From: a virus
IMG/VR virus record: IMGVR_UViG_3300038427_000078
Length of the DNA stretch: 64,000 bases
Reading direction: 5' to 3' (one strand)
The position numbers and the translations under genes are program-made. The notes beneath the pieces are model-generated. The model had not been told where the DNA came from. It saw only the letters and a program-made list of their open reading frames with translations, and ran no database searches. Positions 1 to 64,000 of this stretch are shown in pieces. Numbering within the stretch: position 1 is the first letter of the stretch; each line of letters opens with the position of its first letter.

Positions 1-346
1 CGAACTTCTCCACGAACTCGTTCTTGGTGTAGACGTGATCGCTGGCGAACTGGTACAGCCACTCGGTCGCATCCTCTTCGTCGGATGTGTCCAGGTGAGC
101 CATCGCCAGCGATAGGAGGGTGCCTCCCTCGCACACGAAGCAGTGGTACACCATCTTCTCACGGTTGATGGCGAACTTGCCGGTCGTGTCGCCGTTGGCA
201 TGCAGTCCCCAATAGTCCGGGCACTGACCGATGTCCTCGTCCTTGTACGTGCGCAGCACGTCGAAGCCGATAGCTTCCTCGAACGCATCGATGTCGATGT
301 CGTCACAGAACTGACTGTACTTAGGAATCTTCCTGGTTCTCGCCAC
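1..346 (-). CDS. DNA primase, N-terminal zinc-binding domain (runs off window edge)
   Basis: Manual translation MARTRKIPKY...QCPDYWGLH...KFAINREKMVYHCFVCEGG fits a CHC2 zinc finger; next to DnaB. Confidence 0.75.
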   Translation of the reverse strand, partial: MARTRKIPKYSQFCDDIDIDAFEEAIGFDVLRTYKDEDIGQCPDYWGLHANGDTTGKFAINREKMVYHCFVCEGGTLLSLAMAHLDTSDEEDATEWLYQFASDHVYTKNEFVEKF

Positions 347-551
347 GACGTTTACGCCTCCATCGTTCCAGGTCGGCCAACTGTTCCGGGCCGAGTTCGT
401 ATTTCAGGAAGTCGAGGCATGGCTCATGGAACCCTCGTCGTAGAGAGTGCGCTCCATTCGCCACAATCATGTTCTGCGTGGGAGGATTGCCGCAAGGACA
501 CGGAGCGATGTAGTCCGGGTCCGCTAGCCAGGGTGGAATCTGTGTACTCAT
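321..551 (-). CDS. Small Cys/His protein
   Basis: ORF abutting neighbours; CPC...HEPC. Confidence 0.5.
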   Translation of the reverse strand: MSTQIPPWLADPDYIAPCPCGNPPTQNMIVANGAHSLRRGFHEPCLDFLKYELGPEQLADLERWRRKRRGENQEDS

Positions 552-1783
552 TCGTCCTCATCTATTACCTTCTCGATTTCGAGAGAGCACTGCTTAGAAA
601 GATCGATGTTGACCTCCCATGAGCGGTAGTCGTGGTTGCGGGCGGCGAGAGTACCTAGTTCACACACTCGGGATTTACGCATCTCTTTGCTGGCCCACAG
701 TCCGAGGACGAGTGTGGCTGTCTCCTCAATGGCAGCAGATCCCTTGGCCTGATGCACGGACGGCATGGCCTCGGCGTTCATCACACTGCGGTTGAACTGA
801 TGAGCGAAGCAGATCGGAATCTCGTCGCTAAGGTTGCGGGCCTCGTCCAGCACGTCGAAGTATTGCCCTGTCTCGTTCCATGAGCCGAGGGACTTACCCT
901 TTATCTCCACGTACTGTAGCTGGTCGATGAGCACACAGTCTGCCCCGGCGTCTTTGGCACAGCCCACCAGCGAGGCGAGGTCGCGTTCGCCACGCGGAGG
1001 CTTGAGGGTACGGTAGGCACCCTGGCCGTCGAGCAGATCGGAGGCTTCGTGGATGAGCTTCCACTCATCCTTGCTGATGCAGTCGTTGATGTACTTGTGC
1101 CACGGCACACCGCTCACCATGCACCGCAGGCGCATGTCCGTTTCCTCAGCCGGAAGCTCAAGCGAGTAGAGGAACGGGTAGATGCCCTTGACGACGTTGC
1201 TGATAGTGGCGTTGACCATGAACCAGGACTTCCAGGTCTTCGGCGGGCCGAGGAAGATCGTCACACCCCGCTGGCCTGCGAAGTAGTCGTCCACCTGCTC
1301 GAAACCGAGGCTCGGACCTTTGCCTTTCTGAGTCTTCTTGTAGTACAGATCCTTGGCCCGGTCGTAGTCGCCGGTGCCGAATACTTCGCCCGTCCGATTG
1401 AGGAGAGCCTGTAGCTGCTTGCCGTGCTGATCGAGGAGTTTGCCGAGGGCGGTCGGCTGTGCCTTGTAGCCCTCCGCGATGGCCTTGAGCGCCTTGCGGC
1501 CCTCTGTCTCCGCGTAGTTCATGCGCAGTCGTTCGATCAGGTCGCCCGGTGCAGTGACCGGCTCGAAGAACTCGATGTCGAACTCGTCGGTCAGTACCTC
1601 CTGCGTCGGCGGCTGGCCGTACTCTCGCGTGTGGTTGTCTGCCCACACGTACGCCTCGCGGACGCCCTCGTCCTCGATCAACTGCGACTGCATGCCCTCT
1701 CCACGGAACACCAGCCATGACTCAGGCAGGGGCAGGTGGTTCAGAACCTCCCCGTCCAGGTCCAGGTTGACTAGCTCAGTCAT
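548..1783 (-). CDS. dnaB: DnaB-like replicative helicase
   Basis: Walker A GPPKTWKS, YSLE, Walker B VLIDQLQ, HQFNR, GSAAIEETA. Confidence 0.85.
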   Translation of the reverse strand: MTELVNLDLDGEVLNHLPLPESWLVFRGEGMQSQLIEDEGVREAYVWADNHTREYGQPPTQEVLTDEFDIEFFEPVTAPGDLIERLRMNYAETEGRKALKAIAEGYKAQPTALGKLLDQHGKQLQALLNRTGEVFGTGDYDRAKDLYYKKTQKGKGPSLGFEQVDDYFAGQRGVTIFLGPPKTWKSWFMVNATISNVVKGIYPFLYSLELPAEETDMRLRCMVSGVPWHKYINDCISKDEWKLIHEASDLLDGQGAYRTLKPPRGERDLASLVGCAKDAGADCVLIDQLQYVEIKGKSLGSWNETGQYFDVLDEARNLSDEIPICFAHQFNRSVMNAEAMPSVHQAKGSAAIEETATLVLGLWASKEMRKSRVCELGTLAARNHDYRSWEVNIDLSKQCSLEIEKVIDEDE

Positions 1784-2228
1784 CGTTGCTTGAGTCTAGC
1801 AGGGCTAGGCCGTAGCGGTCGTACTCGATCCCGCCGATGCGGTCCCGCTTCTGGATGCCAGGGATCTGCTTCGAGCGAGTGTCGTCTACCTCGCTGTGCG
1901 GCTGCATGCCCCAATCTTCAAGGAGTTCCTTGACCTTGTAGTAGTGGTTGTCGGGAGCAAGCATCACCCACAGCGCGCGTTGGTAGTCGCGCAGGTAGTT
2001 GAGCGCAGACTGCAAGTCTTGCAGGACTTTCTTTCCGTCCGGGCTGGCGTAGCGGGCTTTGCCCTCCACGTCGGCTTTGTCGTACAGGTTCTCGAATGAC
2101 TTGACCCGTATTTCGGACAGGTGTAGGTCGCTCCGCAGCGCGCTGACGCGGTGCTGTTCGCGTTCCATGTCCGTCTTGTAGGTACCTAGTGGGACTAGGT
2201 GGAGTTTGATGAGAATGCGTTCTAGCAT
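1776..2228 (-). CDS. Hypothetical protein
   Basis: ORF overlapping dnaB start. Confidence 0.55.
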   Translation of the reverse strand: MLERILIKLHLVPLGTYKTDMEREQHRVSALRSDLHLSEIRVKSFENLYDKADVEGKARYASPDGKKVLQDLQSALNYLRDYQRALWVMLAPDNHYYKVKELLEDWGMQPHSEVDDTRSKQIPGIQKRDRIGGIEYDRYGLALLDSSNDD

Positions 2229-2884
2229 ATCGCCTCCAACGGGATTGCATGAATATTGGGAGAACCACAGTCTTGACAGACCCATACCTGTCCCTCTCCA
2301 TGATCCTTACTTCGTAGCTGCAAGTTCTCGATACGATTGTCGTCCCGCATACCATTGACGTGATGAACTGTCTCATCCTTTCTCAATGGGCGTCCGAGAT
2401 GCTTTGCCATGAGCAGACGATGCTCCATGACGTAAAGGCTTTTCCAATCCTCGGGCAACCAAGAGCGCATCTCATCCGTTACACGAAGCTGTATGTATCC
2501 TTCGCTAGTAATTGATCGACCACCCGTCCATCGATGGTTGTTAGGCCCACGTCTATAACGAAGATCAGACGGATCATATCCTTCTGCACGGAGGATACAG
2601 TCGATAGCACCGGGATAGGTATCATATTCGCGGGCGATGCGACTCTTGGCAAATCCTGCTTTCCAATTCCAAACAATTCCCTTGATATCATCTGTCGTCC
2701 ACTCCTTTCTTGCAGACGGACGAGGAGCGTTTTGTCCACGTACGTCTATCCCGGCTGCCTCTAAAGCACGATAAAGTGTACCATCGGCGCACCCAAAACG
2801 GGCGCATATCTCCATGGTACCTACGCCCTGATGATATAGCTCCGCCATTGTCGCCTTTTCTTGTGGGGAATATCTTGGCATCAT
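2222..2884 (-). CDS. HNH homing endonuclease with N-terminal HTH
   Basis: EHRLLMAKHLGRPL...VHHVNGMRDDNRIENL; lower GC than flanks. Confidence 0.9.
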   Translation of the reverse strand: MMPRYSPQEKATMAELYHQGVGTMEICARFGCADGTLYRALEAAGIDVRGQNAPRPSARKEWTTDDIKGIVWNWKAGFAKSRIAREYDTYPGAIDCILRAEGYDPSDLRYRRGPNNHRWTGGRSITSEGYIQLRVTDEMRSWLPEDWKSLYVMEHRLLMAKHLGRPLRKDETVHHVNGMRDDNRIENLQLRSKDHGEGQVWVCQDCGSPNIHAIPLEAIC

Positions 2885-2916
2885 CTATTATGTGGAAGTA
2901 ATCAAGAACCTTGTAG

Positions 2917-3771
2917 CTACGTGATCGGTCTGACTTCTCCGTTCTGTAGTAGTTCGAAGTCGATGTCCCACACGCTCTCACGACGAACGTCTGAGCCGTT
3001 TACAGTGATCGGCTGTGAGTTCGATGACAGCAGGGAGTACGCCCTCGGGAAGAGCCGGTCGAGTACGTCCGGTTCCATGTTGGTTGTGTAGATGGTGACC
3101 TTGTTGAAGTTGGTACGGTGGCGGATCAGATCCTCGAAGCGCGAAGCGAAGAAGTTCTTTTGTGGATCGCTCACTGGCTCCGTGACCTCATCGAGTACGA
3201 GCACGGTGCGTGACTTGAGCCAGTCCTCGCGCTCAAGCTGTTGCTCGTTCGGCAGGCGGTAGATGTTGAGCACGTCGTTGAAGTTGGAGAACCCGACCGT
3301 CGCACCACGGCGGATCAGCGCCCGCCCGATGAATGTGGCGAGGAAGGTCTTACCTACGCCGAGGGTCTTGGCGTGAAAGCCCAAGCCCATACCGAAGTCC
3401 CGGCAGCGCTCCCACCCGTCGAGGTAGCCATGTACCTCAGCGAGCGCCTTCTGATCGCCCACCCAATCGAACTCGCTGTAGCGCATGTATTTGTACGGGA
3501 TACCTGCGGCCATGTAGTGACGCAGGAGAGTGCTCTGTTCCTCGCAGTCGCAGTCGCAGACTTCACCATTGTAGGTGTACTCTCCGGTGATCGAGCCTAG
3601 CTCAATCTCTGACAGATCGTTCTTGCAGGTGGGGCAGCGGTTAGGATCCAGTCCGCATTCGCGGATCAGAGCCTCAACTTGGATCAGTTGGCTGTCCGTT
3701 AGCCACGGCAGACGCTTCGGCCTCCCGCTCGGAGAGGAACTGTTCGTATTCGGTTGCGATGTTGAAGGCAT
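2917..3771 (-). CDS. DnaC/IstB-like AAA+ helicase loader
   Basis: Zn-Cys N-terminus, GVGKT, VLVLDE, IYTTN. Confidence 0.85.
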   Translation of the reverse strand: MPSTSQPNTNSSSPSGRPKRLPWLTDSQLIQVEALIRECGLDPNRCPTCKNDLSEIELGSITGEYTYNGEVCDCDCEEQSTLLRHYMAAGIPYKYMRYSEFDWVGDQKALAEVHGYLDGWERCRDFGMGLGFHAKTLGVGKTFLATFIGRALIRRGATVGFSNFNDVLNIYRLPNEQQLEREDWLKSRTVLVLDEVTEPVSDPQKNFFASRFEDLIRHRTNFNKVTIYTTNMEPDVLDRLFPRAYSLLSSNSQPITVNGSDVRRESVWDIDFELLQNGEVRPIT

Positions 3772-4324
3772 ACTCTACTTTCTTGGCTCGGTTGCCATCG
3801 ACTGTGACGTACGGACGCTGTAGCGAGAGTATAGCCTCCGGGATCATTTTGTCAAGAGCAATCTCGTAGCTCTTGCCTAGCTTCTCCTTCTGCCTCTCGC
3901 TCAATGGGAGGTAGAGCAGCAACTCTTGCGGGTCAGTGACGGATGCGACGATCACACCGAGTCCCATCGACGCTCCCTCGCCTATGGTTTTCAGGGTTTC
4001 CTGAACGTCCTGATCCTCCTTGTTCCAGAAGATGTCACGGTTCACACGCAGCCCGTTGTAGACGAGCGATTCGATGGTTGACCCGGCGACGATGAGGTTG
4101 TCAGTCTTCTTCGCAGCCGCCACCTTTTCGGCGGTCATCCTGATCGCTGCGGCCTGTAGGTTCATGCCGTAGTTGGCGATGACCCCGTAGTCCTCGTTCG
4201 TTTCCTTGCTGAGCTTGTTGATGTACCCGTCCACGACGGCTGTCGTGCCGGGGAGTTTCTTGGCGAGCGCTTTCGCCAGGGCGGTCTTGCCTGCGCCTGG
4301 TGCGCCGAGTAGGACGAGCCTCAT
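3674..4324 (-). CDS. P-loop nucleotide kinase-like protein
   Basis: MRLVLLGAPGAGKT. Confidence 0.65.
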   Translation of the reverse strand: MRLVLLGAPGAGKTALAKALAKKLPGTTAVVDGYINKLSKETNEDYGVIANYGMNLQAAAIRMTAEKVAAAKKTDNLIVAGSTIESLVYNGLRVNRDIFWNKEDQDVQETLKTIGEGASMGLGVIVASVTDPQELLLYLPLSERQKEKLGKSYEIALDKMIPEAILSLQRPYVTVDGNRAKKVEYAFNIATEYEQFLSEREAEASAVANGQPTDPS

Positions 4325-4493
4325 GGTAGCGTCCACGCTCCGTTCTCGTCTACGTAGCCGAGGATGCGTAGCGCCTCGACCGATTCCTTCTCCAAGTTGC
4401 TGACGCGCTCTCCGTGTACTTGGTGGCGTACGACCTGAGCCTGTACCCACCTGACCAGGAGGTTCGCCAACTCGTTGACTTGATCCTCTGGCA

Positions 4494-4787
4494 TCATCGT
4501 TTCACTTTCCGGTTGTTGGATCCTTCTATCTCTTCAAGTAGTGTCATGGTAGCACAAACAAGATGGTATCGCGAGGCACTGATGCGTCCGTGATTACGCG
4601 CAGCCCCAGCAATTCGTCGCACCCCGTCCGTCGTGGTCTGTCGATCAAGACTTCCAGGCACGCGACCGAAGCTGACGATACCCTTCTCGTCCCACTGCCG
4701 AAGAGTGACAGGACTCTTGCCAAGAAGCTGTCCGACGACACTGACGCTAAACGTAAAACGCCAATTCTCTCGGGTCGTAGTCCGCAT
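4494..4787 (-). CDS. MerR-like HTH DNA-binding protein
   Basis: VGQLLGKSPVTLRQWDEKG. Confidence 0.6.
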   Translation of the reverse strand: MRTTTRENWRFTFSVSVVGQLLGKSPVTLRQWDEKGIVSFGRVPGSLDRQTTTDGVRRIAGAARNHGRISASRYHLVCATMTLLEEIEGSNNRKVKR

Positions 4788-4799
4788 CTATCCATTCTA

Positions 4800-4994
4800 T
4801 CAGGGTTCGACCTTGAAGTAGCCGTCCTTGCAGAGTGTGTCTTGTTTTTCACCTGGGTATCCTTGGTAGTGGACTTGTACTTCCTGCACGCCACCATGAT
4901 GTTCGCAGACGAAGCTCGGCGGACGGATCTGTCCAGCGCCACAGCCTGCAAGCATTACCAGGCAGATCACGCCTATGATTGCGAGCCACTTCAT
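4800..4994 (-). CDS. Small lipoprotein
   Basis: Signal peptide with lipobox LAGC. Confidence 0.65.
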   Translation of the reverse strand: MKWLAIIGVICLVMLAGCGAGQIRPPSFVCEHHGGVQEVQVHYQGYPGEKQDTLCKDGYFKVEP

Positions 4995-5281
4995 CGTCCG
5001 TCTAGTTCCAGACGCTCGCGTACGTATTCGGATAGCTCTTCCTCGGGCAGCGAGGCCAACCATTCATCATTGATCCGGTGAGCAAGGCGGGTACGCATGC
5101 GGCGGATGCTGATGATGTCCTCCTCGTAGATGTGGTAGCCCTCGCGCAGCTTGTGCATCAGGTGGACCAGCCCGGTCGCCCGAATCAACAAAGCGGCTTC
5201 GGTCTGTTCCTCCACGTCCTCAAGGTCGTGGTGACGAGGCGCGACCACGATGTAGCTCTTGGGTGTGCCTGTGACTCTCAT
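4991..5281 (-). CDS. Hypothetical protein
   Basis: 4-nt overlaps with both neighbours. Confidence 0.55.
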   Translation of the reverse strand: MRVTGTPKSYIVVAPRHHDLEDVEEQTEAALLIRATGLVHLMHKLREGYHIYEEDIISIRRMRTRLAHRINDEWLASLPEEELSEYVRERLELDGR

Positions 5282-5949
5282 TCAAGCTCCTCCGGTTTGG
5301 GTTTACGTGGAGACTCTAGCCGGTAGCTGAGCTTGCCCGGTAGGATGTACTCCTGCACCTTCTGATAGTCCTCCTCACGCAAGTCCTCGAAGGGGCGGAG
5401 CAAGCGGACGAACTCGTCGCGGTTGTCTGTGCAGAATTTCCTCACCTGATACGCGATGCCCTCGCCACCAATCTCCTTGGCGAGTCTCCATAGAAGCTGT
5501 TCCTCGGGCGAGGTAGTGATGCGCAGCCAGAGAAGCGGGTCATCCTCCTTGAGCGAGGCGTCGTCAAGGTAGGGTGAACCCTGGACCACGTTGCGCTGGA
5601 AGATGGTCTTGCGATCCTTGCTGATGTAGGTGTACTTCATCCACGCAGGATCCTCTTCGACAAGAACCTGGAAGGGTTCGTCCTCAATCTTGACGATCTT
5701 CCATTCCGGGTGGAAGCGATGGACGTAGGTTTCAACCTCTTCGTTCGTGGCGATGATACCCATGCCCGGAGCTTCGGTCGGGATCATGATCGTCCTGGTG
5801 GCTCGGGACTGGACTTCTAGTCGCTCGGTAGCCGCCGCGAAGAACTCGATGCGTGCGTCCTCTAGCTCTTTGGCCTCTTCCTTCTGCCCGGAGTGGTGCT
5901 TCTTCACCGCTTTGGTGACCTTCTCGATGTCGAAGTCGAACTCAGTCAA
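5278..5949 (-). CDS. Hypothetical protein
   Basis: TTG start preceded by AAGGAG. Confidence 0.6.
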   Translation of the reverse strand: MTEFDFDIEKVTKAVKKHHSGQKEEAKELEDARIEFFAAATERLEVQSRATRTIMIPTEAPGMGIIATNEEVETYVHRFHPEWKIVKIEDEPFQVLVEEDPAWMKYTYISKDRKTIFQRNVVQGSPYLDDASLKEDDPLLWLRITTSPEEQLLWRLAKEIGGEGIAYQVRKFCTDNRDEFVRLLRPFEDLREEDYQKVQEYILPGKLSYRLESPRKPKPEELE

Positions 5950-6259
5950 CGTACTCTGTCTCCTTGATTGTCTCGTCCCCACACCGAGGACAGATGTGAT
6001 GCTCAGCCTGGTCCGGGGTCTGTTGCTCCGGTCCATCAAGCTGATGCCATCGGCAGAGTATATCAAACGCCTGTTGCTGGTGTTTGCAGTGGCCTCGGAA
6101 GAGGAACGACTCGCACTCGCAGATCAACTCGTCCACGGTGTCATCAGGCCAGGCTACTTTGACGCGGTAGACGACACCGGGTTTGGACCCGGAGGGAATG
6201 TCGATTTCGAACCACGGCTCAGCGCTGACGCAGTGTTGAACCTGCACCAAATCACTCAT
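5942..6259 (-). CDS. SWIM zinc-finger protein
   Basis: YRV...ICECESFLFRGHCKH plus a CxxC; TGCTATAGT lies just upstream of the ATG. Confidence 0.75.
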   Translation of the reverse strand: MSDLVQVQHCVSAEPWFEIDIPSGSKPGVVYRVKVAWPDDTVDELICECESFLFRGHCKHQQQAFDILCRWHQLDGPEQQTPDQAEHHICPRCGDETIKETEYVD

Positions 6260-6544
6260 GACTCCGCACTATAGCAGGGTCGCTTGCCACTCCAATCCTC
6301 GGTTACACGCCCGCGATGTGCGCAAGTCTTAGTCTCTTGTCTTCTCTTCCAGCAAAAGGGCAAGTTTAGTCCCAAGTATACACTGTGTTTTCTCTAGGTT
6401 CTCCAAGGGGTTCTGGAAGTTTGGTGTCAGTACCTATACCAATCTTGCCCTCATGCGCCATGCTAGCACACGCGCGAGGATCCTTCAACCCCTCGGACCC
6501 AGCAAGGTCGTTGGGCACTCTCTGCTATGCTGAAACGCAGCGTA

Positions 6545-8263
6545 ATGACCACTGATTTCGACGCACGGAAGGAAACAATGGAGCTTGTAGAACAGGCCCA
6601 GGATCGCTGGCAGCTTGACGCTGACGACGTGATGGGTACGTGGGCATTTACGCAGTACCTTGACAAGTACGCATGGAAGGACGAGGACGGAGAACCGACA
6701 GAGGTATGGCCCGACACCGCCTACCGCGTGGTGAGGCACGTCCTTGGAGCACTCGGCTACACCGACCGCGACCCTGAGTTCCAAGCTCTCGTCGGCCTCA
6801 TAGCCAGCCGCAAGTTCATCCCCGGAGGCAGGTACCTAGCCAGCGCAGGCAAGCGCAAGCATCAGGTCAACAACTGCTTCCTCTACCGCTGCCCGGACTC
6901 GCTCGAAGGGTGGGCGGACACTGTGTGGAAGGGCATCATGGGCCTTGGCTCAGGCGGAGGCATCGGCGTGGTCTATTCAGACGTGCGCGCGTACGGGGAA
7001 CCGATCAAGACCACCGGAGGCATCGGCACCGGCCCTCTATCACCCGCGCGTATGGTGAACGAGATTGCACGCGAGGTCATCAGCGGGGGCAACCGCCGCT
7101 CCGCCATTTGGGGTGGCCTCCACTGGAACCACGGCGACATCTTCAACTGGATCCATGCGAAGGACTGGTCCGACGAGGTATGCAAGGCGAAGGCAGCCGA
7201 CTACAACTTCGCCGCCCCGCTGGACATGACCAACATCAGTGTCATCCTTGACGACGAGTTCTTCGATGCGTTTGAGAACGTGGACCACCCGCAGCACTCA
7301 CTCGCCTGCCGCGTCTACTACGAGGCAACGGCGAACATGGTGAAGAACGGTGAGCCAGGGTTCAGCATCGACGTGGGAGACAACCGCTACGAAAATCTGC
7401 GCAACGCATGCACGGAGATTACGAGTGGCGATGACAGCGACGTATGTAACCTCGGCAGCATCAACCTCGCACGCATCGAGTCACCGGAGGAGTTCGAGGA
7501 GGTAGTAAACCTCGCGACCCTCTTCCTGATGGCGGGTACAGTCTACTCGGACATCCCTCACCACCACGTCAAGGGTGTACGAGAGAAGAACCGTCGCCTC
7601 GGACTCGGCCTCATGGGGATCCATGAGTGGCTGCTGGTCAGAGGTCACAAGTACGAGATGGTACCGGAGCTTGAAAGCTGGCTGGACCGCTACACCAAGT
7701 CCACGGAGTATGCGAATATGTGGGCAGACGCACACAACCTCAGCCGTCCAGTCAAGACGAGGGCCATCGCCCCGAATGGCACCATCGGCATCCTCGCTGA
7801 GACTACTACGTCAGCGGAGCCGATCTTCTGCCTCGCGTACAAGCGGAGGTTCCTCGGCAAAGACAACATCTGGTACCACCAGTACGTCATCGACGCGACG
7901 GCCCGCCATCTCATCGAGGAGATGGGCATCAAGCCAGAGGACATCGAAGACGCCTACACCCTGAGCTACAACGTCGAGCGCCGCATCCGCTTCCAGGCCG
8001 AACTCCAACGCTACGTAGACCACGGCATCAGCAGCACGATCAACCTGCCGTACCAGATCGTAGAACCGGAGGAGGTCATGGGCTTCGCGAACACCCTGTA
8101 CCCGTACCTCCGCAAGCTGCGTGGCATCACCTGCTACCCGGACGGTGCCCGCGCAGGGCAGCCGTTCGAGGCTGTGCCCTACGAGTACGCGGTCACGCGC
8201 ACGGGCGTAACGTTCGAGGACAACAGGGACAACGCCTGCAAGAGCGGGGTCTGCGGCGTCTGA
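6545..8263 (+). CDS. nrdJ: Class II (B12-dependent) ribonucleotide reductase
   Basis: PGGR, NCF, NACTEI, CNLGSINL, IAPNGT, ISSTIN, C-terminal CKSGVC. Confidence 0.9.
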   Translation: MTTDFDARKETMELVEQAQDRWQLDADDVMGTWAFTQYLDKYAWKDEDGEPTEVWPDTAYRVVRHVLGALGYTDRDPEFQALVGLIASRKFIPGGRYLASAGKRKHQVNNCFLYRCPDSLEGWADTVWKGIMGLGSGGGIGVVYSDVRAYGEPIKTTGGIGTGPLSPARMVNEIAREVISGGNRRSAIWGGLHWNHGDIFNWIHAKDWSDEVCKAKAADYNFAAPLDMTNISVILDDEFFDAFENVDHPQHSLACRVYYEATANMVKNGEPGFSIDVGDNRYENLRNACTEITSGDDSDVCNLGSINLARIESPEEFEEVVNLATLFLMAGTVYSDIPHHHVKGVREKNRRLGLGLMGIHEWLLVRGHKYEMVPELESWLDRYTKSTEYANMWADAHNLSRPVKTRAIAPNGTIGILAETTTSAEPIFCLAYKRRFLGKDNIWYHQYVIDATARHLIEEMGIKPEDIEDAYTLSYNVERRIRFQAELQRYVDHGISSTINLPYQIVEPEEVMGFANTLYPYLRKLRGITCYPDGARAGQPFEAVPYEYAVTRTGVTFEDNRDNACKSGVCGV

Positions 8264-8265
8264 CC

Positions 8266-8300
8266 TTGACAGGCTCGCGAGGGCGTGCTACTATCTCGGT
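8266..8300 (+). promoter_or_regulatory. SigA-type promoter, leaderless
   Basis: TTGACA-17-TACTAT with extended TG; ATG 6 nt downstream. Confidence 0.75.
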
Positions 8301-8726
8301 ATGCCCACCAACGAGACAGTCACCAGGAAGTGCATCGGCTCGGTCGGAGTTGACTCCGGTCAGCTAATCGTCACCGACCCGTGCTACATCAAGGACTTCG
8401 AGAGCGACGACGCATTCAGCGTCCGCCAGAACCTCAACGACGACACCGTGCTCGCGGAGGGCGAGGTACTGCCCTACAGCTACGGCGGTGCGTGCGCAGC
8501 GACCTCTCTCCCCAACCAGGGCGGGCCACTGGCCTACTCGCGTGGGCATGAAGGCGCAGGCGTAGCCGTACGCACCGGATTCGGTGACGGCTTCTACCCC
8601 GTGTTCGTGGAGTACGAGGACACCGGCTTCGCAGGCGTCCGGGTCAAGCGAGTGGTCATCGAGTTCTGGTCCGACGAGGACGAGGACGACGCCGCAGAAG
8701 ATTGGGACGCACCCGATGGGGAGTGA
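8301..8726 (+). CDS. Acidic protein, DUF4241-like
   Basis: VDSGQLIVTDPCY and TGFGDGFYPV motifs. Confidence 0.6.
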   Translation: MPTNETVTRKCIGSVGVDSGQLIVTDPCYIKDFESDDAFSVRQNLNDDTVLAEGEVLPYSYGGACAATSLPNQGGPLAYSRGHEGAGVAVRTGFGDGFYPVFVEYEDTGFAGVRVKRVVIEFWSDEDEDDAAEDWDAPDGE

Positions 8727-8970
8727 CCTCGCTCTCAACCCGCCGCCTCCGCCGCCGATCCATGAGCAGGTGAAGGCGCTCGTTGACTACAACGAAGAGC
8801 TACGTAGCACAGTTCAGCGTCAGCAAGAGCAGATTCGAGCAGCCGAGCGTCTGCATGAGGCGGACACCGCACTTATCGCCCAACTGTCGAGGGAACTCAG
8901 CGAGGCGAATGAGTTGGTCGGCTGGCAGAGGTCGAGGGCACAGCAAGCACTGGACGAGATTGATGCCTAG
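8716..8970 (+). CDS. Coiled-coil hypothetical protein
   Basis: ORF in tightly packed operon. Confidence 0.55.
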   Translation: MGSDLALNPPPPPPIHEQVKALVDYNEELRSTVQRQQEQIRAAERLHEADTALIAQLSRELSEANELVGWQRSRAQQALDEIDA

Positions 8971-9202
8971 AGCGAGAGTACATCGAGGACTGACCTTCAA
9001 CATTGGTCCGATCCGTATTCTGGTGACAGACGTGCGTAACGAGACTGCCTCGGTGCATGTGATCTTCAACAACGAGACAACCCTCGGGGCTGGTCAGGCA
9101 TGTCCGGTTGAGAGCATCGAACGTCTGCTCAACTGGTACGAGAAACTACAGATCGCCATGGTGAATGATGGCATCGACCTAGCGACGGTGGTGTCAGAAT
9201 GA
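8963..9202 (+). CDS. Hypothetical protein
   Basis: ORF in operon. Confidence 0.5.
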   Translation: MPRARVHRGLTFNIGPIRILVTDVRNETASVHVIFNNETTLGAGQACPVESIERLLNWYEKLQIAMVNDGIDLATVVSE

Positions 9203-9332
9203 CTTTCCTCTGGCTCGTCGTGTGGCTGCTCAGCAGCACCCCGGACGTGAGCTTCGCTCACGGTAACGGGTGGGCTATCTCACTCGGCATCTGTGCCTTC
9301 CTTGACATCGTGGGAAGTCGCGAGGCCACCAA

Positions 9333-9659
9333 GTGAAACCCAAAGTTCTTCCCACCATGCCCAAGATCGGGGACATCATCCTGTGGGTGAACAGTCAGCG
9401 CGAGCAGCGCAACCTGCCCGCTCTCAAGGACTTGCCGAAGGGCGTGCGCTCGAAGTTGGGCCTGTGCCCTATCGCTGTGTCACTCTCGACTGACGAGCAG
9501 CCGGTCCACGTAGCATCGTGGGGCTGGACTGAACCGCAGCCGAAGGACACACCGAAGGACGAGCTACTGCCGCAGGTGTGGCATGAGCTTCCCTCCTTCG
9601 TCGCAGACTTCATCCGGAAATTCGATGAGGGCATCGCCTTTCAGGAGTACCATGTCTAG
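9333..9659 (+). CDS. Hypothetical protein
   Basis: ORF in operon. Confidence 0.55.
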   Translation: MKPKVLPTMPKIGDIILWVNSQREQRNLPALKDLPKGVRSKLGLCPIAVSLSTDEQPVHVASWGWTEPQPKDTPKDELLPQVWHELPSFVADFIRKFDEGIAFQEYHV

Positions 9660-9972
9660 GCACACGCACAAGCCTCTCCGTGCCAAGAACCGCGTCATCG
9701 AGGGAGCCTCGGGGCGCAACTCAGGCCAACATCTGTCTCGGGTCACGGAGCCACGCTTCGACAAGGCTACGTGCAAGAGGCTCCCGGTTCTTCGTGGGTT
9801 CAAAGAGAAGCTGCGCCAGGGTAAGAGTCCGATCAAGCCAGAGGCGTTCGAGGTCACGGAAGCCAAGCGAGAGACACGTCACGCGCGGCGCAAAGCCAAG
9901 CGCGATAAGGCACGGGCCATCGGCATCGCAACCCGCCGTCCGAAACGGAAGCAGGTGGCGTGGTGGCGATAG
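9652..9972 (+). CDS. Highly basic hypothetical protein
   Basis: K/R-rich ORF. Confidence 0.5.
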   Translation: MSRHTHKPLRAKNRVIEGASGRNSGQHLSRVTEPRFDKATCKRLPVLRGFKEKLRQGKSPIKPEAFEVTEAKRETRHARRKAKRDKARAIGIATRRPKRKQVAWWR

Positions 9973-10139
9973 CCAACCGTGATCCCATCGAGGTTCCCGT
10001 GACGGCACCCGCTCCTGTACGAGTTCCGCTACCTGAGCCGACGCCTGTCCCGGCGAACCCTCTGCCGACTCCCGACCCGGAGCCAGCCCCCGCACCAGTT
10101 CCGGTCGAGGATCCTGACCGCGAACTGACTCCTGCCTGA
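9963..10139 (+). CDS. Proline-rich small protein (58 aa)
   Basis: Manual translation ...EVPVTAPAPVRVPLPEPTPVPANPLPTPDPEPAP... Confidence 0.5.
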   Translation: MAIANRDPIEVPVTAPAPVRVPLPEPTPVPANPLPTPDPEPAPAPVPVEDPDRELTPA

Positions 10140-10231
10140 ATCTTTCTCTCCAAAGGGTTGAAACCTACTCAACCCCTGCTATAGTACCGGACATGAGCAG
10201 TGCAACCACTACCTAACAGGGAGAAGGAGCC

Positions 10232-10930
10232 ATGTCGGACAAACCGGACCGCAGTGCCAGGGAGATTGAGCTTACTGAGCAACTTCTCGCTGTGAAGATC
10301 GAGCGTGAGGAACGCGAGAGCCGCAAGGTTCAGGTCGAAACAGACCTCGCGGGCTACGAGGTACAGGAATACGAGCGCCAGGAGCGCAACGCGAAATCGA
10401 AGCACTCCGAGGCCCGCATCTACAACTTCGTGGATCAGGTCACACCGCAGTCCGTCAAGTCAGCCATCGGTACGCTGACCGAATGGACCCGCCGAGGCAG
10501 TGACCCGATCACACTGATCGTCAACACCCCAGGCGGCAACGTCTTCTCTGGATTGGCTCTCTTCGACGCCATCAAGTACATCCAGAAAGGTGACGAGGAA
10601 GCAGGGCTTCCTCCGATCACGATCAACACGGTGGCACGCGGCATGGCTGCCAGCATGGGAGGCATCATCTTCCAGGCCGGTAACGAGCGCCGCATCGAGG
10701 ACAACGCTTACATTCTCATCCATGAGATAAGCGACATCGCCATCGGCTCAACCTCCGAGCTTGAAGATGAGGTCAAGTTGACGAAGCGCTTGCAGAAAAA
10801 GCTCGTCAACATCCTCGCGGAGCGCTCAACGTTGAGCACGAAACAGATCGACGCCAACTGGAAACGCAAAGACTGGTGGCTGGACGCTGAGGAAGCGGTC
10901 GCCAAAGGCTTCGCGGACACAATCGTCTGA
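10232..10930 (+). CDS. clpP: ClpP-family protease
   Basis: NTPGGNV, AASMG (catalytic Ser), ILIHE, DWWLDAEEAVAKGFAD. Confidence 0.9.
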   Translation: MSDKPDRSAREIELTEQLLAVKIEREERESRKVQVETDLAGYEVQEYERQERNAKSKHSEARIYNFVDQVTPQSVKSAIGTLTEWTRRGSDPITLIVNTPGGNVFSGLALFDAIKYIQKGDEEAGLPPITINTVARGMAASMGGIIFQAGNERRIEDNAYILIHEISDIAIGSTSELEDEVKLTKRLQKKLVNILAERSTLSTKQIDANWKRKDWWLDAEEAVAKGFADTIV

Positions 10931-10958
10931 GCAAACCCACCACAACAAGGAGAACAGC

Positions 10959-11171
10959 ATGGCATCATCACCATTCAGTACACCAAGCGAGCGGGAGCAG
11001 ATCGCTGCCCTTCGCGCTCATCAGAAGAGCGTGAAAGGACACAAGGCTGCGAAAACGCGCGTCACTTCTGCGGCGGAGGCACTTGCCATCGCTGAGGAGG
11101 ACCACCGCGTAGCTGTGGCCGAGCGTGCAGCCAACAAGGACGCTCTACTAGCAGCACTGGCCGACGCCTGA
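10959..11171 (+). CDS. Small helical protein
   Basis: SD AAGGAG then ORF. Confidence 0.55.
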   Translation: MASSPFSTPSEREQIAALRAHQKSVKGHKAAKTRVTSAAEALAIAEEDHRVAVAERAANKDALLAALADA

Positions 11172-11176
11172 TCGAC

Positions 11177-11506
11177 ATGCCCGCCCCAGGAACATACGGA
11201 GGTCCGGTCAAGACCCCGCCCGACGAACGTACGTATGACAACGCGGACGATTGGGCGGACCTCCTGAACGAAGCGGGCATCTACAAAACGGAGCTTGAGG
11301 GCGACAACGCCTTCGCAGAGTTGCGTGTGGGACGCATGGACGGACCTTGTATCGTGCAGGTTGTGGGTTCGACGCCGGGAAGGAACGGCGTGGACAGGTA
11401 CGAGGTCTACCCGCTGCTCCTCTTGCCACCGGGATTCGATTGGCCTCTCCTTGAGAGTCCTGACCCGGTGGCAGCGGAGCTTCGGAAGCGTTTCTACCTC
11501 GACTGA
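11177..11506 (+). CDS. Hypothetical protein
   Basis: ORF. Confidence 0.55.
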   Translation: MPAPGTYGGPVKTPPDERTYDNADDWADLLNEAGIYKTELEGDNAFAELRVGRMDGPCIVQVVGSTPGRNGVDRYEVYPLLLLPPGFDWPLLESPDPVAAELRKRFYLD

Positions 11507-11537
11507 GATTGATCCTCTTCTCTGATACCATGGGTCC

Positions 11538-12533
11538 ATGGAGTATCAGAAGTATCTAAGGTCTGCTCACTGGCATGATCTTCAACGAGTGTTTTGGGAG
11601 AGGCATGAGCATCGCTGCGTAGTGTGTGGCGCAGAAGAGTCGCTGCATATCCATCACCGAACCTACGAGCATCTTGGGCATGAGGAGTGGGAGGATCTTA
11701 TCCCGTTGTGCGAAGATTGTCACACGCTAGTTCATCGGCTAGTGGACAATGGGCAAGCCTCTTTGTCTGACGCTCATCTCAAGTTGAATCCTTCGCTAGA
11801 GTGTCCTTCTCCGGAAGGACGAATCACTATTCCTCAGCGCCTTGGGCATGGACGCAAACATTTTGATGTTGGATCTGTGCCGTTGTACGTTGAGGGACAG
11901 GAGTACACCCCGGAGCAGTTGGACATGATGGCGACCTATTGGCTATGGACTCGAAGGGAGAACGGCCAGGGTGACATTCTGTTGAGTGCGAGTCAATGGA
12001 AGGGGCGCTACGAGCGTGAGATATACACAGCGGATGGGAAACCACCGGACCCCGCTAATACGACCGACCGCTTTGGCAACTACATCGATGGCATGTACTG
12101 GCGTACATGTCCTGGGGGTCGAAAGTGGGTGACCGAGGGAGTTCGTCGTACGATGGGATGTGGATTCTACTCGCATGCTATCGCAGAGGGCAAGAAGATT
12201 GTTCCTCCGAGAGAAGTCGAGGAGCAGGTCCAATGCCCCGGTCCTGGCTGTGATCGACCGGCTAAGACCGGAGGTCTTTGTCCCGCCCACTACCAGCAGC
12301 AGAGGCAGGGCCGACCTTTGGCCCCCATCCGTGTGCATGACGGACTCGGGTACGACCGCTCTCGAAAAAGGAAGAGCCTCAAGGAAAAAGAGAGGCGGCG
12401 CGTCGAGAAAGAGGAGCGCCAAGAACGTCCGAAGAAACCCAGGAAGAACGGGCGTCTAGTGGTCGTCGGGCGGGATGAGGATGGTCAGCCGATCACAATC
12501 CGAGAAGATTCGTCAGAGCATGCTACAATTTAG
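11538..12533 (+). CDS. HNH-domain multidomain protein
   Basis: CVVC...LHIHHRTY...LCEDCH; later GLCPAHY Zn motif. Confidence 0.75.
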   Translation: MEYQKYLRSAHWHDLQRVFWERHEHRCVVCGAEESLHIHHRTYEHLGHEEWEDLIPLCEDCHTLVHRLVDNGQASLSDAHLKLNPSLECPSPEGRITIPQRLGHGRKHFDVGSVPLYVEGQEYTPEQLDMMATYWLWTRRENGQGDILLSASQWKGRYEREIYTADGKPPDPANTTDRFGNYIDGMYWRTCPGGRKWVTEGVRRTMGCGFYSHAIAEGKKIVPPREVEEQVQCPGPGCDRPAKTGGLCPAHYQQQRQGRPLAPIRVHDGLGYDRSRKRKSLKEKERRRVEKEERQERPKKPRKNGRLVVVGRDEDGQPITIREDSSEHATI

Positions 12534-12737
12534 TCATGACCCGTGCTAGAATAGATGAGATGGATCACTACACCGAACCCATTCTAGTCAAAGGAAACGC
12601 CAAGCAGGGCGGTTCCATCTGACCCTAGACGCATCCGCATAGGACGAGTCTAGGGGCTTCCGAGAGGAAGCCCTTGATGTTTCCGGAGTAGTGTGGTAGG
12701 ATCCAGAAGTACAGCAGCAAGACATAGAACAAAGCCT

Positions 12738-12812
12738 CTCCTCGTAGCTCAGTCAGGACAGAGCAGCCGCCTTCTAAGCGGTCGGTCGAGGGTTCGAATC
12801 CTTTCGGGGGGA
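12738..12812 (+). tRNA. tRNA-Arg(TCT)
   Basis: Cloverleaf, loop CTTCTAA. Confidence 0.9.
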
Positions 12813-13043
12813 CTTGACAGACGCAGATTCGTCTGCTACTCTGTCGAAACGGTAAGGTCCACCGTACATATCCAACGGACCGGCTGGTCAGCCGTAACCA
12901 TACGGCGAGTAGCTTGACGGACAGCGCCCAGGTGGGTGCGAGTCCAGCGCGAATAGCGGTTGAGCGATGTTGACACTTCTGCCTCTCAGAGTAAGCAGCG
13001 GGTACAGAGTTCAGGGTTCGCGCCCGGAGCCAGCCAAATCTTC

Positions 13044-13124
13044 GCCAAGGTATGCAAGTGGACAAAGCACGCTGTCTGTAAAACAGTTCTCTCGGGTTCG
13101 TAGGTTCGACTCCTACCCTTGGCA
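13044..13124 (+). tRNA. tRNA-Tyr(GTA)
   Basis: Cloverleaf, loop CTGTAAA. Confidence 0.9.
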
Positions 13125-13191
13125 TAAAATCGAGTCCCCTCGCGGAAAATTTTTGCGGGGAATGCTCAGGCGAGATTAGCATAATCTTCAC

Positions 13192-13224
13192 GCGCTGGTG
13201 ATGGAACGGTAGACTTGCTTTGTT
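13192..13224 (+). pseudogene. 5' half of split tRNA-Leu(TAG)
   Basis: GCGCTGG-TG-ATGGAACGGTAGAC; acceptor pairs with the 3' half at 13830-13879. Confidence 0.7.
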
Positions 13225-13262
13225 TTCCATTCGCATCTGTGCTATAAGTAATAGAAGCATAC

Positions 13263-13347
13263 GTCCGCATGCTGGAACTCGGTAGACGGGCACGGTTGAG
13301 AGCCGTGTGGCCGAAAGGTCGTGTGGGTTCGACTCCCACTGTGGACA
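13263..13347 (+). tRNA. tRNA-Leu(GAG)
   Basis: Cloverleaf with long variable arm. Confidence 0.9.
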
Positions 13348-13349
13348 TC

Positions 13350-13832
13350 ATGGCATTTATCCATCGCTACACATTGGAGATGTTGGAAGAGGCAGCGGAG
13401 CACAGCACTTCGGTCGCTGGTGTCTGTCGTTATCTCAACATCAACAACCCTGGCGGTAGTTCGCAGACGAACATCCGCAATCGTCTTCGTGACTTCGGCA
13501 TCGATACCTCACACTTCTTGGGTAAAGCTGCTCGCAAAGGAACACAAGCGAGCAATCGAAAGACGGCGGCAGAGATACTTGTACGCCTTCCTTCTGGTGC
13601 CTACCGACCAGAAGCAAAGAAACTTCGACGGGCCTTGATCGAACAGGGACGAGAGTATGTCTGTGAGGGTTGCGGCAACAAAGCGTGGTGGAAAGAAGGC
13701 CCATTGACACTTGAAGTAGATCACATCGACGGCGATTGGCACAACAACGAAGAGGACAACCTTCGTTTCTTGTGTCCTAATTGTCATAGCGTTTACACGT
13801 TGCCCGGTGTACCATGTGGTACGGCGGACTAG
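13350..13832 (+). CDS. HNH homing endonuclease
   Basis: CEGC...LEVDHIDGDWHNNEEDNLRFLCPNCH. Confidence 0.9.
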   Translation: MAFIHRYTLEMLEEAAEHSTSVAGVCRYLNINNPGGSSQTNIRNRLRDFGIDTSHFLGKAARKGTQASNRKTAAEILVRLPSGAYRPEAKKLRRALIEQGREYVCEGCGNKAWWKEGPLTLEVDHIDGDWHNNEEDNLRFLCPNCHSVYTLPGVPCGTAD

Positions 13833-13879
13833 GACGTGGTGCCCTTCGGGGCGTGTGGGTTCGAATCCCACTCAGCGCA
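13830..13879 (+). pseudogene. 3' half of split tRNA-Leu(TAG)
   Basis: TAG-GA-CGTGG, variable arm, T arm, TCAGCGC-A. Confidence 0.75.
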
Positions 13880-14152
13880 TAGGGCCGGTGGTCAGGCGAC
13901 GGGGTAAGCTCCTGTCGAATGCAGCCGAGTAGGTCGGGGATCCAGGCGCGTCTGGTGAAAGACCCGTATCCCTCTTGAGGGGTGCCCATCTCAAGCACTT
14001 GGTTGCGGAGCGGTCAAGTGGGTAGAGGGCGGAAGCCAGCCTTGAAAGGTTGAGCCGAAAGCTCTAGCTCCAATGTTTCAACTCCCGTGTAGTGGTGGAA
14101 GTCCACGTCGCGCAAGCGATTGTTACTGATGTGTGTCATGCACGGGAGCCAT

Positions 14153-14228
14153 GCCGCTGTGAAGGGAATTTGGCATACCTCTCACGCTTAGAACGTGAGG
14201 CTTGTGGGTTCGAGTCCCACTGGCGGCA
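14153..14228 (+). tRNA. tRNA-Leu(TAG), short variable loop
   Basis: Loop CTTAGAA; no long variable arm. Confidence 0.85.
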
Positions 14229-14246
14229 CTCAGTAGTGAAGTACCT

Positions 14247-14318
14247 GCCTCCGTATGGTTAGTGGTAGACCCTCCGACTTTTAATCGGGAAGCTGGGGTT
14301 CGATTCCCCACGGGGGTA
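14247..14318 (+). tRNA. tRNA-Lys(TTT)
   Basis: Loop CTTTTAA. Confidence 0.85.
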
Positions 14319-14469
14319 CTTTTGTGGTGATCGGCTGGGCTTGATCGGCCCGCTGTCCGATGGAAGGTGGTCGTGTGTCCACTCTTCGACCCGCGTCAAG
14401 TAGGGCCACAACGAAGGGCAAGATACCTCCGTACCGCAGCGCGCCGGGACGATAGGTAACACACAACAT

Positions 14470-14542
14470 GGGCCTGTAGCTCAAATGGGAGAGCGCCTGC
14501 CTTGCAAGCAGGAGGTTGAGGGTTCGATTCCCTCTAGGTCCA
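14470..14542 (+). tRNA. tRNA-Ala(TGC)
   Basis: Loop CTTGCAA, G3-U70. Confidence 0.92.
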
Positions 14543-14711
14543 CTGACTGTGGTGATCAGTCAAGCGGTAGCGGCCCCGGTAAAGGGTGCAGCCCGCACGA
14601 ACTCACCACCGCCTCTGCGTTCACGGGCAGAGCAAATGGAAGTGTCGTGAGCTTCCCGTACAATTCTCTCTCCCCGATTTCAGTGCGTGGGATGGAGGGC
14701 GGTCGAATCAA

Positions 14712-14785
14712 CAGGGAGTAGCGCAGTCTGGTAGCGCACTTGGTTTGGAACCAAGGGGTCGCGGGTTCGAATCCCGCCTTCCTGA
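14712..14785 (+). tRNA. tRNA-Pro(TGG)
   Basis: Loop TTTGGAA. Confidence 0.92.
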
Positions 14786-14826
14786 TAGCAGAGGGACGGC
14801 TGCTTCGTAAACCGTCCCGCACTTAC

Positions 14827-14922
14827 GCGCCTGTAGCTCAGTGGTCAACGGTTCTCTTCGGGGAGCCAAAGAGTTGCCGCCTTTCAAGCGGTAGGTCCGG
14901 GGTTCGATTCCCCGTAGGCGCA
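14827..14922 (+). tRNA. tRNA-Glu(TTC) with extra hairpin in D-loop
   Basis: Loop CTTTCAA; GGTTCTC-TTCG-GGGAGCC inside the D-loop. Confidence 0.8.
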
Positions 14923-14979
14923 TAACTCGTACCGCACCCCGGATTAGGGAGTACGAAGGCGGTGCAACGCCGCCACCAG

Positions 14980-15053
14980 CAGGGTATAGCGCAGTCTGGT
15001 AGCGCGCTCCCCTCGGACGGGAGAGGTCGTAGGTTCGAATCCTATTACCCTGA
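14980..15053 (+). tRNA. tRNA-Pro(CGG)
   Basis: Loop CTCGGAC. Confidence 0.9.
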
Positions 15054-15135
15054 TAGCGGCAGGCCATGGCCTGTCTCGAAGATCCTCGGTTGAACCGTGA
15101 AGCCATAGTTACCACGGGCCGGTACGGATCGAGTT

Positions 15136-15208
15136 GCCGGTCTAGCTCTAATGGTAGAGCGCTTCCGTGGTAAGGAAGAGGTTCCGAGTTCGAATCTCGG
15201 GATCGGCT
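15136..15208 (+). tRNA. tRNA-Thr(GGT)
   Basis: Loop GTGGTAA. Confidence 0.9.
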
Positions 15209-15470
15209 TAGCGGGGTAGACTCCATGCGCAGGGGTCGATGTCGAGGGAGTCATGACCCAAGGCACGCGGGTACCGACAGGCAAAGCGCCTGCTCGGTCC
15301 GTGCCGCACACTCATACCGTGCGCCGGGAAACCGCTAGACTGGCGGGTGTTACCGGATAAGGAGAGGCTAGTCACCGATCCGAAAAGGGATTGCTCGCAC
15401 GGTTTTCTAGATTGATCGGTCGGCCTCCGGTAGAGGAGTAGCGGACGGGTCGCCCCTCCACGGAGGGCTT

Positions 15471-15542
15471 GCCAGCAAAGCGGAAGTGGTGCCGCACCCG
15501 TTTCGTAAGCGGGGGAATCGGGTTCAATTCCCGATGCTGGCT
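15471..15542 (+). tRNA. tRNA-Thr(CGT)
   Basis: Loop TTCGTAA; A at position 8. Confidence 0.85.
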
Positions 15543-15693
15543 TTGAGGCCGTGACCTCCGGGTAAGAAGCGCGGGGAGCGTCAGTCTTAGGTTGTCCAGG
15601 GTCTAAATTTGCGCCTGGCTGAGCAGCGGAGACTACATAACCGGCTCGCCTCACTTTCGTACTTTTCTTTCGGGTACGACAAGGTAATGTGTA

Positions 15694-16101
15694 ATGGTAT
15701 GTGCTACCTGTAAAGAAGAGAAGGACTTGGACGAGTTCCATGCTGGTGCTCGCGTGTGTAAAGGCTGCAAGAAGGATGCCGATGCTCGCTCGTTTCAGAA
15801 GCATCGGGAGGCTCGTCTAGAAAAGCGCCGACAGGATCGCCTCGCAGCACGCGAATGGTTTGAGTCCTTGAAGGCAGGAAAGAAGTGTGCCGACTGTGAT
15901 CTGGATCATCCTCCGTGGAGGATGGATTGGGATCACCTTCCAGGCACAGAAAAGCTCTTTGAGATAGCCGATGTCAGCCACATGGCAACGGGAGAGAAGG
16001 GCAAGCGGAAGATACTGGACGAGATTGCCAAGTGCGAGCTTGTCTGTGCCAACTGTCATCGAGACAGAACGCACGACCGCCGACGGGGAGTGGCCCTGTA
16101 A
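15694..16101 (+). CDS. HNH endonuclease
   Basis: CADC...MDWDH...EIAKCELVCANCHR. Confidence 0.85.
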   Translation: MVCATCKEEKDLDEFHAGARVCKGCKKDADARSFQKHREARLEKRRQDRLAAREWFESLKAGKKCADCDLDHPPWRMDWDHLPGTEKLFEIADVSHMATGEKGKRKILDEIAKCELVCANCHRDRTHDRRRGVAL

Positions 16102-16126
16102 CTCGGTTCGACTCCGAGTGTTGGCT
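16102..16126 (+). pseudogene. Orphan tRNA-Thr 3' end
   Basis: CTCGG-TTCGACT-CCGAG-TGTTGGC-T. Confidence 0.7.
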
Positions 16127-16171
16127 TCCATGGCAGACGAGGAGGCAAGCCCTCTCTTGACTCTGCCGCCA

Positions 16172-16244
16172 GGGGGATTGGTGTAAACGGCAATCATGAT
16201 CGGCTCCAACCCGATTGATCAGGGTTCGAATCCTTGATCCCCCG
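16172..16244 (+). tRNA. tRNA-Trp(CCA)
   Basis: Loop CTCCAAC. Confidence 0.85.
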
Positions 16245-16342
16245 CTGTAGCAGACGTGCTACCCGGCCAGGGGATCTACCTGGTGCAGGCCAATGCTGCC
16301 AGCCCACGCCAGTCGAAACGCTGTCCTGTGGCTGGCCTACCT

Positions 16343-16379
16343 GGTGTCTTAGCTCAGATGGTTAGAGCGCTGCCCTGTC
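16343..16379 (+). pseudogene. 5' half of a tRNA-Asp ending at the GTC anticodon
   Basis: GGTGTCT-TAGCTCAGATGGTTAGAGC-G-CTGCC-CT-GTC, then unrelated sequence. Confidence 0.8.
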
Positions 16380-16429
16380 TAGTAGACCACTGGCCTTCAA
16401 GGGCGGTGGTATCGGCTAGGTAATAGCTG

Positions 16430-16846
16430 ATGGCAACTACCAAGGACAAGGGCGACCTCGCTGAGCTACGCATCGCATCAGACTTGATGCGGCAAGGATA
16501 CAAGGTAGCTATTCCCTTCGGTGACAATTGGGACTTCGACCTGATCCTGTACCGCGATGGGTTCGAGAGGGTCCAGGTCAAGTACGCTCAGTCAGACGGT
16601 GAGAAGGTCGAGGTCAAGGCGGTAAGCTACTCGACCAACAAAGGTCTGACCATCTCAGCGAAACAGTACACCGCTGCTGAGATTGACTGGCTTGCGGTGT
16701 ACGATGTGACCACCGACGAATGCTTCTACGTGCCAGCTAGCGAGCTTGGCGACGGGATGAGGATGGTGACGCTCAGGTATAAGCCTGCGCGTAACAACCA
16801 GACCAAGGGCATCCGGTGGACGAAGGACTATGGGTCCGTAGCGTAG
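16430..16846 (+). CDS. PD-(D/E)XK homing endonuclease, I-Ssp6803I-like
   Basis: TKDKGDLAE...PFGDNWDFDLI...RVQVK...YTAAEIDWLAVY. Confidence 0.85.
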   Translation: MATTKDKGDLAELRIASDLMRQGYKVAIPFGDNWDFDLILYRDGFERVQVKYAQSDGEKVEVKAVSYSTNKGLTISAKQYTAAEIDWLAVYDVTTDECFYVPASELGDGMRMVTLRYKPARNNQTKGIRWTKDYGSVA

Positions 16847-16905
16847 TGGTCTAACGCGCCTCCCTGTCAAGGAGGAGAACGGGGGTTCGAATCCCCTCGG
16901 TCCCG
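16832..16905 (+). tRNA. tRNA-Asp(GTC)
   Basis: Complete cloverleaf overlapping the nuclease 3' end. Confidence 0.9.
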
Positions 16906-17118
16906 CTCAACAACGAAGCGGAGAATCATGAAGCTCAGTAAGCTCAGTAAGCTAAGTCGTACATCCGAATTGCTCCCGTATCTTGAATCCGTTGAGCATT
17001 ACGCCAACGCTGCCGTATACCACGGCACCTTCGAGGGCGAACAGTTCACGTTGACCTTTACCTTCGGCCCTTGACTCGTCGCTTGACTTCTAGTCGTGGA
17101 CCGTGTAGACTACGGTCC

Positions 17119-17586
17119 ATGAACCTACTAAAGACACTTCCTGTCGTGCTGCTCGTAGCCCTTGCTGGATGCGGAGCAGTTACCAAAGCACCTGCCAAAG
17201 CACCTGCCCCGCACCCTAGTCTCCCCAAGGTGGTCAAGGTCACGGCGCAACCGACCACGACGACACCGGAACCCAGGCCCAGGCCCAAGCCTAGACCTGC
17301 GGTGGTAGTTCCTGTGCCTACTCCTACGCCTACATACCCGACATGCGATGGCGGACCCGTTGAATGCGGGAAGGCATCGGCAGCACCGACACGGGAAGAA
17401 AGTCTGCAACAGCACTACCGCGAAACCGGAGGCTGCGGTGGGGAAGGAGAGGCTGAATGTCCCGCCCACGGAGAAGGCAGCGGAGAAAATAGCGTCAACA
17501 GCACGGGTGAATCGCGTGCCTGTGCAGAAGAACGTAGTGAATACACAAGTGGCGAGAGGTCTAGTCTCCGCGTTGGCTGTCGATAA
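17119..17586 (+). CDS. Lipoprotein, Pro-rich with Cys-containing C-terminus
   Basis: MNLLKTLPVVLLVALAGC lipobox; leaderless promoter upstream. Confidence 0.75.
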   Translation: MNLLKTLPVVLLVALAGCGAVTKAPAKAPAPHPSLPKVVKVTAQPTTTTPEPRPRPKPRPAVVVPVPTPTPTYPTCDGGPVECGKASAAPTREESLQQHYRETGGCGGEGEAECPAHGEGSGENSVNSTGESRACAEERSEYTSGERSSLRVGCR

Positions 17587-17626
17587 GTCAAGGCGGAGGT
17601 CGCGGGTTCGAGTCCCGTCGTTGTCG
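17587..17626 (+). pseudogene. 3' half of a tRNA-Asp starting at GTC
   Basis: GTC-AA-GGCGG-AGGTC-GCGGG-TTCGAGT-CCCGT... Confidence 0.75.
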
Positions 17627-17639
17627 CTCGCAGTACAAC

Positions 17640-17711
17640 GCGCTGGTAGCTCATTGGCAGAGCAATCGGTTTACACCCGATGTGTATGGGGTTCGATTCC
17701 CTGGTGGCGCA
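17640..17711 (+). tRNA. tRNA-Val(TAC), weak acceptor and T stems
   Basis: Loop TTTACAC. Confidence 0.7.
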
Positions 17712-17758
17712 TAGATGTCAAGTAGCTCTGTAGGCGCAGGGGGGTGCGACATCTTTGA

Positions 17759-17831
17759 GGGCGATTAGCTCAGTTGGGAGAGCGCCGTCGCGACATGGCG
17801 GAAGTCACTGGTTCGAGTCCAGTATTGCCCA
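17759..17831 (+). tRNA. tRNA-Val(GAC)
   Basis: Loop GCGACAT (C33). Confidence 0.85.
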
Positions 17832-18020
17832 CTCTCCTGTCACCTAATTGGTGGCAGGGAATGCAAACCCACGACCAGCGTAAGAAAGGATGGTGATCCA
17901 GAAATCTACCTTGTAGACAGATGGTCGCCGTCCACAGTTGGTCGGCACTAAGTCGTTGGGGGAGGGTGAGGGCCGCTGGCTCTTAGCCCTCCCTCCGAGG
18001 TTCTTCGGAGCCTCACCCAT

Positions 18021-18417
18021 GGGCCTTTCCCGGTAATCGATTGGGTAGGTTCGGCAGTATGTCATGCAGCGGTCGTCACACCTACCTGACAAAAGCCATA
18101 ACTGGCAACGCAACAGACACGCTCGCAATCCCCGCATCTCTCTTCGAGGTTCGGGCTAGCGACGTACTCGCTGTAGCCTAAGAAGCTACAAGCCGGGACC
18201 AGCCGAGTATCCTGGGAACAGAAACCTCGGAGGGCAGTGAGCGCCATGCCCTTGACGTGCAGAGTACCGTTGTAGTTACACCGCAAGGTGTTGGTAGCAC
18301 CCCGCGCGTTCCCGGACGTATAACCGGGTGGTGGAGGCGGGCCATGCCTGTCCCAAAGCTGCTAGAAGTGACGCCTGTACGAGACTCAAGACGGCAGTTC
18401 GACTCTGCCAAGGTCCA
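18021..18417 (+). ncRNA. ssrA: tmRNA; tag (A)GNATDTLAIPASLFEVRASDVLAVA at 18104-18181
   Basis: Acceptor GGGCCTT/AAGGTCC-A with G3-U70; T arm GGCAG-TTCGACT-CTGCC; ATAACT-GGC resume context. Confidence 0.9.
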
Positions 18418-18451
18418 CTAAAACAAGGTCCATCCGTGCTAGAATAGATGG

Positions 18452-18889
18452 ATGGGCAGAGAGCAAAGACGAGCAAAGCAATTGGGTATGCCGCATGGCA
18501 CAGCCATGCACCGCTTGCGTAAACGAGTGATGTTTTCACTAGCTCAGGAGTTGCACTTGGATCAGTGCATCGTGTGTAAGAGGATGATCGAAGATGCTGA
18601 CGACCTTAGCATCGAGCACATCCAGCCGTGGGAGGGCCGAGACACGTCCCTGTTTTGGGACATCACTAACATCGCTTTCTCTCATCGCTGGTGCAACCAA
18701 CCTCATACGCGACCGGGCAAGCCTCCGGTTCATGACCTCAAGCCCGACATGTGGTGGTGCTCCCACTGCGAACAAGAACTTCCGCTTGATCGATTCGGCC
18801 TCAAGACAGTGACAAGTGGAGCTAAACGACCACGAAACTACTGCAACAAATGCCGTACCGAACGTAAAGCAATGGGCCTCTCGGCCTAG
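18452..18889 (+). CDS. HNH endonuclease
   Basis: CIVC...SIEHIQPW...NIAFSHRWCN plus C-terminal Zn motif. Confidence 0.8.
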   Translation: MGREQRRAKQLGMPHGTAMHRLRKRVMFSLAQELHLDQCIVCKRMIEDADDLSIEHIQPWEGRDTSLFWDITNIAFSHRWCNQPHTRPGKPPVHDLKPDMWWCSHCEQELPLDRFGLKTVTSGAKRPRNYCNKCRTERKAMGLSA

Positions 18890-19056
18890 TCCACTTGACA
18901 AGCCGGAGAAGACGTGCTAAGCTCCCGGCATGGAACAAGACAAAAACGGAAACCTGATCTGCAACGTCTGTGGACAGGATTGGGCAAGCCAACACACCAT
19001 CGGGGCAACTGCCTCCAACCTCCCAGGAAGCCAAGTCAACCAAAGGAAGGCAAGTG

Positions 19057-19359
19057 ATGGGCTACTACATCGAGACACCCCTCCCGCTCGCGAAGGCACT
19101 TCAACTCGAAGAGCTTCACGGTGCGGAGCCGTACTCGGGTACGTTCGAGGACGTACCGGAGGGCAAGGTCGTAGTCGCAGTGGTACAGAACGGTCTGTTC
19201 GACGCCGCTGGCATCTGCTACGACGAGAACGAGTTCAAGGCATTCACCGCTGACCCAAGCGACACCAGGCCGAAAGACCTGTTGACGCTGGACAAGGACA
19301 CCGCCCTACGGCTGTGCCCGCACGCAGCGGAGGTACTTGGAGAGGACGTGGCTACCTGA
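19057..19359 (+). CDS. Hypothetical protein
   Basis: SD plus ORF. Confidence 0.6.
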   Translation: MGYYIETPLPLAKALQLEELHGAEPYSGTFEDVPEGKVVVAVVQNGLFDAAGICYDENEFKAFTADPSDTRPKDLLTLDKDTALRLCPHAAEVLGEDVAT

Positions 19360-19565
19360 TGCCCGTCCTTTTCTTCATCATCGCAGGCATCATCCTGATC
19401 GCCAACTCGGGCTGGTTCCACGGAGCAGACATCGTTGGCATCGTCCTGCTCGTCTTTGGCGGGCTTGGACTTGTCCTCTGGCTCGTCGCTGCGAAATTCG
19501 CACGGAGCATCATCAAAGAGGTCAAAGGACCAGGGACACCCCGGCATCCCCGGAGGTTCCGCTAA
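19359..19565 (+). CDS. Small two-TM membrane protein
   Basis: Two hydrophobic segments. Confidence 0.6.
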   Translation: MPVLFFIIAGIILIANSGWFHGADIVGIVLLVFGGLGLVLWLVAAKFARSIIKEVKGPGTPRHPRRFR

Positions 19566-19572
19566 GTTGTTC

Positions 19573-19645
19573 GCCCTTGTAGCTCAGAGGATAGAGCATC
19601 GGTTTCCTAAACCGTGTGTCGCGGGTTCGATTCCCTCCGGTGCCA
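19573..19645 (+). pseudogene. tRNA-Arg(CCT) with non-pairing 3' acceptor strand
   Basis: Loop TTCCTAA intact; GCCCTTG pairs poorly with CGGTGCC. Confidence 0.65.
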
Positions 19646-19661
19646 TGGTATACTGTTGGGT

Positions 19662-20003
19662 ATGAGTGATCAAGACCTAACAGAGCAGCAAGTAGTGGCT
19701 GCGGAGGCCGGTGTCGGAGACAGCATACAGGCCATCGCGGACCGCGCAGTCAAGGCCGTCGAGGTACTGGACTTGAGCGAGGGCGATGTTCTCGTAGTCA
19801 AGCTCGGCATCGATGACATGGGTGACGGACTCCCACCGTGGATTCCGGGACCAGCGGAGCTAGAGCAGGTGTCAGATGCCTTGACCGCGACAGTGCCAGA
19901 GGGCGTACGGGTGCTAGTTCACCACCTGGGAATCAACTTCCAGATCGTACGCGGCCTCGACACCAGTAACCCGGTCGTAGTCGAATCGCTGCCAACAGAG
20001 TAA
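19662..20003 (+). CDS. Stand-alone paralog of an internal portal segment
   Basis: KLGIDDMGDGLPPWIPGPAELEQV vs portal KLGIMDMGDGLPPWLPGPEELESV. Confidence 0.8.
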   Translation: MSDQDLTEQQVVAAEAGVGDSIQAIADRAVKAVEVLDLSEGDVLVVKLGIDDMGDGLPPWIPGPAELEQVSDALTATVPEGVRVLVHHLGINFQIVRGLDTSNPVVVESLPTE

Positions 20004-20006
20004 CAC

Positions 20007-20081
20007 GCGGGAATAGCTCAGCCAGGTTAGAGCACTTCTCTGATAAGGAAGGGGTCAGAGGTTCAAATCCTCTTTTCCGCA
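20007..20081 (+). tRNA. tRNA-Ile(GAT)
   Basis: Loop CTGATAA. Confidence 0.88.
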
Positions 20082-20166
20082 TCGCAGGAAAATCGGTCCT
20101 GAAAAATTAGGGTCGGCGCTCAGAAAAATTTTGCGCCAACTTCTCAGGCGAGATTAGCCTAATTAC

Positions 20167-20241
20167 GCCCAAGTGACGGGAATTGGCATACCTGGCAAGC
20201 TCAAACCTTGTCGTTTGTGGGTTCGACTCCCACTTTGGGCA
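20167..20241 (+). tRNA. tRNA-Leu(CAA), short variable loop
   Basis: Loop CTCAAAC; no long variable arm. Confidence 0.85.
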
Positions 20242-20273
20242 CTTTTTGTCGAACCTTCTGACACGTAATATAC

Positions 20274-20606
20274 GTGGCATACAAGGATCCTCAGAAGCAG
20301 AAAGAAGCACAGCATCGGTCATATCTGCGTAACAAAGAGATAATCCTCAGGCGCAGTTCTGATCGCATCAAAGAGCTTCGACGCAAAGTGCGAGAGTACA
20401 AGGAGGAGCGTGGTTGTAGCGCGTGCGGGTACAACAAATACGGTGGGGCTATCGATGCTCATCACCCAAACGGCAAGGATAACCAAGAACAGTGCATTGC
20501 CCGTTTGTGCAAACGGGCCTTTCCGTGGGAGACAATCCTTGCGGAGCTTGAGAAGTGCATTCTTCTCTGTTCCAACTGTCATCGCGAGCACCATCGCGGT
20601 GAGTAG
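20274..20606 (+). CDS. HNH endonuclease
   Basis: CSAC...IDAHH...ELEKCILLCSNCHR. Confidence 0.85.
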   Translation: MAYKDPQKQKEAQHRSYLRNKEIILRRSSDRIKELRRKVREYKEERGCSACGYNKYGGAIDAHHPNGKDNQEQCIARLCKRAFPWETILAELEKCILLCSNCHREHHRGE

Positions 20607-20784
20607 CATAACGCGCTATACTGGAAATATGGGACCAGACAAATGTGGCGCAGAAGTCGGACTTTTGGCAAGATGCCAAAGACCGGCGAATCACGACGGA
20701 GAGCACTCAGGGCCGATTTTCGTCCCTCAGTGGATTACCTATTTGGGCGAGGGTGACGAGATTCCTCGCAGTCAGTACCAATCG

Positions 20785-20856
20785 TGCGGAGTGGAGCAAC
20801 GGTAGCTCGCAAGGCCCATAACCTTGAGGTAGGAAGTTCGACTCTTCCCTCCGCTA
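20785..20856 (+). tRNA. tRNA-Met(CAT), initiator-like
   Basis: 1-72 mismatch; loop CCCATAA. Confidence 0.85.
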
Positions 20857-20868
20857 TAGCAGTACAAT

Positions 20869-20940
20869 TCCGGGTTCGTCTAATCGGCAGGATGTCTGGT
20901 TCTGAGCCAGATGGTCAGGGTTCGAATCCTTGACCCGGAG
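20869..20940 (+). tRNA. tRNA-Gln(CTG)
   Basis: Loop TTCTGAG. Confidence 0.9.
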
Positions 20941-21002
20941 CTTTGGCAGTAGAAGGCGAACAGCGCTTAGAGCGGGTTCGTGGGATCCCGCGCTGTCAAC
21001 AT

Positions 21003-21073
21003 TGGGGGTTCGTTCAACGGCAGGACAGCGGGCCTTGAACCCGCGAATCGGGGTTCGAATCCCTGACCCCCAG
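21003..21073 (+). tRNA. tRNA-Gln(TTG)
   Basis: Loop CCTTGAA. Confidence 0.88.
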
Positions 21074-21155
21074 CTAGCAAGGCAAGGAGCCGGTAGGCGT
21101 GTGCTACCGGACCAGAACGAGGCGTCACTGCACGCCTACCTTGCCGCAATCTTTC

Positions 21156-21239
21156 GCCTCTCTGGTTGGAATGGTAGACACAGCGGGCCTAAACCCCGCC
21201 GATCTTCGGATCGTCCGAGTTCGACTCTCGGGAGAGGCA
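21156..21239 (+). tRNA. tRNA-Leu(TAA)
   Basis: Loop CCTAAAC; long variable arm. Confidence 0.88.
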
Positions 21240-21241
21240 TC

Positions 21242-21316
21242 GCGTCGGAAGCTCAAGTGCGAGCGCCGCCCATTTGGGGGCGGAGGTCGAGGGCGATTAG
21301 CTCCCCTCTCGGCGCA
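21242..21316 (+). ncRNA. tRNA-like RNA with atypical loops
   Basis: All four stems pair; anticodon loop CATTTGG; 10-nt T-loop. Confidence 0.65.
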
Positions 21317-21320
21317 ACAT

Positions 21321-21394
21321 GGTGGTCGTCATCTAATGGACTAGGATTCGAGGTTGTGAACCTCGCCATGCGGGTTCGATTCCCGTCGATCACC
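21321..21394 (+). tRNA. tRNA-His(GTG)
   Basis: G-1:C73; loop TTGTGAA. Confidence 0.9.
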
Positions 21395-21406
21395 CTGGCA
21401 GCACAA

Positions 21407-21481
21407 GCGCCACTAGCTCAGTCTGGTTAGAGCAACTGTCTTATCAACAGCGTGTCCGGGGTTCAAATCCTCGGTGGCGCA
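21407..21481 (+). tRNA. tRNA-Ile(TAT)
   Basis: Loop CTTATCA. Confidence 0.8.
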
Positions 21482-21487
21482 CTTCAT

Positions 21488-21561
21488 GGCCCGTGGGTCT
21501 TATGGCAAGGATTCCGCGTTCTCAGCGCGTGAGATGATGGGTTCGAATCCCATACGGGCTA
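21488..21561 (+). tRNA. tRNA-Glu(CTC)
   Basis: Loop TTCTCAG. Confidence 0.85.
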
Positions 21562-21636
21562 CTCTGTAGGTACCATTCGAATGGCTCTGCCTGCGGAACG
21601 CTTGACTTCATCGCACCCGTGCGATATGATGTCGCT

Positions 21637-22290
21637 ATGTCGAGAGCAAGAGACTGGACCCACCCAATCACCGGCGAGCTACACTGGTTCGACGTACACG
21701 GCATGGCTGGGGTCCGGGAACTCGAAGTTCTCGCAGACGCCGAAGACATCGACTTGGACGACCTGTTCGACGCGAACCTCTCTTCTAAGGAGGTTCTGTT
21801 CCGGCTCAACAAGCTCAGTGAGCTAATCCCGGAGGCGGGCCTCAACAAGCTCAAGAAACGTCAGACACAGGGCGAGCCTGAGACTTGCCGCATCTGCCCG
21901 CTACTCGGTCGGGAGTGCGAAGGTCGAATGACCAAACATCACTTCGTGCCGCGTTGGATCATGTTGGAACTGGCAGACTACGAGGTCTATGCACCGCGTA
22001 GGCTCTGCACAGTCCCGGCGTGCGCCGGGAGCCACCGTTGGCTCCACATGCGGACCGAGGAGGGATCGAAATCCATCGCTCCTTACCTCGACAAGAATGA
22101 GAAGGCACTAGCGCACCATCTCATCGGGACACTCCGTCAGGAGCGCCCCAGGATCTACGCCCTCCTCGCGGGCGGGGACAAGAACAGCTACGAGTGGCAA
22201 CTTGTTCAGGATTGGCGGCGAGGACTGTTTGATGTCAGGGGGGAAGGGAAAGATCCCTTCCCTCGCTGGCAGCTACGAAACTCTCTGTAG
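21637..22290 (+). CDS. Hypothetical protein with HNH-like Cys/His cluster
   Basis: CRIC...TKHHFVP...VPACAGSHRWLH. Confidence 0.6.
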   Translation: MSRARDWTHPITGELHWFDVHGMAGVRELEVLADAEDIDLDDLFDANLSSKEVLFRLNKLSELIPEAGLNKLKKRQTQGEPETCRICPLLGRECEGRMTKHHFVPRWIMLELADYEVYAPRRLCTVPACAGSHRWLHMRTEEGSKSIAPYLDKNEKALAHHLIGTLRQERPRIYALLAGGDKNSYEWQLVQDWRRGLFDVRGEGKDPFPRWQLRNSL

Positions 22291-22353
22291 CTCAGTGGAT
22301 AGAGCGTCCGGTTGCGATCCGGGAGGTCGGCGGTTCGAGTCCGTCCAGGGAGG
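22281..22353 (+). tRNA. tRNA-Arg(GCG)
   Basis: Loop TTGCGAT. Confidence 0.85.
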
Positions 22354-22381
22354 TACGTTAGAACCCTGCTAAGGTGTAGAT

Positions 22382-22561
22382 ATGCCTTACGCAGATAGAG
22401 AGAAACAGGCGGCGTATCAACGCGATTGGTACCGACGCCACAAAGAGCAACATATCAACCGTATTCGTAACGAACGTCGTAAGAGGCGTGAAGTGGTCAA
22501 CGAATACAAGCTCTCAAGAGGGTGTAACCGATCGCGGGTTCGATTCCCGCATAGTGCTTAG
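22382..22561 (+). pseudogene. Truncated HNH gene fused to a tRNA 3' fragment
   Basis: MPYADREKQAAYQRDWY...YKLSRGC resembles the N-termini of 20274 and 23901; runs into GCGGG-TTCGATT-CCCGC. Confidence 0.7.
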
Positions 22562-22568
22562 ATCAAAC

Positions 22569-23155
22569 TTCGTATCAGGCGGTTGCTGCGCTTGAAAGAC
22601 AGCGTAGAGGAAGTTCGGGGCATGCTGGCAGGGGAAACCTTGTCATCGGCTCAACTACACCGAGTGACACCGGCCCAAAGGAGGTACGCCCTCGTTGGTG
22701 TTCCGGCGCATGCAACTCCAAGTAGAGAACCCTACGGCGAAAGCTATGGGCATATCGGGTTGGAGGCTTAGATGGATGATCGCCACCAGTTACGACTCAG
22801 AGGAGAGACATGAACTACTGTGAAGCGATGGCCTACGTCGCGGGGCTGTTGGAGGGCGAGGGATGCTTCGATTTCGTAGCTCCCGGCCATCCAAGGATCC
22901 GCATGGAGACAACAGATGAAGATGTGGCATACTGGCTTCAACACTTGGTTGAAGGTGGGACAATCACTAATCGTCAGGGCAAACGCAGTAATCACAGCGA
23001 TTCGTTTGTGTGGCAAACGAGCAGGGCTGATGTGGTCAAGAAGGTCTTGACGGCAATCTATCCTTGGACAAGTGCTCGCAGGCGAGTAAAGATTGATGAA
23101 CTCATGTCTGCTCTCTGAGCCGTAGTTGGTACAGAACCCCGGCTATCGATACGAA
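22569..23155 (+). ncRNA. rnpB: RNase P RNA (minimal) interrupted in P19 by an ORF
   Basis: P1 TTCGTATC/GATACGAA; P2 GGCGGTT/GATCGCC; GAGGAAGTTCGGGGC (22607) pairs with ACAGAACCCCGGCT (23131) as P4 with bulged U; AGATGGAT. Confidence 0.88.
22810..23118 (+). CDS. Single-motif LAGLIDADG homing endonuclease
   Basis: AYVAGLLEGEGCF; SD AGGAG. Confidence 0.85.
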   Translation: MNYCEAMAYVAGLLEGEGCFDFVAPGHPRIRMETTDEDVAYWLQHLVEGGTITNRQGKRSNHSDSFVWQTSRADVVKKVLTAIYPWTSARRRVKIDELMSAL

Positions 23156-23196
23156 TATGCCCCTCGGCTCTGTTCAGAACGGCTTGGGGGCACCAA

Positions 23197-23270
23197 GCCT
23201 GTGATGCAGAAATGGTGCTGCGCTCGCCTTGTAAGCGAGAATAGACTCGGTTCGATTCCGAGCATAGGCT
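23197..23270 (+). tRNA. tRNA-Thr(TGT)
   Basis: Loop CTTGTAA. Confidence 0.85.
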
Positions 23271-23434
23271 CTGACTGCGCTCTTGCAAGCACCGGGAACC
23301 GGCGTGCGGCAGAGCGGCGCGCTGGTCACCCGTGGCTAGTCCTCATTTGCTCAACGCACCCCGGATTAGGGATTGGGCAGGCTAGTCTAGTGTGAGTACC
23401 CACTGATCGCGATGAGCGTGAGGGGAAATCCAAT

Positions 23435-23505
23435 GCGGATGTGGCGTAATGGTAACGTATTTGCCTTCCAAGCAAAGGTTGCGGGTTCGACTCCCGTCTT
23501 CCGCT
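23435..23505 (+). tRNA. tRNA-Gly(TCC)
   Basis: Loop CTTCCAA; U73. Confidence 0.9.
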
Positions 23506-23571
23506 TCAACCCACGACACAAAGGAGGTACCCCATGCGGTTAGGCACTGTCTAATCGAAAGGAGGTACTAA

Positions 23572-23742
23572 GTGAACGGCAACCTCGCAGCCAAGGCTGC
23601 GAAGCTCATGCAGAAGAACGGGAACCGCGACAAAGGAGGCGGATCCCACAAGTACGGACGCAACCGCAACAAGTGCGCCCGCTACCGCGCCCGCGTGGGG
23701 AAGCCCCGTGGTCCTGGTGTCGATGGAAACAAGAAACACTAG
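23572..23742 (+). CDS. Small basic Gly/Lys/Arg-rich protein (56 aa)
   Basis: SD AAAGGAGGT; MNGNLAAKAAKLMQKNGNRDKGGGSHKYGRNRNKCARYRARVGKPRG... Confidence 0.65.
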   Translation: MNGNLAAKAAKLMQKNGNRDKGGGSHKYGRNRNKCARYRARVGKPRGPGVDGNKKH

Positions 23743-23779
23743 AGGGTGGCCGACCGGCCCACTGGAACGGTCGGATTAG

Positions 23780-23850
23780 TGCTGTGTAGCTCAACGGTAG
23801 AGCAACTGGCTCATAACCAGAAGACGGCGGTTCGACCCCGCTCGCAGCGA
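23780..23850 (+). tRNA. tRNA-Met(CAT)
   Basis: Loop CTCATAA. Confidence 0.85.
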
Positions 23851-23900
23851 CTCATAACTCACAGGCTCCTTTCGAGCCATTTCCGGGCGCATAATGCTTG

Positions 23901-24245
23901 ATGGCATACAAGAACAAGGTCGATCAAGCAGCCTCTTCTCGTCGTCATTACCTTCGTAACCAGAAGGCGATGAAGGAGAGGGCTGAACTCAAGAACCGCG
24001 AACGTCATGCAGAATACGCGGAGAAGATCAAGGTTGCGAAGGCTAGACCTTGCGCCGATTGCAACATCGAATACCCTCACTACGTCATGGACTTCGATCA
24101 TGTGCGTGGCAAGAAGGTCGGGAACGTATCGACCATGGCTCATGCCTTGCGACCTTGGAAGCTGATCGAACAAGAGATTGCGAAGTGCGATGTCGTCTGT
24201 TCTAATTGTCATCGAGAGCGTACGTATGTTCGACTCTCCGCATAG
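23901..24245 (+). CDS. HNH endonuclease
   Basis: CADC...MDFDHVRG...EIAKCDVVCSNCHR. Confidence 0.88.
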   Translation: MAYKNKVDQAASSRRHYLRNQKAMKERAELKNRERHAEYAEKIKVAKARPCADCNIEYPHYVMDFDHVRGKKVGNVSTMAHALRPWKLIEQEIAKCDVVCSNCHRERTYVRLSA

Positions 24246-24328
24246 CGATTTCATCATCCGGGCGCGAAACCTGCTATCATCGGTAGAGTAATGGTTGGAG
24301 ACAGACACATGGACAACGGTGGCTATCA

Positions 24329-24466
24329 ATGCTCGACTTCATCTTCCGATACCTGTGTCGGCGCTTCGGCCATCGCTGGATTGCCGAGGAAACCTACGCT
24401 GGCGAGTGGTGGGACATCTGCGCCCGCTGCCACGCTGTGCGCAAACACCAACCGGGGAGAAATTGA
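24329..24466 (+). CDS. Small Cys/His protein
   Basis: LCRRFGHRW...ICARC. Confidence 0.55.
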   Translation: MLDFIFRYLCRRFGHRWIAEETYAGEWWDICARCHAVRKHQPGRN

Positions 24467-24472
24467 AGGTCC

Positions 24473-25237
24473 ATGAGCGAGACAGACGCACAGAAGATCG
24501 CGCAGTTGAAGCATCTCATCGATGAGACACACAAACACGGTGAGAGGATCCAGGTCGAAATCCAGAAACTACAGGCGGCACACGCCTCTCATGTTCAGAT
24601 CGACATCAAGAAGGGTCTGTTGAAGGGGCTAGAGCTTCTGAACGCACACCGTCGTAGGGAACTAGAGGAGCTTGAACATCCGGCTCCGAAACCTGCACCT
24701 GAGCCTCCGAAACCTGCTCCGAAACCGAAACCAGCGCCGAAACCCAAGCCGAAACCGAAGCCGAAGCCACCGGCTCCGCAGCGGTTCCACATGCTCGACT
24801 CCACGAACGCCGACAGTCTCCCGGAGGAGGGAGAGGCAGCGGTCGCCGGTTACGTCAACGGGATCTTCAACGACTTCGACAACATCGTCAAGCGCTTCCC
24901 GCACCTGAAACACCTGTCGATCAGCGTGTTCTCTGGCGAGGACGCCGACGCTCTCGACGTAGAGAACGGGGACGCGACACCGGGCGAGGCACCAGGCTGG
25001 GTACGCAAACAGCACGCACGCGGAAAGGCCCGCCCTGTGGTCTACGCCAATGCGAGCACGATGCCCCAGGTTGTGCAAGCCTTGACAGACGACGGCATCA
25101 AGAGGGACGAATATCTCCTATGGGTGGCCGACTATGACGGGAAGGCCGACATCCCGGAGGGCTTCGATGCCAAGCAGTACGAAGACCACAATGAAGAGTA
25201 CGACATCTCGATCTGTGAGCCTTGGTTCTTGGACTGA
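24473..25237 (+). CDS. Endolysin, GH25-like catalytic domain after a coiled coil and Pro-Lys linker
   Basis: AGYVNG, ALDVENGD, PVVY, WVADY, AKQY; holin-like gene follows. Confidence 0.7.
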   Translation: MSETDAQKIAQLKHLIDETHKHGERIQVEIQKLQAAHASHVQIDIKKGLLKGLELLNAHRRRELEELEHPAPKPAPEPPKPAPKPKPAPKPKPKPKPKPPAPQRFHMLDSTNADSLPEEGEAAVAGYVNGIFNDFDNIVKRFPHLKHLSISVFSGEDADALDVENGDATPGEAPGWVRKQHARGKARPVVYANASTMPQVVQALTDDGIKRDEYLLWVADYDGKADIPEGFDAKQYEDHNEEYDISICEPWFLD

Positions 25238-25289
25238 GCCGTCGCGTAAAGGGTGCTAGCAGCAACAACCTCTAGAGAAAGAAGGGATC

Positions 25290-25535
25290 ATGTCAGCAAC
25301 AGCTAACGCAGTCACGAAGGCAACCTCAACGGTCACGACCGTTGTGGACAACCTCTTGGCTGACCTAGTGTCGTTGGACAACCCGGTTACGGCATCAGCC
25401 GTCGTCGCGTTCGTCCTCTCGGTCACTGGCGGCGGAGCAGACATAGGCTTGAGCGGGACTACGCTCTTGGCGATTGTCGGTGGTATCGGCACCGTGTCGC
25501 TCGTCGTCAAGCGCTTGTTCAGCAAGTCCAGCTAA
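25290..25535 (+). CDS. Putative holin
   Basis: Two TM segments, downstream of lysin. Confidence 0.6.
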   Translation: MSATANAVTKATSTVTTVVDNLLADLVSLDNPVTASAVVAFVLSVTGGGADIGLSGTTLLAIVGGIGTVSLVVKRLFSKSS

Positions 25536-25556
25536 GCGCCAAACAACAACCAGACT

Positions 25557-25584
25557 AAGGCCCGTCTTGAAAAGCGGGCCTTTC
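25557..25584 (+). terminator. Intrinsic terminator
   Basis: AAGGCCCG...CGGGCCTT-TC hairpin after holin. Confidence 0.65.
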
Positions 25585-25600
25585 TCGTATGTAATGGCTG

Positions 25601-25918
25601 ATGGGTAAGTGGGTTCACCGGCTTTCGGAGATAGATGAGGTAAATCGCACAGCGGTATGCGCTAACTGCGGTCCAGTGGCGATCCGGAAACGGTCAAGTA
25701 ATCGTGGATGGAGATGCTCTCCTGGTAACCCGAATACGAAACAACTTCATTATCGTGCTCCTCCGGGCAGCGTATGCGAACGCTGTGACTTCGTGCCCGA
25801 GCACATCTGTCAGATCGACGTTCATCACAGGGACGGCAACAAAGAGAACAACGATCCTTCCAATCATTCGATTCTGTGCGCTAACTGTCATCGGCTCACG
25901 GTGCTCGGCCTGGTCTAG
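25601..25918 (+). CDS. HNH endonuclease
   Basis: CERC...DVHHRDGNKENNDPSN...LCANCH. Confidence 0.88.
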   Translation: MGKWVHRLSEIDEVNRTAVCANCGPVAIRKRSSNRGWRCSPGNPNTKQLHYRAPPGSVCERCDFVPEHICQIDVHHRDGNKENNDPSNHSILCANCHRLTVLGLV

Positions 25919-25956
25919 CCTTTTTCGTACCCGAAAGCGGCTCCGTAAAGACTGAG

Positions 25957-26436
25957 ATGAAAACCACGAACAAGATGAGCCTCCGCGTCTGGACGAATCT
26001 GGATGACGACTTCGCCCACGAACAGCTAGCGGACAATTGGGCCAAGCTCGATGCTCACGATCACACCAACGGGCGTGGTGTTCAGATCCCGACCGAAGGT
26101 ATCTCCGATGAAGCGATCACCTTCGAACTTCTGGCCGAGGAATTGCGGGAACGCCTGTTCGCGGCGACCGAGGAATGGTCCCTCGCCTTCACCGAACTCA
26201 AACCGGGCAAACCAGTCACCGCTACGGCTAGGACAAACGTTCTGGCGACGATAGACCTGACTGCCGAAGTCGAACTCGTAATCTTCGTGGGAGGCAACGA
26301 ACTCACCCGGTTGGCCCAGCCTTCGGGCGTCTTCCCGATCAGTTTCTTCGTGCCGAAAGGTGTGGCATGGGAATGGGGCATTGTCTCTGGCGAAGAAGAA
26401 CACGTCAAATTCACCTACAAGCAGGTTGAACTATGA
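25957..26436 (+). CDS. Minor tail protein
   Basis: LADNWAKLDAHDH, paralogous to the N-terminus of the next gene. Confidence 0.6.
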   Translation: MKTTNKMSLRVWTNLDDDFAHEQLADNWAKLDAHDHTNGRGVQIPTEGISDEAITFELLAEELRERLFAATEEWSLAFTELKPGKPVTATARTNVLATIDLTAEVELVIFVGGNELTRLAQPSGVFPISFFVPKGVAWEWGIVSGEEEHVKFTYKQVEL

Positions 26437-27587
26437 TCACGACCGAACACATGGGCCTAGTGCTGTGGGACTTGGAGAAGGACGACTTCGAACATTCCAA
26501 GCTCGCGGACAACTTCGTCAAAATCGACCAGCACAACCACGCGGGCCTAGTCCTCGAAGGCAAATACAAGAACGAAGACACGGAAGAAGCCGAAAAAGAA
26601 ACTCCGGGTCCATCTTCTGACATCCTCAACTACGCCGAAGACAACGCCGATGTCGCCAAGTGGGAAGCGGTAGGCGACGGCGAGGCCATCCGCACGCCAG
26701 AGGTCGCATCCCCGACCGACACGGCCATCAAGCCGGAAAGCATCTGGCGCTACCTCCTAGCCCTGCGCTCAGTCGGTCATCGTCAGCTTGATGTCAACGG
26801 CGTGTGGCCGGAAAACATCAAGGACGAAGCGGTCGAACGTCGTCACATCAAGAAAAAAGCCATCTGCACGCCGCAGATCGAAGAAGGCTGCATCACTGGT
26901 CCGCTGCTTGAGCAAGGACTCCTGCCGTTGGGCATGGTAGTGGCCTGGTACAAATCACCTGCCGAACCGACACCGGGATCCAAATGGGCTGTCTGCGAAG
27001 GACAGGAATGGAAAACGGTTGCCAACGAACTCGGTGCATCTTACGCCAAGCTCGAAGCGGGCAACATCCCGAACTTGGTTGACAAGTTCATCCGTGGATC
27101 CAAAACGTCGGGCATCGGTGAAACGGGCGGTCAGAGCACTCTCGACCTAGAACACTCGCACACCGTGGATGGGCATGTTCACACGATCAACGGCCACTCT
27201 CACACAGTCGAAGCTCACACGCACACGATTTCGAGCTACACGCACAAACACAACTTCCACGGAGCCAGCATCACATCCCGCGAAAACGCCTTCACCGATG
27301 GGCGTAGGTTCTCTGACTTCAAGGACAACGGTATTCCGATTGGAGAAGGTGCTCCGACTGAAAACACCCTACAGTCTCTCTACGTAGGCGGACAGACCAA
27401 CGAAGAACTTCCGATGTCTGAAAACACCCACAACCACGGAGGCGCTACGGGATCCGCATCACCGGGCACCAGCACTGTCGGGCTGACCTCGAACGTCACG
27501 GCTCCGGGCACGAACAACGCGCTCGAAACGTACAACATCGAACCGCCGTGGTACGGCCTTTGCTACATCATCAAGGTCAAGCGGTAA
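26433..27587 (+). CDS. Tail fibre with collar domain
   Basis: LPLGMVVAW, IPNLVDKFIRG, HxH repeats, PPWYGLCYIIKV. Confidence 0.8.
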   Translation: MITTEHMGLVLWDLEKDDFEHSKLADNFVKIDQHNHAGLVLEGKYKNEDTEEAEKETPGPSSDILNYAEDNADVAKWEAVGDGEAIRTPEVASPTDTAIKPESIWRYLLALRSVGHRQLDVNGVWPENIKDEAVERRHIKKKAICTPQIEEGCITGPLLEQGLLPLGMVVAWYKSPAEPTPGSKWAVCEGQEWKTVANELGASYAKLEAGNIPNLVDKFIRGSKTSGIGETGGQSTLDLEHSHTVDGHVHTINGHSHTVEAHTHTISSYTHKHNFHGASITSRENAFTDGRRFSDFKDNGIPIGEGAPTENTLQSLYVGGQTNEELPMSENTHNHGGATGSASPGTSTVGLTSNVTAPGTNNALETYNIEPPWYGLCYIIKVKR

Positions 27588-27706
27588 AATGGCCTTCTCC
27601 CGTACGTGAATAAGTGGACCGAACGTAGTTAGTAGGGCGTCGGTAGACAGCCCGAAACCCAAGCTAGTAGGCCCATCAACCATCGAATCACAAAGGAACT
27701 ACCAAC

Positions 27707-28378
27707 ATGCCAGGACCATACGTAGGCGTTCGAGCGATTTCTCGCTCACAGAACGTCAGAATCGCAGGACAGAAGGTCACCGAGAACGTCACCACGTACG
27801 TTGACCTCAACCCGGAAACCACCGGAACCTACCCTCGCGCTTACCCGCCAGTCAAAGAGCTTCGCTCCCACTTGGCAATCGGCGCGATCATCGTCGTTGA
27901 GCCGCTAACCTGGACAACCTCAGATTGGGCGGTTCAGAGTGGGCTTGTCGTCACATCTAGCGCACTTGCTGCCAAAAAAACCAAAGTCGTCGTTTCGCCA
28001 GGTGACGTTGAGCAGCGCAGCACGGGGCTAGTCGCCGCAAGCACGGGCAAAGCGTCAACGGAATACACAACCGTAGTCGAAGGCAAAGAACGCATCGACA
28101 TCTTCACGGTTGCTTACACCAACGACGAATCTGGTGCTTCGAAAGAGAAAGAAGGCACCGCTGCCGTAACGGGTAAAGCTGTTCAGCCGGAAACGGAAGA
28201 AGAGGAAAAACTCGTCACATACGCGAAAGAACTCGAAAAAGCGGAAATCACTCAGAAAGAATACAACGAAAAAGTTGCTGTTCTTCCGAAGGAACTGGTC
28301 ATCGCCACCATCACGTACAGCTACCCGACTGGTGGATCCGAAGAACGACCTGTGGTAACTCCGCAGAACCGCGCCTGA
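27707..28378 (+). CDS. Putative virion structural protein
   Basis: SD; T/V/E-rich; context. Confidence 0.55.
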   Translation: MPGPYVGVRAISRSQNVRIAGQKVTENVTTYVDLNPETTGTYPRAYPPVKELRSHLAIGAIIVVEPLTWTTSDWAVQSGLVVTSSALAAKKTKVVVSPGDVEQRSTGLVAASTGKASTEYTTVVEGKERIDIFTVAYTNDESGASKEKEGTAAVTGKAVQPETEEEEKLVTYAKELEKAEITQKEYNEKVAVLPKELVIATITYSYPTGGSEERPVVTPQNRA

Positions 28379-28439
28379 TTCACCGCCGCATTCAAGGGGA
28401 GCGTCCATATTGGGCGCTCCTCTGCTATAATCAGTAGAT

Positions 28440-28925
28440 ATGACTACACCTACCTCACCCGATCTTCCGACCGACGATCTGGTCAAGTCGAAGCAGGAGT
28501 ACGCCGATCTGCTTACCCAGGACATGACGGACGACGAAATCAGCAAATCGTTCGACATCATGCTCCCGATCATCAAGAAGTGGCAAGAGCGATTCATCCG
28601 TCGCGCTGAGAGTTACGCGAACGTCGAAGCTGCGATGGAAGACGTGAACAGGTTCGAGGACGAGTTGAAGTATGAACTTGCCACGAAGCTCAAGATTTAC
28701 GCCACCGTCGATGTGCTACCTTTGCTCGAAGGCAAGCCTCCGGTGATCGTGATCCAGGGTCCACTAGAGGACCACATCATCCACAAGTACGGCTTTGACC
28801 ATGAGAAGAAGGGTTACGAGGTAACCCACGCAACACGCAACGACGAAGCCTATCTTGGGGAGAAGCCGAAACACAAACGGAAGAAGAATGAAGCTCCTCG
28901 ACCAAGTAGAAAACCTGCTACTTGA
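28440..28925 (+). CDS. Hypothetical protein upstream of TerL
   Basis: ORF; TATAAT just upstream. Confidence 0.6.
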   Translation: MTTPTSPDLPTDDLVKSKQEYADLLTQDMTDDEISKSFDIMLPIIKKWQERFIRRAESYANVEAAMEDVNRFEDELKYELATKLKIYATVDVLPLLEGKPPVIVIQGPLEDHIIHKYGFDHEKKGYEVTHATRNDEAYLGEKPKHKRKKNEAPRPSRKPAT

Positions 28926-28968
28926 TCAGCAGCTAGAAAAGTAGCTTCTCCTCCGTCGTAATGGACGG

Positions 28969-29481
28969 ATGCCCCGTGATCGTATCAGACAAGAGTATTG
29001 CGCCAAGGGACATCTGCTTTCCGAGACAGCCCATGTCCGCGAGAACGGCAAGCGTAGCTGTAGCGTATGTCAGAAAGAACGACGAGAGGAACTAAAGGAA
29101 CGTCCCAAGATTTTCCTAGCAGAAAAGCGATGCGGTCGTTGCGAGGTTCCGAAGCCCCTGAACGAGTTCTATCGTGATGCTTCCAAGCCTGACGGCGTTG
29201 GTTATTACTGCAAGGTGTGTGAACGATGGATCAAACTGCTCTACAACTACGGTGTGACCGAGGAGGAATACAACGCCCTTTACGCGAAACAAGGTGGGTG
29301 TTGCGCCATCTGTGGGCACTGTCCTGTCCCGCCAGAACCGTTCTTGGTAGTGGATCACGTTCACGATACCGAGGTCGTGCGCGGACTGCTATGCGGAACC
29401 TGCAACACAGGACTTGGGATGTTGAAAGAGAACCCCGAGATTGTCGAGAAGGCATTGGAGTATCTGTATGAAGCTGCTTGA
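28969..29481 (+). CDS. Endonuclease VII-like homing endonuclease
   Basis: YGVTEEEY...QGGCCAIC...VDHVH...VRGLLCGTCNTGLG. Confidence 0.9.
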   Translation: MPRDRIRQEYCAKGHLLSETAHVRENGKRSCSVCQKERREELKERPKIFLAEKRCGRCEVPKPLNEFYRDASKPDGVGYYCKVCERWIKLLYNYGVTEEEYNALYAKQGGCCAICGHCPVPPEPFLVVDHVHDTEVVRGLLCGTCNTGLGMLKENPEIVEKALEYLYEAA

Positions 29482-31609
29482 CCAGGTGGAAAATTCCCTA
29501 GCGCCTAAGCACATCAGCATCATTGAGTTCGCTGAATCGTCAGACTACTGCGGCAAGACCCTCTATCCTCGGCAGGCCGTTCTTCTCAAGCTGCTCAACC
29601 TTGAGGAGCTAACAGGCGAGGAGGAGGACGTACTCGACTACTGGCTCAAGGGCGGGCGTAACGGTACCGAGATTGAGATTTCGCCCAATGTGCGCGAGCG
29701 TGTCGAATGGCTCCGCGAGAACGACTACCCGCACTTCCGCGAGGCTATCCTCGTCGGGGGTCGCCGTAGCTCCAAGGGATTCTGCACCGGCATCCAGATG
29801 GCGTACGTCATGTGGAACTGCTTGCAGTTGCAGGATCCTGGCGCGTACTACGGCATCGACCCGGAGAAGGAAATCTACTTCTCCTGTGTCGCCGGTTCCG
29901 AGGAACAGGCGAAGGAGTTCCAGTACGCCGACTTTTCGTCAACCGTGACGACGTGCAAGTCCTTCGACCCGTACATCATCAAGTCCCTAGAGACTGAGCT
30001 TCGCATCGCCACCGAGACTGACCTCCGTCGCATTCACACGGAGAAGGCCAAGGGGAACCGCATCCAGAAGGACATCGCTCGACTTCGAGGCAAGGCTCTT
30101 GCCGCGAACGCCGGTACGCTGCGTGGATCAGCTACCATGGCTATCTGCATAGACGAGATGGCGCACATGATCCCCGGTGAGTCGAAGGCTGCCGCTGATC
30201 AGGTCTACAACGCCGCCGACCCGTCCCTCGACCAGTTCGGCGTAGACGGCATGATGTTCTGCAACTCAAGCCCGTACTCCAAGGTGGGTATGTTCTTCGA
30301 CCGCTTCGAAGCGGCAAAGGTGAAGTTCGATCCTGACCGTCCGCTAGATGACGTTGTAGTCGTGGGTGAGGAGGGTGACATCGATATTCATGAACTCAAT
30401 GGCGACCCGCGTATCTTCACCTTGCAGTTCGCGTCATGGTCGCTCTTCGAGGGTTACCAGAAGTCGAAGCACGCCAAGCGCCTCAAATGGACCCTCATGG
30501 CTTGCCCGGAGTGGGACGAGGACGAGAAGAACGAGGACGGCACTCCGTACTGGAACGACAAAGACATCACCGCGATCAAGGCCGCACGTTCCAAGGAGAA
30601 ACAGAACCCGGAGACATACAAAGTCGAGCGTCGTGGCAAATTCGCAGAGGTCACCGAAGCGTACATCCCAGGTGGCGTCGTGGACAAAATGTTCGCGGGC
30701 CTCCCTATCGAATGGGTATCGAAGATGAACCCACGCACGCATGAGCAGGGACCGCTCGAACCTGTGTACGCGGAGTTGGCAACGAATGACATGGGCCGCG
30801 TGGGTGAGTACGGCAGGCACAAGTTCCACATCGATCCGTCATCCACCACCGCTGGATTCGGCTTCGCCATCGCGCATCCGGAGAACATCGTCAACGGGGC
30901 CACAATGGTCGAGGAGGAACACGTTGTCTTCGATGTCATCCAGCGCTGGCAGCCGCAGCACTTCGCGGGCAAAGTCATCGACTGGCACATCGTGCTCCCT
31001 GAACTCGTAGGCTTCGCGGAACTCTTCCGCCCGTTCGAGATTACCTTCGGCCAGCATGAGTCGCTACAGGCGATGCAGGAACTCGATGAAAAACTCCGCC
31101 AGAAAAACTACGGCACGCGCATCTTCCAGTCCAAAGAGACAGCGGAGCTAAACTGGAAGCGTTGGGAGGTCACCAAGACCTCGATGTACTCTGGCTACGT
31201 CCACGCGCCGAAAGACACCGAGGATGCCAAGTTCGCTGCTCTTGAGTTGAAGTTCTTGCAGAAGCAGGCAGGCGCAGGGCGCTGGCCTCGCATCGACAAG
31301 CAGGAAATGGGTCCGGTCCAGACGAAGGATATGGCGGACTGTATAGCCGAGTGTGTGTCCACATTGATAGGCAATCAGATAGCGAACCGCACCCGTGACC
31401 GATTGACCCACTCGGCCCTATTGGGCGGCTCTCCGGGCGGCTACCAGATCGGCCTCGGCAGCAACCCAGCAGTGGGCGGAGCCGGTCCTCCGAACATCTC
31501 CGAGTATTACTCCCGCCGTGATGAGAAGATCGGCGGCGGAGGCAATCCGGCCCGAGGAGTGCTGGGAGGCGGCAGGAACCGCCGCAACCGGAACAAGGCA
31601 AGATGGTAA
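29468..31609 (+). CDS. terL: Terminase large subunit
   Basis: YPRQ, GRRSSKG, ICIDE, NSSP, HIDPS nuclease motif, KDMAD. Confidence 0.85.
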   Translation: MKLLDQVENSLAPKHISIIEFAESSDYCGKTLYPRQAVLLKLLNLEELTGEEEDVLDYWLKGGRNGTEIEISPNVRERVEWLRENDYPHFREAILVGGRRSSKGFCTGIQMAYVMWNCLQLQDPGAYYGIDPEKEIYFSCVAGSEEQAKEFQYADFSSTVTTCKSFDPYIIKSLETELRIATETDLRRIHTEKAKGNRIQKDIARLRGKALAANAGTLRGSATMAICIDEMAHMIPGESKAAADQVYNAADPSLDQFGVDGMMFCNSSPYSKVGMFFDRFEAAKVKFDPDRPLDDVVVVGEEGDIDIHELNGDPRIFTLQFASWSLFEGYQKSKHAKRLKWTLMACPEWDEDEKNEDGTPYWNDKDITAIKAARSKEKQNPETYKVERRGKFAEVTEAYIPGGVVDKMFAGLPIEWVSKMNPRTHEQGPLEPVYAELATNDMGRVGEYGRHKFHIDPSSTTAGFGFAIAHPENIVNGATMVEEEHVVFDVIQRWQPQHFAGKVIDWHIVLPELVGFAELFRPFEITFGQHESLQAMQELDEKLRQKNYGTRIFQSKETAELNWKRWEVTKTSMYSGYVHAPKDTEDAKFAALELKFLQKQAGAGRWPRIDKQEMGPVQTKDMADCIAECVSTLIGNQIANRTRDRLTHSALLGGSPGGYQIGLGSNPAVGGAGPPNISEYYSRRDEKIGGGGNPARGVLGGGRNRRNRNKARW

Positions 31610-31648
31610 GACACGTACTTTAGAGTTGGATCGGGCCGATAACAACTG

Positions 31649-32665
31649 ATGAGACTTTCCGCCACCTACGTATATGAGGGTGACACGATCTTTGCCTTTC
31701 ACGGCAACACCCTGATCACGCACGGAACAGAACACAGCGCAGTCGAGCAGACGGCTGTTGACTACCTCAACAACCTTGTCAAGAAGGACAAGGAGGACGA
31801 CAACGCAACCGAGGTCAAGAGTGCCCGCTTCATCGAAACCCCGAATGGGCTGAAAGGCGAAATCCTTGGCAACGTCAAGGGCCTTTGGGATGACGAGATT
31901 ACGGTGCGTTGGGAGAACGGTCGTATCGCCAAGTACGATACACGTCTTGAGGGCAAGTACACCAAGACCGCAGGCACCGGCGAGCCGGAAAGCGCTCTCG
32001 ACTACCTCACCAAGACTCTCGACGCCGACTACGGTCGCGACAAGACCTCGCTATCTGCTAGGCTCCATGATCTAGACGGCGTTGTCGCCAAGGTCGCCGC
32101 TATCGTGGGCACCGATGAGCTACCGGCAGCCGACGCAAGGCGGCTTGACGGCATCGCTCTCGCAGCAGAGCATGAGCAGAACGAAATCCGCGAGGCGCTT
32201 GCCCACTTGGAGCAGGCGGACTACGAATCCTTCATCCCGGTCGAGCCGTTCAAGGCTTCGGCTGTCGAGCAGGCTTCTCTCGGCCAGGGCGCTTACAACG
32301 AGCGCGTGGGTCGTGGTGGTAGCTGGCTGGACGAGACAATCGATGACATGATCCGCGAAGCAGACTCCACAGACTTCGACCGTCTACTCCTAGAGGGTCC
32401 GGGACAGTTCGTGGTGGACGTTGACACGGCGGCACTTGCCGACCAGGGCGTCACTGCACAGCTAGCACAGACCTTCATCGAGAGCAAGACCGCTGGTCTT
32501 GTTGGTGAGGCTGTCGAAGACTATCGCAAGCAGTTCCTCGCCAAAGCGGAGATTGCTCGTCGCCAAGAGCTACTAGAGCGCCAGCGCACAGCCCGTGTCG
32601 CAGCAGAGAAGCAAGTAGAGCAGGAGAAGAGCGACAACCTCCCCGACGAGTCGCTGTTCATGTGA
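31649..32665 (+). CDS. Putative head protein
   Basis: Between TerL and portal. Confidence 0.55.
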   Translation: MRLSATYVYEGDTIFAFHGNTLITHGTEHSAVEQTAVDYLNNLVKKDKEDDNATEVKSARFIETPNGLKGEILGNVKGLWDDEITVRWENGRIAKYDTRLEGKYTKTAGTGEPESALDYLTKTLDADYGRDKTSLSARLHDLDGVVAKVAAIVGTDELPAADARRLDGIALAAEHEQNEIREALAHLEQADYESFIPVEPFKASAVEQASLGQGAYNERVGRGGSWLDETIDDMIREADSTDFDRLLLEGPGQFVVDVDTAALADQGVTAQLAQTFIESKTAGLVGEAVEDYRKQFLAKAEIARRQELLERQRTARVAAEKQVEQEKSDNLPDESLFM

Positions 32666-34419
32666 TGAGTGACTTTGACTACAACGGATACGGACTCTTC
32701 GAGTCACTAGCCTCAGATCAGCAGGAGGAGCGTCGAGCACAGCGCAAGGCGCTTGTCACTGCGTCTGCCCGAGTTGAGAACACCCTCGGATCCTGGCTCA
32801 AGGCAGCCTCTAGCGGTCCCGAATTCGATGAGCGTTACTCGCTCGTCCAGCAGGAGTTCATCTCAACGATCCGCGAGGCCGCTGAGGAGTTCGGCGTTCC
32901 ACATGCCCCCGTCGCCAACACCATCTTCTCTCACTACCGCACCGCAGCTTACAAGCTAGCTGACAAGGACGAGGACGAGGAGGACGAGAAGTCACTCAAG
33001 GAGGCTCCTGAGCCTGTCGAGAGCGAGAAAGACGAGGAGGACGACGATGACGACATGTCAGATTGGCACTCCGAGTCATCTGTCAAGACCGCTGGTCACT
33101 GCAAGGAGTGCGCTGGTAAGGGCTGTTGCCCAGCCGATTGCGACTGCACCGATTGCTCTTGCTGCGGGGGTAAGCAGAGTTCTTTTTTAGCTGAGGCTGA
33201 TACCCGGACCGCCGATGGTGGCGAGAAGGGACAGTGCTCAGAGTGCGAGAACGAGGGCTTCCTCAAGGGAGGCGTCTGCGGACCGTGCCGTGGCAAGAAA
33301 CTAGAGGAGCGTGAGTCCAAGGACAAGGAGCACTGGATCCAGGATGCAGTGAAGAAGCCTGGTGACCTCCATCGCAAGCTCCACGTACCCGAGGGCGAGA
33401 AGATCCCTGAGTCGGAGATTGAGCACGCCGAGGAGACTGGCGACAAGGATCTGAAAGAGAAAGCGCAGTTCGCAGAGAACGTGCGCAAAGGCCACATCCG
33501 TTGGGCAGCCAAGGAGAGCTTCTACCCAGGCGGCTACGGCAACTCTGACCAGGAACTCGCGTACCTTGACTCCGAGCAGCCGATCAACTACGACGACGGC
33601 TCAATGGAGGGCGACCACCTATCGGGTCGTCACTACGAGAGCGGTCCCGTTCCGGGTTGCCCATGGTGCGAGAACCCTGGACCGGCATGGCACAGCCAGG
33701 AGGCAGAACGCTATGACCCGCACGGTGACTACGACCCGCACGAAGGTCGCGTTGCTGCCGAGGGCGCTGACGCCGACGATTCGTACGAGAAACCAGATCA
33801 GTCACTAGGCGAGGGATCAGAAGCCGAGGGCAATTCCGGTCTATCTGACAAAGCATCGCCGGTTATCGACAAGGGCGAGGCCCGCAAAGACGGTGACACA
33901 GGTTGGAGCCTAGAGTCCGTTGACCCGCCGAGCAAGAAGCACCCGACCGTCCACATGGACCCGACCGTGGTCCTCCCGCGCGAGAACATCAAAACGACAG
34001 TGAAGGATCAGGTCAAGGGCATCGGTGAGTCAGTCACCGAGAGTCAGGAGCTACCGACCTCAACGAACTTCGATGACGCAGGCTTCGCAGGCCCGAACCA
34101 GGAGCAGGCTCCGCACACAGACCAGTGGGGCAACGACGGCCAGGTCGAGCCGGTCACCAACACAGCGCTAGCTAAGCAGCGCTGGGCAGCCGCCTTTCCT
34201 TTGGACCCCAACGCCCCGAGCGGGCGTGACCCTCGCGCACCGCGAGTGGATCCTGCGGCTCCGCCCCGCCCCGAGGATTGCCCGAACTGCCGAGGCGCAG
34301 GATGCGAGTGGTGCCACGGCATCGGAGCCGCTACTCTAGAGCGCGACCTGCCTCCGGGCATTCGTGCCCAGGACGCTACTCCGGGCGGCGTGACTTTCCC
34401 CGCTGAGTGGGTGCAGTAA
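32665..34419 (+). CDS. Acidic modular head-associated protein
   Basis: WIQDAVKKPGDLHRKLHVPEGEKIP module; several CxxC. Confidence 0.6.
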   Translation: MSDFDYNGYGLFESLASDQQEERRAQRKALVTASARVENTLGSWLKAASSGPEFDERYSLVQQEFISTIREAAEEFGVPHAPVANTIFSHYRTAAYKLADKDEDEEDEKSLKEAPEPVESEKDEEDDDDDMSDWHSESSVKTAGHCKECAGKGCCPADCDCTDCSCCGGKQSSFLAEADTRTADGGEKGQCSECENEGFLKGGVCGPCRGKKLEERESKDKEHWIQDAVKKPGDLHRKLHVPEGEKIPESEIEHAEETGDKDLKEKAQFAENVRKGHIRWAAKESFYPGGYGNSDQELAYLDSEQPINYDDGSMEGDHLSGRHYESGPVPGCPWCENPGPAWHSQEAERYDPHGDYDPHEGRVAAEGADADDSYEKPDQSLGEGSEAEGNSGLSDKASPVIDKGEARKDGDTGWSLESVDPPSKKHPTVHMDPTVVLPRENIKTTVKDQVKGIGESVTESQELPTSTNFDDAGFAGPNQEQAPHTDQWGNDGQVEPVTNTALAKQRWAAAFPLDPNAPSGRDPRAPRVDPAAPPRPEDCPNCRGAGCEWCHGIGAATLERDLPPGIRAQDATPGGVTFPAEWVQ

Positions 34420-35489
34420 TGCCTCGCCGCTTCGTGAAGGAGGCGGCTCCGGTCTTCCCTACCGGGTACGCACCACATGAACTAGAGGAACAGCGCCAGG
34501 GTGTTCCACCTGGCGGTGCTCTACCTGCTAAGGAGGATAACCCATGGGGCCAGGTCTACCCGTGCCCCGACTGTGGACAGCCGGTGCGTCATGACTTCCA
34601 GCAGTGCCCGAACTGCGGTAAGGAATCTGTACCTCCCGCTCAGCCAGGAGGACTACCTTCGATTTGGGGTGGTAAGCGCAAGGACGAGACTGAGGAGGAG
34701 GCAGAGGTCGAGAAGGACCAGGATCCGCAGGACAGCGTTCTCGACGCGCTCGAAAAGGGTAACGATCCTTCGTACGAGAAGAAGAGCTACGGAGAGCTTC
34801 CAGAACGCGGACCCGAACGTCGCGTGGAACCCGAGCGTCGTGTTCCTTGGACAGACGAGGACGAGGCCAACCATCAGCGCGAGCTAGAAGAACGCAAGAA
34901 CATGGGCTACAGCACCACGGAGATTCAGCGCGTCCTTCGCGCCGAGCAGGACCGTCGCCAGCAGCAGGACCGCCGACTCAACGACATGTCTCCGATTCAG
35001 TGCCCCGAGTGTCGAGCGGGCACGCTACAGGGACCGGCCTGCAACAACTGCGGCATCACCACTGAGGAAATTCTGAGCAAACCAACCTCCCGCGAAGCCG
35101 ATGTGTCAACCCCGCCTGGTACCACTGTACCGCCCGCCGAAGGTGGTCCGTCAACGCCTCCGAACGCGGTAGAGGGTGAGGGATTGGTACCACAGCATCC
35201 AGTTGCGGAACCCTTCGTGGGCTATCAGGGAGCCGAGACAGGCAACCCGGCCATTGACGAACAGTTGCAGTACGCGGTGCAGCAGGGTGCAACACCAGAA
35301 GAGGTTCGGCAGAAAGCTGCGGAGCAGGGTCAGCAGGCTCTACAGCAGCAGCATCAGCAGGGCTGGACTCCACAGAACATGTATCAGCTAGCCAGCGCCG
35401 AGAATCCGCTAGCTGACATCCTCACACAGTACACCCACGGCTTCGTTTCACAGGCCCGTGTGGACCAAGTACGTAAGCTGCTATCCTAA
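34419..35489 (+). CDS. Modular protein with Zn ribbons
   Basis: CPDC/CPNC and CPEC/CNNC. Confidence 0.55.
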   Translation: MPRRFVKEAAPVFPTGYAPHELEEQRQGVPPGGALPAKEDNPWGQVYPCPDCGQPVRHDFQQCPNCGKESVPPAQPGGLPSIWGGKRKDETEEEAEVEKDQDPQDSVLDALEKGNDPSYEKKSYGELPERGPERRVEPERRVPWTDEDEANHQRELEERKNMGYSTTEIQRVLRAEQDRRQQQDRRLNDMSPIQCPECRAGTLQGPACNNCGITTEEILSKPTSREADVSTPPGTTVPPAEGGPSTPPNAVEGEGLVPQHPVAEPFVGYQGAETGNPAIDEQLQYAVQQGATPEEVRQKAAEQGQQALQQQHQQGWTPQNMYQLASAENPLADILTQYTHGFVSQARVDQVRKLLS

Positions 35490-35533
35490 TAGGGAAGGCT
35501 CCAAGTGGGGTCAAATCAACGACGTAAGTATTG

Positions 35534-38254
35534 ATGGCTGACGAGAACCAACTACTACGGGCAGAGCTAGACAAACTCCGTAGACACGGGATGACTCTTC
35601 CGCGTCACAGCGGACGCGCTGCTCAGTCTTACGGCGAGGCAGTTCACACGAATCACGCGCTTCTACAGGCGGCAGGGCATGACCTAGACCGCCTCGGAGT
35701 CAGGCTTGGGCGCAGCATCACGCAGGACAACTACGATTCGTCAGTCAAGAACATGCTGGGCGAGAACCAGGCCAAGATGCAGGCCATGCAGAGCAAACGC
35801 AGCATGAGCTATCGCAGCCAGGGAGCTAGCCCGCACCTGGGCGCAAGCCGTCGTGAGCACTACCGCATGTCAGCGGTTGACCACCAATCCAACTTCGGTG
35901 GAAACCCCGGCGTCGGAACCTCGACAGGAGGCGATGCCTACAACGCCATCCCGCGTTTCTACGATCCGCTTGAGTATTGGGACATCAGCGGCCTGCCGTG
36001 GAATGTTGCGGACGAAGGCCATCGTCACAAGCTCCACAAGTGGCTGCGCTTGTACTACGCCACCCACTACCTCGTCCCGATCCTGATCGACATCTTCACC
36101 CGCTTCCCGCTCGTCGGCATGGAGCTTGAGTGCAAGGATCCGAAGCTCAAAGAAGTGTACGAGTCGATCTTCCTCGACAACCTCAAATACGAAGACTTCC
36201 TCGTTGGCCTCGGTCGCGAGTATTGGGTCGTCGGAGAGGCGTTCCCTCTCGCGTCCTTTGATGAGGACTTGGGCGTGTGGGAGCATGAGGAGTTGATCAA
36301 CCCCGAGGACATCGTGATCAACAACTTCCCGTTCCTCAACTCCAAGCAGTTGAAGATCGCTCCGCCCGACTACCTCAAGCGCATCGCACAGACCAAGCTC
36401 CCGGCTCGCGAGTATTACCTCCTGCGCGAGAACTTCGAGGACTTGATCCCGTACTTGCTCAAGGGTGAACACATCCCGATCAGCCCGGTGATGATGCGCC
36501 ACGTCGCCAACAAGATGAACAATTGGGACGACCACGGCACCCCGATTCTTCTACGCGGCATGCGAACCTTGCTCCATGAGGAAAAGCTCATGGCCTCGCA
36601 GGAAGCCATCGCTGAGCGTCTGTACTCGCCGTTGATCCTCGCCAAGCTAGGGATCATGGACATGGGCGACGGCCTCCCGCCGTGGCTCCCCGGCCCGGAA
36701 GAGCTTGAGTCCGTCCGTGACGACCTCGACATCGCGCTGTCATCTGACTTCCGCGTCATGGTCCACCACTTCGGCCTTGAGATTTCCAACGTGTTCGGGC
36801 GCGAGCAGATGCCTCGCCTGGGCGACGACTTCGACCGCATCGAGCGCAGGCTCATGCAGGTGTTCGGCGTGAACCCGTCACTGCTCTCAGCGGGCAGCAA
36901 CACACAGCCGTACGCCTCTAGCGCGCTACAAGCCGAGTTCATGAACCAGATCCTCCGCACGTTCCAGGGCATGCTCAAGGAGCACTACCGCGAGCGTGCT
37001 CTCGTCGTGGCTGAGGCGCAGGGCCACTACGACTACGAGACAAAGGGTGACACACGCATCCCGATTTGGGAAAAAGTCGCCATCACCGACGAGGAGACAG
37101 GTGAGCGTCACATCGAGGAGGTACAGAAGCTCCTGGTCCCGGACCTCAAGTTCGCGACCTTCGACATGCGCGACCAGGCTACCGAGCGTCAGTTCCTCAT
37201 GGCCCTCCGTCAGATGGGCGTCCCGATCCCGAACGAGGATCTGCTCATCGGCATCGACTGGAACTACCGCGAAAAGGTCTTGCAGTACAACCGCGAGTTG
37301 AAGGAGCAGACCATCGCTCAGCAGCGCGCGAAGCTCGACACCTACATCGCTCTCGCCACGCAGGGACTCCCGATCCCGCTCGACCTCAAGGCCGAGGTTG
37401 AGTCCGTGCTAGTCCACGGAGCAGGCGCAGGTGGGGGTATGCCCGAAGGCGGCGGTGGAGGCATGGCAGGAGCACAGCAGCAGAAACCAGGCGGCATGCC
37501 CGGATCAGTTGGTCCTGCCGGTGGCCCGCCTGAACTTGGACCTCCTGGCGGCGGTGGTGGAGGCATCAACATGCCGCCTCCGCCTCCTGGCCTTGGCTCA
37601 GGACCGGGCACCGCGCCTCCTGGCGGCGGAGCACCGGCAGCTAGCCCGATGGCTCCTGGTCCCGCAGGCACCGTCCCGCAGGTGAGCAACGAGCGTCGTC
37701 CTGGCCTGAAATACAACACGTCGAACCAGGGCCACCCGATCATCGGTGCTCGCGAGGGCAGCGACTTCGATCAGTTCATGGCCGACTACCCCGACCTGGG
37801 CCTCCCGTTCGTGGACTACGTGGCCGACAACACAGAGGACGAGCTAGACAAGATCGACCGTGGTACCCTGCTATCGTTGAGCAAGGCATGGCCGAAGAAT
37901 GCAGCAGCATACCAGCACAAGGTTGCAGAGGAGGTCGCGGTATATCTCGCGAACACCCCGGATTCAGAGCCGGAGCCTGCTAAAGTAGAGCCACCAGTTG
38001 AGTTCACACTCAAGGCGAATCAGGAGCTACGGAAAGTAAAGGGTGAGCCAGATCGCATCATCGAGACACCTTCCAAGAAACGGATCAAGCACAAGGTCGC
38101 GACTGACAAGAAGTACACTGTCGTTGACCCGGTGGAAAAGCCGCTTCGTGTAACACCCGAGGAAGAAGCCAAGCTCCGCAAGGCGTATTTCAAGGCCAAC
38201 AAGATACCACTACCAAAGGATGAGAATGAGTCAACCGAGCCAAAGTCCTCTTGA
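35534..38254 (+). CDS. Portal protein with Gly/Pro-rich C-terminal extension
   Basis: Size and context after TerL; REYWVVGEAF, HGTPILLR, VFGVNPSLL. Confidence 0.8.
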   Translation: MADENQLLRAELDKLRRHGMTLPRHSGRAAQSYGEAVHTNHALLQAAGHDLDRLGVRLGRSITQDNYDSSVKNMLGENQAKMQAMQSKRSMSYRSQGASPHLGASRREHYRMSAVDHQSNFGGNPGVGTSTGGDAYNAIPRFYDPLEYWDISGLPWNVADEGHRHKLHKWLRLYYATHYLVPILIDIFTRFPLVGMELECKDPKLKEVYESIFLDNLKYEDFLVGLGREYWVVGEAFPLASFDEDLGVWEHEELINPEDIVINNFPFLNSKQLKIAPPDYLKRIAQTKLPAREYYLLRENFEDLIPYLLKGEHIPISPVMMRHVANKMNNWDDHGTPILLRGMRTLLHEEKLMASQEAIAERLYSPLILAKLGIMDMGDGLPPWLPGPEELESVRDDLDIALSSDFRVMVHHFGLEISNVFGREQMPRLGDDFDRIERRLMQVFGVNPSLLSAGSNTQPYASSALQAEFMNQILRTFQGMLKEHYRERALVVAEAQGHYDYETKGDTRIPIWEKVAITDEETGERHIEEVQKLLVPDLKFATFDMRDQATERQFLMALRQMGVPIPNEDLLIGIDWNYREKVLQYNRELKEQTIAQQRAKLDTYIALATQGLPIPLDLKAEVESVLVHGAGAGGGMPEGGGGGMAGAQQQKPGGMPGSVGPAGGPPELGPPGGGGGGINMPPPPPGLGSGPGTAPPGGGAPAASPMAPGPAGTVPQVSNERRPGLKYNTSNQGHPIIGAREGSDFDQFMADYPDLGLPFVDYVADNTEDELDKIDRGTLLSLSKAWPKNAAAYQHKVAEEVAVYLANTPDSEPEPAKVEPPVEFTLKANQELRKVKGEPDRIIETPSKKRIKHKVATDKKYTVVDPVEKPLRVTPEEEAKLRKAYFKANKIPLPKDENESTEPKSS

Positions 38255-39539
38255 CGACCCGAAAGTTCATAGGCTAGTCCGAGAGTACATCGCCGCAGGT
38301 AAGACCAACAGCAGCATCGTTTCATCACTCAGCACCCAAGGTGTTCTCACCACCAAGGACTCCATCCGGAGGTTCCGCAAGCGTAACGGCCTAGCCCCGC
38401 CGTCTAACTCCCCACTCCGACCGGGCGTGAAGGTAGAGAAGGGCACAGCAGAGGTCACGACTCCCCGCCAGGTCGGGGTCAAGCTCGATGACCCGGACAC
38501 CATGCTTGAAGAACGTGGCCTTGATCCCGCCGAGTGGGACATCGAGGGCGCAGTCATCAACGAGTGGGATGGCCCGAGCCAAGAGGGTCCGGTCACGTAC
38601 CACCAGGCGAAGCTCCGCCTCAAGCGCAACGTGGACTCGTTCATCTTCCCGGCCCGTAGCGATGGGTGGAAAGCGCCGCAGCGCAGTCTCCCGACAGAGG
38701 GATCACACCTTGTCGCCATCATAGGCGACCAGCAGGAGCCGTTCGCGGACGAGAACCTGCACTACCTACTCTGCGGCTGGCTCGAACAGAACCAGCCCGA
38801 CGAGATTGTCAGCCTCGGTGACACTGTGGACTTTCCGGACATCAGCCGTCACAGGCTAGACCCGGAGAACGGAGCCACGGTCAACGAGTGTATCCAGACC
38901 GGCTACGACAACCTACGCGGCGTACGTCAGGCTGCCCCGAATGCGCGCATCCGCAAACTTGCAGGCAACCACGATGAGCGCATGCGCAACATCCTGCTCG
39001 ACAAGCCAGCAGTGCGGTCGCTCTACGGCGTCAAGCAGGCGGACACCCCGGACGAGGATGGCCCGCCCGTGCTCTCGATCCCTCACTTGCTTCGCTTGGA
39101 CGAGTTGGGCATCGAGTACGTAGATCCTTCGGGTCCGTATGACATGGCGCAGATCAACCTCAGCGACCACTTGGCTGTGCGCCACGGCTGGATCGCCCGA
39201 CAGGGATCAGGCGTGTCGGCTCTCGCTACGCTCGACTACCTCGGTTACTCCTGCATCGTGGGTCACACCCACCGTCAGTCACTCATCTACAAAACTCGCC
39301 ACGACATCGACGGCGGCACGACGACACTGACGGCTGCCGAGGCAGGCTGCCTCTGCAAAATCGATCAGAAGCCGTACAAGGGCAGGCAGTGGCCGAACTA
39401 CACGGTCGCTCCCGACTGGCAACAGGGCTTCTCCACGGCGGTCGTTCACGCCGATGGCACGTTCAGGATCGAGAACGCAACCTACGTCAAGACGAAGGGC
39501 AAGGGCGTTCTTCTGTGGAGGGACGAACAGTACCGCTGA
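38226..39539 (+). CDS. Calcineurin-like metallophosphoesterase with N-terminal HTH
   Basis: GDQQ, LGDTVD, GNHD, RHG, GHTH. Confidence 0.85.
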   Translation: MSQPSQSPLDDPKVHRLVREYIAAGKTNSSIVSSLSTQGVLTTKDSIRRFRKRNGLAPPSNSPLRPGVKVEKGTAEVTTPRQVGVKLDDPDTMLEERGLDPAEWDIEGAVINEWDGPSQEGPVTYHQAKLRLKRNVDSFIFPARSDGWKAPQRSLPTEGSHLVAIIGDQQEPFADENLHYLLCGWLEQNQPDEIVSLGDTVDFPDISRHRLDPENGATVNECIQTGYDNLRGVRQAAPNARIRKLAGNHDERMRNILLDKPAVRSLYGVKQADTPDEDGPPVLSIPHLLRLDELGIEYVDPSGPYDMAQINLSDHLAVRHGWIARQGSGVSALATLDYLGYSCIVGHTHRQSLIYKTRHDIDGGTTTLTAAEAGCLCKIDQKPYKGRQWPNYTVAPDWQQGFSTAVVHADGTFRIENATYVKTKGKGVLLWRDEQYR

Positions 39540-40000
39540 GCACTTGACAAGGGTGCTATAGTGTAGTTCATCGGGTGGCTGGAAGGCCACAAAGCGTAGT
39601 AGAGTCGAAAGGGCGTCATGGGCGCTAGAGCAAAGAAGAGGAAGGCTGACGAGCAGACGTACCAGCAGAAGAAGAACGCCGTCTGCATCGTCCTGTATGA
39701 CACGACTGGTGAGACTCTGAGTCCCGTCGCGCGTGAGGAGTTTGAGGAAGCGGCTCTCCGAGTCGCGCAGCATCATCCGAACGTCCTGCTAAGCATCTCG
39801 GATACCTGAGATGGGCATCAAGCCAGCAGGTGACTTCGAGGTCACGCCTGTCACCATGGAGGGCAAGAAACCCCGTGGCGTTGCCTGGTGCAAACGCTGC
39901 GGGCGCAAGCATGCCAGGAAGTCAGAGTGCGATCTGGTAGAATACGAGCCAGGTCGTTTCATGGGCCGTCAATCCTACGAGAAGAGAAAGGCAGAAGAGA

Positions 40001-40429
40001 ATGGCGAGTGATCAAGTACGCGGGGTAGACCCCGACACAGGAGGGGAAAAGGGACTCAAGCTCGCATCGATAGGCGATGCTTGTCCGAAAGCCCTCATGG
40101 AGATTGCCAAGGTCTATGGACATGGACGCAAGAAGTACAGTCGGGGCAACTACCTCAGCGGCTATACGTGGAGTTCGTCATACGACGCTCTACAGCGGCA
40201 CCTACTGCTCTTTTGGGCCGGGGAGGAACGCGACGGCGAAGGCGTAGTCAACGAGTTGGTCGAGCAGGGCGCGGACCCCAACGATGCGTGGCAGCAAGTG
40301 ATCGACTCGACGGACGACGAGGGACACTCGCTCTACTCAGGGCTGCATCACATGGCCCACGCCGGATGGCACTGCATCTGCCTCCTGGCGTTCACCATTC
40401 GGAAAATCGGAACGGATGATCGACTATGA
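40001..40429 (+). CDS. dATP/dGTP diphosphohydrolase-like (DUF5664 type)
   Basis: GRKKYSRGNY...YDALQRHL...SGLHHMAHA. Confidence 0.75.
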   Translation: MASDQVRGVDPDTGGEKGLKLASIGDACPKALMEIAKVYGHGRKKYSRGNYLSGYTWSSSYDALQRHLLLFWAGEERDGEGVVNELVEQGADPNDAWQQVIDSTDDEGHSLYSGLHHMAHAGWHCICLLAFTIRKIGTDDRL

Positions 40430-40782
40430 ACCTCAACGAGTATCAGCGCAAGGCTGAGGAGACTGCCACATGGGGCACCTTCTCACAGGGCGACGGCAAG
40501 GGCGTAGGCGAGCCGGGAGGCATTCCTGGCGTGGTCTACTGCGCTCTCGGACTCACAGGCGAGGCCGGGGAGGTTGCGGACGACTTGAAGAAGGCGTACC
40601 GCAACGATGGGATCATCACGTTCGAGCGGCGGGAGAAGATCCTTGAGGAGCTTGGCGACGTGCAGTGGTACCTCGCTCTGCTCACGACGGAACTTGGTGC
40701 TACACTAGACGACGTAGCGCAAAGGAACCTCACGAAGCTCGCGAAGCGGAAGAGGAAAAACGAACTCAAGGAGCACGCATGA
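40426..40782 (+). CDS. mazG: MazG-like NTP pyrophosphatase
   Basis: LGLTGEAGEVAD...EELGDVQWY...NLTKL. Confidence 0.88.
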   Translation: MNLNEYQRKAEETATWGTFSQGDGKGVGEPGGIPGVVYCALGLTGEAGEVADDLKKAYRNDGIITFERREKILEELGDVQWYLALLTTELGATLDDVAQRNLTKLAKRKRKNELKEHA

Positions 40783-41339
40783 GCACCCAGGCGGAGCACG
40801 ACCTATTCATGAGGTTCCCCGGAATGACGCGGGAGCAGATTGAGCGCCAGTTGAGCGAGAGGCTTGAGGACGACCTACGGGACTTCCAGTTCCAAGTGCT
40901 ACCCTCAGACGTGCCGCACCTACAGGCCGTAGCAGCCGATCCTAGACCAACCGTCTATCTCGCAGGACACATTTCAGCGGACAACTACCGCAAGGTGGCA
41001 ACAACCTACCTGGACGACTACGGATGGGAGGTTCTGGACCCGTTCGTGCGGGCCGACTTCCGTGACCGAGACAACCTCGACATGGCTGCTCTCTCAGAGG
41101 AGATTGTCGAAGGCGACCTCAACGACATCAAACGGTCGCAGGCTGTCTTGGCCGACTGCACCATCGGCAGCCCCGGTACATCGATGGAGATTTGGTACGC
41201 GAACTCGATTGGGCGTCCAGTGTACGCCTTCGTGGAGCGTGGCAATCGCATCAGCCCATGGGTTCACTACGTGGCCCATGAGAAAGTGGAGGAGACTCTA
41301 TCTGATGCGCTCGTAAGACTTGTAGGTGACTACCAGTGA
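40779..41339 (+). CDS. Nucleoside 2-deoxyribosyltransferase-like
   Basis: VYLAGHI...DLNDIKRS...GTSMEIWYA. Confidence 0.8.
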   Translation: MSTQAEHDLFMRFPGMTREQIERQLSERLEDDLRDFQFQVLPSDVPHLQAVAADPRPTVYLAGHISADNYRKVATTYLDDYGWEVLDPFVRADFRDRDNLDMAALSEEIVEGDLNDIKRSQAVLADCTIGSPGTSMEIWYANSIGRPVYAFVERGNRISPWVHYVAHEKVEETLSDALVRLVGDYQ

Positions 41340-41479
41340 GGATCGCACTCACGTACATCGCGGTGGTAGCGTTCGCCGGGATCGGAGTGGTGGCCTTCAC
41401 GGAAGCCAACTACAAGGTAGGCGTTGCAACAATCATGCTGGCGTGCGCTAACGCACTCCTGCTACTATAGGAGGTAGTC

Positions 41480-41899
41480 ATGAAAGCAAACATACTGTAC
41501 GTCGCAGGGCCAATGAGTCACATTCCGCAGTACAACGTTCCAGCGTTCCTAGACGCTGAGAAGGACTTGCTCGCAAGGGGCAAGAAGGTTGTGCTGCCGG
41601 TAGACCTCAACCGGCCCGAGGAGGTCGCGAAACTGATGGCGTGCCCGTTGGGTACTGAGTCAGCGACCGGACGGACCTGGGAGGAACTTCTCTCAGAAGA
41701 CTTGCTCCTGATCCACAAGGAGGGCGTCGAAGCAATCTGCGTCCTACCCGGATGGCAGCGTTCACGCGGTGCGAGGTTGGAGACATTCTACGGTCGCTTG
41801 CGCAACCTAGAGATTGTCCACTACCCGAGCCTGCGCGCAGTCGCAGCCAAAGACATTCAGGTGGCGCACGGCGTCCCTTTAGGAGTGACTAACTACTGA
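41480..41899 (+). CDS. DUF4406 / NDT-fold protein
   Basis: YVAGPMS...LPGWQRSRGARLE. Confidence 0.8.
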   Translation: MKANILYVAGPMSHIPQYNVPAFLDAEKDLLARGKKVVLPVDLNRPEEVAKLMACPLGTESATGRTWEELLSEDLLLIHKEGVEAICVLPGWQRSRGARLETFYGRLRNLEIVHYPSLRAVAAKDIQVAHGVPLGVTNY

Positions 41900-42204
41900 T
41901 GCCAGAGACAGCTTCCCAAAGACGATGGATGAAGGCTAACCCTGAGAAGGTAGCCGAGTATATGCGAAACACTAGGAAGCGTTTCCCTGAGAGGGAGCGC
42001 GCTAGGGTGATACTGAATCGCGCTATTCGCAGAGGGGAGATAGTTCGTCCAACAGTCTGTGAAGATTGTGGTCGTTACGAGGGCTGGAATAATGAACCCC
42101 TTCCTGGCAAGGGCGTCATCGAGGGTCATCATACGGACTATACGCAACCCCTGATCGTTGAATGGCTTTGTCGGTTATGTCATAACGAGATGAGGTTGGT
42201 CTGA
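41899..42204 (+). CDS. HNH endonuclease
   Basis: CEDC...EGHHTDY...WLCRLCH. Confidence 0.8.
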   Translation: MPETASQRRWMKANPEKVAEYMRNTRKRFPERERARVILNRAIRRGEIVRPTVCEDCGRYEGWNNEPLPGKGVIEGHHTDYTQPLIVEWLCRLCHNEMRLV

Positions 42205-42509
42205 TGCCCTACGTAGCCCCGGAGATAAAGGAGGAGTTGGTAGACGGTCGCATCCCTGAGAATGTGGGAGAGCTTACCTTCTGCGTCACTAGCCAGCTAG
42301 CGATGTACCTGGACGAAAAGCTCTCCCGCACGGGAGGGATTCACTACCAGGATCTTGCCGAGTGCAAAGCTGCACTGGTGGGTGCCCTGCGCGACTTCAA
42401 TGAGCGCGTTGAGGCTCCCTACGAGAAGAAGAAGGCCGAAGAGAACGGCGACGTGTGGGGAAGAGGGGTGATCGAGTATGTCGGAGGCGACTTCTACGGA
42501 TACCTTTGA
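42204..42509 (+). CDS. Conserved phage protein
   Basis: MPY...GELTF...APYEKKKAEENGDV. Confidence 0.65.
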   Translation: MPYVAPEIKEELVDGRIPENVGELTFCVTSQLAMYLDEKLSRTGGIHYQDLAECKAALVGALRDFNERVEAPYEKKKAEENGDVWGRGVIEYVGGDFYGYL

Positions 42510-42574
42510 TGACAGCGATCTACCGGATCCGACCGAACCTTTAGGTTTCACTTCGGTTCTACGGCGTAATATAT

Positions 42575-42985
42575 GTGGAGTGTTCATTTCCAGGATGCGA
42601 TCACCCCGTTCGTTGCAAGGGACTGTGTAGTGGTCACTACTATCAGAAGATCAAGGGCCGTAAGCGGCGTCCTCTCCATCGCGGGCGAGAACCGATTACA
42701 GACGGTTCGGGAGGATGGAGCACTAAAGACGGATACCGAGAAGTCAAGGCTCATGGTCATCCCAATGCGGATTCTAAGGGTCAGATTCTTGAGCATCGGC
42801 TGGTCATGGCAGAACATCTTGGTCGCGCACTTCTTCCGGACGAGACAGTACATCACAAGAAGGGTAATCGGTCTGACAACCGCATCGAGAATCTTGAGTT
42901 GTGGACGACCAATCATCCCAAGGGTCAACGGGTCGAGGATCTGCTACAGTGGGCTGATGAACTCATTGAGCGGTATCGAGGGTGA
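42575..42985 (+). CDS. HNH homing endonuclease
   Basis: EHRLVMAEHLGR...VHHKKGNRSDNRIENL. Confidence 0.9.
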   Translation: MECSFPGCDHPVRCKGLCSGHYYQKIKGRKRRPLHRGREPITDGSGGWSTKDGYREVKAHGHPNADSKGQILEHRLVMAEHLGRALLPDETVHHKKGNRSDNRIENLELWTTNHPKGQRVEDLLQWADELIERYRG

Positions 42986-43188
42986 GTCATGAGAACTTGT
43001 TGGTGCGGAGAACCGTTGTCGCATCTCAACCGGATATGTCCTGAGAAACCTATCCTTGTACGTGACGAGGGTGGCGAGTACATAGCGACAGGCAGAGAGG
43101 CAAGAATTGAGCGTCACCGCTTGGCTGAGCAACGGGATAACGAACATGCACAACATCAGGCTGAACGCTGGCCGGAGAATGTGATGCC

Positions 43189-43455
43189 ATGAGCGAAACA
43201 GAGGACAATCTTCCCGACCCTACGGAACCAATAGCGGTCATCCGTCACCACTTGCATGAGGCGCTGCTGGTGATCGCGGACTCGCACGTCAAGTCGCAGG
43301 CAGAGGACTTGATCGAAGCGTTCCGTCACAGCACGCCTACGTCGAGGGAGTCGGCGTTGTCTCGTCGGCTCAATCGCTCGAAGATCATGCTCGCGGGCTA
43401 CCTGGGTCTGCTTGACGACGAGGACGAGGATGGAATCGAGCTAGAGAATGAGTGA
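43189..43455 (+). CDS. Hypothetical protein (N-terminus duplicated at 42478)
   Basis: MSETEDNLPDPTEP. Confidence 0.6.
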   Translation: MSETEDNLPDPTEPIAVIRHHLHEALLVIADSHVKSQAEDLIEAFRHSTPTSRESALSRRLNRSKIMLAGYLGLLDDEDEDGIELENE

Positions 43456-43736
43456 CCACATCCCGCACAGGCACGCGGGAAGTCCCTTCTACAACCCGCC
43501 AGTGCCGATAGGCGACCCGGTTCCACCGCGCGTCAGCCTACCCGAGCCAGCGACGGCGTTCCCTCAGAAGCAGGCCGTGTACGACGGACCCTCCGAACGT
43601 GAGCTTGAGGCGTGGTACAATGTCCTCAACGACATCGTGCAGTCACCACCCTTCGAGCATCGAAGCTCACTGTGGGACGAACTCTCAGACCTTCGAGACT
43701 CCATCTACAGATACCTACGAGGATAGAAAGGCAGAC

Positions 43737-44096
43737 ATGAACGAGAACGAACCATCAGTCGGAGACATCATCAAGGGCTTTCCGGCCTTCTTCACGCAGT
43801 ACCTACTTGGCTTCGTGTGGGGCGGGCTGTGTGACGTGACCCTCGCGAGCCTTTGGCTTGGAAGCATCGCCCTTGGCTTGGCTACCTCATGGGAGCTAGG
43901 CGCAGCGGCGTTCTTCTTCGGCCACTTCTCCATCCGCACCACGAACGCGCTTGGACAGGCCGCAGTGCGTGCAGGGCGTGAAGTCAGGATGCCGTTGGGA
44001 CGCATTGGCAACCTACTCACACCACCACCTCCGGTTGAGGCTGAGGCAGAGGAGACAGCACCAGAGCCAGATAAGGATCAAACTTCCGAGACATAA
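43737..44096 (+). CDS. Membrane protein
   Basis: Hydrophobic segments. Confidence 0.55.
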   Translation: MNENEPSVGDIIKGFPAFFTQYLLGFVWGGLCDVTLASLWLGSIALGLATSWELGAAAFFFGHFSIRTTNALGQAAVRAGREVRMPLGRIGNLLTPPPPVEAEAEETAPEPDKDQTSET

Positions 44097-44099
44097 TGG

Positions 44100-44756
44100 T
44101 TGATGGACACAACGTACAGAATCCCGATCAACTCGCGCGTCAGGCTCAGGGACGGGATCGATCCCGCTCTCTACAAGGGCTTCTCATGCACGGGCAACGA
44201 GGGATGGGTCCGCAACCATCGTGCCGACGAGCACGGGTACCCGCAAGTTCTGATAGAGTGGGATCATGACCACTGGTCCTACAACGGAGCACAGAACTGC
44301 TGGACCTGGGAGGAGCACTTCGATCTAGTGGAGGGAGCAGACATGCCAGAGAAAGATCCAGACAAGGTGAATAGACTGAAAGGCTTGGCGGATGCGTTCA
44401 TCCAAGAGGTCTTGGGTCAAGAAACGGCGCAGCCCGAGGCGGCTAAGGTCGTCCCTGTGCCTACCCCGACAGGAGTCGAGGTTCCCGCAGAGCCAGAGGA
44501 GGACACGCCGGTCAACATCACCGCCGAGGCTATCGAGGCTCTTGGTAAGGCGAAAGCCTTCGTCGTCATCACGGTGCAGGAGGATGAGAAAGATGGGCAG
44601 AGACTCATTTACCCGGCCATTTATCAGCAGTCCGAGGACGAAAAGTGGGCGCTGATCTGTCAGGGCCACATCGGTCACCTACTCACACTTCTCCACGACT
44701 CGCTTCTCCAAGAGAAGCTAATCAAGAACCAGATGGACAACCAGAATGCCGAGTGA
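44100..44756 (+). CDS. Hypothetical protein, SH3-like N-terminus
   Basis: ORF in operon. Confidence 0.55.
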   Translation: MMDTTYRIPINSRVRLRDGIDPALYKGFSCTGNEGWVRNHRADEHGYPQVLIEWDHDHWSYNGAQNCWTWEEHFDLVEGADMPEKDPDKVNRLKGLADAFIQEVLGQETAQPEAAKVVPVPTPTGVEVPAEPEEDTPVNITAEAIEALGKAKAFVVITVQEDEKDGQRLIYPAIYQQSEDEKWALICQGHIGHLLTLLHDSLLQEKLIKNQMDNQNAE

Positions 44757-44920
44757 CGTAGGCGCAGTCTGCGAGTGCTGTGAGGCCAGTCAGAAGAAGA
44801 AAGAGCAGCCAGTCCGCCATCTGGTAGCTCTTCCTGCTGTGCGCCAAGGTCCAGCCTTGGCTGTATGTGAGTGGTGCGACGAGCCTGTGATTCGTACGGC
44901 AGAAGCGACAGTCGCCCGCC

Positions 44921-45742
44921 ATGCTACTTGAACCGGGATCCGGCGTCAAAGCTCAGACGCCCGAAGAAGCCGAAGCGCTTGTCAACGGCGGGTACAAGAA
45001 GTGCTACAACCCGCAGTGCAACTTTCACCTGTCACCCGAGACACAGCAGACCGTAGTCGCGAACGGTGGCGGCTACTACACCTGCCCGAATGCGAAGTGC
45101 AAACAGTCACACGACCTGATGGAAGACCTTCCGTGGCATGGTGCCAGTGATGAGCAGGCTCAGTACAACGAGGACAAATTTCAGCAGGAACGCTACGAAC
45201 CGACCGAAGAGACTTACAAGCCGGGATTCAGTCCAGGCGGCACCACGCGCATCGGCTTGAGCTTGCAGGAGCAGGCTCAGATTGGGGAGGATGTCATCGA
45301 GCACCTGGGAAGCCTGCCAGGGTACGGACCTATCGTGTGGTGGCACCAGGGCGGCGCTACCGAAGCCTCACCGCTTGACGGCGCGACGAAGGAATGGGGT
45401 CTAGAGGTCAAGACCATCGGCTATGACGCTACCCACCACCGCTTCATTCCAGGCCGCACGTACGAGAAGGAAGCCAAGAACAAGCAGGCCGAGGAAATGG
45501 GCCTCAAGGGTATCCTGGGCATCCTGGTGCTGCTCAACTATCGCACCAGCGAGGCCGACGTGTACGTCAAAGAGATGCCCCTCACGCCGTGGCAGAACTC
45601 CAAGGGTCGCGAACTTCGCGGGGTGGCCTCATTCCGCTCGCAGGGCAGCACCCACTTGCTTGAGAGGGTCAAGTTCAACAACCCGTTCATGAACCCGACA
45701 AGCAACACGCCTGCTGTGGCTGAGGACGACCTACCGTTCTGA
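44921..45742 (+). CDS. Zn-ribbon plus PD-(D/E)XK-like nuclease domain
   Basis: IGEDVIE...PLDG...GLEVKT. Confidence 0.5.
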   Translation: MLLEPGSGVKAQTPEEAEALVNGGYKKCYNPQCNFHLSPETQQTVVANGGGYYTCPNAKCKQSHDLMEDLPWHGASDEQAQYNEDKFQQERYEPTEETYKPGFSPGGTTRIGLSLQEQAQIGEDVIEHLGSLPGYGPIVWWHQGGATEASPLDGATKEWGLEVKTIGYDATHHRFIPGRTYEKEAKNKQAEEMGLKGILGILVLLNYRTSEADVYVKEMPLTPWQNSKGRELRGVASFRSQGSTHLLERVKFNNPFMNPTSNTPAVAEDDLPF

Positions 45743-45756
45743 GGGGTAATAGATGG

Positions 45757-47154
45757 ATGAGCGTATTCGACCCACACAGCGTCAGCCAAGAGAAACTACA
45801 GCACTTCCGCAACGCCGCAGAGCAGGCGTGGGCGGACGACACGCGGCACCCTGACTTTCAGGGCCACCCGTGCTCTGCTGCGGGTCAGTGCTACGTCACA
45901 TCCAAGTGGCTACAGGGCAAGCTAGGCGGACACGTCGGGCAGAAGGGAGGCCACTACTTTTGGGCCTCACCGGACAAGCAGTACATCATCGACCTCACCG
46001 GGGACCAGTACGCTTACGAGCCTACTGACAAGCGGGCGCAGATCCCGCAGGACGGCGAGGACGAACCGTGGGAGCCACCACAGGATCACCAAGAACACCG
46101 GCCTGGGCCGGTCGTTTACACACGCGCAGATCACCCGCTCTACAAGGGCTTCCGGGTGAAAGAAGATCCGGAAAATCCGCGTGCGACACTCTTCGGTAAG
46201 AGGGCGGATCTGGCCCTTGAGCAGAAGCTCCCACCACGAACGGCTGACGCGGCAGGTGGTGGCGCAGGACTAGGAGGGGACGCCTACCCCGGAGACACGC
46301 CGCAGAAGGAGGAGGACTACAGCCAGAAGTATTTCCATGACGCACTCAATGATCTACTACTAACCCAGGAGGCTCCCGACGAACATGAGTACAGATGGTT
46401 CTTTGGAAACGGACAGCTACATGTATCACCTTTTCATAATCACGACGAACTCCGAGAGCATTCCGGTGTCGCTGCGGACGACGGTGGGCCTAGCGCCGCT
46501 GGTGTCGTCAACGTTGCGGGAGGGACAGCGATTTGGCGTGCTGAGAGTAACATCGCAATACGCGGACTCGCCAAGCGACTCGAAGAATACGGCAAGAGTG
46601 TGGGTTGGGGATGGGGAGGACTGGTGCGAGGAAACGGAGAATCCTTCGGTGATGACTTTGGCCCTAAGAAGTCTTACTGGTTTGGATGGAAAGCCGGGGT
46701 CCAGATTGGTGAGCATCCGTTCTTTCACGCGCTTGGCCGATTTACTACTAGAGGACGTGAGGTCTTCCTTCCGCGCACTAGCTCCCGAGTCCGAGAAGGA
46801 CTTGAGGAATGGGCAAGGGACTTTGGCTACCGTATAGCCGAGTTCCCTGGCGGCGGGAACATGATGGACAAGCTCAAGAACAAAGAGACTCTGGACATCT
46901 ACGACAAGGGCAACCCTGACAAGGGTGAAGTTCCATCACAGTACGAAGGCACTCCGCAGGGTGAGTTGACATGCCCGCACTGCGGAGAGCACCTACCCGA
47001 CTACATGCAGTGGGTCATGCACATGGACTCACACGACGACGAGCACGATCATGGTGAACTGGACGATGGTCACTTCCCGACAATCGAAGGGCTGGACGAG
47101 CCGCTACAGCTACGCCCGATGAACAGTGAACCTTCAAGTTCTCCGTTGGAGTAA
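45757..47154 (+). CDS. Multidomain protein; N-terminus may be papain/transglutaminase-like
   Basis: GQCYVTS...HYFW...IIDLTGDQY (possible C-H-D triad). Confidence 0.55.
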   Translation: MSVFDPHSVSQEKLQHFRNAAEQAWADDTRHPDFQGHPCSAAGQCYVTSKWLQGKLGGHVGQKGGHYFWASPDKQYIIDLTGDQYAYEPTDKRAQIPQDGEDEPWEPPQDHQEHRPGPVVYTRADHPLYKGFRVKEDPENPRATLFGKRADLALEQKLPPRTADAAGGGAGLGGDAYPGDTPQKEEDYSQKYFHDALNDLLLTQEAPDEHEYRWFFGNGQLHVSPFHNHDELREHSGVAADDGGPSAAGVVNVAGGTAIWRAESNIAIRGLAKRLEEYGKSVGWGWGGLVRGNGESFGDDFGPKKSYWFGWKAGVQIGEHPFFHALGRFTTRGREVFLPRTSSRVREGLEEWARDFGYRIAEFPGGGNMMDKLKNKETLDIYDKGNPDKGEVPSQYEGTPQGELTCPHCGEHLPDYMQWVMHMDSHDDEHDHGELDDGHFPTIEGLDEPLQLRPMNSEPSSSPLE

Positions 47155-47196
47155 GCAACCGGCTATATTATGACACGAAACTCATCGGTAATTACT

Positions 47197-47715
47197 ATGG
47201 ATAGCTTATGTGAGTGTGGTTGTGGGAAAATGGCTCCTATCGCAACCAAGACAAACGTTTCAAGGGGTCATGTCAAAGGACAACCTGTGCGATTCATTCG
47301 CGGACATTACAAAGGCGGTAGTCCAGGCCGTCGTGTGCCAATTTGGGATATTAGCGAAGATGGGCGTATGGCGACGGGGGAATGTAAGCGGCATGGCATT
47401 GGAAAGTTCGTTCTTCGAGGCGATGGGACAATGCGTTATCGTTGCCAATCTTGCGCTAGCATGCACGCTCGCAATTGGAATAAACGACGTAAGGAAACGC
47501 TTGTCAAGGAGCATGGGGGCAAGTGTGTTATTTGCGGATACGATAGATACCTGGGCGCTTTTCATTTCCACCATCGGGATCGTACGACAAAGGAGTTTCA
47601 TGTGAATCAACATGGACCTGGAATTGAGGCAGCGCGGGTAGAGGCAAAGAAGTGTATTCTGCTCTGTGGCAACTGTCATTCCGAGGTTGAGGGTGGGTTC
47701 AGTGAGCTTCCGTAA
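47197..47715 (+). CDS. HNH endonuclease
   Basis: CECGCG...CVICGY...FHHRD...KCILLCGNCH. Confidence 0.88.
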   Translation: MDSLCECGCGKMAPIATKTNVSRGHVKGQPVRFIRGHYKGGSPGRRVPIWDISEDGRMATGECKRHGIGKFVLRGDGTMRYRCQSCASMHARNWNKRRKETLVKEHGGKCVICGYDRYLGAFHFHHRDRTTKEFHVNQHGPGIEAARVEAKKCILLCGNCHSEVEGGFSELP

Positions 47716-47722
47716 GGACTCT

Positions 47723-49828
47723 ATGACCGTGCAGCCGCTCGCCAGTGTCAAGGAGGCTGCTCGCGCACCAGACTACGCCGAATACGGTGGCTGGTGGGGC
47801 TTCAACGACAAGCAGTTCCGGGTCTACGGCGGCTATCTCAACGGACAGCTTGTCGGCTTCGGCGTGGTCAAGCTCGACAGCGACGTGCCGAGAGTCATCG
47901 TGGTTCACTCAGCGGTTCGTGAGGACGCCATGAACGAGGCCATGCTCCGTCGCATCGCGCTCCACTTCCCGAGCCTCAAAGCCGGTGCTGACAGCCCGGA
48001 GGAGGAACGCCTCCTATCCCGAGTGGGACTGCTTGAGGCACAGCCGGGACTATGGCTCAAGATCGCTGGTCAGGAAGGCAAGGACATCTTGCAAGCGCCG
48101 ATCCCGTTCGTCTACGATGTCGAAAAAGACGAAATCGAAGTCGGGCACCCCGGCCAGAAAACAGCGGACGTGCAAGGCGAGTTCACGCCGGGTGGTATAG
48201 TGGAGGGCTACTATGAACCTGGCGGCAAGATGGTCATCACGACCAAAACATCGATCCCCTACACGAACTACCACATGGTACAATTGTGGTATTGGAGTCA
48301 TCCAACGTTGGAGGTAACAGGAGTGGACTATGAAAACACAGGACAGAAGAAGGTCAAGCTCGCATCGGAGGATGTCGGGCAGTACATCCGCACACTCGCG
48401 TCTGCTGACCCTGCGGCGTGGAAGGCGTATCAAGCTCTTGGTGCTGCTGGCGGTCACGTATATGTGGTGGGCGGTGCGGTCCGCGATGCCCTCCTACAAC
48501 GTCAACCCAAGGACATTGACTTGCTGGTTGGTGGTCTACCTAGCGAGGAGGTTCACCGAATCCTTACGTCACTCCCTGGACAGGTTGACATGCGCGGTTC
48601 GAGGTTCGGCATCTACGTCTACCACACGCACGGCAAAGAGGTAGAGATTGCGCTTCCACGCAAAGACGACTACGAGGGTGGCAAACGCGCTGATGTGAAA
48701 ATCAGCGCCGACCCGAACCTACCTATCGAGAAGGATCTGGAACGCCGTGACTTCACCGCGAACAGCATGGCCGTGGACCTCAACAGCGGTCAACTCATTG
48801 ACCCATTCGACGGCTCAGGCGACATCAGCCGTGGCGTGCTTCGCACCACTCACCCGAAGTCATTCAAGGAGGATCCGACGAGGCTTATGCGTGCGCTCAC
48901 CGCTACCTCGCGCTTCGGCCTAGAGCCGGATGAGAAGACGAGGGCCGAGATGGGTGAATCCGCGCACATGCTCGACCATGAGTCACCGGACGCCCTACGG
49001 GTCCAGCTAGAGAAACTGATGGTGAGCGCAAACCCGGCACGGGCGGTACGACTCGCGCAGGAAACTGGCGTGCTTCACCACCTATTCCCGGAGCTTGCGG
49101 AGAACTACGACTTCGACCAGCACAATCCACACCACAACTACTCCCTTGGCGACCACTCACTACAGGTGCTCGACAACATGGCGCGAATCACACCTAACCC
49201 TGACATGCGCCTCGCTGCGTTGCTTCACGACATCGGCAAGCCGGGGTCGCAGTGGTTCGACGGTCACGGTGTGGCTCACTACTACCCACGTCCGCAGCAC
49301 CTAGACGCAGAACTCGCTCCTGGGGGTAAGTGGCAGCGTGCCGAGAATTGGGGCGCGGACCACGCAGCCTTGGGCGCGAACATGGCCGAGGCCCGCCTGC
49401 GTCAGACCTTCAACTACCCGGTGGAGAACATGCGCCGCATTCACTCACTCATCAACGCCCACATGTTCGGCAACTTCGAGAAACCGAAGGGGGCACGCAA
49501 GTTCCTACAGCAGAACGGCCAGCACGCCGACGACCTACTCACACTGCGTGAATGCGATGGGGAGGGCAAGGGCACCGAGAGCACAGACAATGTGGAACAG
49601 ATGCGCCAACTCATCGAAAACGAGCGACAGCAGGGTGCTCCCACCACTCAGTCCGCGCTAGCTGTCAACGGTAACGACATTATGGGCCTTGGCATAAAGG
49701 CAGGCCCGCAGATCGGCACCATTCTGCGCCAGCTAACAGATGACGTGGTAGACGATCCGAAACTCAATGACCGCGAAGCTCTCCTACAGCGCGCTCAGGA
49801 ATACGCCGATGCTCAGCCAGGTAGCTAA
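47723..49828 (+). CDS. cca: Class II tRNA nucleotidyltransferase (CCA-adding) with HD domain and extra N-terminal domains
   Basis: VGGAVRD...KDIDL, DLERRDFTANSMA, EDPTRLMRA, LLHDIGK, VNGNDIM...GPQIG. Confidence 0.88.
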   Translation: MTVQPLASVKEAARAPDYAEYGGWWGFNDKQFRVYGGYLNGQLVGFGVVKLDSDVPRVIVVHSAVREDAMNEAMLRRIALHFPSLKAGADSPEEERLLSRVGLLEAQPGLWLKIAGQEGKDILQAPIPFVYDVEKDEIEVGHPGQKTADVQGEFTPGGIVEGYYEPGGKMVITTKTSIPYTNYHMVQLWYWSHPTLEVTGVDYENTGQKKVKLASEDVGQYIRTLASADPAAWKAYQALGAAGGHVYVVGGAVRDALLQRQPKDIDLLVGGLPSEEVHRILTSLPGQVDMRGSRFGIYVYHTHGKEVEIALPRKDDYEGGKRADVKISADPNLPIEKDLERRDFTANSMAVDLNSGQLIDPFDGSGDISRGVLRTTHPKSFKEDPTRLMRALTATSRFGLEPDEKTRAEMGESAHMLDHESPDALRVQLEKLMVSANPARAVRLAQETGVLHHLFPELAENYDFDQHNPHHNYSLGDHSLQVLDNMARITPNPDMRLAALLHDIGKPGSQWFDGHGVAHYYPRPQHLDAELAPGGKWQRAENWGADHAALGANMAEARLRQTFNYPVENMRRIHSLINAHMFGNFEKPKGARKFLQQNGQHADDLLTLRECDGEGKGTESTDNVEQMRQLIENERQQGAPTTQSALAVNGNDIMGLGIKAGPQIGTILRQLTDDVVDDPKLNDREALLQRAQEYADAQPGS

Positions 49829-51893
49829 CGTCCTAGACCCGATCCACGACACGCTTGATCCCCGCGTGTGGGAGAAAGCTGGTTCAGGGCACCCGGTGCT
49901 CAAGCCGAAGCACGCCCACTGGATCAAGAAGTCGATCTACTCGACGCTGGATCAGGCAGGTTACACCAACCCGGAGCAGTGGCTCACACTCTGTTTCACT
50001 GGCTCGCTCACCACTTACCAGTACAGCGACGACAGTGACGCGGATGTCAGCCTGTTCGTAGACAGTGAGAAGTTCCCCGAGTGGAGCAGGGCTGAGATGA
50101 TCGGCCTCATGGTGTCACAGCTTGACGAGCACTACATGCCGGGTACCCCGTACCCTCTACAGGCGTTCGTGATCCCCGAGGGTGTCAAGCCGCATGACAT
50201 CTACCGACCAGGGCTGCGCAGCGCATACGACATTGACAACAACAAATGGATCGTGGCTCCCGAGAAGCAGCGTATCCACGACATCGAGTCAGAAGAGAAT
50301 GGCTTCTACTCCTGGGCGTTGCAGATGGCTGACAAGATGGAGCGACTGCTGCGCTATGAGCCGAAAAAGGCGGTGGACTTCTGGCACGCCATTCACCGTC
50401 GTCGCAGGCGTGACATGCAGGCGGGGAAGGGTGACACCGCCGAGAGCAACATCGTCTACAAGTTCCTCGCACAGCGTGGCCTCCTGCCACAGATCGCACA
50501 GGAGAGCGGTGAGTACATCGCCTCTACCAAGACCTCTGCTCATCGCCTGGAATACGACCGGGCTATTCACCCGGAAGGCAAGGGTCTGCTATTCACAGAC
50601 GGCTCAATGTGGACGTGGCCGACCAAGGACTTGAAGCCTCCGCACATGCGCTACAACATGGAGGCAAAATCGCAGGGACTACAGACAGTACCAGGCAGCG
50701 CCTTCGCGATCAAAGAGGGCAAAGTGTGGCAGTTCGGCGCAGGGCGCAGCCTCAACCCACAGCAGCAAGCTCAGATTCAGAGCATCGACCCTCGCCTCGA
50801 AATGGCACCTTCGCGTCGGCAGGAAGAACTCAACACCGCAGAGCCAGGGTTCGGCCACGGGCAGAACGTGCTCGACATTCTCGAACGCCAGGATAAGCAG
50901 GCGGGCTACGGCGGGCATGCACGCGATCTAAGGCCAAGGGATGAACTTGAAATCCTGCTCCGCGAATACCGCGAAATGGCACAGATGAGTAACAAGCACG
51001 CCCTGCCTCTGAAAATGGCGATCAAATCCCTGGAAGAAGAGCTAGGCGAGCACGACCGCGTGCTCAGCACATGGCAGGTTGTGGCGATGCCGTACGACGA
51101 GCAGTTCATCAACGAACTCAAACCCGAACACACCATGGAGAAGGGTGACGATAGTGGTGAGTTCTTGGTGCCGACACTTCACGCCATACACCCCACTCAG
51201 GGCGAGGTAGGCCACCTACAGTACACTACGGGTGATGAAGAAAACCCGTTCCCTCCGGGTGTGCTGATGCTACGCACGCATGAGCCATACAAGCGCAAAG
51301 GGATCGCTACCTGGATGATGGACAAGCTACAGGAGCACTACCCTGACCAGCCTATCGACATGGGTGGGTATTCAGACTCCGGGCGAGAATGGGCGCGGGC
51401 CTACCAGGGTGACGAAGGTTACAATCCTGCCACGTTTGTAAAGGATCTCAAGCCACTTACTGAATACGAGTTCTATCACATGGGGTCTACCTCACTGCAC
51501 GAACTGGTGGAGCGCATCTTTACCGGCGTCATGGAAGGTGGTATTACCCTCAACCTCGCAGGCGAAGAGCCGACAGCCCGTTACGGGTTTGCGCCCGACA
51601 AGAGTAGCGAGGAACGCATCTCGTTGCAGACGGTGACACCGCACGACATCGAAGCGTACATCCAGCACCACCTGCGCGAGCTATCTCAGCCTGGGAAATA
51701 CGTGGGCGCTTGGATAGCAGAGGGCGATGTGTGGCTGGATGTGACGGAAAGCCATGAAGATTTGAATGAGGCATACAAGCGTGCTTGGAATGGAAATCAG
51801 CGCGCTCTCTACGATAGTGTAGCCGAAGAAGATATTCCAGTGAGGGATTCGGGCATTCCTCCGATAGAACCGGAATCCAATGAACCACGGTGA
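49809..51893 (+). CDS. Multidomain protein: pol-beta-type nucleotidyltransferase plus GNAT
   Basis: TGSLTTYQYSDDSDADV; EPYKRKGIATWMM...SDSGREW. Confidence 0.75.
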   Translation: MLSQVANVLDPIHDTLDPRVWEKAGSGHPVLKPKHAHWIKKSIYSTLDQAGYTNPEQWLTLCFTGSLTTYQYSDDSDADVSLFVDSEKFPEWSRAEMIGLMVSQLDEHYMPGTPYPLQAFVIPEGVKPHDIYRPGLRSAYDIDNNKWIVAPEKQRIHDIESEENGFYSWALQMADKMERLLRYEPKKAVDFWHAIHRRRRRDMQAGKGDTAESNIVYKFLAQRGLLPQIAQESGEYIASTKTSAHRLEYDRAIHPEGKGLLFTDGSMWTWPTKDLKPPHMRYNMEAKSQGLQTVPGSAFAIKEGKVWQFGAGRSLNPQQQAQIQSIDPRLEMAPSRRQEELNTAEPGFGHGQNVLDILERQDKQAGYGGHARDLRPRDELEILLREYREMAQMSNKHALPLKMAIKSLEEELGEHDRVLSTWQVVAMPYDEQFINELKPEHTMEKGDDSGEFLVPTLHAIHPTQGEVGHLQYTTGDEENPFPPGVLMLRTHEPYKRKGIATWMMDKLQEHYPDQPIDMGGYSDSGREWARAYQGDEGYNPATFVKDLKPLTEYEFYHMGSTSLHELVERIFTGVMEGGITLNLAGEEPTARYGFAPDKSSEERISLQTVTPHDIEAYIQHHLRELSQPGKYVGAWIAEGDVWLDVTESHEDLNEAYKRAWNGNQRALYDSVAEEDIPVRDSGIPPIEPESNEPR

Positions 51894-52425
51894 ATACAGA
51901 ACCTACGTAAGTGGATGTCGTTGCGACGAGTGTCGAGAGGCAAATCGTGTGTATAAGTGTGATTGGCAACGTAAAAATCGTACCAAGGCGAGGGCGTCCT
52001 CTAAGCGTTGGGAAACCAACCATCGCAAAAGAAGGAACGAAGTCAAAAAACGCTATTGTGACAAAAACCGTGAACGCATCCGTGAGCAGAATCTAAAGGC
52101 TAAACGAAAATGGGCAACTAACAACCCGGAGAAGGCTCGCGCTGACAATCATAGAAGCAGCAATACTCGTCGTGCTCGCGAACACAATGCGTTTATTGAG
52201 CAGGTAGAACGGGATACGGTCTACGAGATGCACGGCGGCATGTGCGGAATCTGCGAGCAGTTCATCGACAAGAACGCACCCGAAGCGCTAGAACGCATAG
52301 CGAAAGGCGAAGCGTGGTTTCACGTAGACCATGTGATACCCTTGAGCAAGGAAGGTTTGCACTGCTACGCCAATGTGCAGCCTGCTCATCCTTCATGTAA
52401 TAGACGGAAGAGCAACAAATGCTAG
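51880..52425 (+). CDS. HNH endonuclease
   Basis: CGIC...HVDHVIPLSKEGLH...NVQPAHPSCN. Confidence 0.9.
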   Translation: MNHGEYRTYVSGCRCDECREANRVYKCDWQRKNRTKARASSKRWETNHRKRRNEVKKRYCDKNRERIREQNLKAKRKWATNNPEKARADNHRSSNTRRAREHNAFIEQVERDTVYEMHGGMCGICEQFIDKNAPEALERIAKGEAWFHVDHVIPLSKEGLHCYANVQPAHPSCNRRKSNKC

Positions 52426-53633
52426 ATTGGAAGATCACTATGACCCAGGATGATGAGGTCTGGTTCGAGGACTACGTTCGCTCGTACATCGGGTCGGACT
52501 TGCCTCACCTGCCTCCGCACACCACCAAGGTAGGTGCGACCACGGCTACCTGGGTCGAACCTCAGCCGGGGTTCTACACGCTTCAACTGGTGGGTGGCTC
52601 CCACGACGATCAGTGGTTTGCTGAACAGTACGTGAGCGGCATGCTTGAGGAGCACGGCCTAGAGCGCCAGATGTTCACTTTCACCCATGAACACAAGACC
52701 GCCGACTACTCAGACGTTGAGTCCAAGGCGGTTCGGTTGATCCAGTCGGGCAAAGTTCACGTTCAGGCCAATCACGCCGACGAGATTCAGGGCATCGTGG
52801 AAGGCGACCACGGCACTTACGAGGTCAACATCAAGAAGGACGCCAACCCGGAATCGGAATCCATCTCGCGGTGGAACTGCGAATGCGATTGGGGTCAGTT
52901 CGCGTGGGGACGCACCCGTCAGTGGAAGCGCTTCGAGGGTCGCCCGTGCGCGCACGTACTCGCGCTCTATTGGGCGGCTCGATCAGTGCCGCAGGAGATG
53001 GAACAGATACCGGAAGGGTGGACCGAACAGCCAGCTACCGCCGAAGGCACGCCAGAAGGCCCAGCGGCCCAGCGCATCCAGCAGGGTGAATACCCCGGCG
53101 CAGGAGGGATGGTCCCGCCAGGGGCGTCACCGATGCTCATGCAGCCTCCACAGGTACCGCAGGCCGTGGGCCAGGGTATGCCTCCGGGCCAAGCTCCCGA
53201 ACCGAGTCCCGCACTGCCACCGTACCCGGCCAATCCTGAGAACATGCCCGCCATGAACCCGGTATCAGTGCCCGGTCAGAAGCCGCAGTCGCCCCTCAAC
53301 CCGATCCAGAACGCCGGGGGTACCTTCTCGCACGTAGCGGCGGAGAAGTCCCCGTTCAATGAAGGCGACATGGTGCAACTCAAGCAGGACGACATCGGCC
53401 AATGGGTCGGCCTCAACGGAGGCGATCCCAAGGCGGTACCAGCCAACAGCATCGGCCAGGTCGAAGGCACCCACCCGAGCACGGGGTTGGTCGAAGTCTA
53501 CTACCCCGGTCCTGCCGCCAACAATGGGCCGAACGAACCGCACGGGGTCAAGGCGTGGCACTGGCCCGCCGACCTCATCGCTCGCCCGGACATCCCACCT
53601 TACGGATCAGCCACCACGACACGAAGGACTTGA
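52419..53633 (+). CDS. SWIM zinc-finger multidomain protein
   Basis: WNCECDW...PCAHVLA. Confidence 0.7.
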   Translation: MLDWKITMTQDDEVWFEDYVRSYIGSDLPHLPPHTTKVGATTATWVEPQPGFYTLQLVGGSHDDQWFAEQYVSGMLEEHGLERQMFTFTHEHKTADYSDVESKAVRLIQSGKVHVQANHADEIQGIVEGDHGTYEVNIKKDANPESESISRWNCECDWGQFAWGRTRQWKRFEGRPCAHVLALYWAARSVPQEMEQIPEGWTEQPATAEGTPEGPAAQRIQQGEYPGAGGMVPPGASPMLMQPPQVPQAVGQGMPPGQAPEPSPALPPYPANPENMPAMNPVSVPGQKPQSPLNPIQNAGGTFSHVAAEKSPFNEGDMVQLKQDDIGQWVGLNGGDPKAVPANSIGQVEGTHPSTGLVEVYYPGPAANNGPNEPHGVKAWHWPADLIARPDIPPYGSATTTRRT

Positions 53634-53664
53634 CAACCTGCACAGAGCTTGATACTCTGTGCGG

Positions 53665-54054
53665 ATGCTTGTGAAGCTCATCGCCACAGTCGCGTTCGCG
53701 CCGTTCTTCCACCACGCGCCCAAACCGCGTCGTCATCACCACCGGAGTCAGCCCTCTTTCGAGGTAGCCGGGGCGACATCGACGTTCGGCTACCCCGCCG
53801 AAGGCCCAGGACAGACCGCAGATGGAGGGACCACCGAGCGGCCCTGCATCGCCATCCGCGACGACCGTACTCTAGGCCACTGGTTCAAGGTCACGGTCGA
53901 TGGGCGCACTGCCCGCCTGCTTCACTGCGATTGGGGACCGGCTAGCTGGACAGGACGGGCCATTGACATCACGGGCGAAGGCGTACGCGCGTTGGGGTTC
54001 AGCCAAGCGGGATACCCGACCGGCGCAGTAGGAGTTGCGAGGGAGTTGGGATAA
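53665..54054 (+). CDS. RlpA-like double-psi beta-barrel protein, probably secreted
   Basis: TADG...DWGP...RAIDIT. Confidence 0.65.
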   Translation: MLVKLIATVAFAPFFHHAPKPRRHHHRSQPSFEVAGATSTFGYPAEGPGQTADGGTTERPCIAIRDDRTLGHWFKVTVDGRTARLLHCDWGPASWTGRAIDITGEGVRALGFSQAGYPTGAVGVARELG

Positions 54055-54629
54055 TGCGTTCTGGCTTTCGAGGCGTTACGTGGAGTAAGACTCACGGCAA
54101 GTGGCTCGCGAGCGTCAAAGTCGATGGCAAGCACGTCTACTTGGGTGTGTACGAGGACGCAGCCGACGCCGGGATAGCCGCCAGTGACTTCCGTCTACAG
54201 ATGGCGATCCCGCGCAAGGTCATTCAGCGTCGGGCGAACGCGGATCGTTCACGCGGAGTCAAACGGCACAAGGAAAAGCTCGACCCCGTGGTAGCGCGAG
54301 CTATCGCTCTCAAGGGCCACGCCGTGCGCAAACAGTCGGGATGCCTTCACCCCGACAACAAGAGCGGCATCACGGGTATCAGTTGGAACAGCAAGCGTAA
54401 CCGATGGTTCGTCCAGGTGCGCGACAAGGATGGTGTCAAGAAACGGCTTGGCTCGTACAAGGACTTGGACGAGGCGAAGCGCATGGCAGAAGCGTTCTAC
54501 GAGACAGGCGAAGATCCTCGCTTGACATCTGCGGGCATGAGACAGGGTTGGCTCCCAAGGACTCCTGCGAACACGTCTGCGGCGATTGCGAGGGCACGCG
54601 CAACGAGCTTGACGGCCACCCATGCCTGA
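54054..54629 (+). CDS. Two-AP2-domain DNA-binding protein
   Basis: SGFRGVTW...KW...YLG; NKSGITGISW...RW...LG. Confidence 0.8.
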   Translation: MRSGFRGVTWSKTHGKWLASVKVDGKHVYLGVYEDAADAGIAASDFRLQMAIPRKVIQRRANADRSRGVKRHKEKLDPVVARAIALKGHAVRKQSGCLHPDNKSGITGISWNSKRNRWFVQVRDKDGVKKRLGSYKDLDEAKRMAEAFYETGEDPRLTSAGMRQGWLPRTPANTSAAIARARATSLTATHA

Positions 54630-54936
54630 CGTGTGGAGGCACCGGCCTCCGCTCGCGGTTCTTCAACGAGTTGGTGGCGGAGTCTAGCTGATGGAGGATC
54701 GACGCTATGAGTTCTCGCCCACAGGTGGTCGGGCCGATGCTATCGCCAAGGTCATCGCGACCATCGAGGCGGCGAGCCATCTGAACCTCCCATTCACGGT
54801 CACGACCGAGAAGGGCGAACACTTCCGCAACGGCGGCAACGTCAACAAGGCCACGATCCTCAGCTATCACGTCGTGGTCGGCAACAAGATGTCGCCTGAG
54901 CTTGACAAGCACGGGAACCCCTGCTAAGGTACAGCT

Positions 54937-55419
54937 ATGACCGCTATCCAAGACATCAAAACCACCCTTGAGAACCGTCTAGAGCTTCTAGACTATGCCT
55001 GCGAACAGGAGAGGCCCGGTACCGCTGCGTTCGATGAACTGTGCGGTCGCCACGAAGAGAGCAAGACCATGTTGGAGCTAGTCAACTACTTCGCCACGAC
55101 TCGCGAGGACGTTGAAGATGAGGCTCCCGCCTACTGCGACTGCGACGAGTGCGCCTGCGAGTACGACGAGGACGACTTGGACATCAGTCTCACCATCGAC
55201 GGCTCCGAGGTAGTCTCCCTGGACGAGTTCCAAGAGATTCGTGCCTACAACTACGAGCTTGCCATTCGCACTCTTGTCCAGCAGGAGGCGAAGCTGTCAA
55301 CCTATTGGGCGCTCAAAGAGCTAGGTCTACCGATCCCGTACGACCTACGCAACGAGTGCTGGCCGCTCGACCCGGACAATCCTGACAACCAGCCTCGCGG
55401 CACGTCCTGGCAGCCCTAG
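54937..55419 (+). CDS. Protein with a copy of a portal C-terminal segment
   Basis: YNYELAIRTLVQQEAKLSTYWALKELGLPIPYDL vs portal YNRELKEQTIAQQRAKLDTYIALATQGLPIPLDL. Confidence 0.75.
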   Translation: MTAIQDIKTTLENRLELLDYACEQERPGTAAFDELCGRHEESKTMLELVNYFATTREDVEDEAPAYCDCDECACEYDEDDLDISLTIDGSEVVSLDEFQEIRAYNYELAIRTLVQQEAKLSTYWALKELGLPIPYDLRNECWPLDPDNPDNQPRGTSWQP

Positions 55420-55822
55420 AGTGTATCTAGTAGAAGTCGCCCCTCAACGGTGGACCGTCCGCGAGCAGAAGCCCAAAGCGGGCAAACACTCTGCGCACAC
55501 CAAGATCCTTGGGACCATCGAGTTCCATGAGTTCTGGACGTACAAGAACGGTGTGAGGGTGCAATCTGGCTTCTGGATCGCACGGCCACCTGACCACGGC
55601 TGGAAGGAAACCGGCTGGAAGAAGGTCGAGAGCAAGGACGCTGCTCTCAAGTTCCTCAAGGACCGAGCGAAGAAGTGAAGCGGGTTGCCATTACTGGCAC
55701 CCGTGTCCACAAGGACGCCAAGACGCTTGAAGATGACATCCGAGACTGTAGGTACGCTTGTCATAGTGACCTAGCTTTATACGCCACTTGAGCTTTGTAC
55801 GTCGAGCGCACAATAATAGACG

Positions 55823-56173
55823 ATGAGTGAGTCAAACGTAGCGGATGTTGCAACACAACTTGAGCTTGAGCGGGTCGAACGAGCACGGGTATTAGCTGCC
55901 GGAGAGCGCGATAGAGAAATCGTGGCGGCTGAAAAGCGGGCGAGATATGAAGCCCTTGTTGAGGCACGTCTCGATGGATATGACGAGCATTTCAAGATCA
56001 TCAATGGCTCCATCGGTCGTACGGCTGATGCGCTAGAAGCGCTCAAGATCAGCCTCAATGCCGCGACAGCAGAGAAAAAAGCCATTGTTGGACTACAGAC
56101 ACGACAGATCGCAGCGCTTGCGACCATAGCCACACTCTTGTATGTGGTCCTCAGCTTGATAGGACACGCATGA
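55823..56173 (+). CDS. Coiled-coil protein with C-terminal TM
   Basis: Hydrophobic C-terminus. Confidence 0.6.
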   Translation: MSESNVADVATQLELERVERARVLAAGERDREIVAAEKRARYEALVEARLDGYDEHFKIINGSIGRTADALEALKISLNAATAEKKAIVGLQTRQIAALATIATLLYVVLSLIGHA

Positions 56174-56319
56174 GTTACTCAGAGAATTCCTCTCACTGAC
56201 TGTAACGCCACTCGGACTCGCTGTATTCAACGGCGTGACCATGCTGGTAGCAGCCGACCTATGGCATCGCAAACATCACTGAGGGATCAAATCACCGGGG
56301 TTCTCGGACGTAATAGACG

Positions 56320-56922
56320 ATGAGTGCATCTCGCGTCCAAATCCCTATAGTCGTCCAGTCGCTCGTTGAAGTCGAAACGGTCGAAAAAGTCGCGGTCAAG
56401 GTCGTTGTCCCTGTCCATGAAGCCAAAGTCGAAATCAAACGACGCGATGGCAACCCGATCAAAGTCTACGAAACGGAGTCCGGGGCGGAAATCTCGAACA
56501 AACTGCTCACGGACACTAACGGACAGGTCAAAGCATGGGTCGAAGAAGGCCCATATCTCATCACCGCAGAAGGCGGCGAACCAAACATCGCCCTCACCAA
56601 CTACACCTTCGACGCCATCACGGGTCGGGGTGTTGAACACGTTGCGGATGAAGTCGTTGCCCTCACCGACCTCGTATTGGCCCAGCAGAGCTTCTTTGTC
56701 CCCATCGGCACTGTGTTGCTCTACGGTGGAGAAGCCGCAGCGCCTCCTACGGGGTTCCTGACGTGCTCCGGGCAGGAAGTGGCGCAGGCGACCTACCCCG
56801 TCCTGTATGGTAAACTGAAAGCTAAATATGGATCAGCTTCCGCAGGTAACTTCCGCCTCCCTACTGGCCTCATCGAAAACGTCGCGAAACAGACGTTCGT
56901 TTCCATCATACGTCACGACTGA
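56320..56922 (+). CDS. Tail-collar domain protein
   Basis: VPIGTVLLY...PTGFLTCSGQ...YPVLY...FRLP. Confidence 0.8.
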   Translation: MSASRVQIPIVVQSLVEVETVEKVAVKVVVPVHEAKVEIKRRDGNPIKVYETESGAEISNKLLTDTNGQVKAWVEEGPYLITAEGGEPNIALTNYTFDAITGRGVEHVADEVVALTDLVLAQQSFFVPIGTVLLYGGEAAAPPTGFLTCSGQEVAQATYPVLYGKLKAKYGSASAGNFRLPTGLIENVAKQTFVSIIRHD

Positions 56923-56928
56923 AACCCT

Positions 56929-59900
56929 ATGCTGACTCTCGAAGCTAAGGCGGCGGCTTGGGATAAGAGCGACATCGAGATGACTCCATCCGAGAGGGCG
57001 TACACACTCAATCCAACGGAACAAAGGGTGAAGGCCATTCAGAATGAGCGCATCGACCAGTGGAGACTCAAGAAGCTTAGCCCCGAGCCCACGCAGACTA
57101 AGATGGCGACAGAAACTCGAACTCAGCAGCTACGTCGAGCGGAAGGGTTAGAGCAAGAACACGGTCAGCCAGATATGTCGGTGCCCGTACATGACTTTGG
57201 CAACGGGTGGACTATCCGCGAACCTCAGACTCTAGGCGACCTCCGTCGCGAGGGTGAGTTGATGGGAAACTGCTTTAGGCCCGAGTGTCACGAAGGAATT
57301 GCTGAAACCATAAATCCTGAGTATCAACCTTATGCAAAGTTTGTGACCATGGGTGGTCAACCGATGAAATTTGGTGAAAGAACTGAACGTGCGTCGGGTC
57401 AACCTGTTCTAGTTGGTAACCTACATGAGATTCCATGGAATGCACCGATACGAGAGAAGGGTCGGTACTTTTCATTGCGCGATCCCGACAACCTACCTCA
57501 CGTTAGCATTGATCATACAGATGATTACAACGGTGTATTGGGCAAGCATAACGTTGAGCCAAAGCCCGAGCATCGGGAAATGGTAGATGATTGGGAAACG
57601 AAAGAGTTTGGGGAACCCCTTGGAGGATTCCGTGAGAGTAGTTTCAAGAAAGATGAGATGCACATTGGTGCAGGTGTTCCTAGCCAAGCCGGGGTTGAGA
57701 TAAACCAATGGGTACACGATCAGAAGTGGCCCGAAGGCACGGAGCTTGAGGATGTGGATGAGTATCACATCACCATGTTGTTCTTGCAGGGAGAAGGTGC
57801 TGGTGAGCATCGAGATGATGACTGGACTCATGAGCGTCATGCGGTCACCGTCAAGGGCATCAAGGAGTTTCCTCCGAGCAAAGAAAAGAGCAAAGAAGGG
57901 TTGCACCCTATCGTGCTGCTCGTAGAGGGTGAGTCTCTACAGGACCACCATGAAGCGCTAGTGGACAAGGCCGAGGATAGGGGTCTAGAGGTCGGGGAGT
58001 ACACTCGCGACAAATACTCACCGCACATCACCATCGCCTACGGCCCGAGCCTGCCAGATGGTATCTCGCCGCCCACCATCACATTCGAGACAGAAGAGTC
58101 CAGCGTGAGCGATGCTCGCGAGGATCGCACGCTCGATGACATCTTCGGTGACGCGGATGGCAGCTACGGTGATATGTGGGTGAACAAGACCGAGAAAAAG
58201 GTCTACTGGTCGTTCGGGGATTGGGAGCCAGAGCTAAGCGACGAGGCCAAGCCTCTCATTGAAAAGGAGTACCCCGGCTTCAAGTACGACGGCGAATCCG
58301 AGCAGGGCGATCCGGGCGAGCACACTGAGTACAACCGTGACACGAAAGAGATGGACCGTACCAAGGTACCGGGGTGGAAAACGATCTACCAGAGGGGTGA
58401 GAAGGTCAGCAAGGTTGCTCGCAGTGAATGGGTCTGCCCCGAGTGTAACCATTCGGAGTTCGATGGTGGAGAAAACTCAGACGCGATGCTCTGCCCGAAC
58501 TGCGAGAGCGAGATGTACCCTTACCCACGCGAGGACTTCTACGACACGCTCAGGTCTGAGGACTTGCCCGAGGGTGGGTTGTGGCACATGGCACCCACAG
58601 AGGAACGAGCACGCATCCAGCAGCACGGCCTACAGCCTGCGCATCCGAAGGACAACCCTCAGTGGCAGAACGTGTTCGGTATCGAGTTCCAGCCCGAGGG
58701 AGTGTACGGCACTCCCTACGAGGAGGGTACCTCCTATTGGGGATTCCCCACCGAGAAGGACAAGTGGTTCGTCCCGGCTGACCAGATCAAAGAGATGAAC
58801 CGTGACCCGCTCACGCGGGCTATGTCTGTCCCTCACGCAGTGCAGCCACAACTTCACACACCAGCCGAGGAGCATTGGGATTGGAAGAACAAGACGATCC
58901 CACAGCCGCATGACTACTATGAGTCAATGGTGAAGGTGGCATCCGAGTACCCGATAGTGGACTGGCCCAGGCTCGCAGCCGACATCTTGGACAAAGGGCT
59001 AGCTCCGAAGGGTATGCCTCGCCCGCTAGGGGAGCACCCGACGCTAGGGTTGCGCCCGGTGCCGTGGACACAGAAGAACCTCAACGAGCCAGAGCAGGGT
59101 TCAGGGTGGGGTATGGTACACGCCGACCGTTCCAAAAAAGCGAGGGAGAACAGCTTGTGCCTACTGTGCGGTGAGCCGGTGGACCAGGGCAAAGTGTTCG
59201 TAGATGTGAAAGCCCGCAAGGAGTTCGCAGACGAGTACGGTCACGATGACCTACTCCCGTGGGCGCGTGCGGATCAGTCGTCACCTATCGTGGACAGGGG
59301 TGCTATGCACGACCGATGCGCCGAGCTAACAGCGGCTCACTGCCCGCATATCAAGGACGCGATCAACAACGGAGGGGTACTCCAAGCACCTTATCGCAAG
59401 GACGCTCCGGGTAGCCCGCTTTCACAGTCACTCAAGCAGCGATGGGAACAGCAGATGGCACCAGCCACCGGGTTCCCCGATCCCAACTACATCACGCCGG
59501 AAGAGTGGATGCGGATGAAGAGTGAATCCTCAGACTCATGGAGGCCCAAGACACTCTGGCCTCCGGGTGAGTCAGAAGGGGAGGGTACCACTCCCGATCA
59601 TGGTGACGTGAGCGCACCTTACACACCACGCAACCCTCTAGAGCGCACAGACGACGAATGTCACTGTGGGGAGGGTACCCATTGTGAGGTTCACAACCCG
59701 TTCGTCCCCAAGGGTAACGAGGGTGACGGTTCACGCTCATGGCGAACCGCTAGTGAACAACCGATGTCAGAATGCCCTGATTGTGAACAAGACTGGCGCG
59801 AGATAGAACTAGATCGTGACCGCCTATGCCCTATGTGTGGAGGACAGGTAGTACCGCTGGAACCAACAGCGCCGAAGATTCATACACCGCAATCTGACTG

Positions 59901-60201
59901 GCACACCGACGCCGGGTGGAGTGGTATTCCGCAGGCATTCGGTAGGGTAGGTGCGGATGAGTATGACAGCCGTGAGTACCAGGACTCACACATGCTCGCG
60001 CCCAACCTTCCCAACGAGAAGTCATTCGCCATGGACGCGGATGGTAACTACCGGGGTTGCACTTGTGAGTGGGATAAGCTGAAATGCCCGATTCACGGTA
60101 TGAACCCGGAGAAGGAAGATCCCGGCATGGAGTGGAGCATCGCGCAGGGTTCACCCGTGGGATGGCATGAGGAAAACTACACCAAACACAATGACACCTA
60201 A
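56929..60201 (+). CDS. Polyvalent protein: PcfJ-like, 2H phosphoesterase, ART-like and Zn-ribbon modules
   Basis: LRREGELMGNC...SLRD...PHV; YHITM and PHITI; LWH...RIQQHGLQP...GVY. Confidence 0.7.
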   Translation: MLTLEAKAAAWDKSDIEMTPSERAYTLNPTEQRVKAIQNERIDQWRLKKLSPEPTQTKMATETRTQQLRRAEGLEQEHGQPDMSVPVHDFGNGWTIREPQTLGDLRREGELMGNCFRPECHEGIAETINPEYQPYAKFVTMGGQPMKFGERTERASGQPVLVGNLHEIPWNAPIREKGRYFSLRDPDNLPHVSIDHTDDYNGVLGKHNVEPKPEHREMVDDWETKEFGEPLGGFRESSFKKDEMHIGAGVPSQAGVEINQWVHDQKWPEGTELEDVDEYHITMLFLQGEGAGEHRDDDWTHERHAVTVKGIKEFPPSKEKSKEGLHPIVLLVEGESLQDHHEALVDKAEDRGLEVGEYTRDKYSPHITIAYGPSLPDGISPPTITFETEESSVSDAREDRTLDDIFGDADGSYGDMWVNKTEKKVYWSFGDWEPELSDEAKPLIEKEYPGFKYDGESEQGDPGEHTEYNRDTKEMDRTKVPGWKTIYQRGEKVSKVARSEWVCPECNHSEFDGGENSDAMLCPNCESEMYPYPREDFYDTLRSEDLPEGGLWHMAPTEERARIQQHGLQPAHPKDNPQWQNVFGIEFQPEGVYGTPYEEGTSYWGFPTEKDKWFVPADQIKEMNRDPLTRAMSVPHAVQPQLHTPAEEHWDWKNKTIPQPHDYYESMVKVASEYPIVDWPRLAADILDKGLAPKGMPRPLGEHPTLGLRPVPWTQKNLNEPEQGSGWGMVHADRSKKARENSLCLLCGEPVDQGKVFVDVKARKEFADEYGHDDLLPWARADQSSPIVDRGAMHDRCAELTAAHCPHIKDAINNGGVLQAPYRKDAPGSPLSQSLKQRWEQQMAPATGFPDPNYITPEEWMRMKSESSDSWRPKTLWPPGESEGEGTTPDHGDVSAPYTPRNPLERTDDECHCGEGTHCEVHNPFVPKGNEGDGSRSWRTASEQPMSECPDCEQDWREIELDRDRLCPMCGGQVVPLEPTAPKIHTPQSDWHTDAGWSGIPQAFGRVGADEYDSREYQDSHMLAPNLPNEKSFAMDADGNYRGCTCEWDKLKCPIHGMNPEKEDPGMEWSIAQGSPVGWHEENYTKHNDT

Positions 60202-60712
60202 GATCAAACATGGCACGCAAGGTGCCTACTGCAATCACAAATGTCGATGTGAGCTTTGCCGACAGGCTCATCGTGAATATCAATACGAGTGGAATCGACG
60301 GAATCCAACACGGATAAAACGAGAAAAACGAGAATCGTATCAACGCCATAAAGCGAAAAGACTTGAGGCAATGGCTGAGTATCATAGAACTCAAATAGGT
60401 ATGGATACTATGAAACGTGCCGATGTCAAACGTCGTGCTCTCAAGAGGAGCGCGTACGTTGAAAAGGTTGATCGTTTAGAGCTATACATTCGTGACGTAG
60501 GTGTCTGTCAAAAATGTCTTGAGCCAATTTCTGAGCAAAAGTTGGTACTTGATTGGCTCAACGGCAAATCAGAGTCGGTAGTGCAGCGACCCTCCGAGGA
60601 TCATATCGTCCCTCTTAGCAAAGGTGGCGAGCATAGCTATGCCAATGTGCAGCTTATGCACTTTGGTTGCAATAGCAGTAAGAACAGTCACTTAGGCGGT
60701 CACGAAGCCTAA
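60191..60712 (+). CDS. HNH endonuclease
   Basis: CQKC...EDHIVPLSKGGEH...HFGCN. Confidence 0.9.
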   Translation: MTPKIKHGTQGAYCNHKCRCELCRQAHREYQYEWNRRNPTRIKREKRESYQRHKAKRLEAMAEYHRTQIGMDTMKRADVKRRALKRSAYVEKVDRLELYIRDVGVCQKCLEPISEQKLVLDWLNGKSESVVQRPSEDHIVPLSKGGEHSYANVQLMHFGCNSSKNSHLGGHEA

Positions 60713-60741
60713 GCCCTTGACAAGCATGCTATAGTGTAGGC

Positions 60742-63197
60742 ATGAGGGCCAGAAGGCAGAAGCAGTTCTACGTTGAGGCCGACGTGGTGATGCTACACTC
60801 TGACGAGGACGGTCATCTCAAGAGGGTCGAACGCGAGCGTGGTCAGTTGGTCTACGCGAGGGGTCCGATAGAGGCCCAAGAGCGAGCGGTGGAGTCTTGG
60901 CCGAGTGAAGCCATCACAGTCAAGACCGTCCTCCCGGTACGGAACATACGCCTCGCGCGTAGGATGGTCGAGGGAGACAGCTACAACCCCGAGTGGGACT
61001 ACAACCAAGGTATGATCGAGGAAGCTGTAGAAGCTATGGAGCCAGAAGAGTGAGACAGATCAAGGGCAAGCGCAGCCACCGGCGCACAAAGGTCTACGTC
61101 ATCGAGGCTACGATCAAAGACTTCGATCTTGAGTTCGAGTTCGATGAAGATGGCGAAATGGACGTGGACGTAGTAGCTGTCGAAAGGCATGTCCTCGCGC
61201 CGGTCCTCGCGCACGGTCCCGAACAAGCCGTGAGGCGCGTGATCGGCATCCGGCAAGAGAACGTCGAGGGCATCCGAAGGATTCGCTCGAAGGGGCTGCT
61301 ACGTGCTATACTCACGCCTGACAATGAAATCTTCGATCTACATAGAGGCGAACTGGAAGAACAGGCGGGGCTGTGAGTAGGATCAAGCGATACCACCTGC
61401 GGTCATTCGATGACCGCATCCAGCCACCACCGCCAACGGACGACTTGGACTTGGCTCTCGCGGCCACGGCGACCTACCCGGTGGACGTGTGGGACACGCA
61501 GTACGAGCGATTCATCCAGCCCATCGAAGATGACCTCCAATACCGCGAACTGCTCTATCGCCTCTACGCGAAACGGGCCAAGCTCAAACCCCGGTGGGGC
61601 AACATCGCCCTCGCCTGCTTCATCGTCATCACTCTAGGGTACTGCACCTATGTCATCACGCGCTAACCTCACCCCCGGCAAGGACGCCCTCAAGCTGGCC
61701 GAGATAATCGGCAGGGAACAGGGCATCCGCGTGCTCCACGGGAGGACCAACGGGAGGGACTGCCTCCACCTATACAAGACTGAGCGGATGGACAAACCCG
61801 TGCGGCTGTCGTACACGATCTACGAGCAGGCCGAATGGGATCACCACCCGTGGAACTACACGGTACGCAAAAAGGACAAGCGAGAGAACGCCGACATCAT
61901 CGCGGCGGTCAAGAACAGGGAGGCAGTGTAATGGATCAGTCGGGACAGGTCTACTTTCTCAGCACCGAGGCACCCGAGCAGACGGTCGAGGACGTGGCCC
62001 GCTACAAGCAGGCGTTGGCGGCTGAGCTACTTGGACAGTCTGTCCCGGTGGACACAAATCCGCCCGCAGACGAGCCGAGAATCCTCGCCCAAACGTGTGA
62101 CGATTGCGGCGATAACGTCGTTGAGCAGGGGCAGGGTACCACTTGCGGATCATGCCTCGCGGAAAGGCCGTGATGGAGGTCGATTGGGAGGCTCAGCGTG
62201 TCCGTAAACGCGAAATCGAAGCACAGAACATCAAGGACACCAAGTTTCAGACACGGCCTGCGGGGAAGGCTCCGGTCATCCCCATAGACCAGGACAAGGT
62301 GAAGCCGTTCACGCGCGAGGAGATTGAGGCGAAAGCCAAAGACCCTGCGCACCAAGTCAACGTCTACACCCGGCCCTCGCACAAGCGCTATGACTTCGAT
62401 GGCCGAGGCTAGAGCGTGGAACAAGCTAGAGTGCCTAGTGCGCTTCGCCATGCCTGAACGCATCGTGACCATCGAAGAAGCCGCAAGGCTCGCCCGGTGC
62501 GAGGTTGAGTGGACGGACATCGAGGACCGCCCCGGCTACGCCGTAGTTGAGTGCGTGCGTAGCGTATAGAACAAACGTCCATCGCCCTTGACATCGCTTA
62601 CGCTATGCTGTAGGCTACCGATCATGGAAACACGACTCCACCCCGAGCAGCAGGCCAAGGTCGTCGCAGACTTCCAGTCTGAGGACACCGACCTACAGCG
62701 GGATGCCATCGCGGTGTTCTGCGAGCACGACATGACCATCCACGACGTTGCGGCGATGGTGCAGTCGGTGGAGCGTGACGAGGACGCGCTAGGGTACAAC
62801 TGATGCAGAGCTTGCGCAAGGCACTCGCCACGCAGTACGGCATCACCGTCAACGGCAAGTATCGATGGTGGACCGTCAGCGAGCTTCTGAGCATCGCACG
62901 CAAGGCTGTCGAAGCGGGCGTGATCGAGTGATCGTCGCCCTCTACATCGTCATCGGCCTCTGGCTGCTCACGTCGTGGGTGCTCTACCTTCGTCTACGCG
63001 GCGCGTACAAGAGCGGACGCGGCAAGGTGTGGGCGACCATCATCGGCTTTGGCCGGGTGGAGCTTCACGCGCCTCTGGCGCAGTATGCAGTCTGCGCATG
63101 GGTGGTCGGGTTCATGTGGGCGTCCTTCGTCCCGCATCTGATCTTCCGTCTGTTCGGTCGCCGTGGCTTCTACAACAAGGCTCTTGACATACGCTAA
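60742..63197 (+). other. Run of small hypothetical early-type genes
   Basis: Tightly packed ORFs (60742, 61050, 61373, 61650 and others) behind SigA-like promoters. Confidence 0.55.
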
Positions 63198-63218
63198 TCA
63201 CCTGATATACTGCCTAGC

Positions 63219-64000
63219 ATGATCCCGACCAAAGACGAATCCAAGACGCTCAGCAACATCGACGGACAGAAGATCGCCATGGGCATCGACCAGAAGTCAC
63301 TGCCCCACCTGATGAACCTTCTGAGCAAACCGTACAACGACCCCGAAGCTGCGGTGGTCCGCGAGTACAGCACCAACGCGCTCGACTCCCACGTCGAGGC
63401 AGGACAGACGCGACCCATCGAGGTCACGACCCCCACCGCGCTCGACCCCAAGTTCATCGTGCGTGACTTCGGCGTCGGCCTCAACCGCGTGGACATCGAA
63501 GAGACTTTCTCGCAGTACGGCGCGAGCACGAAGCGCGAAACGAACGAGCAGGTTGGCTCGCTTGGCATCGGCTCCAAGAGCGCATTCGCCTACACGTCAC
63601 AGTTTACGGTCGTTGGGATCAAGGACGGAATCAAGACGATCATCGACGTGGCGAAGGACGACGAGGGCGGAGGCGTGATGACCGTGGTGGACGAGATACC
63701 GACCGACGAGGGCAACGGCGTCACGATCATGGTCCCTGTGCAGCGTCACAACGACTTCGAGGACAAGGCCAAGGCTCTGTTCCGCTACTGGCAGCCCGGA
63801 ACCGTGCTGCTCAACGGCAAGGAACCCGAGCACATCGAGGGCTTGCCTCTCACCGACAGCATCATGCTGGTGGACAAGGGCCACTACCGCGACCAGTCAG
63901 TCGTGGTCATGGGCAACGTGCCCTATGAGATTCCGCCCGAGATTGAGCCGCTGAAAGGCGCACTCAATAACCGCCGCGTGGTCGCGACCGTGCCTATCGG
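63219..64000 (+). CDS. rIIA-like GHKL ATPase (partial)
   Basis: Manual translation YNDPEAAVVREYSTNALDSH...RDFGVGL...GASTKR...GSLGIGSKSAFAY. Confidence 0.85.
   Translation, partial: MIPTKDESKTLSNIDGQKIAMGIDQKSLPHLMNLLSKPYNDPEAAVVREYSTNALDSHVEAGQTRPIEVTTPTALDPKFIVRDFGVGLNRVDIEETFSQYGASTKRETNEQVGSLGIGSKSAFAYTSQFTVVGIKDGIKTIIDVAKDDEGGGVMTVVDEIPTDEGNGVTIMVPVQRHNDFEDKAKALFRYWQPGTVLLNGKEPEHIEGLPLTDSIMLVDKGHYRDQSVVVMGNVPYEIPPEIEPLKGALNNRRVVATVPI

Follow-up and report, generated by a model that had tools for sequence, protein, structure and literature searches.

A protein of 160 amino acids (P0001), encoded by a large uncultured soil phage, contains near its C-terminus a free copy of a short piece of the phage's own portal protein. 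This module of 43 residues, a predicted helix-turn-helix, is homologous to the last two helices of the conserved portal core, which probably belong to the portal crown, and it keeps the residues that are invariant among portals. We propose, at a probability of roughly one in three, that the protein is an accessory soluble mimic, a decoy or sponge that would compete for a factor recognizing this invariant part of the crown. The window, by which we mean the whole stretch of 64,000 nucleotides analysed here, is part of the phage genome, has a GC content of about 58% and carries 28 tRNA genes and a tmRNA at 12.7-23.9 kb. Within it, the ORF list places the gene on the plus strand at 54937..55419, with an ATG start. 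Judged by its conservation it is a real gene: a relative, contig L045, keeps both the gene and its promoter at the equivalent position. At least 15 metagenome contigs encode P0001, and the longest of them, ERZ4200889 NODE_91, has 172,635 nt. The DNA of the gene was identical on all ten contigs fetched out of the 15 with the protein; these ten represent one strain and are uninformative on population variation.

The earlier note on this DNA had claimed that the C-terminal segment of the protein matches the portal, and had proposed pairwise alignment statistics as a check. The claim was borne out. Residues 99-140 aligned without gaps to portal residues 581-622, with 22 of 42 positions identical and 28 of 42 positive (BLASTP, E 4e-10 in a single comparison), and the match stayed significant after allowing for the roughly counted 5000 possible ORF pairs in the window. 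An exhaustive HMMER search of 1.84 billion representatives retrieved the portal homologue P0006 at E 1.4e-4 via query residues 100-142. This database-wide match runs through the same 43 residues; the similarity reflects homology and not chance. A profile of the small proteins matched every portal tested, at about 1e-14 to 1e-19. At the nucleotide level the module and the portal segment are only 56% identical, which indicates that the copy is old and has survived. Likeness to a full-length portal was not found: only residues 99-140 align, and the model of the protein consists of a hairpin, a disordered linker and a helix. A second collinear match to the portal (residues 79-88 against portal 397-406, 7 of 10 identical) had an E of 0.27, was absent from the relative P0002 and was rejected as chance. 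The 160-aa protein had no PHROG or Pfam hit, portal families included, its model no significant match in BFVD or the ESM Atlas, and searches of cultured-phage records with DNA or protein gave no match.

The protein is divided into four parts, all encoded on the plus strand. Residues 1-52 (54937..55092) form an N-terminal domain predicted to be a helical hairpin, with an invariant C22, C36 and G37-R38 pair. They are followed by an acidic, Cys-rich linker (residues 53-98, 55093..55230) with a C-x-C-xx-C-x-C cluster at 67-74 (C67, C69, C72 and C74), by the portal-crown-like module (residues 99-141, 55231..55359), in which an LPIP turn joins a long helix to a short one that ends in E-C, and by a Pro/Asp-rich tail (residues 142-160, 55360..55416), which was not conserved in the alignment and is predicted to be disordered. 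The AF2 model (mean pLDDT 59.8) placed the hairpin helices at 3-24 and 30-61 with pLDDT values of 64-79, left the linker disordered up to a small beta-hairpin at 84-94, and gave the module a long helix at 95-129, the LPIP turn and a short helix at 135-141. The fusion to an unrelated, acidic and Cys-containing N-terminus, which the earlier note had described, was confirmed: this part carries the Cys cluster and shows no likeness to the portal.

P0002 (156 aa) is the only full-length relative of P0001 and is encoded at the equivalent position in L045, upstream of a homologue of the 85-aa gene that follows the 160-aa gene. The two proteins are 40% identical, whereas flanking proteins of the same phage pair are 67-84% identical. 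Their first 52 and last ~45 residues are kept; the middle could not be aligned, with CxC clusters present in both. The N-terminal domain is also found alone, in the complete genes P0004 (55 aa) and P0003 (69 aa), and the positional counterparts in G003, G004 and G005 are homologous to it (hhalign probability 82%, E 1e-5) and end in a different, QQRGDWP-type tail. As the domain thus occurs alone or with other tails in relatives, the alignments indicate that the hairpin is the older part of the protein and that the C-terminus was exchanged for, or lengthened by, the portal-like module before the window phage and L045 diverged. A separate crown-type small gene was absent from the four complete relatives. 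Estimates of dN/dS (inputs 0.34/2.08 for the N-domain and 0.44/0.73 for the module) come from short regions with saturated dS; the value of about 0.6 for the 43 codons of the module, with dS near saturation, is only weakly informative on selection.

The portal gene itself (35531..38254, plus strand, likely true start ATG at 35534) encodes 907 amino acids and belongs to phrog_2833 (E 5.7e-149). Its segment resembling the module, residues 581-622 (37271..37396, plus strand), comprises the final two helices of the conserved core. The nearest cultured relatives, at about 40% identity, are the portals of Mycobacterium cluster C (Bxz1-like), Gordonia and Rhodococcus myophages. Among cultured phages as a whole, the Bxz1-like ones of Mycobacterium smegmatis form the nearest group. 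In the PDB, no solved relative of the portal was detected, low-complexity matches being all that sequence and profile searches returned. The AF2 model of the core was poor (mean pLDDT 44.5), and Foldseek found no PDB match to it at E <= 0.001. When this poor model (pLDDT 44.5) was compared all-against-all with VIA-align, portals ranked top, with Z values of 6.7 for Sf11, 6.6 for 80alpha, 6.4 for SPP1 gp6 and 5.1 for T4 gp20. The gp20 alignment extended to model residue 505 and chain residue 515, within the gp20 crown (451-524), which consists of three helices with short turns and is the innermost part of the portal (PMC4493910). The order of the elements in our model, a 46-residue helix, three strands (the wing) and then three terminal helices, fits this placement. 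From the gp20 alignment and this order of elements we tentatively assign portal residues 579-628 to the crown, with moderate confidence.

Extra copies of the motif in the portal, at about residues 549-569 and at 880-898, were rejected (HMMER domain scores of 2.4 and -3.6, not significant), and BLAST between the two crown halves of the portal found nothing. The C-terminal tail that holds residues 880-898 (38170-38226) loosely resembles the crown motif (EAKL...K-IPLP-KD; BLAST E 0.36), a resemblance that is absent from the tails of all related portals. Inteins were observed in phrog_2833-type portals at two different sites: the 985-aa portal of L030 (9986-12940) has a mini-intein (Pfam Intein_splicing, E 1.3e-11) just 5' of the first crown helix, and the P0006 portal has a LAGLIDADG intein in the wing region. 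The portal region of G001 (L019, 10001-12056) gave a tblastn match with 24 stops in one frame and a first open frame of 88 aa; elsewhere an 870-aa open frame spans the crown, and the gene may contain an insertion or a frame change near its 5' end.

The module was also found by itself in two other phage contigs with unrelated gene contexts. P0005 (63 aa) is encoded among small genes on L046, and P0009 (44 aa) on L054, where its gene overlaps the recA stop codon and lies 3' of a PolIII-alpha gene; the L054 contig has 46% GC, and its RecA is 27-31% identical to the RecA of the relatives of the window. All four small proteins (<200 aa), P0001, P0002, P0005 and P0009, fit the motif T-[IL]-x-QQ-x-AK-[LM]-x-x-Y-x-x-LK-x-x-[GA]-LPIP-x-DL-x-x-E. 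Invariant in the three that were aligned are T, QQ, AK, Y, L, LPIP, DL and E, and these positions are unchanged in P0009 and in all but one of 22 portals, the exception being the portal of L011, in which T replaces the A of AK. On the helix the invariant positions follow an i, i+3/4, i+7 stripe with polar flanks, a pattern which suggests that one packing face has been retained and not mere helicity. The four small proteins share LK and LPIP, most portals AL[TAV] and LPVP. The small proteins are about equally distant from every portal and from each other, with 16-25 of 41 positions identical in every direction, values that are compatible with a single as well as with a repeated origin of the module in small proteins. 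As far as the searches reach, the small-protein form is rare and patchy. The four proteins were the only small ones with the module among 1.8 to 5.8 billion proteins, a scan of IMG/VR with the mini-protein profile returned portals only, and a search of short proteins with the portal segment returned only cut portal pieces.

The regulation of the gene appears to differ from that of the portal. The promoter-like TTGACA-N17-TAAGGT, which the earlier note had pointed out, is present on the plus strand at 54902..54930 and ends 6 nt 5' of the ATG; its first hexamer lies within the last codons of the upstream 78-aa gene, and a TGC immediately precedes the second hexamer. It is a member of an enriched class: TTGACA-N16-18-TAnnnT occurred 9 times in the window against 0.6 expected. 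With TTGAC[AT] as first hexamer, seven sites, that of the 160-aa gene being one of them, lay 6-7 nt ahead of the start codon (ATG) of an ORF encoding 59-217 aa. This short distance between promoter element and ATG implies a leaderless mRNA for the 160-aa gene and its class, as predicted from the motifs. The layout is matched in L045, where TTGACA-N17-TAAGAT-N6-ATG precedes the orthologue. The portal start carries a different motif, TAA-N4-YG-ATG (14 in the window against 1.9 expected; portal copy at 35525-35536), which is also found at the 116-aa and tail-collar-domain genes just downstream of the 160-aa gene. At these two genes an identical 12-mer of this class, TAATAGACGATG, is fused to the start codons (55814-55825 and 56311-56322). 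With a TTGACA promoter on one side and TAA-N4-YG-ATG on the other, the 160-aa protein would belong to another regulatory class than the portal and may be made earlier than the portal, which seems probable, or independently of it; we infer the early timing from the motif classes only.

Directly downstream, an 85-aa protein is encoded at 55421..55678 (plus strand). Its GTG start follows the stop of the 160-aa gene after 2 nt, and the two genes are therefore probably co-transcribed. Homologues of the 85-aa protein, for which no family was found, are encoded directly 3' of the N-domain gene in L045, G003, G004 and G005, and not in L047. A strict pairing of the N-domain and 85-aa genes was rejected, as it fails in L047 and as the 84-aa homologue in G001 follows a pentapeptide-repeat gene. 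Upstream, the window at 54054-54629, like L045 at 5871-6398 and L043 at 9009-9248, encodes a protein that has two AP2 domains but lacks a nuclease domain; its PHROG matches are the DNA-binding parts of HNH endonucleases, and its gene takes different positions in the variable region among relatives. A small leaderless gene behind a TTGACA-type promoter was observed at 53665-54054 of the window and at 5584-5919 of L045. Inspected by eye, the product looks similar to cell-wall-binding domains of the 3D/RlpA-like (double-psi beta-barrel) type, with no Pfam hit at E 0.01.

Another gene with a portal fragment, of the clip type, is located at 19662..20003 on the plus strand. Its product copies portal residues 368-423 (30 of 56 identical, BLASTP E 1e-18), in agreement with the earlier statement that the two genes hold different portal segments, 581-622 in the case of the 160-aa gene. 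It, too, lies behind sigma-70-like promoter elements with a leaderless-type start. Part of the idea of a portal-mimic strategy based on two excerpts thus stood, as both excerpts are real and similarly promoted. Their co-occurrence, which the earlier note had proposed as a check, is not strict: the complete relative G003 has a homologue of the 19662 gene and no crown-type gene. At 19575-19648 we observed a sequence that resembles a tRNA in its GGTTCGATTCC T-arm and its CCA-like end and was not called by ARAGORN; its acceptor strands are unpaired, and it overlaps the -35/-10 region of the 19662 gene (TGGTATACT at 19646-19654). Both fragment genes are near HNH or AP2 genes, and such genes are frequent in the genome. 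Carry-over by a homing endonuclease or an intein was rejected as the cause of the persistence of the 160-aa gene. The nearest protein of this kind is AP2-only, has no nuclease domain and is encoded two genes upstream, the adjacency is lost in L045, where the distance is three genes, and a nucleotide identity of 56% marks the copy as old. An origin as an intein extein was discarded as well, the two inteins of this portal family being inserted at other sites than the copied segment.

In the reading that we favour, the 160-aa protein would act as a soluble competitor. Its C-terminal 43 residues would be a free copy of the last helix-turn-helix of the portal crown, keeping one helix face (T, I/L, QQ, AK, L/M, Y, L), the LPIP turn and then D-L..E. 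As the retained positions are those invariant in portals, a surface that binds the crown element of the portal itself should accommodate the free copy too. The factor competed for would most likely be a host immune sensor, or else another hostile element that detects or exploits the portal. Transcription from a host-type (TTGACA), leaderless promoter would probably provide the protein before the portal or independently of it. The N-terminal hairpin and the Cys-rich linker, perhaps in concert with the 85-aa protein, might keep the protein soluble, make it oligomerise or give it a second function.

Several observations argue for such a competitor. The homology is significant both in the pairwise comparison and at database scale, and the module has been kept across the 40%-identical P0001 and P0002 and as stand-alone P0005 and P0009, its conserved positions in small proteins coinciding with the portal-invariant ones. 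Accessory nature, patchy distribution and fast evolution are traits expected of an anti-defence decoy, and the 160-aa gene displays them: it is absent from the four complete relatives, has counterparts with other C-termini as well as N-domain-only forms, and diverged to 40% identity against 67-84% for the flanking genes. Together with a promoter class that is unlike the portal's and conserved in L045, these traits are in line with a role in counter-defence. Portals, furthermore, are documented triggers of immunity: Avs4 and Avs11 respond to portals (PMC13581612), as does RAZR (PMC13017515), and the tail tube protein is another listed Avs target (PMC13581612). Other points weigh against this reading. 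The portal sensors cited above read large surfaces or whole folds (PMC13581612), for which a helix-turn-helix of 43 residues may be too small. Selection on the module is not firmly shown by a dN/dS of about 0.6, and no more than four small proteins carry the module in databases of this size, with none in IMG/VR.

A further copy of the module, in a protein of the head module, seems to point as much to head assembly as to immunity. The mini-protein profile also matched one orthologous protein of 293-325 aa in four of four complete relatives, at E 6e-6 to 1.5e-3 per genome (G003, L064 5427-6308, minus strand; G001, L065 5171-6103, plus strand; G004, L061 802-1689, minus strand; G002, L063 727-1704, minus strand). 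The match, via Y-x-x-LK-x-x-G-[LA]-P-[IV]-P near the N-terminus, was supported by hhalign (probability 95%, E 3.6e-8) and represents a weaker copy of the module than that of the portal, to which the module is thus not exclusive. In the two neighbourhoods checked, G003 and G001, the gene for this ~300-aa protein lies 1.6-3 kb downstream of that for the major head protein, and in G003 a head protease belongs to the same run. The protein consists of a basic N-terminal tail, the crown-like motif, an acidic coiled-coil-like stretch and a conserved C-terminal domain, and had no PHROG, Pfam, NCBIfam, PDB or cultured-phage match.

The main rival of a soluble competitor, which we consider possible if rather unlikely, is accordingly that the module serves docking or regulation in head assembly. 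Its helix would pack on the portal crown or on the ~300-aa head protein and would either tether the N-terminal domain, perhaps with the 85-aa protein, at the portal vertex or delay premature portal assembly. Given that the T4 crown is built of helices linked by short turns in the innermost ring (PMC4493910), a free copy could plausibly intercalate, and the position of the 160-aa gene just upstream of late-type genes, that of the tail-collar-domain protein included, would suit such a role. A head-assembly function is however difficult to reconcile with a gene that is not part of the core, four complete relatives managing without a separate copy, with a promoter class that differs from those of the portal and of the adjacent late-type genes, with the fast divergence of the protein, and with the occurrence of one stand-alone form (P0009) in a replication cluster.

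Neutral domain shuffling, whereby an unrelated small gene acquired a portal fragment at its 3' end and has since kept it as no more than a generic helix, with no role related to the portal, appears unlikely. The variability of the locus, where the C-terminus of the counterpart differs between lineages, and a dN/dS of the module that is not low would be compatible with it, and the many homing endonuclease genes, together with inteins at two sites in this portal family, make recombination near the portal gene plausible. Against this, the module has survived an overall divergence of ~60% and has kept portal-invariant polar residues (T, QQ, K, D, E) and not only helix formers, complete genes of 44 and 63 codons in other phages encode little else, and 56% nucleotide identity to the portal segment speaks for an old copy that survived. 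A weapon against related phages, i.e. an early crown fragment acting as a dominant-negative subunit that poisons the portal rings of relatives, whether co-infecting or resident, but is tolerated by the portal of its own phage, would fit with the early-type promoter, the patchy distribution, the fast evolution and the roughly equal similarity of the fragment to portals across the family (16-24 of 41 positions). It is quite improbable, as the fragment resembles the portal of its own phage (22 of 41) no less than any other and there is no visible basis for self-tolerance.

Whatever its role, the module is a kept and mobile 43-residue element of the probable crown that preserves the invariant face of the portal, carried here by an accessory, fast-evolving and probably early protein. 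Its occurrence in the portal, in a head-module protein, alone and fused to an unrelated small domain illustrates where a mimic may come from and how it may move, and it is short enough for direct study as a peptide or small protein. If the soluble competitor that we favour is real, a short, invariant and unstudied surface of the portal would be a contact point for host immunity or head assembly, and excerpts of a phage's own virion proteins would join the known ways by which phages build mimics. One may even speculate, and we hold this to be doubtful, that large phages keep an undescribed class of early mini-proteins which each present one invariant piece of a virion protein, in this genome the portal clip and the portal crown helix among them, and act as decoys against the pattern-recognition immunity of the host, namely Avs- or RAZR-type sensors that detect the portal, the tube or the capsid. 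The crown-helix module, free or fused, would then be one member, and the copied motif would mark the surface read by the sensor. In the literature searched, we found no publication that describes small phage proteins made of excerpts from virion proteins.

Compared with known systems, the 160-aa protein has features of several. Like phage anti-immunity decoys and sponges it is accessory, fast-evolving and apparently early, and it copies an invariant piece of a documented immune trigger; unlike them it is an excerpt of a virion protein, of which the literature searched gave no example among decoys, and we know of no sensor of the crown helix. Eukaryotic microProteins, or small interfering peptides, of which Id and LITTLE ZIPPER are examples, are small proteins in which nothing but the interaction domain is left of a larger oligomeric protein; they titrate that protein or its partners. 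The 160-aa protein likewise holds one interaction element excerpted from a larger protein of its own genome, the ring-forming portal with its several domains; it differs in being viral, in its fusion to an unrelated N-terminal domain and in being known here from sequence. With respect to the portals of tailed phages, the protein lacks clip, stem and wing, has 160 amino acids against 907 and no PHROG or Pfam portal hit, its gene has another promoter class, and the small proteins carry Lys (LK) where portals have A, T or V; its last 43 residues, however, align ungapped to the last two conserved-core helices of phrog_2833 portals, the region that would correspond to the crown (T4 gp20 451-524), and the same long helix, Pro turn and short helix are predicted in both. 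A further counterpart is the clip mini-protein at 19662-20003. It copies portal 368-423, is not fused to the same N-terminal domain and is represented by a homologue in G003, a genome that lacks the crown-type gene; in parent protein, promoter type and size class it agrees with the 160-aa protein.
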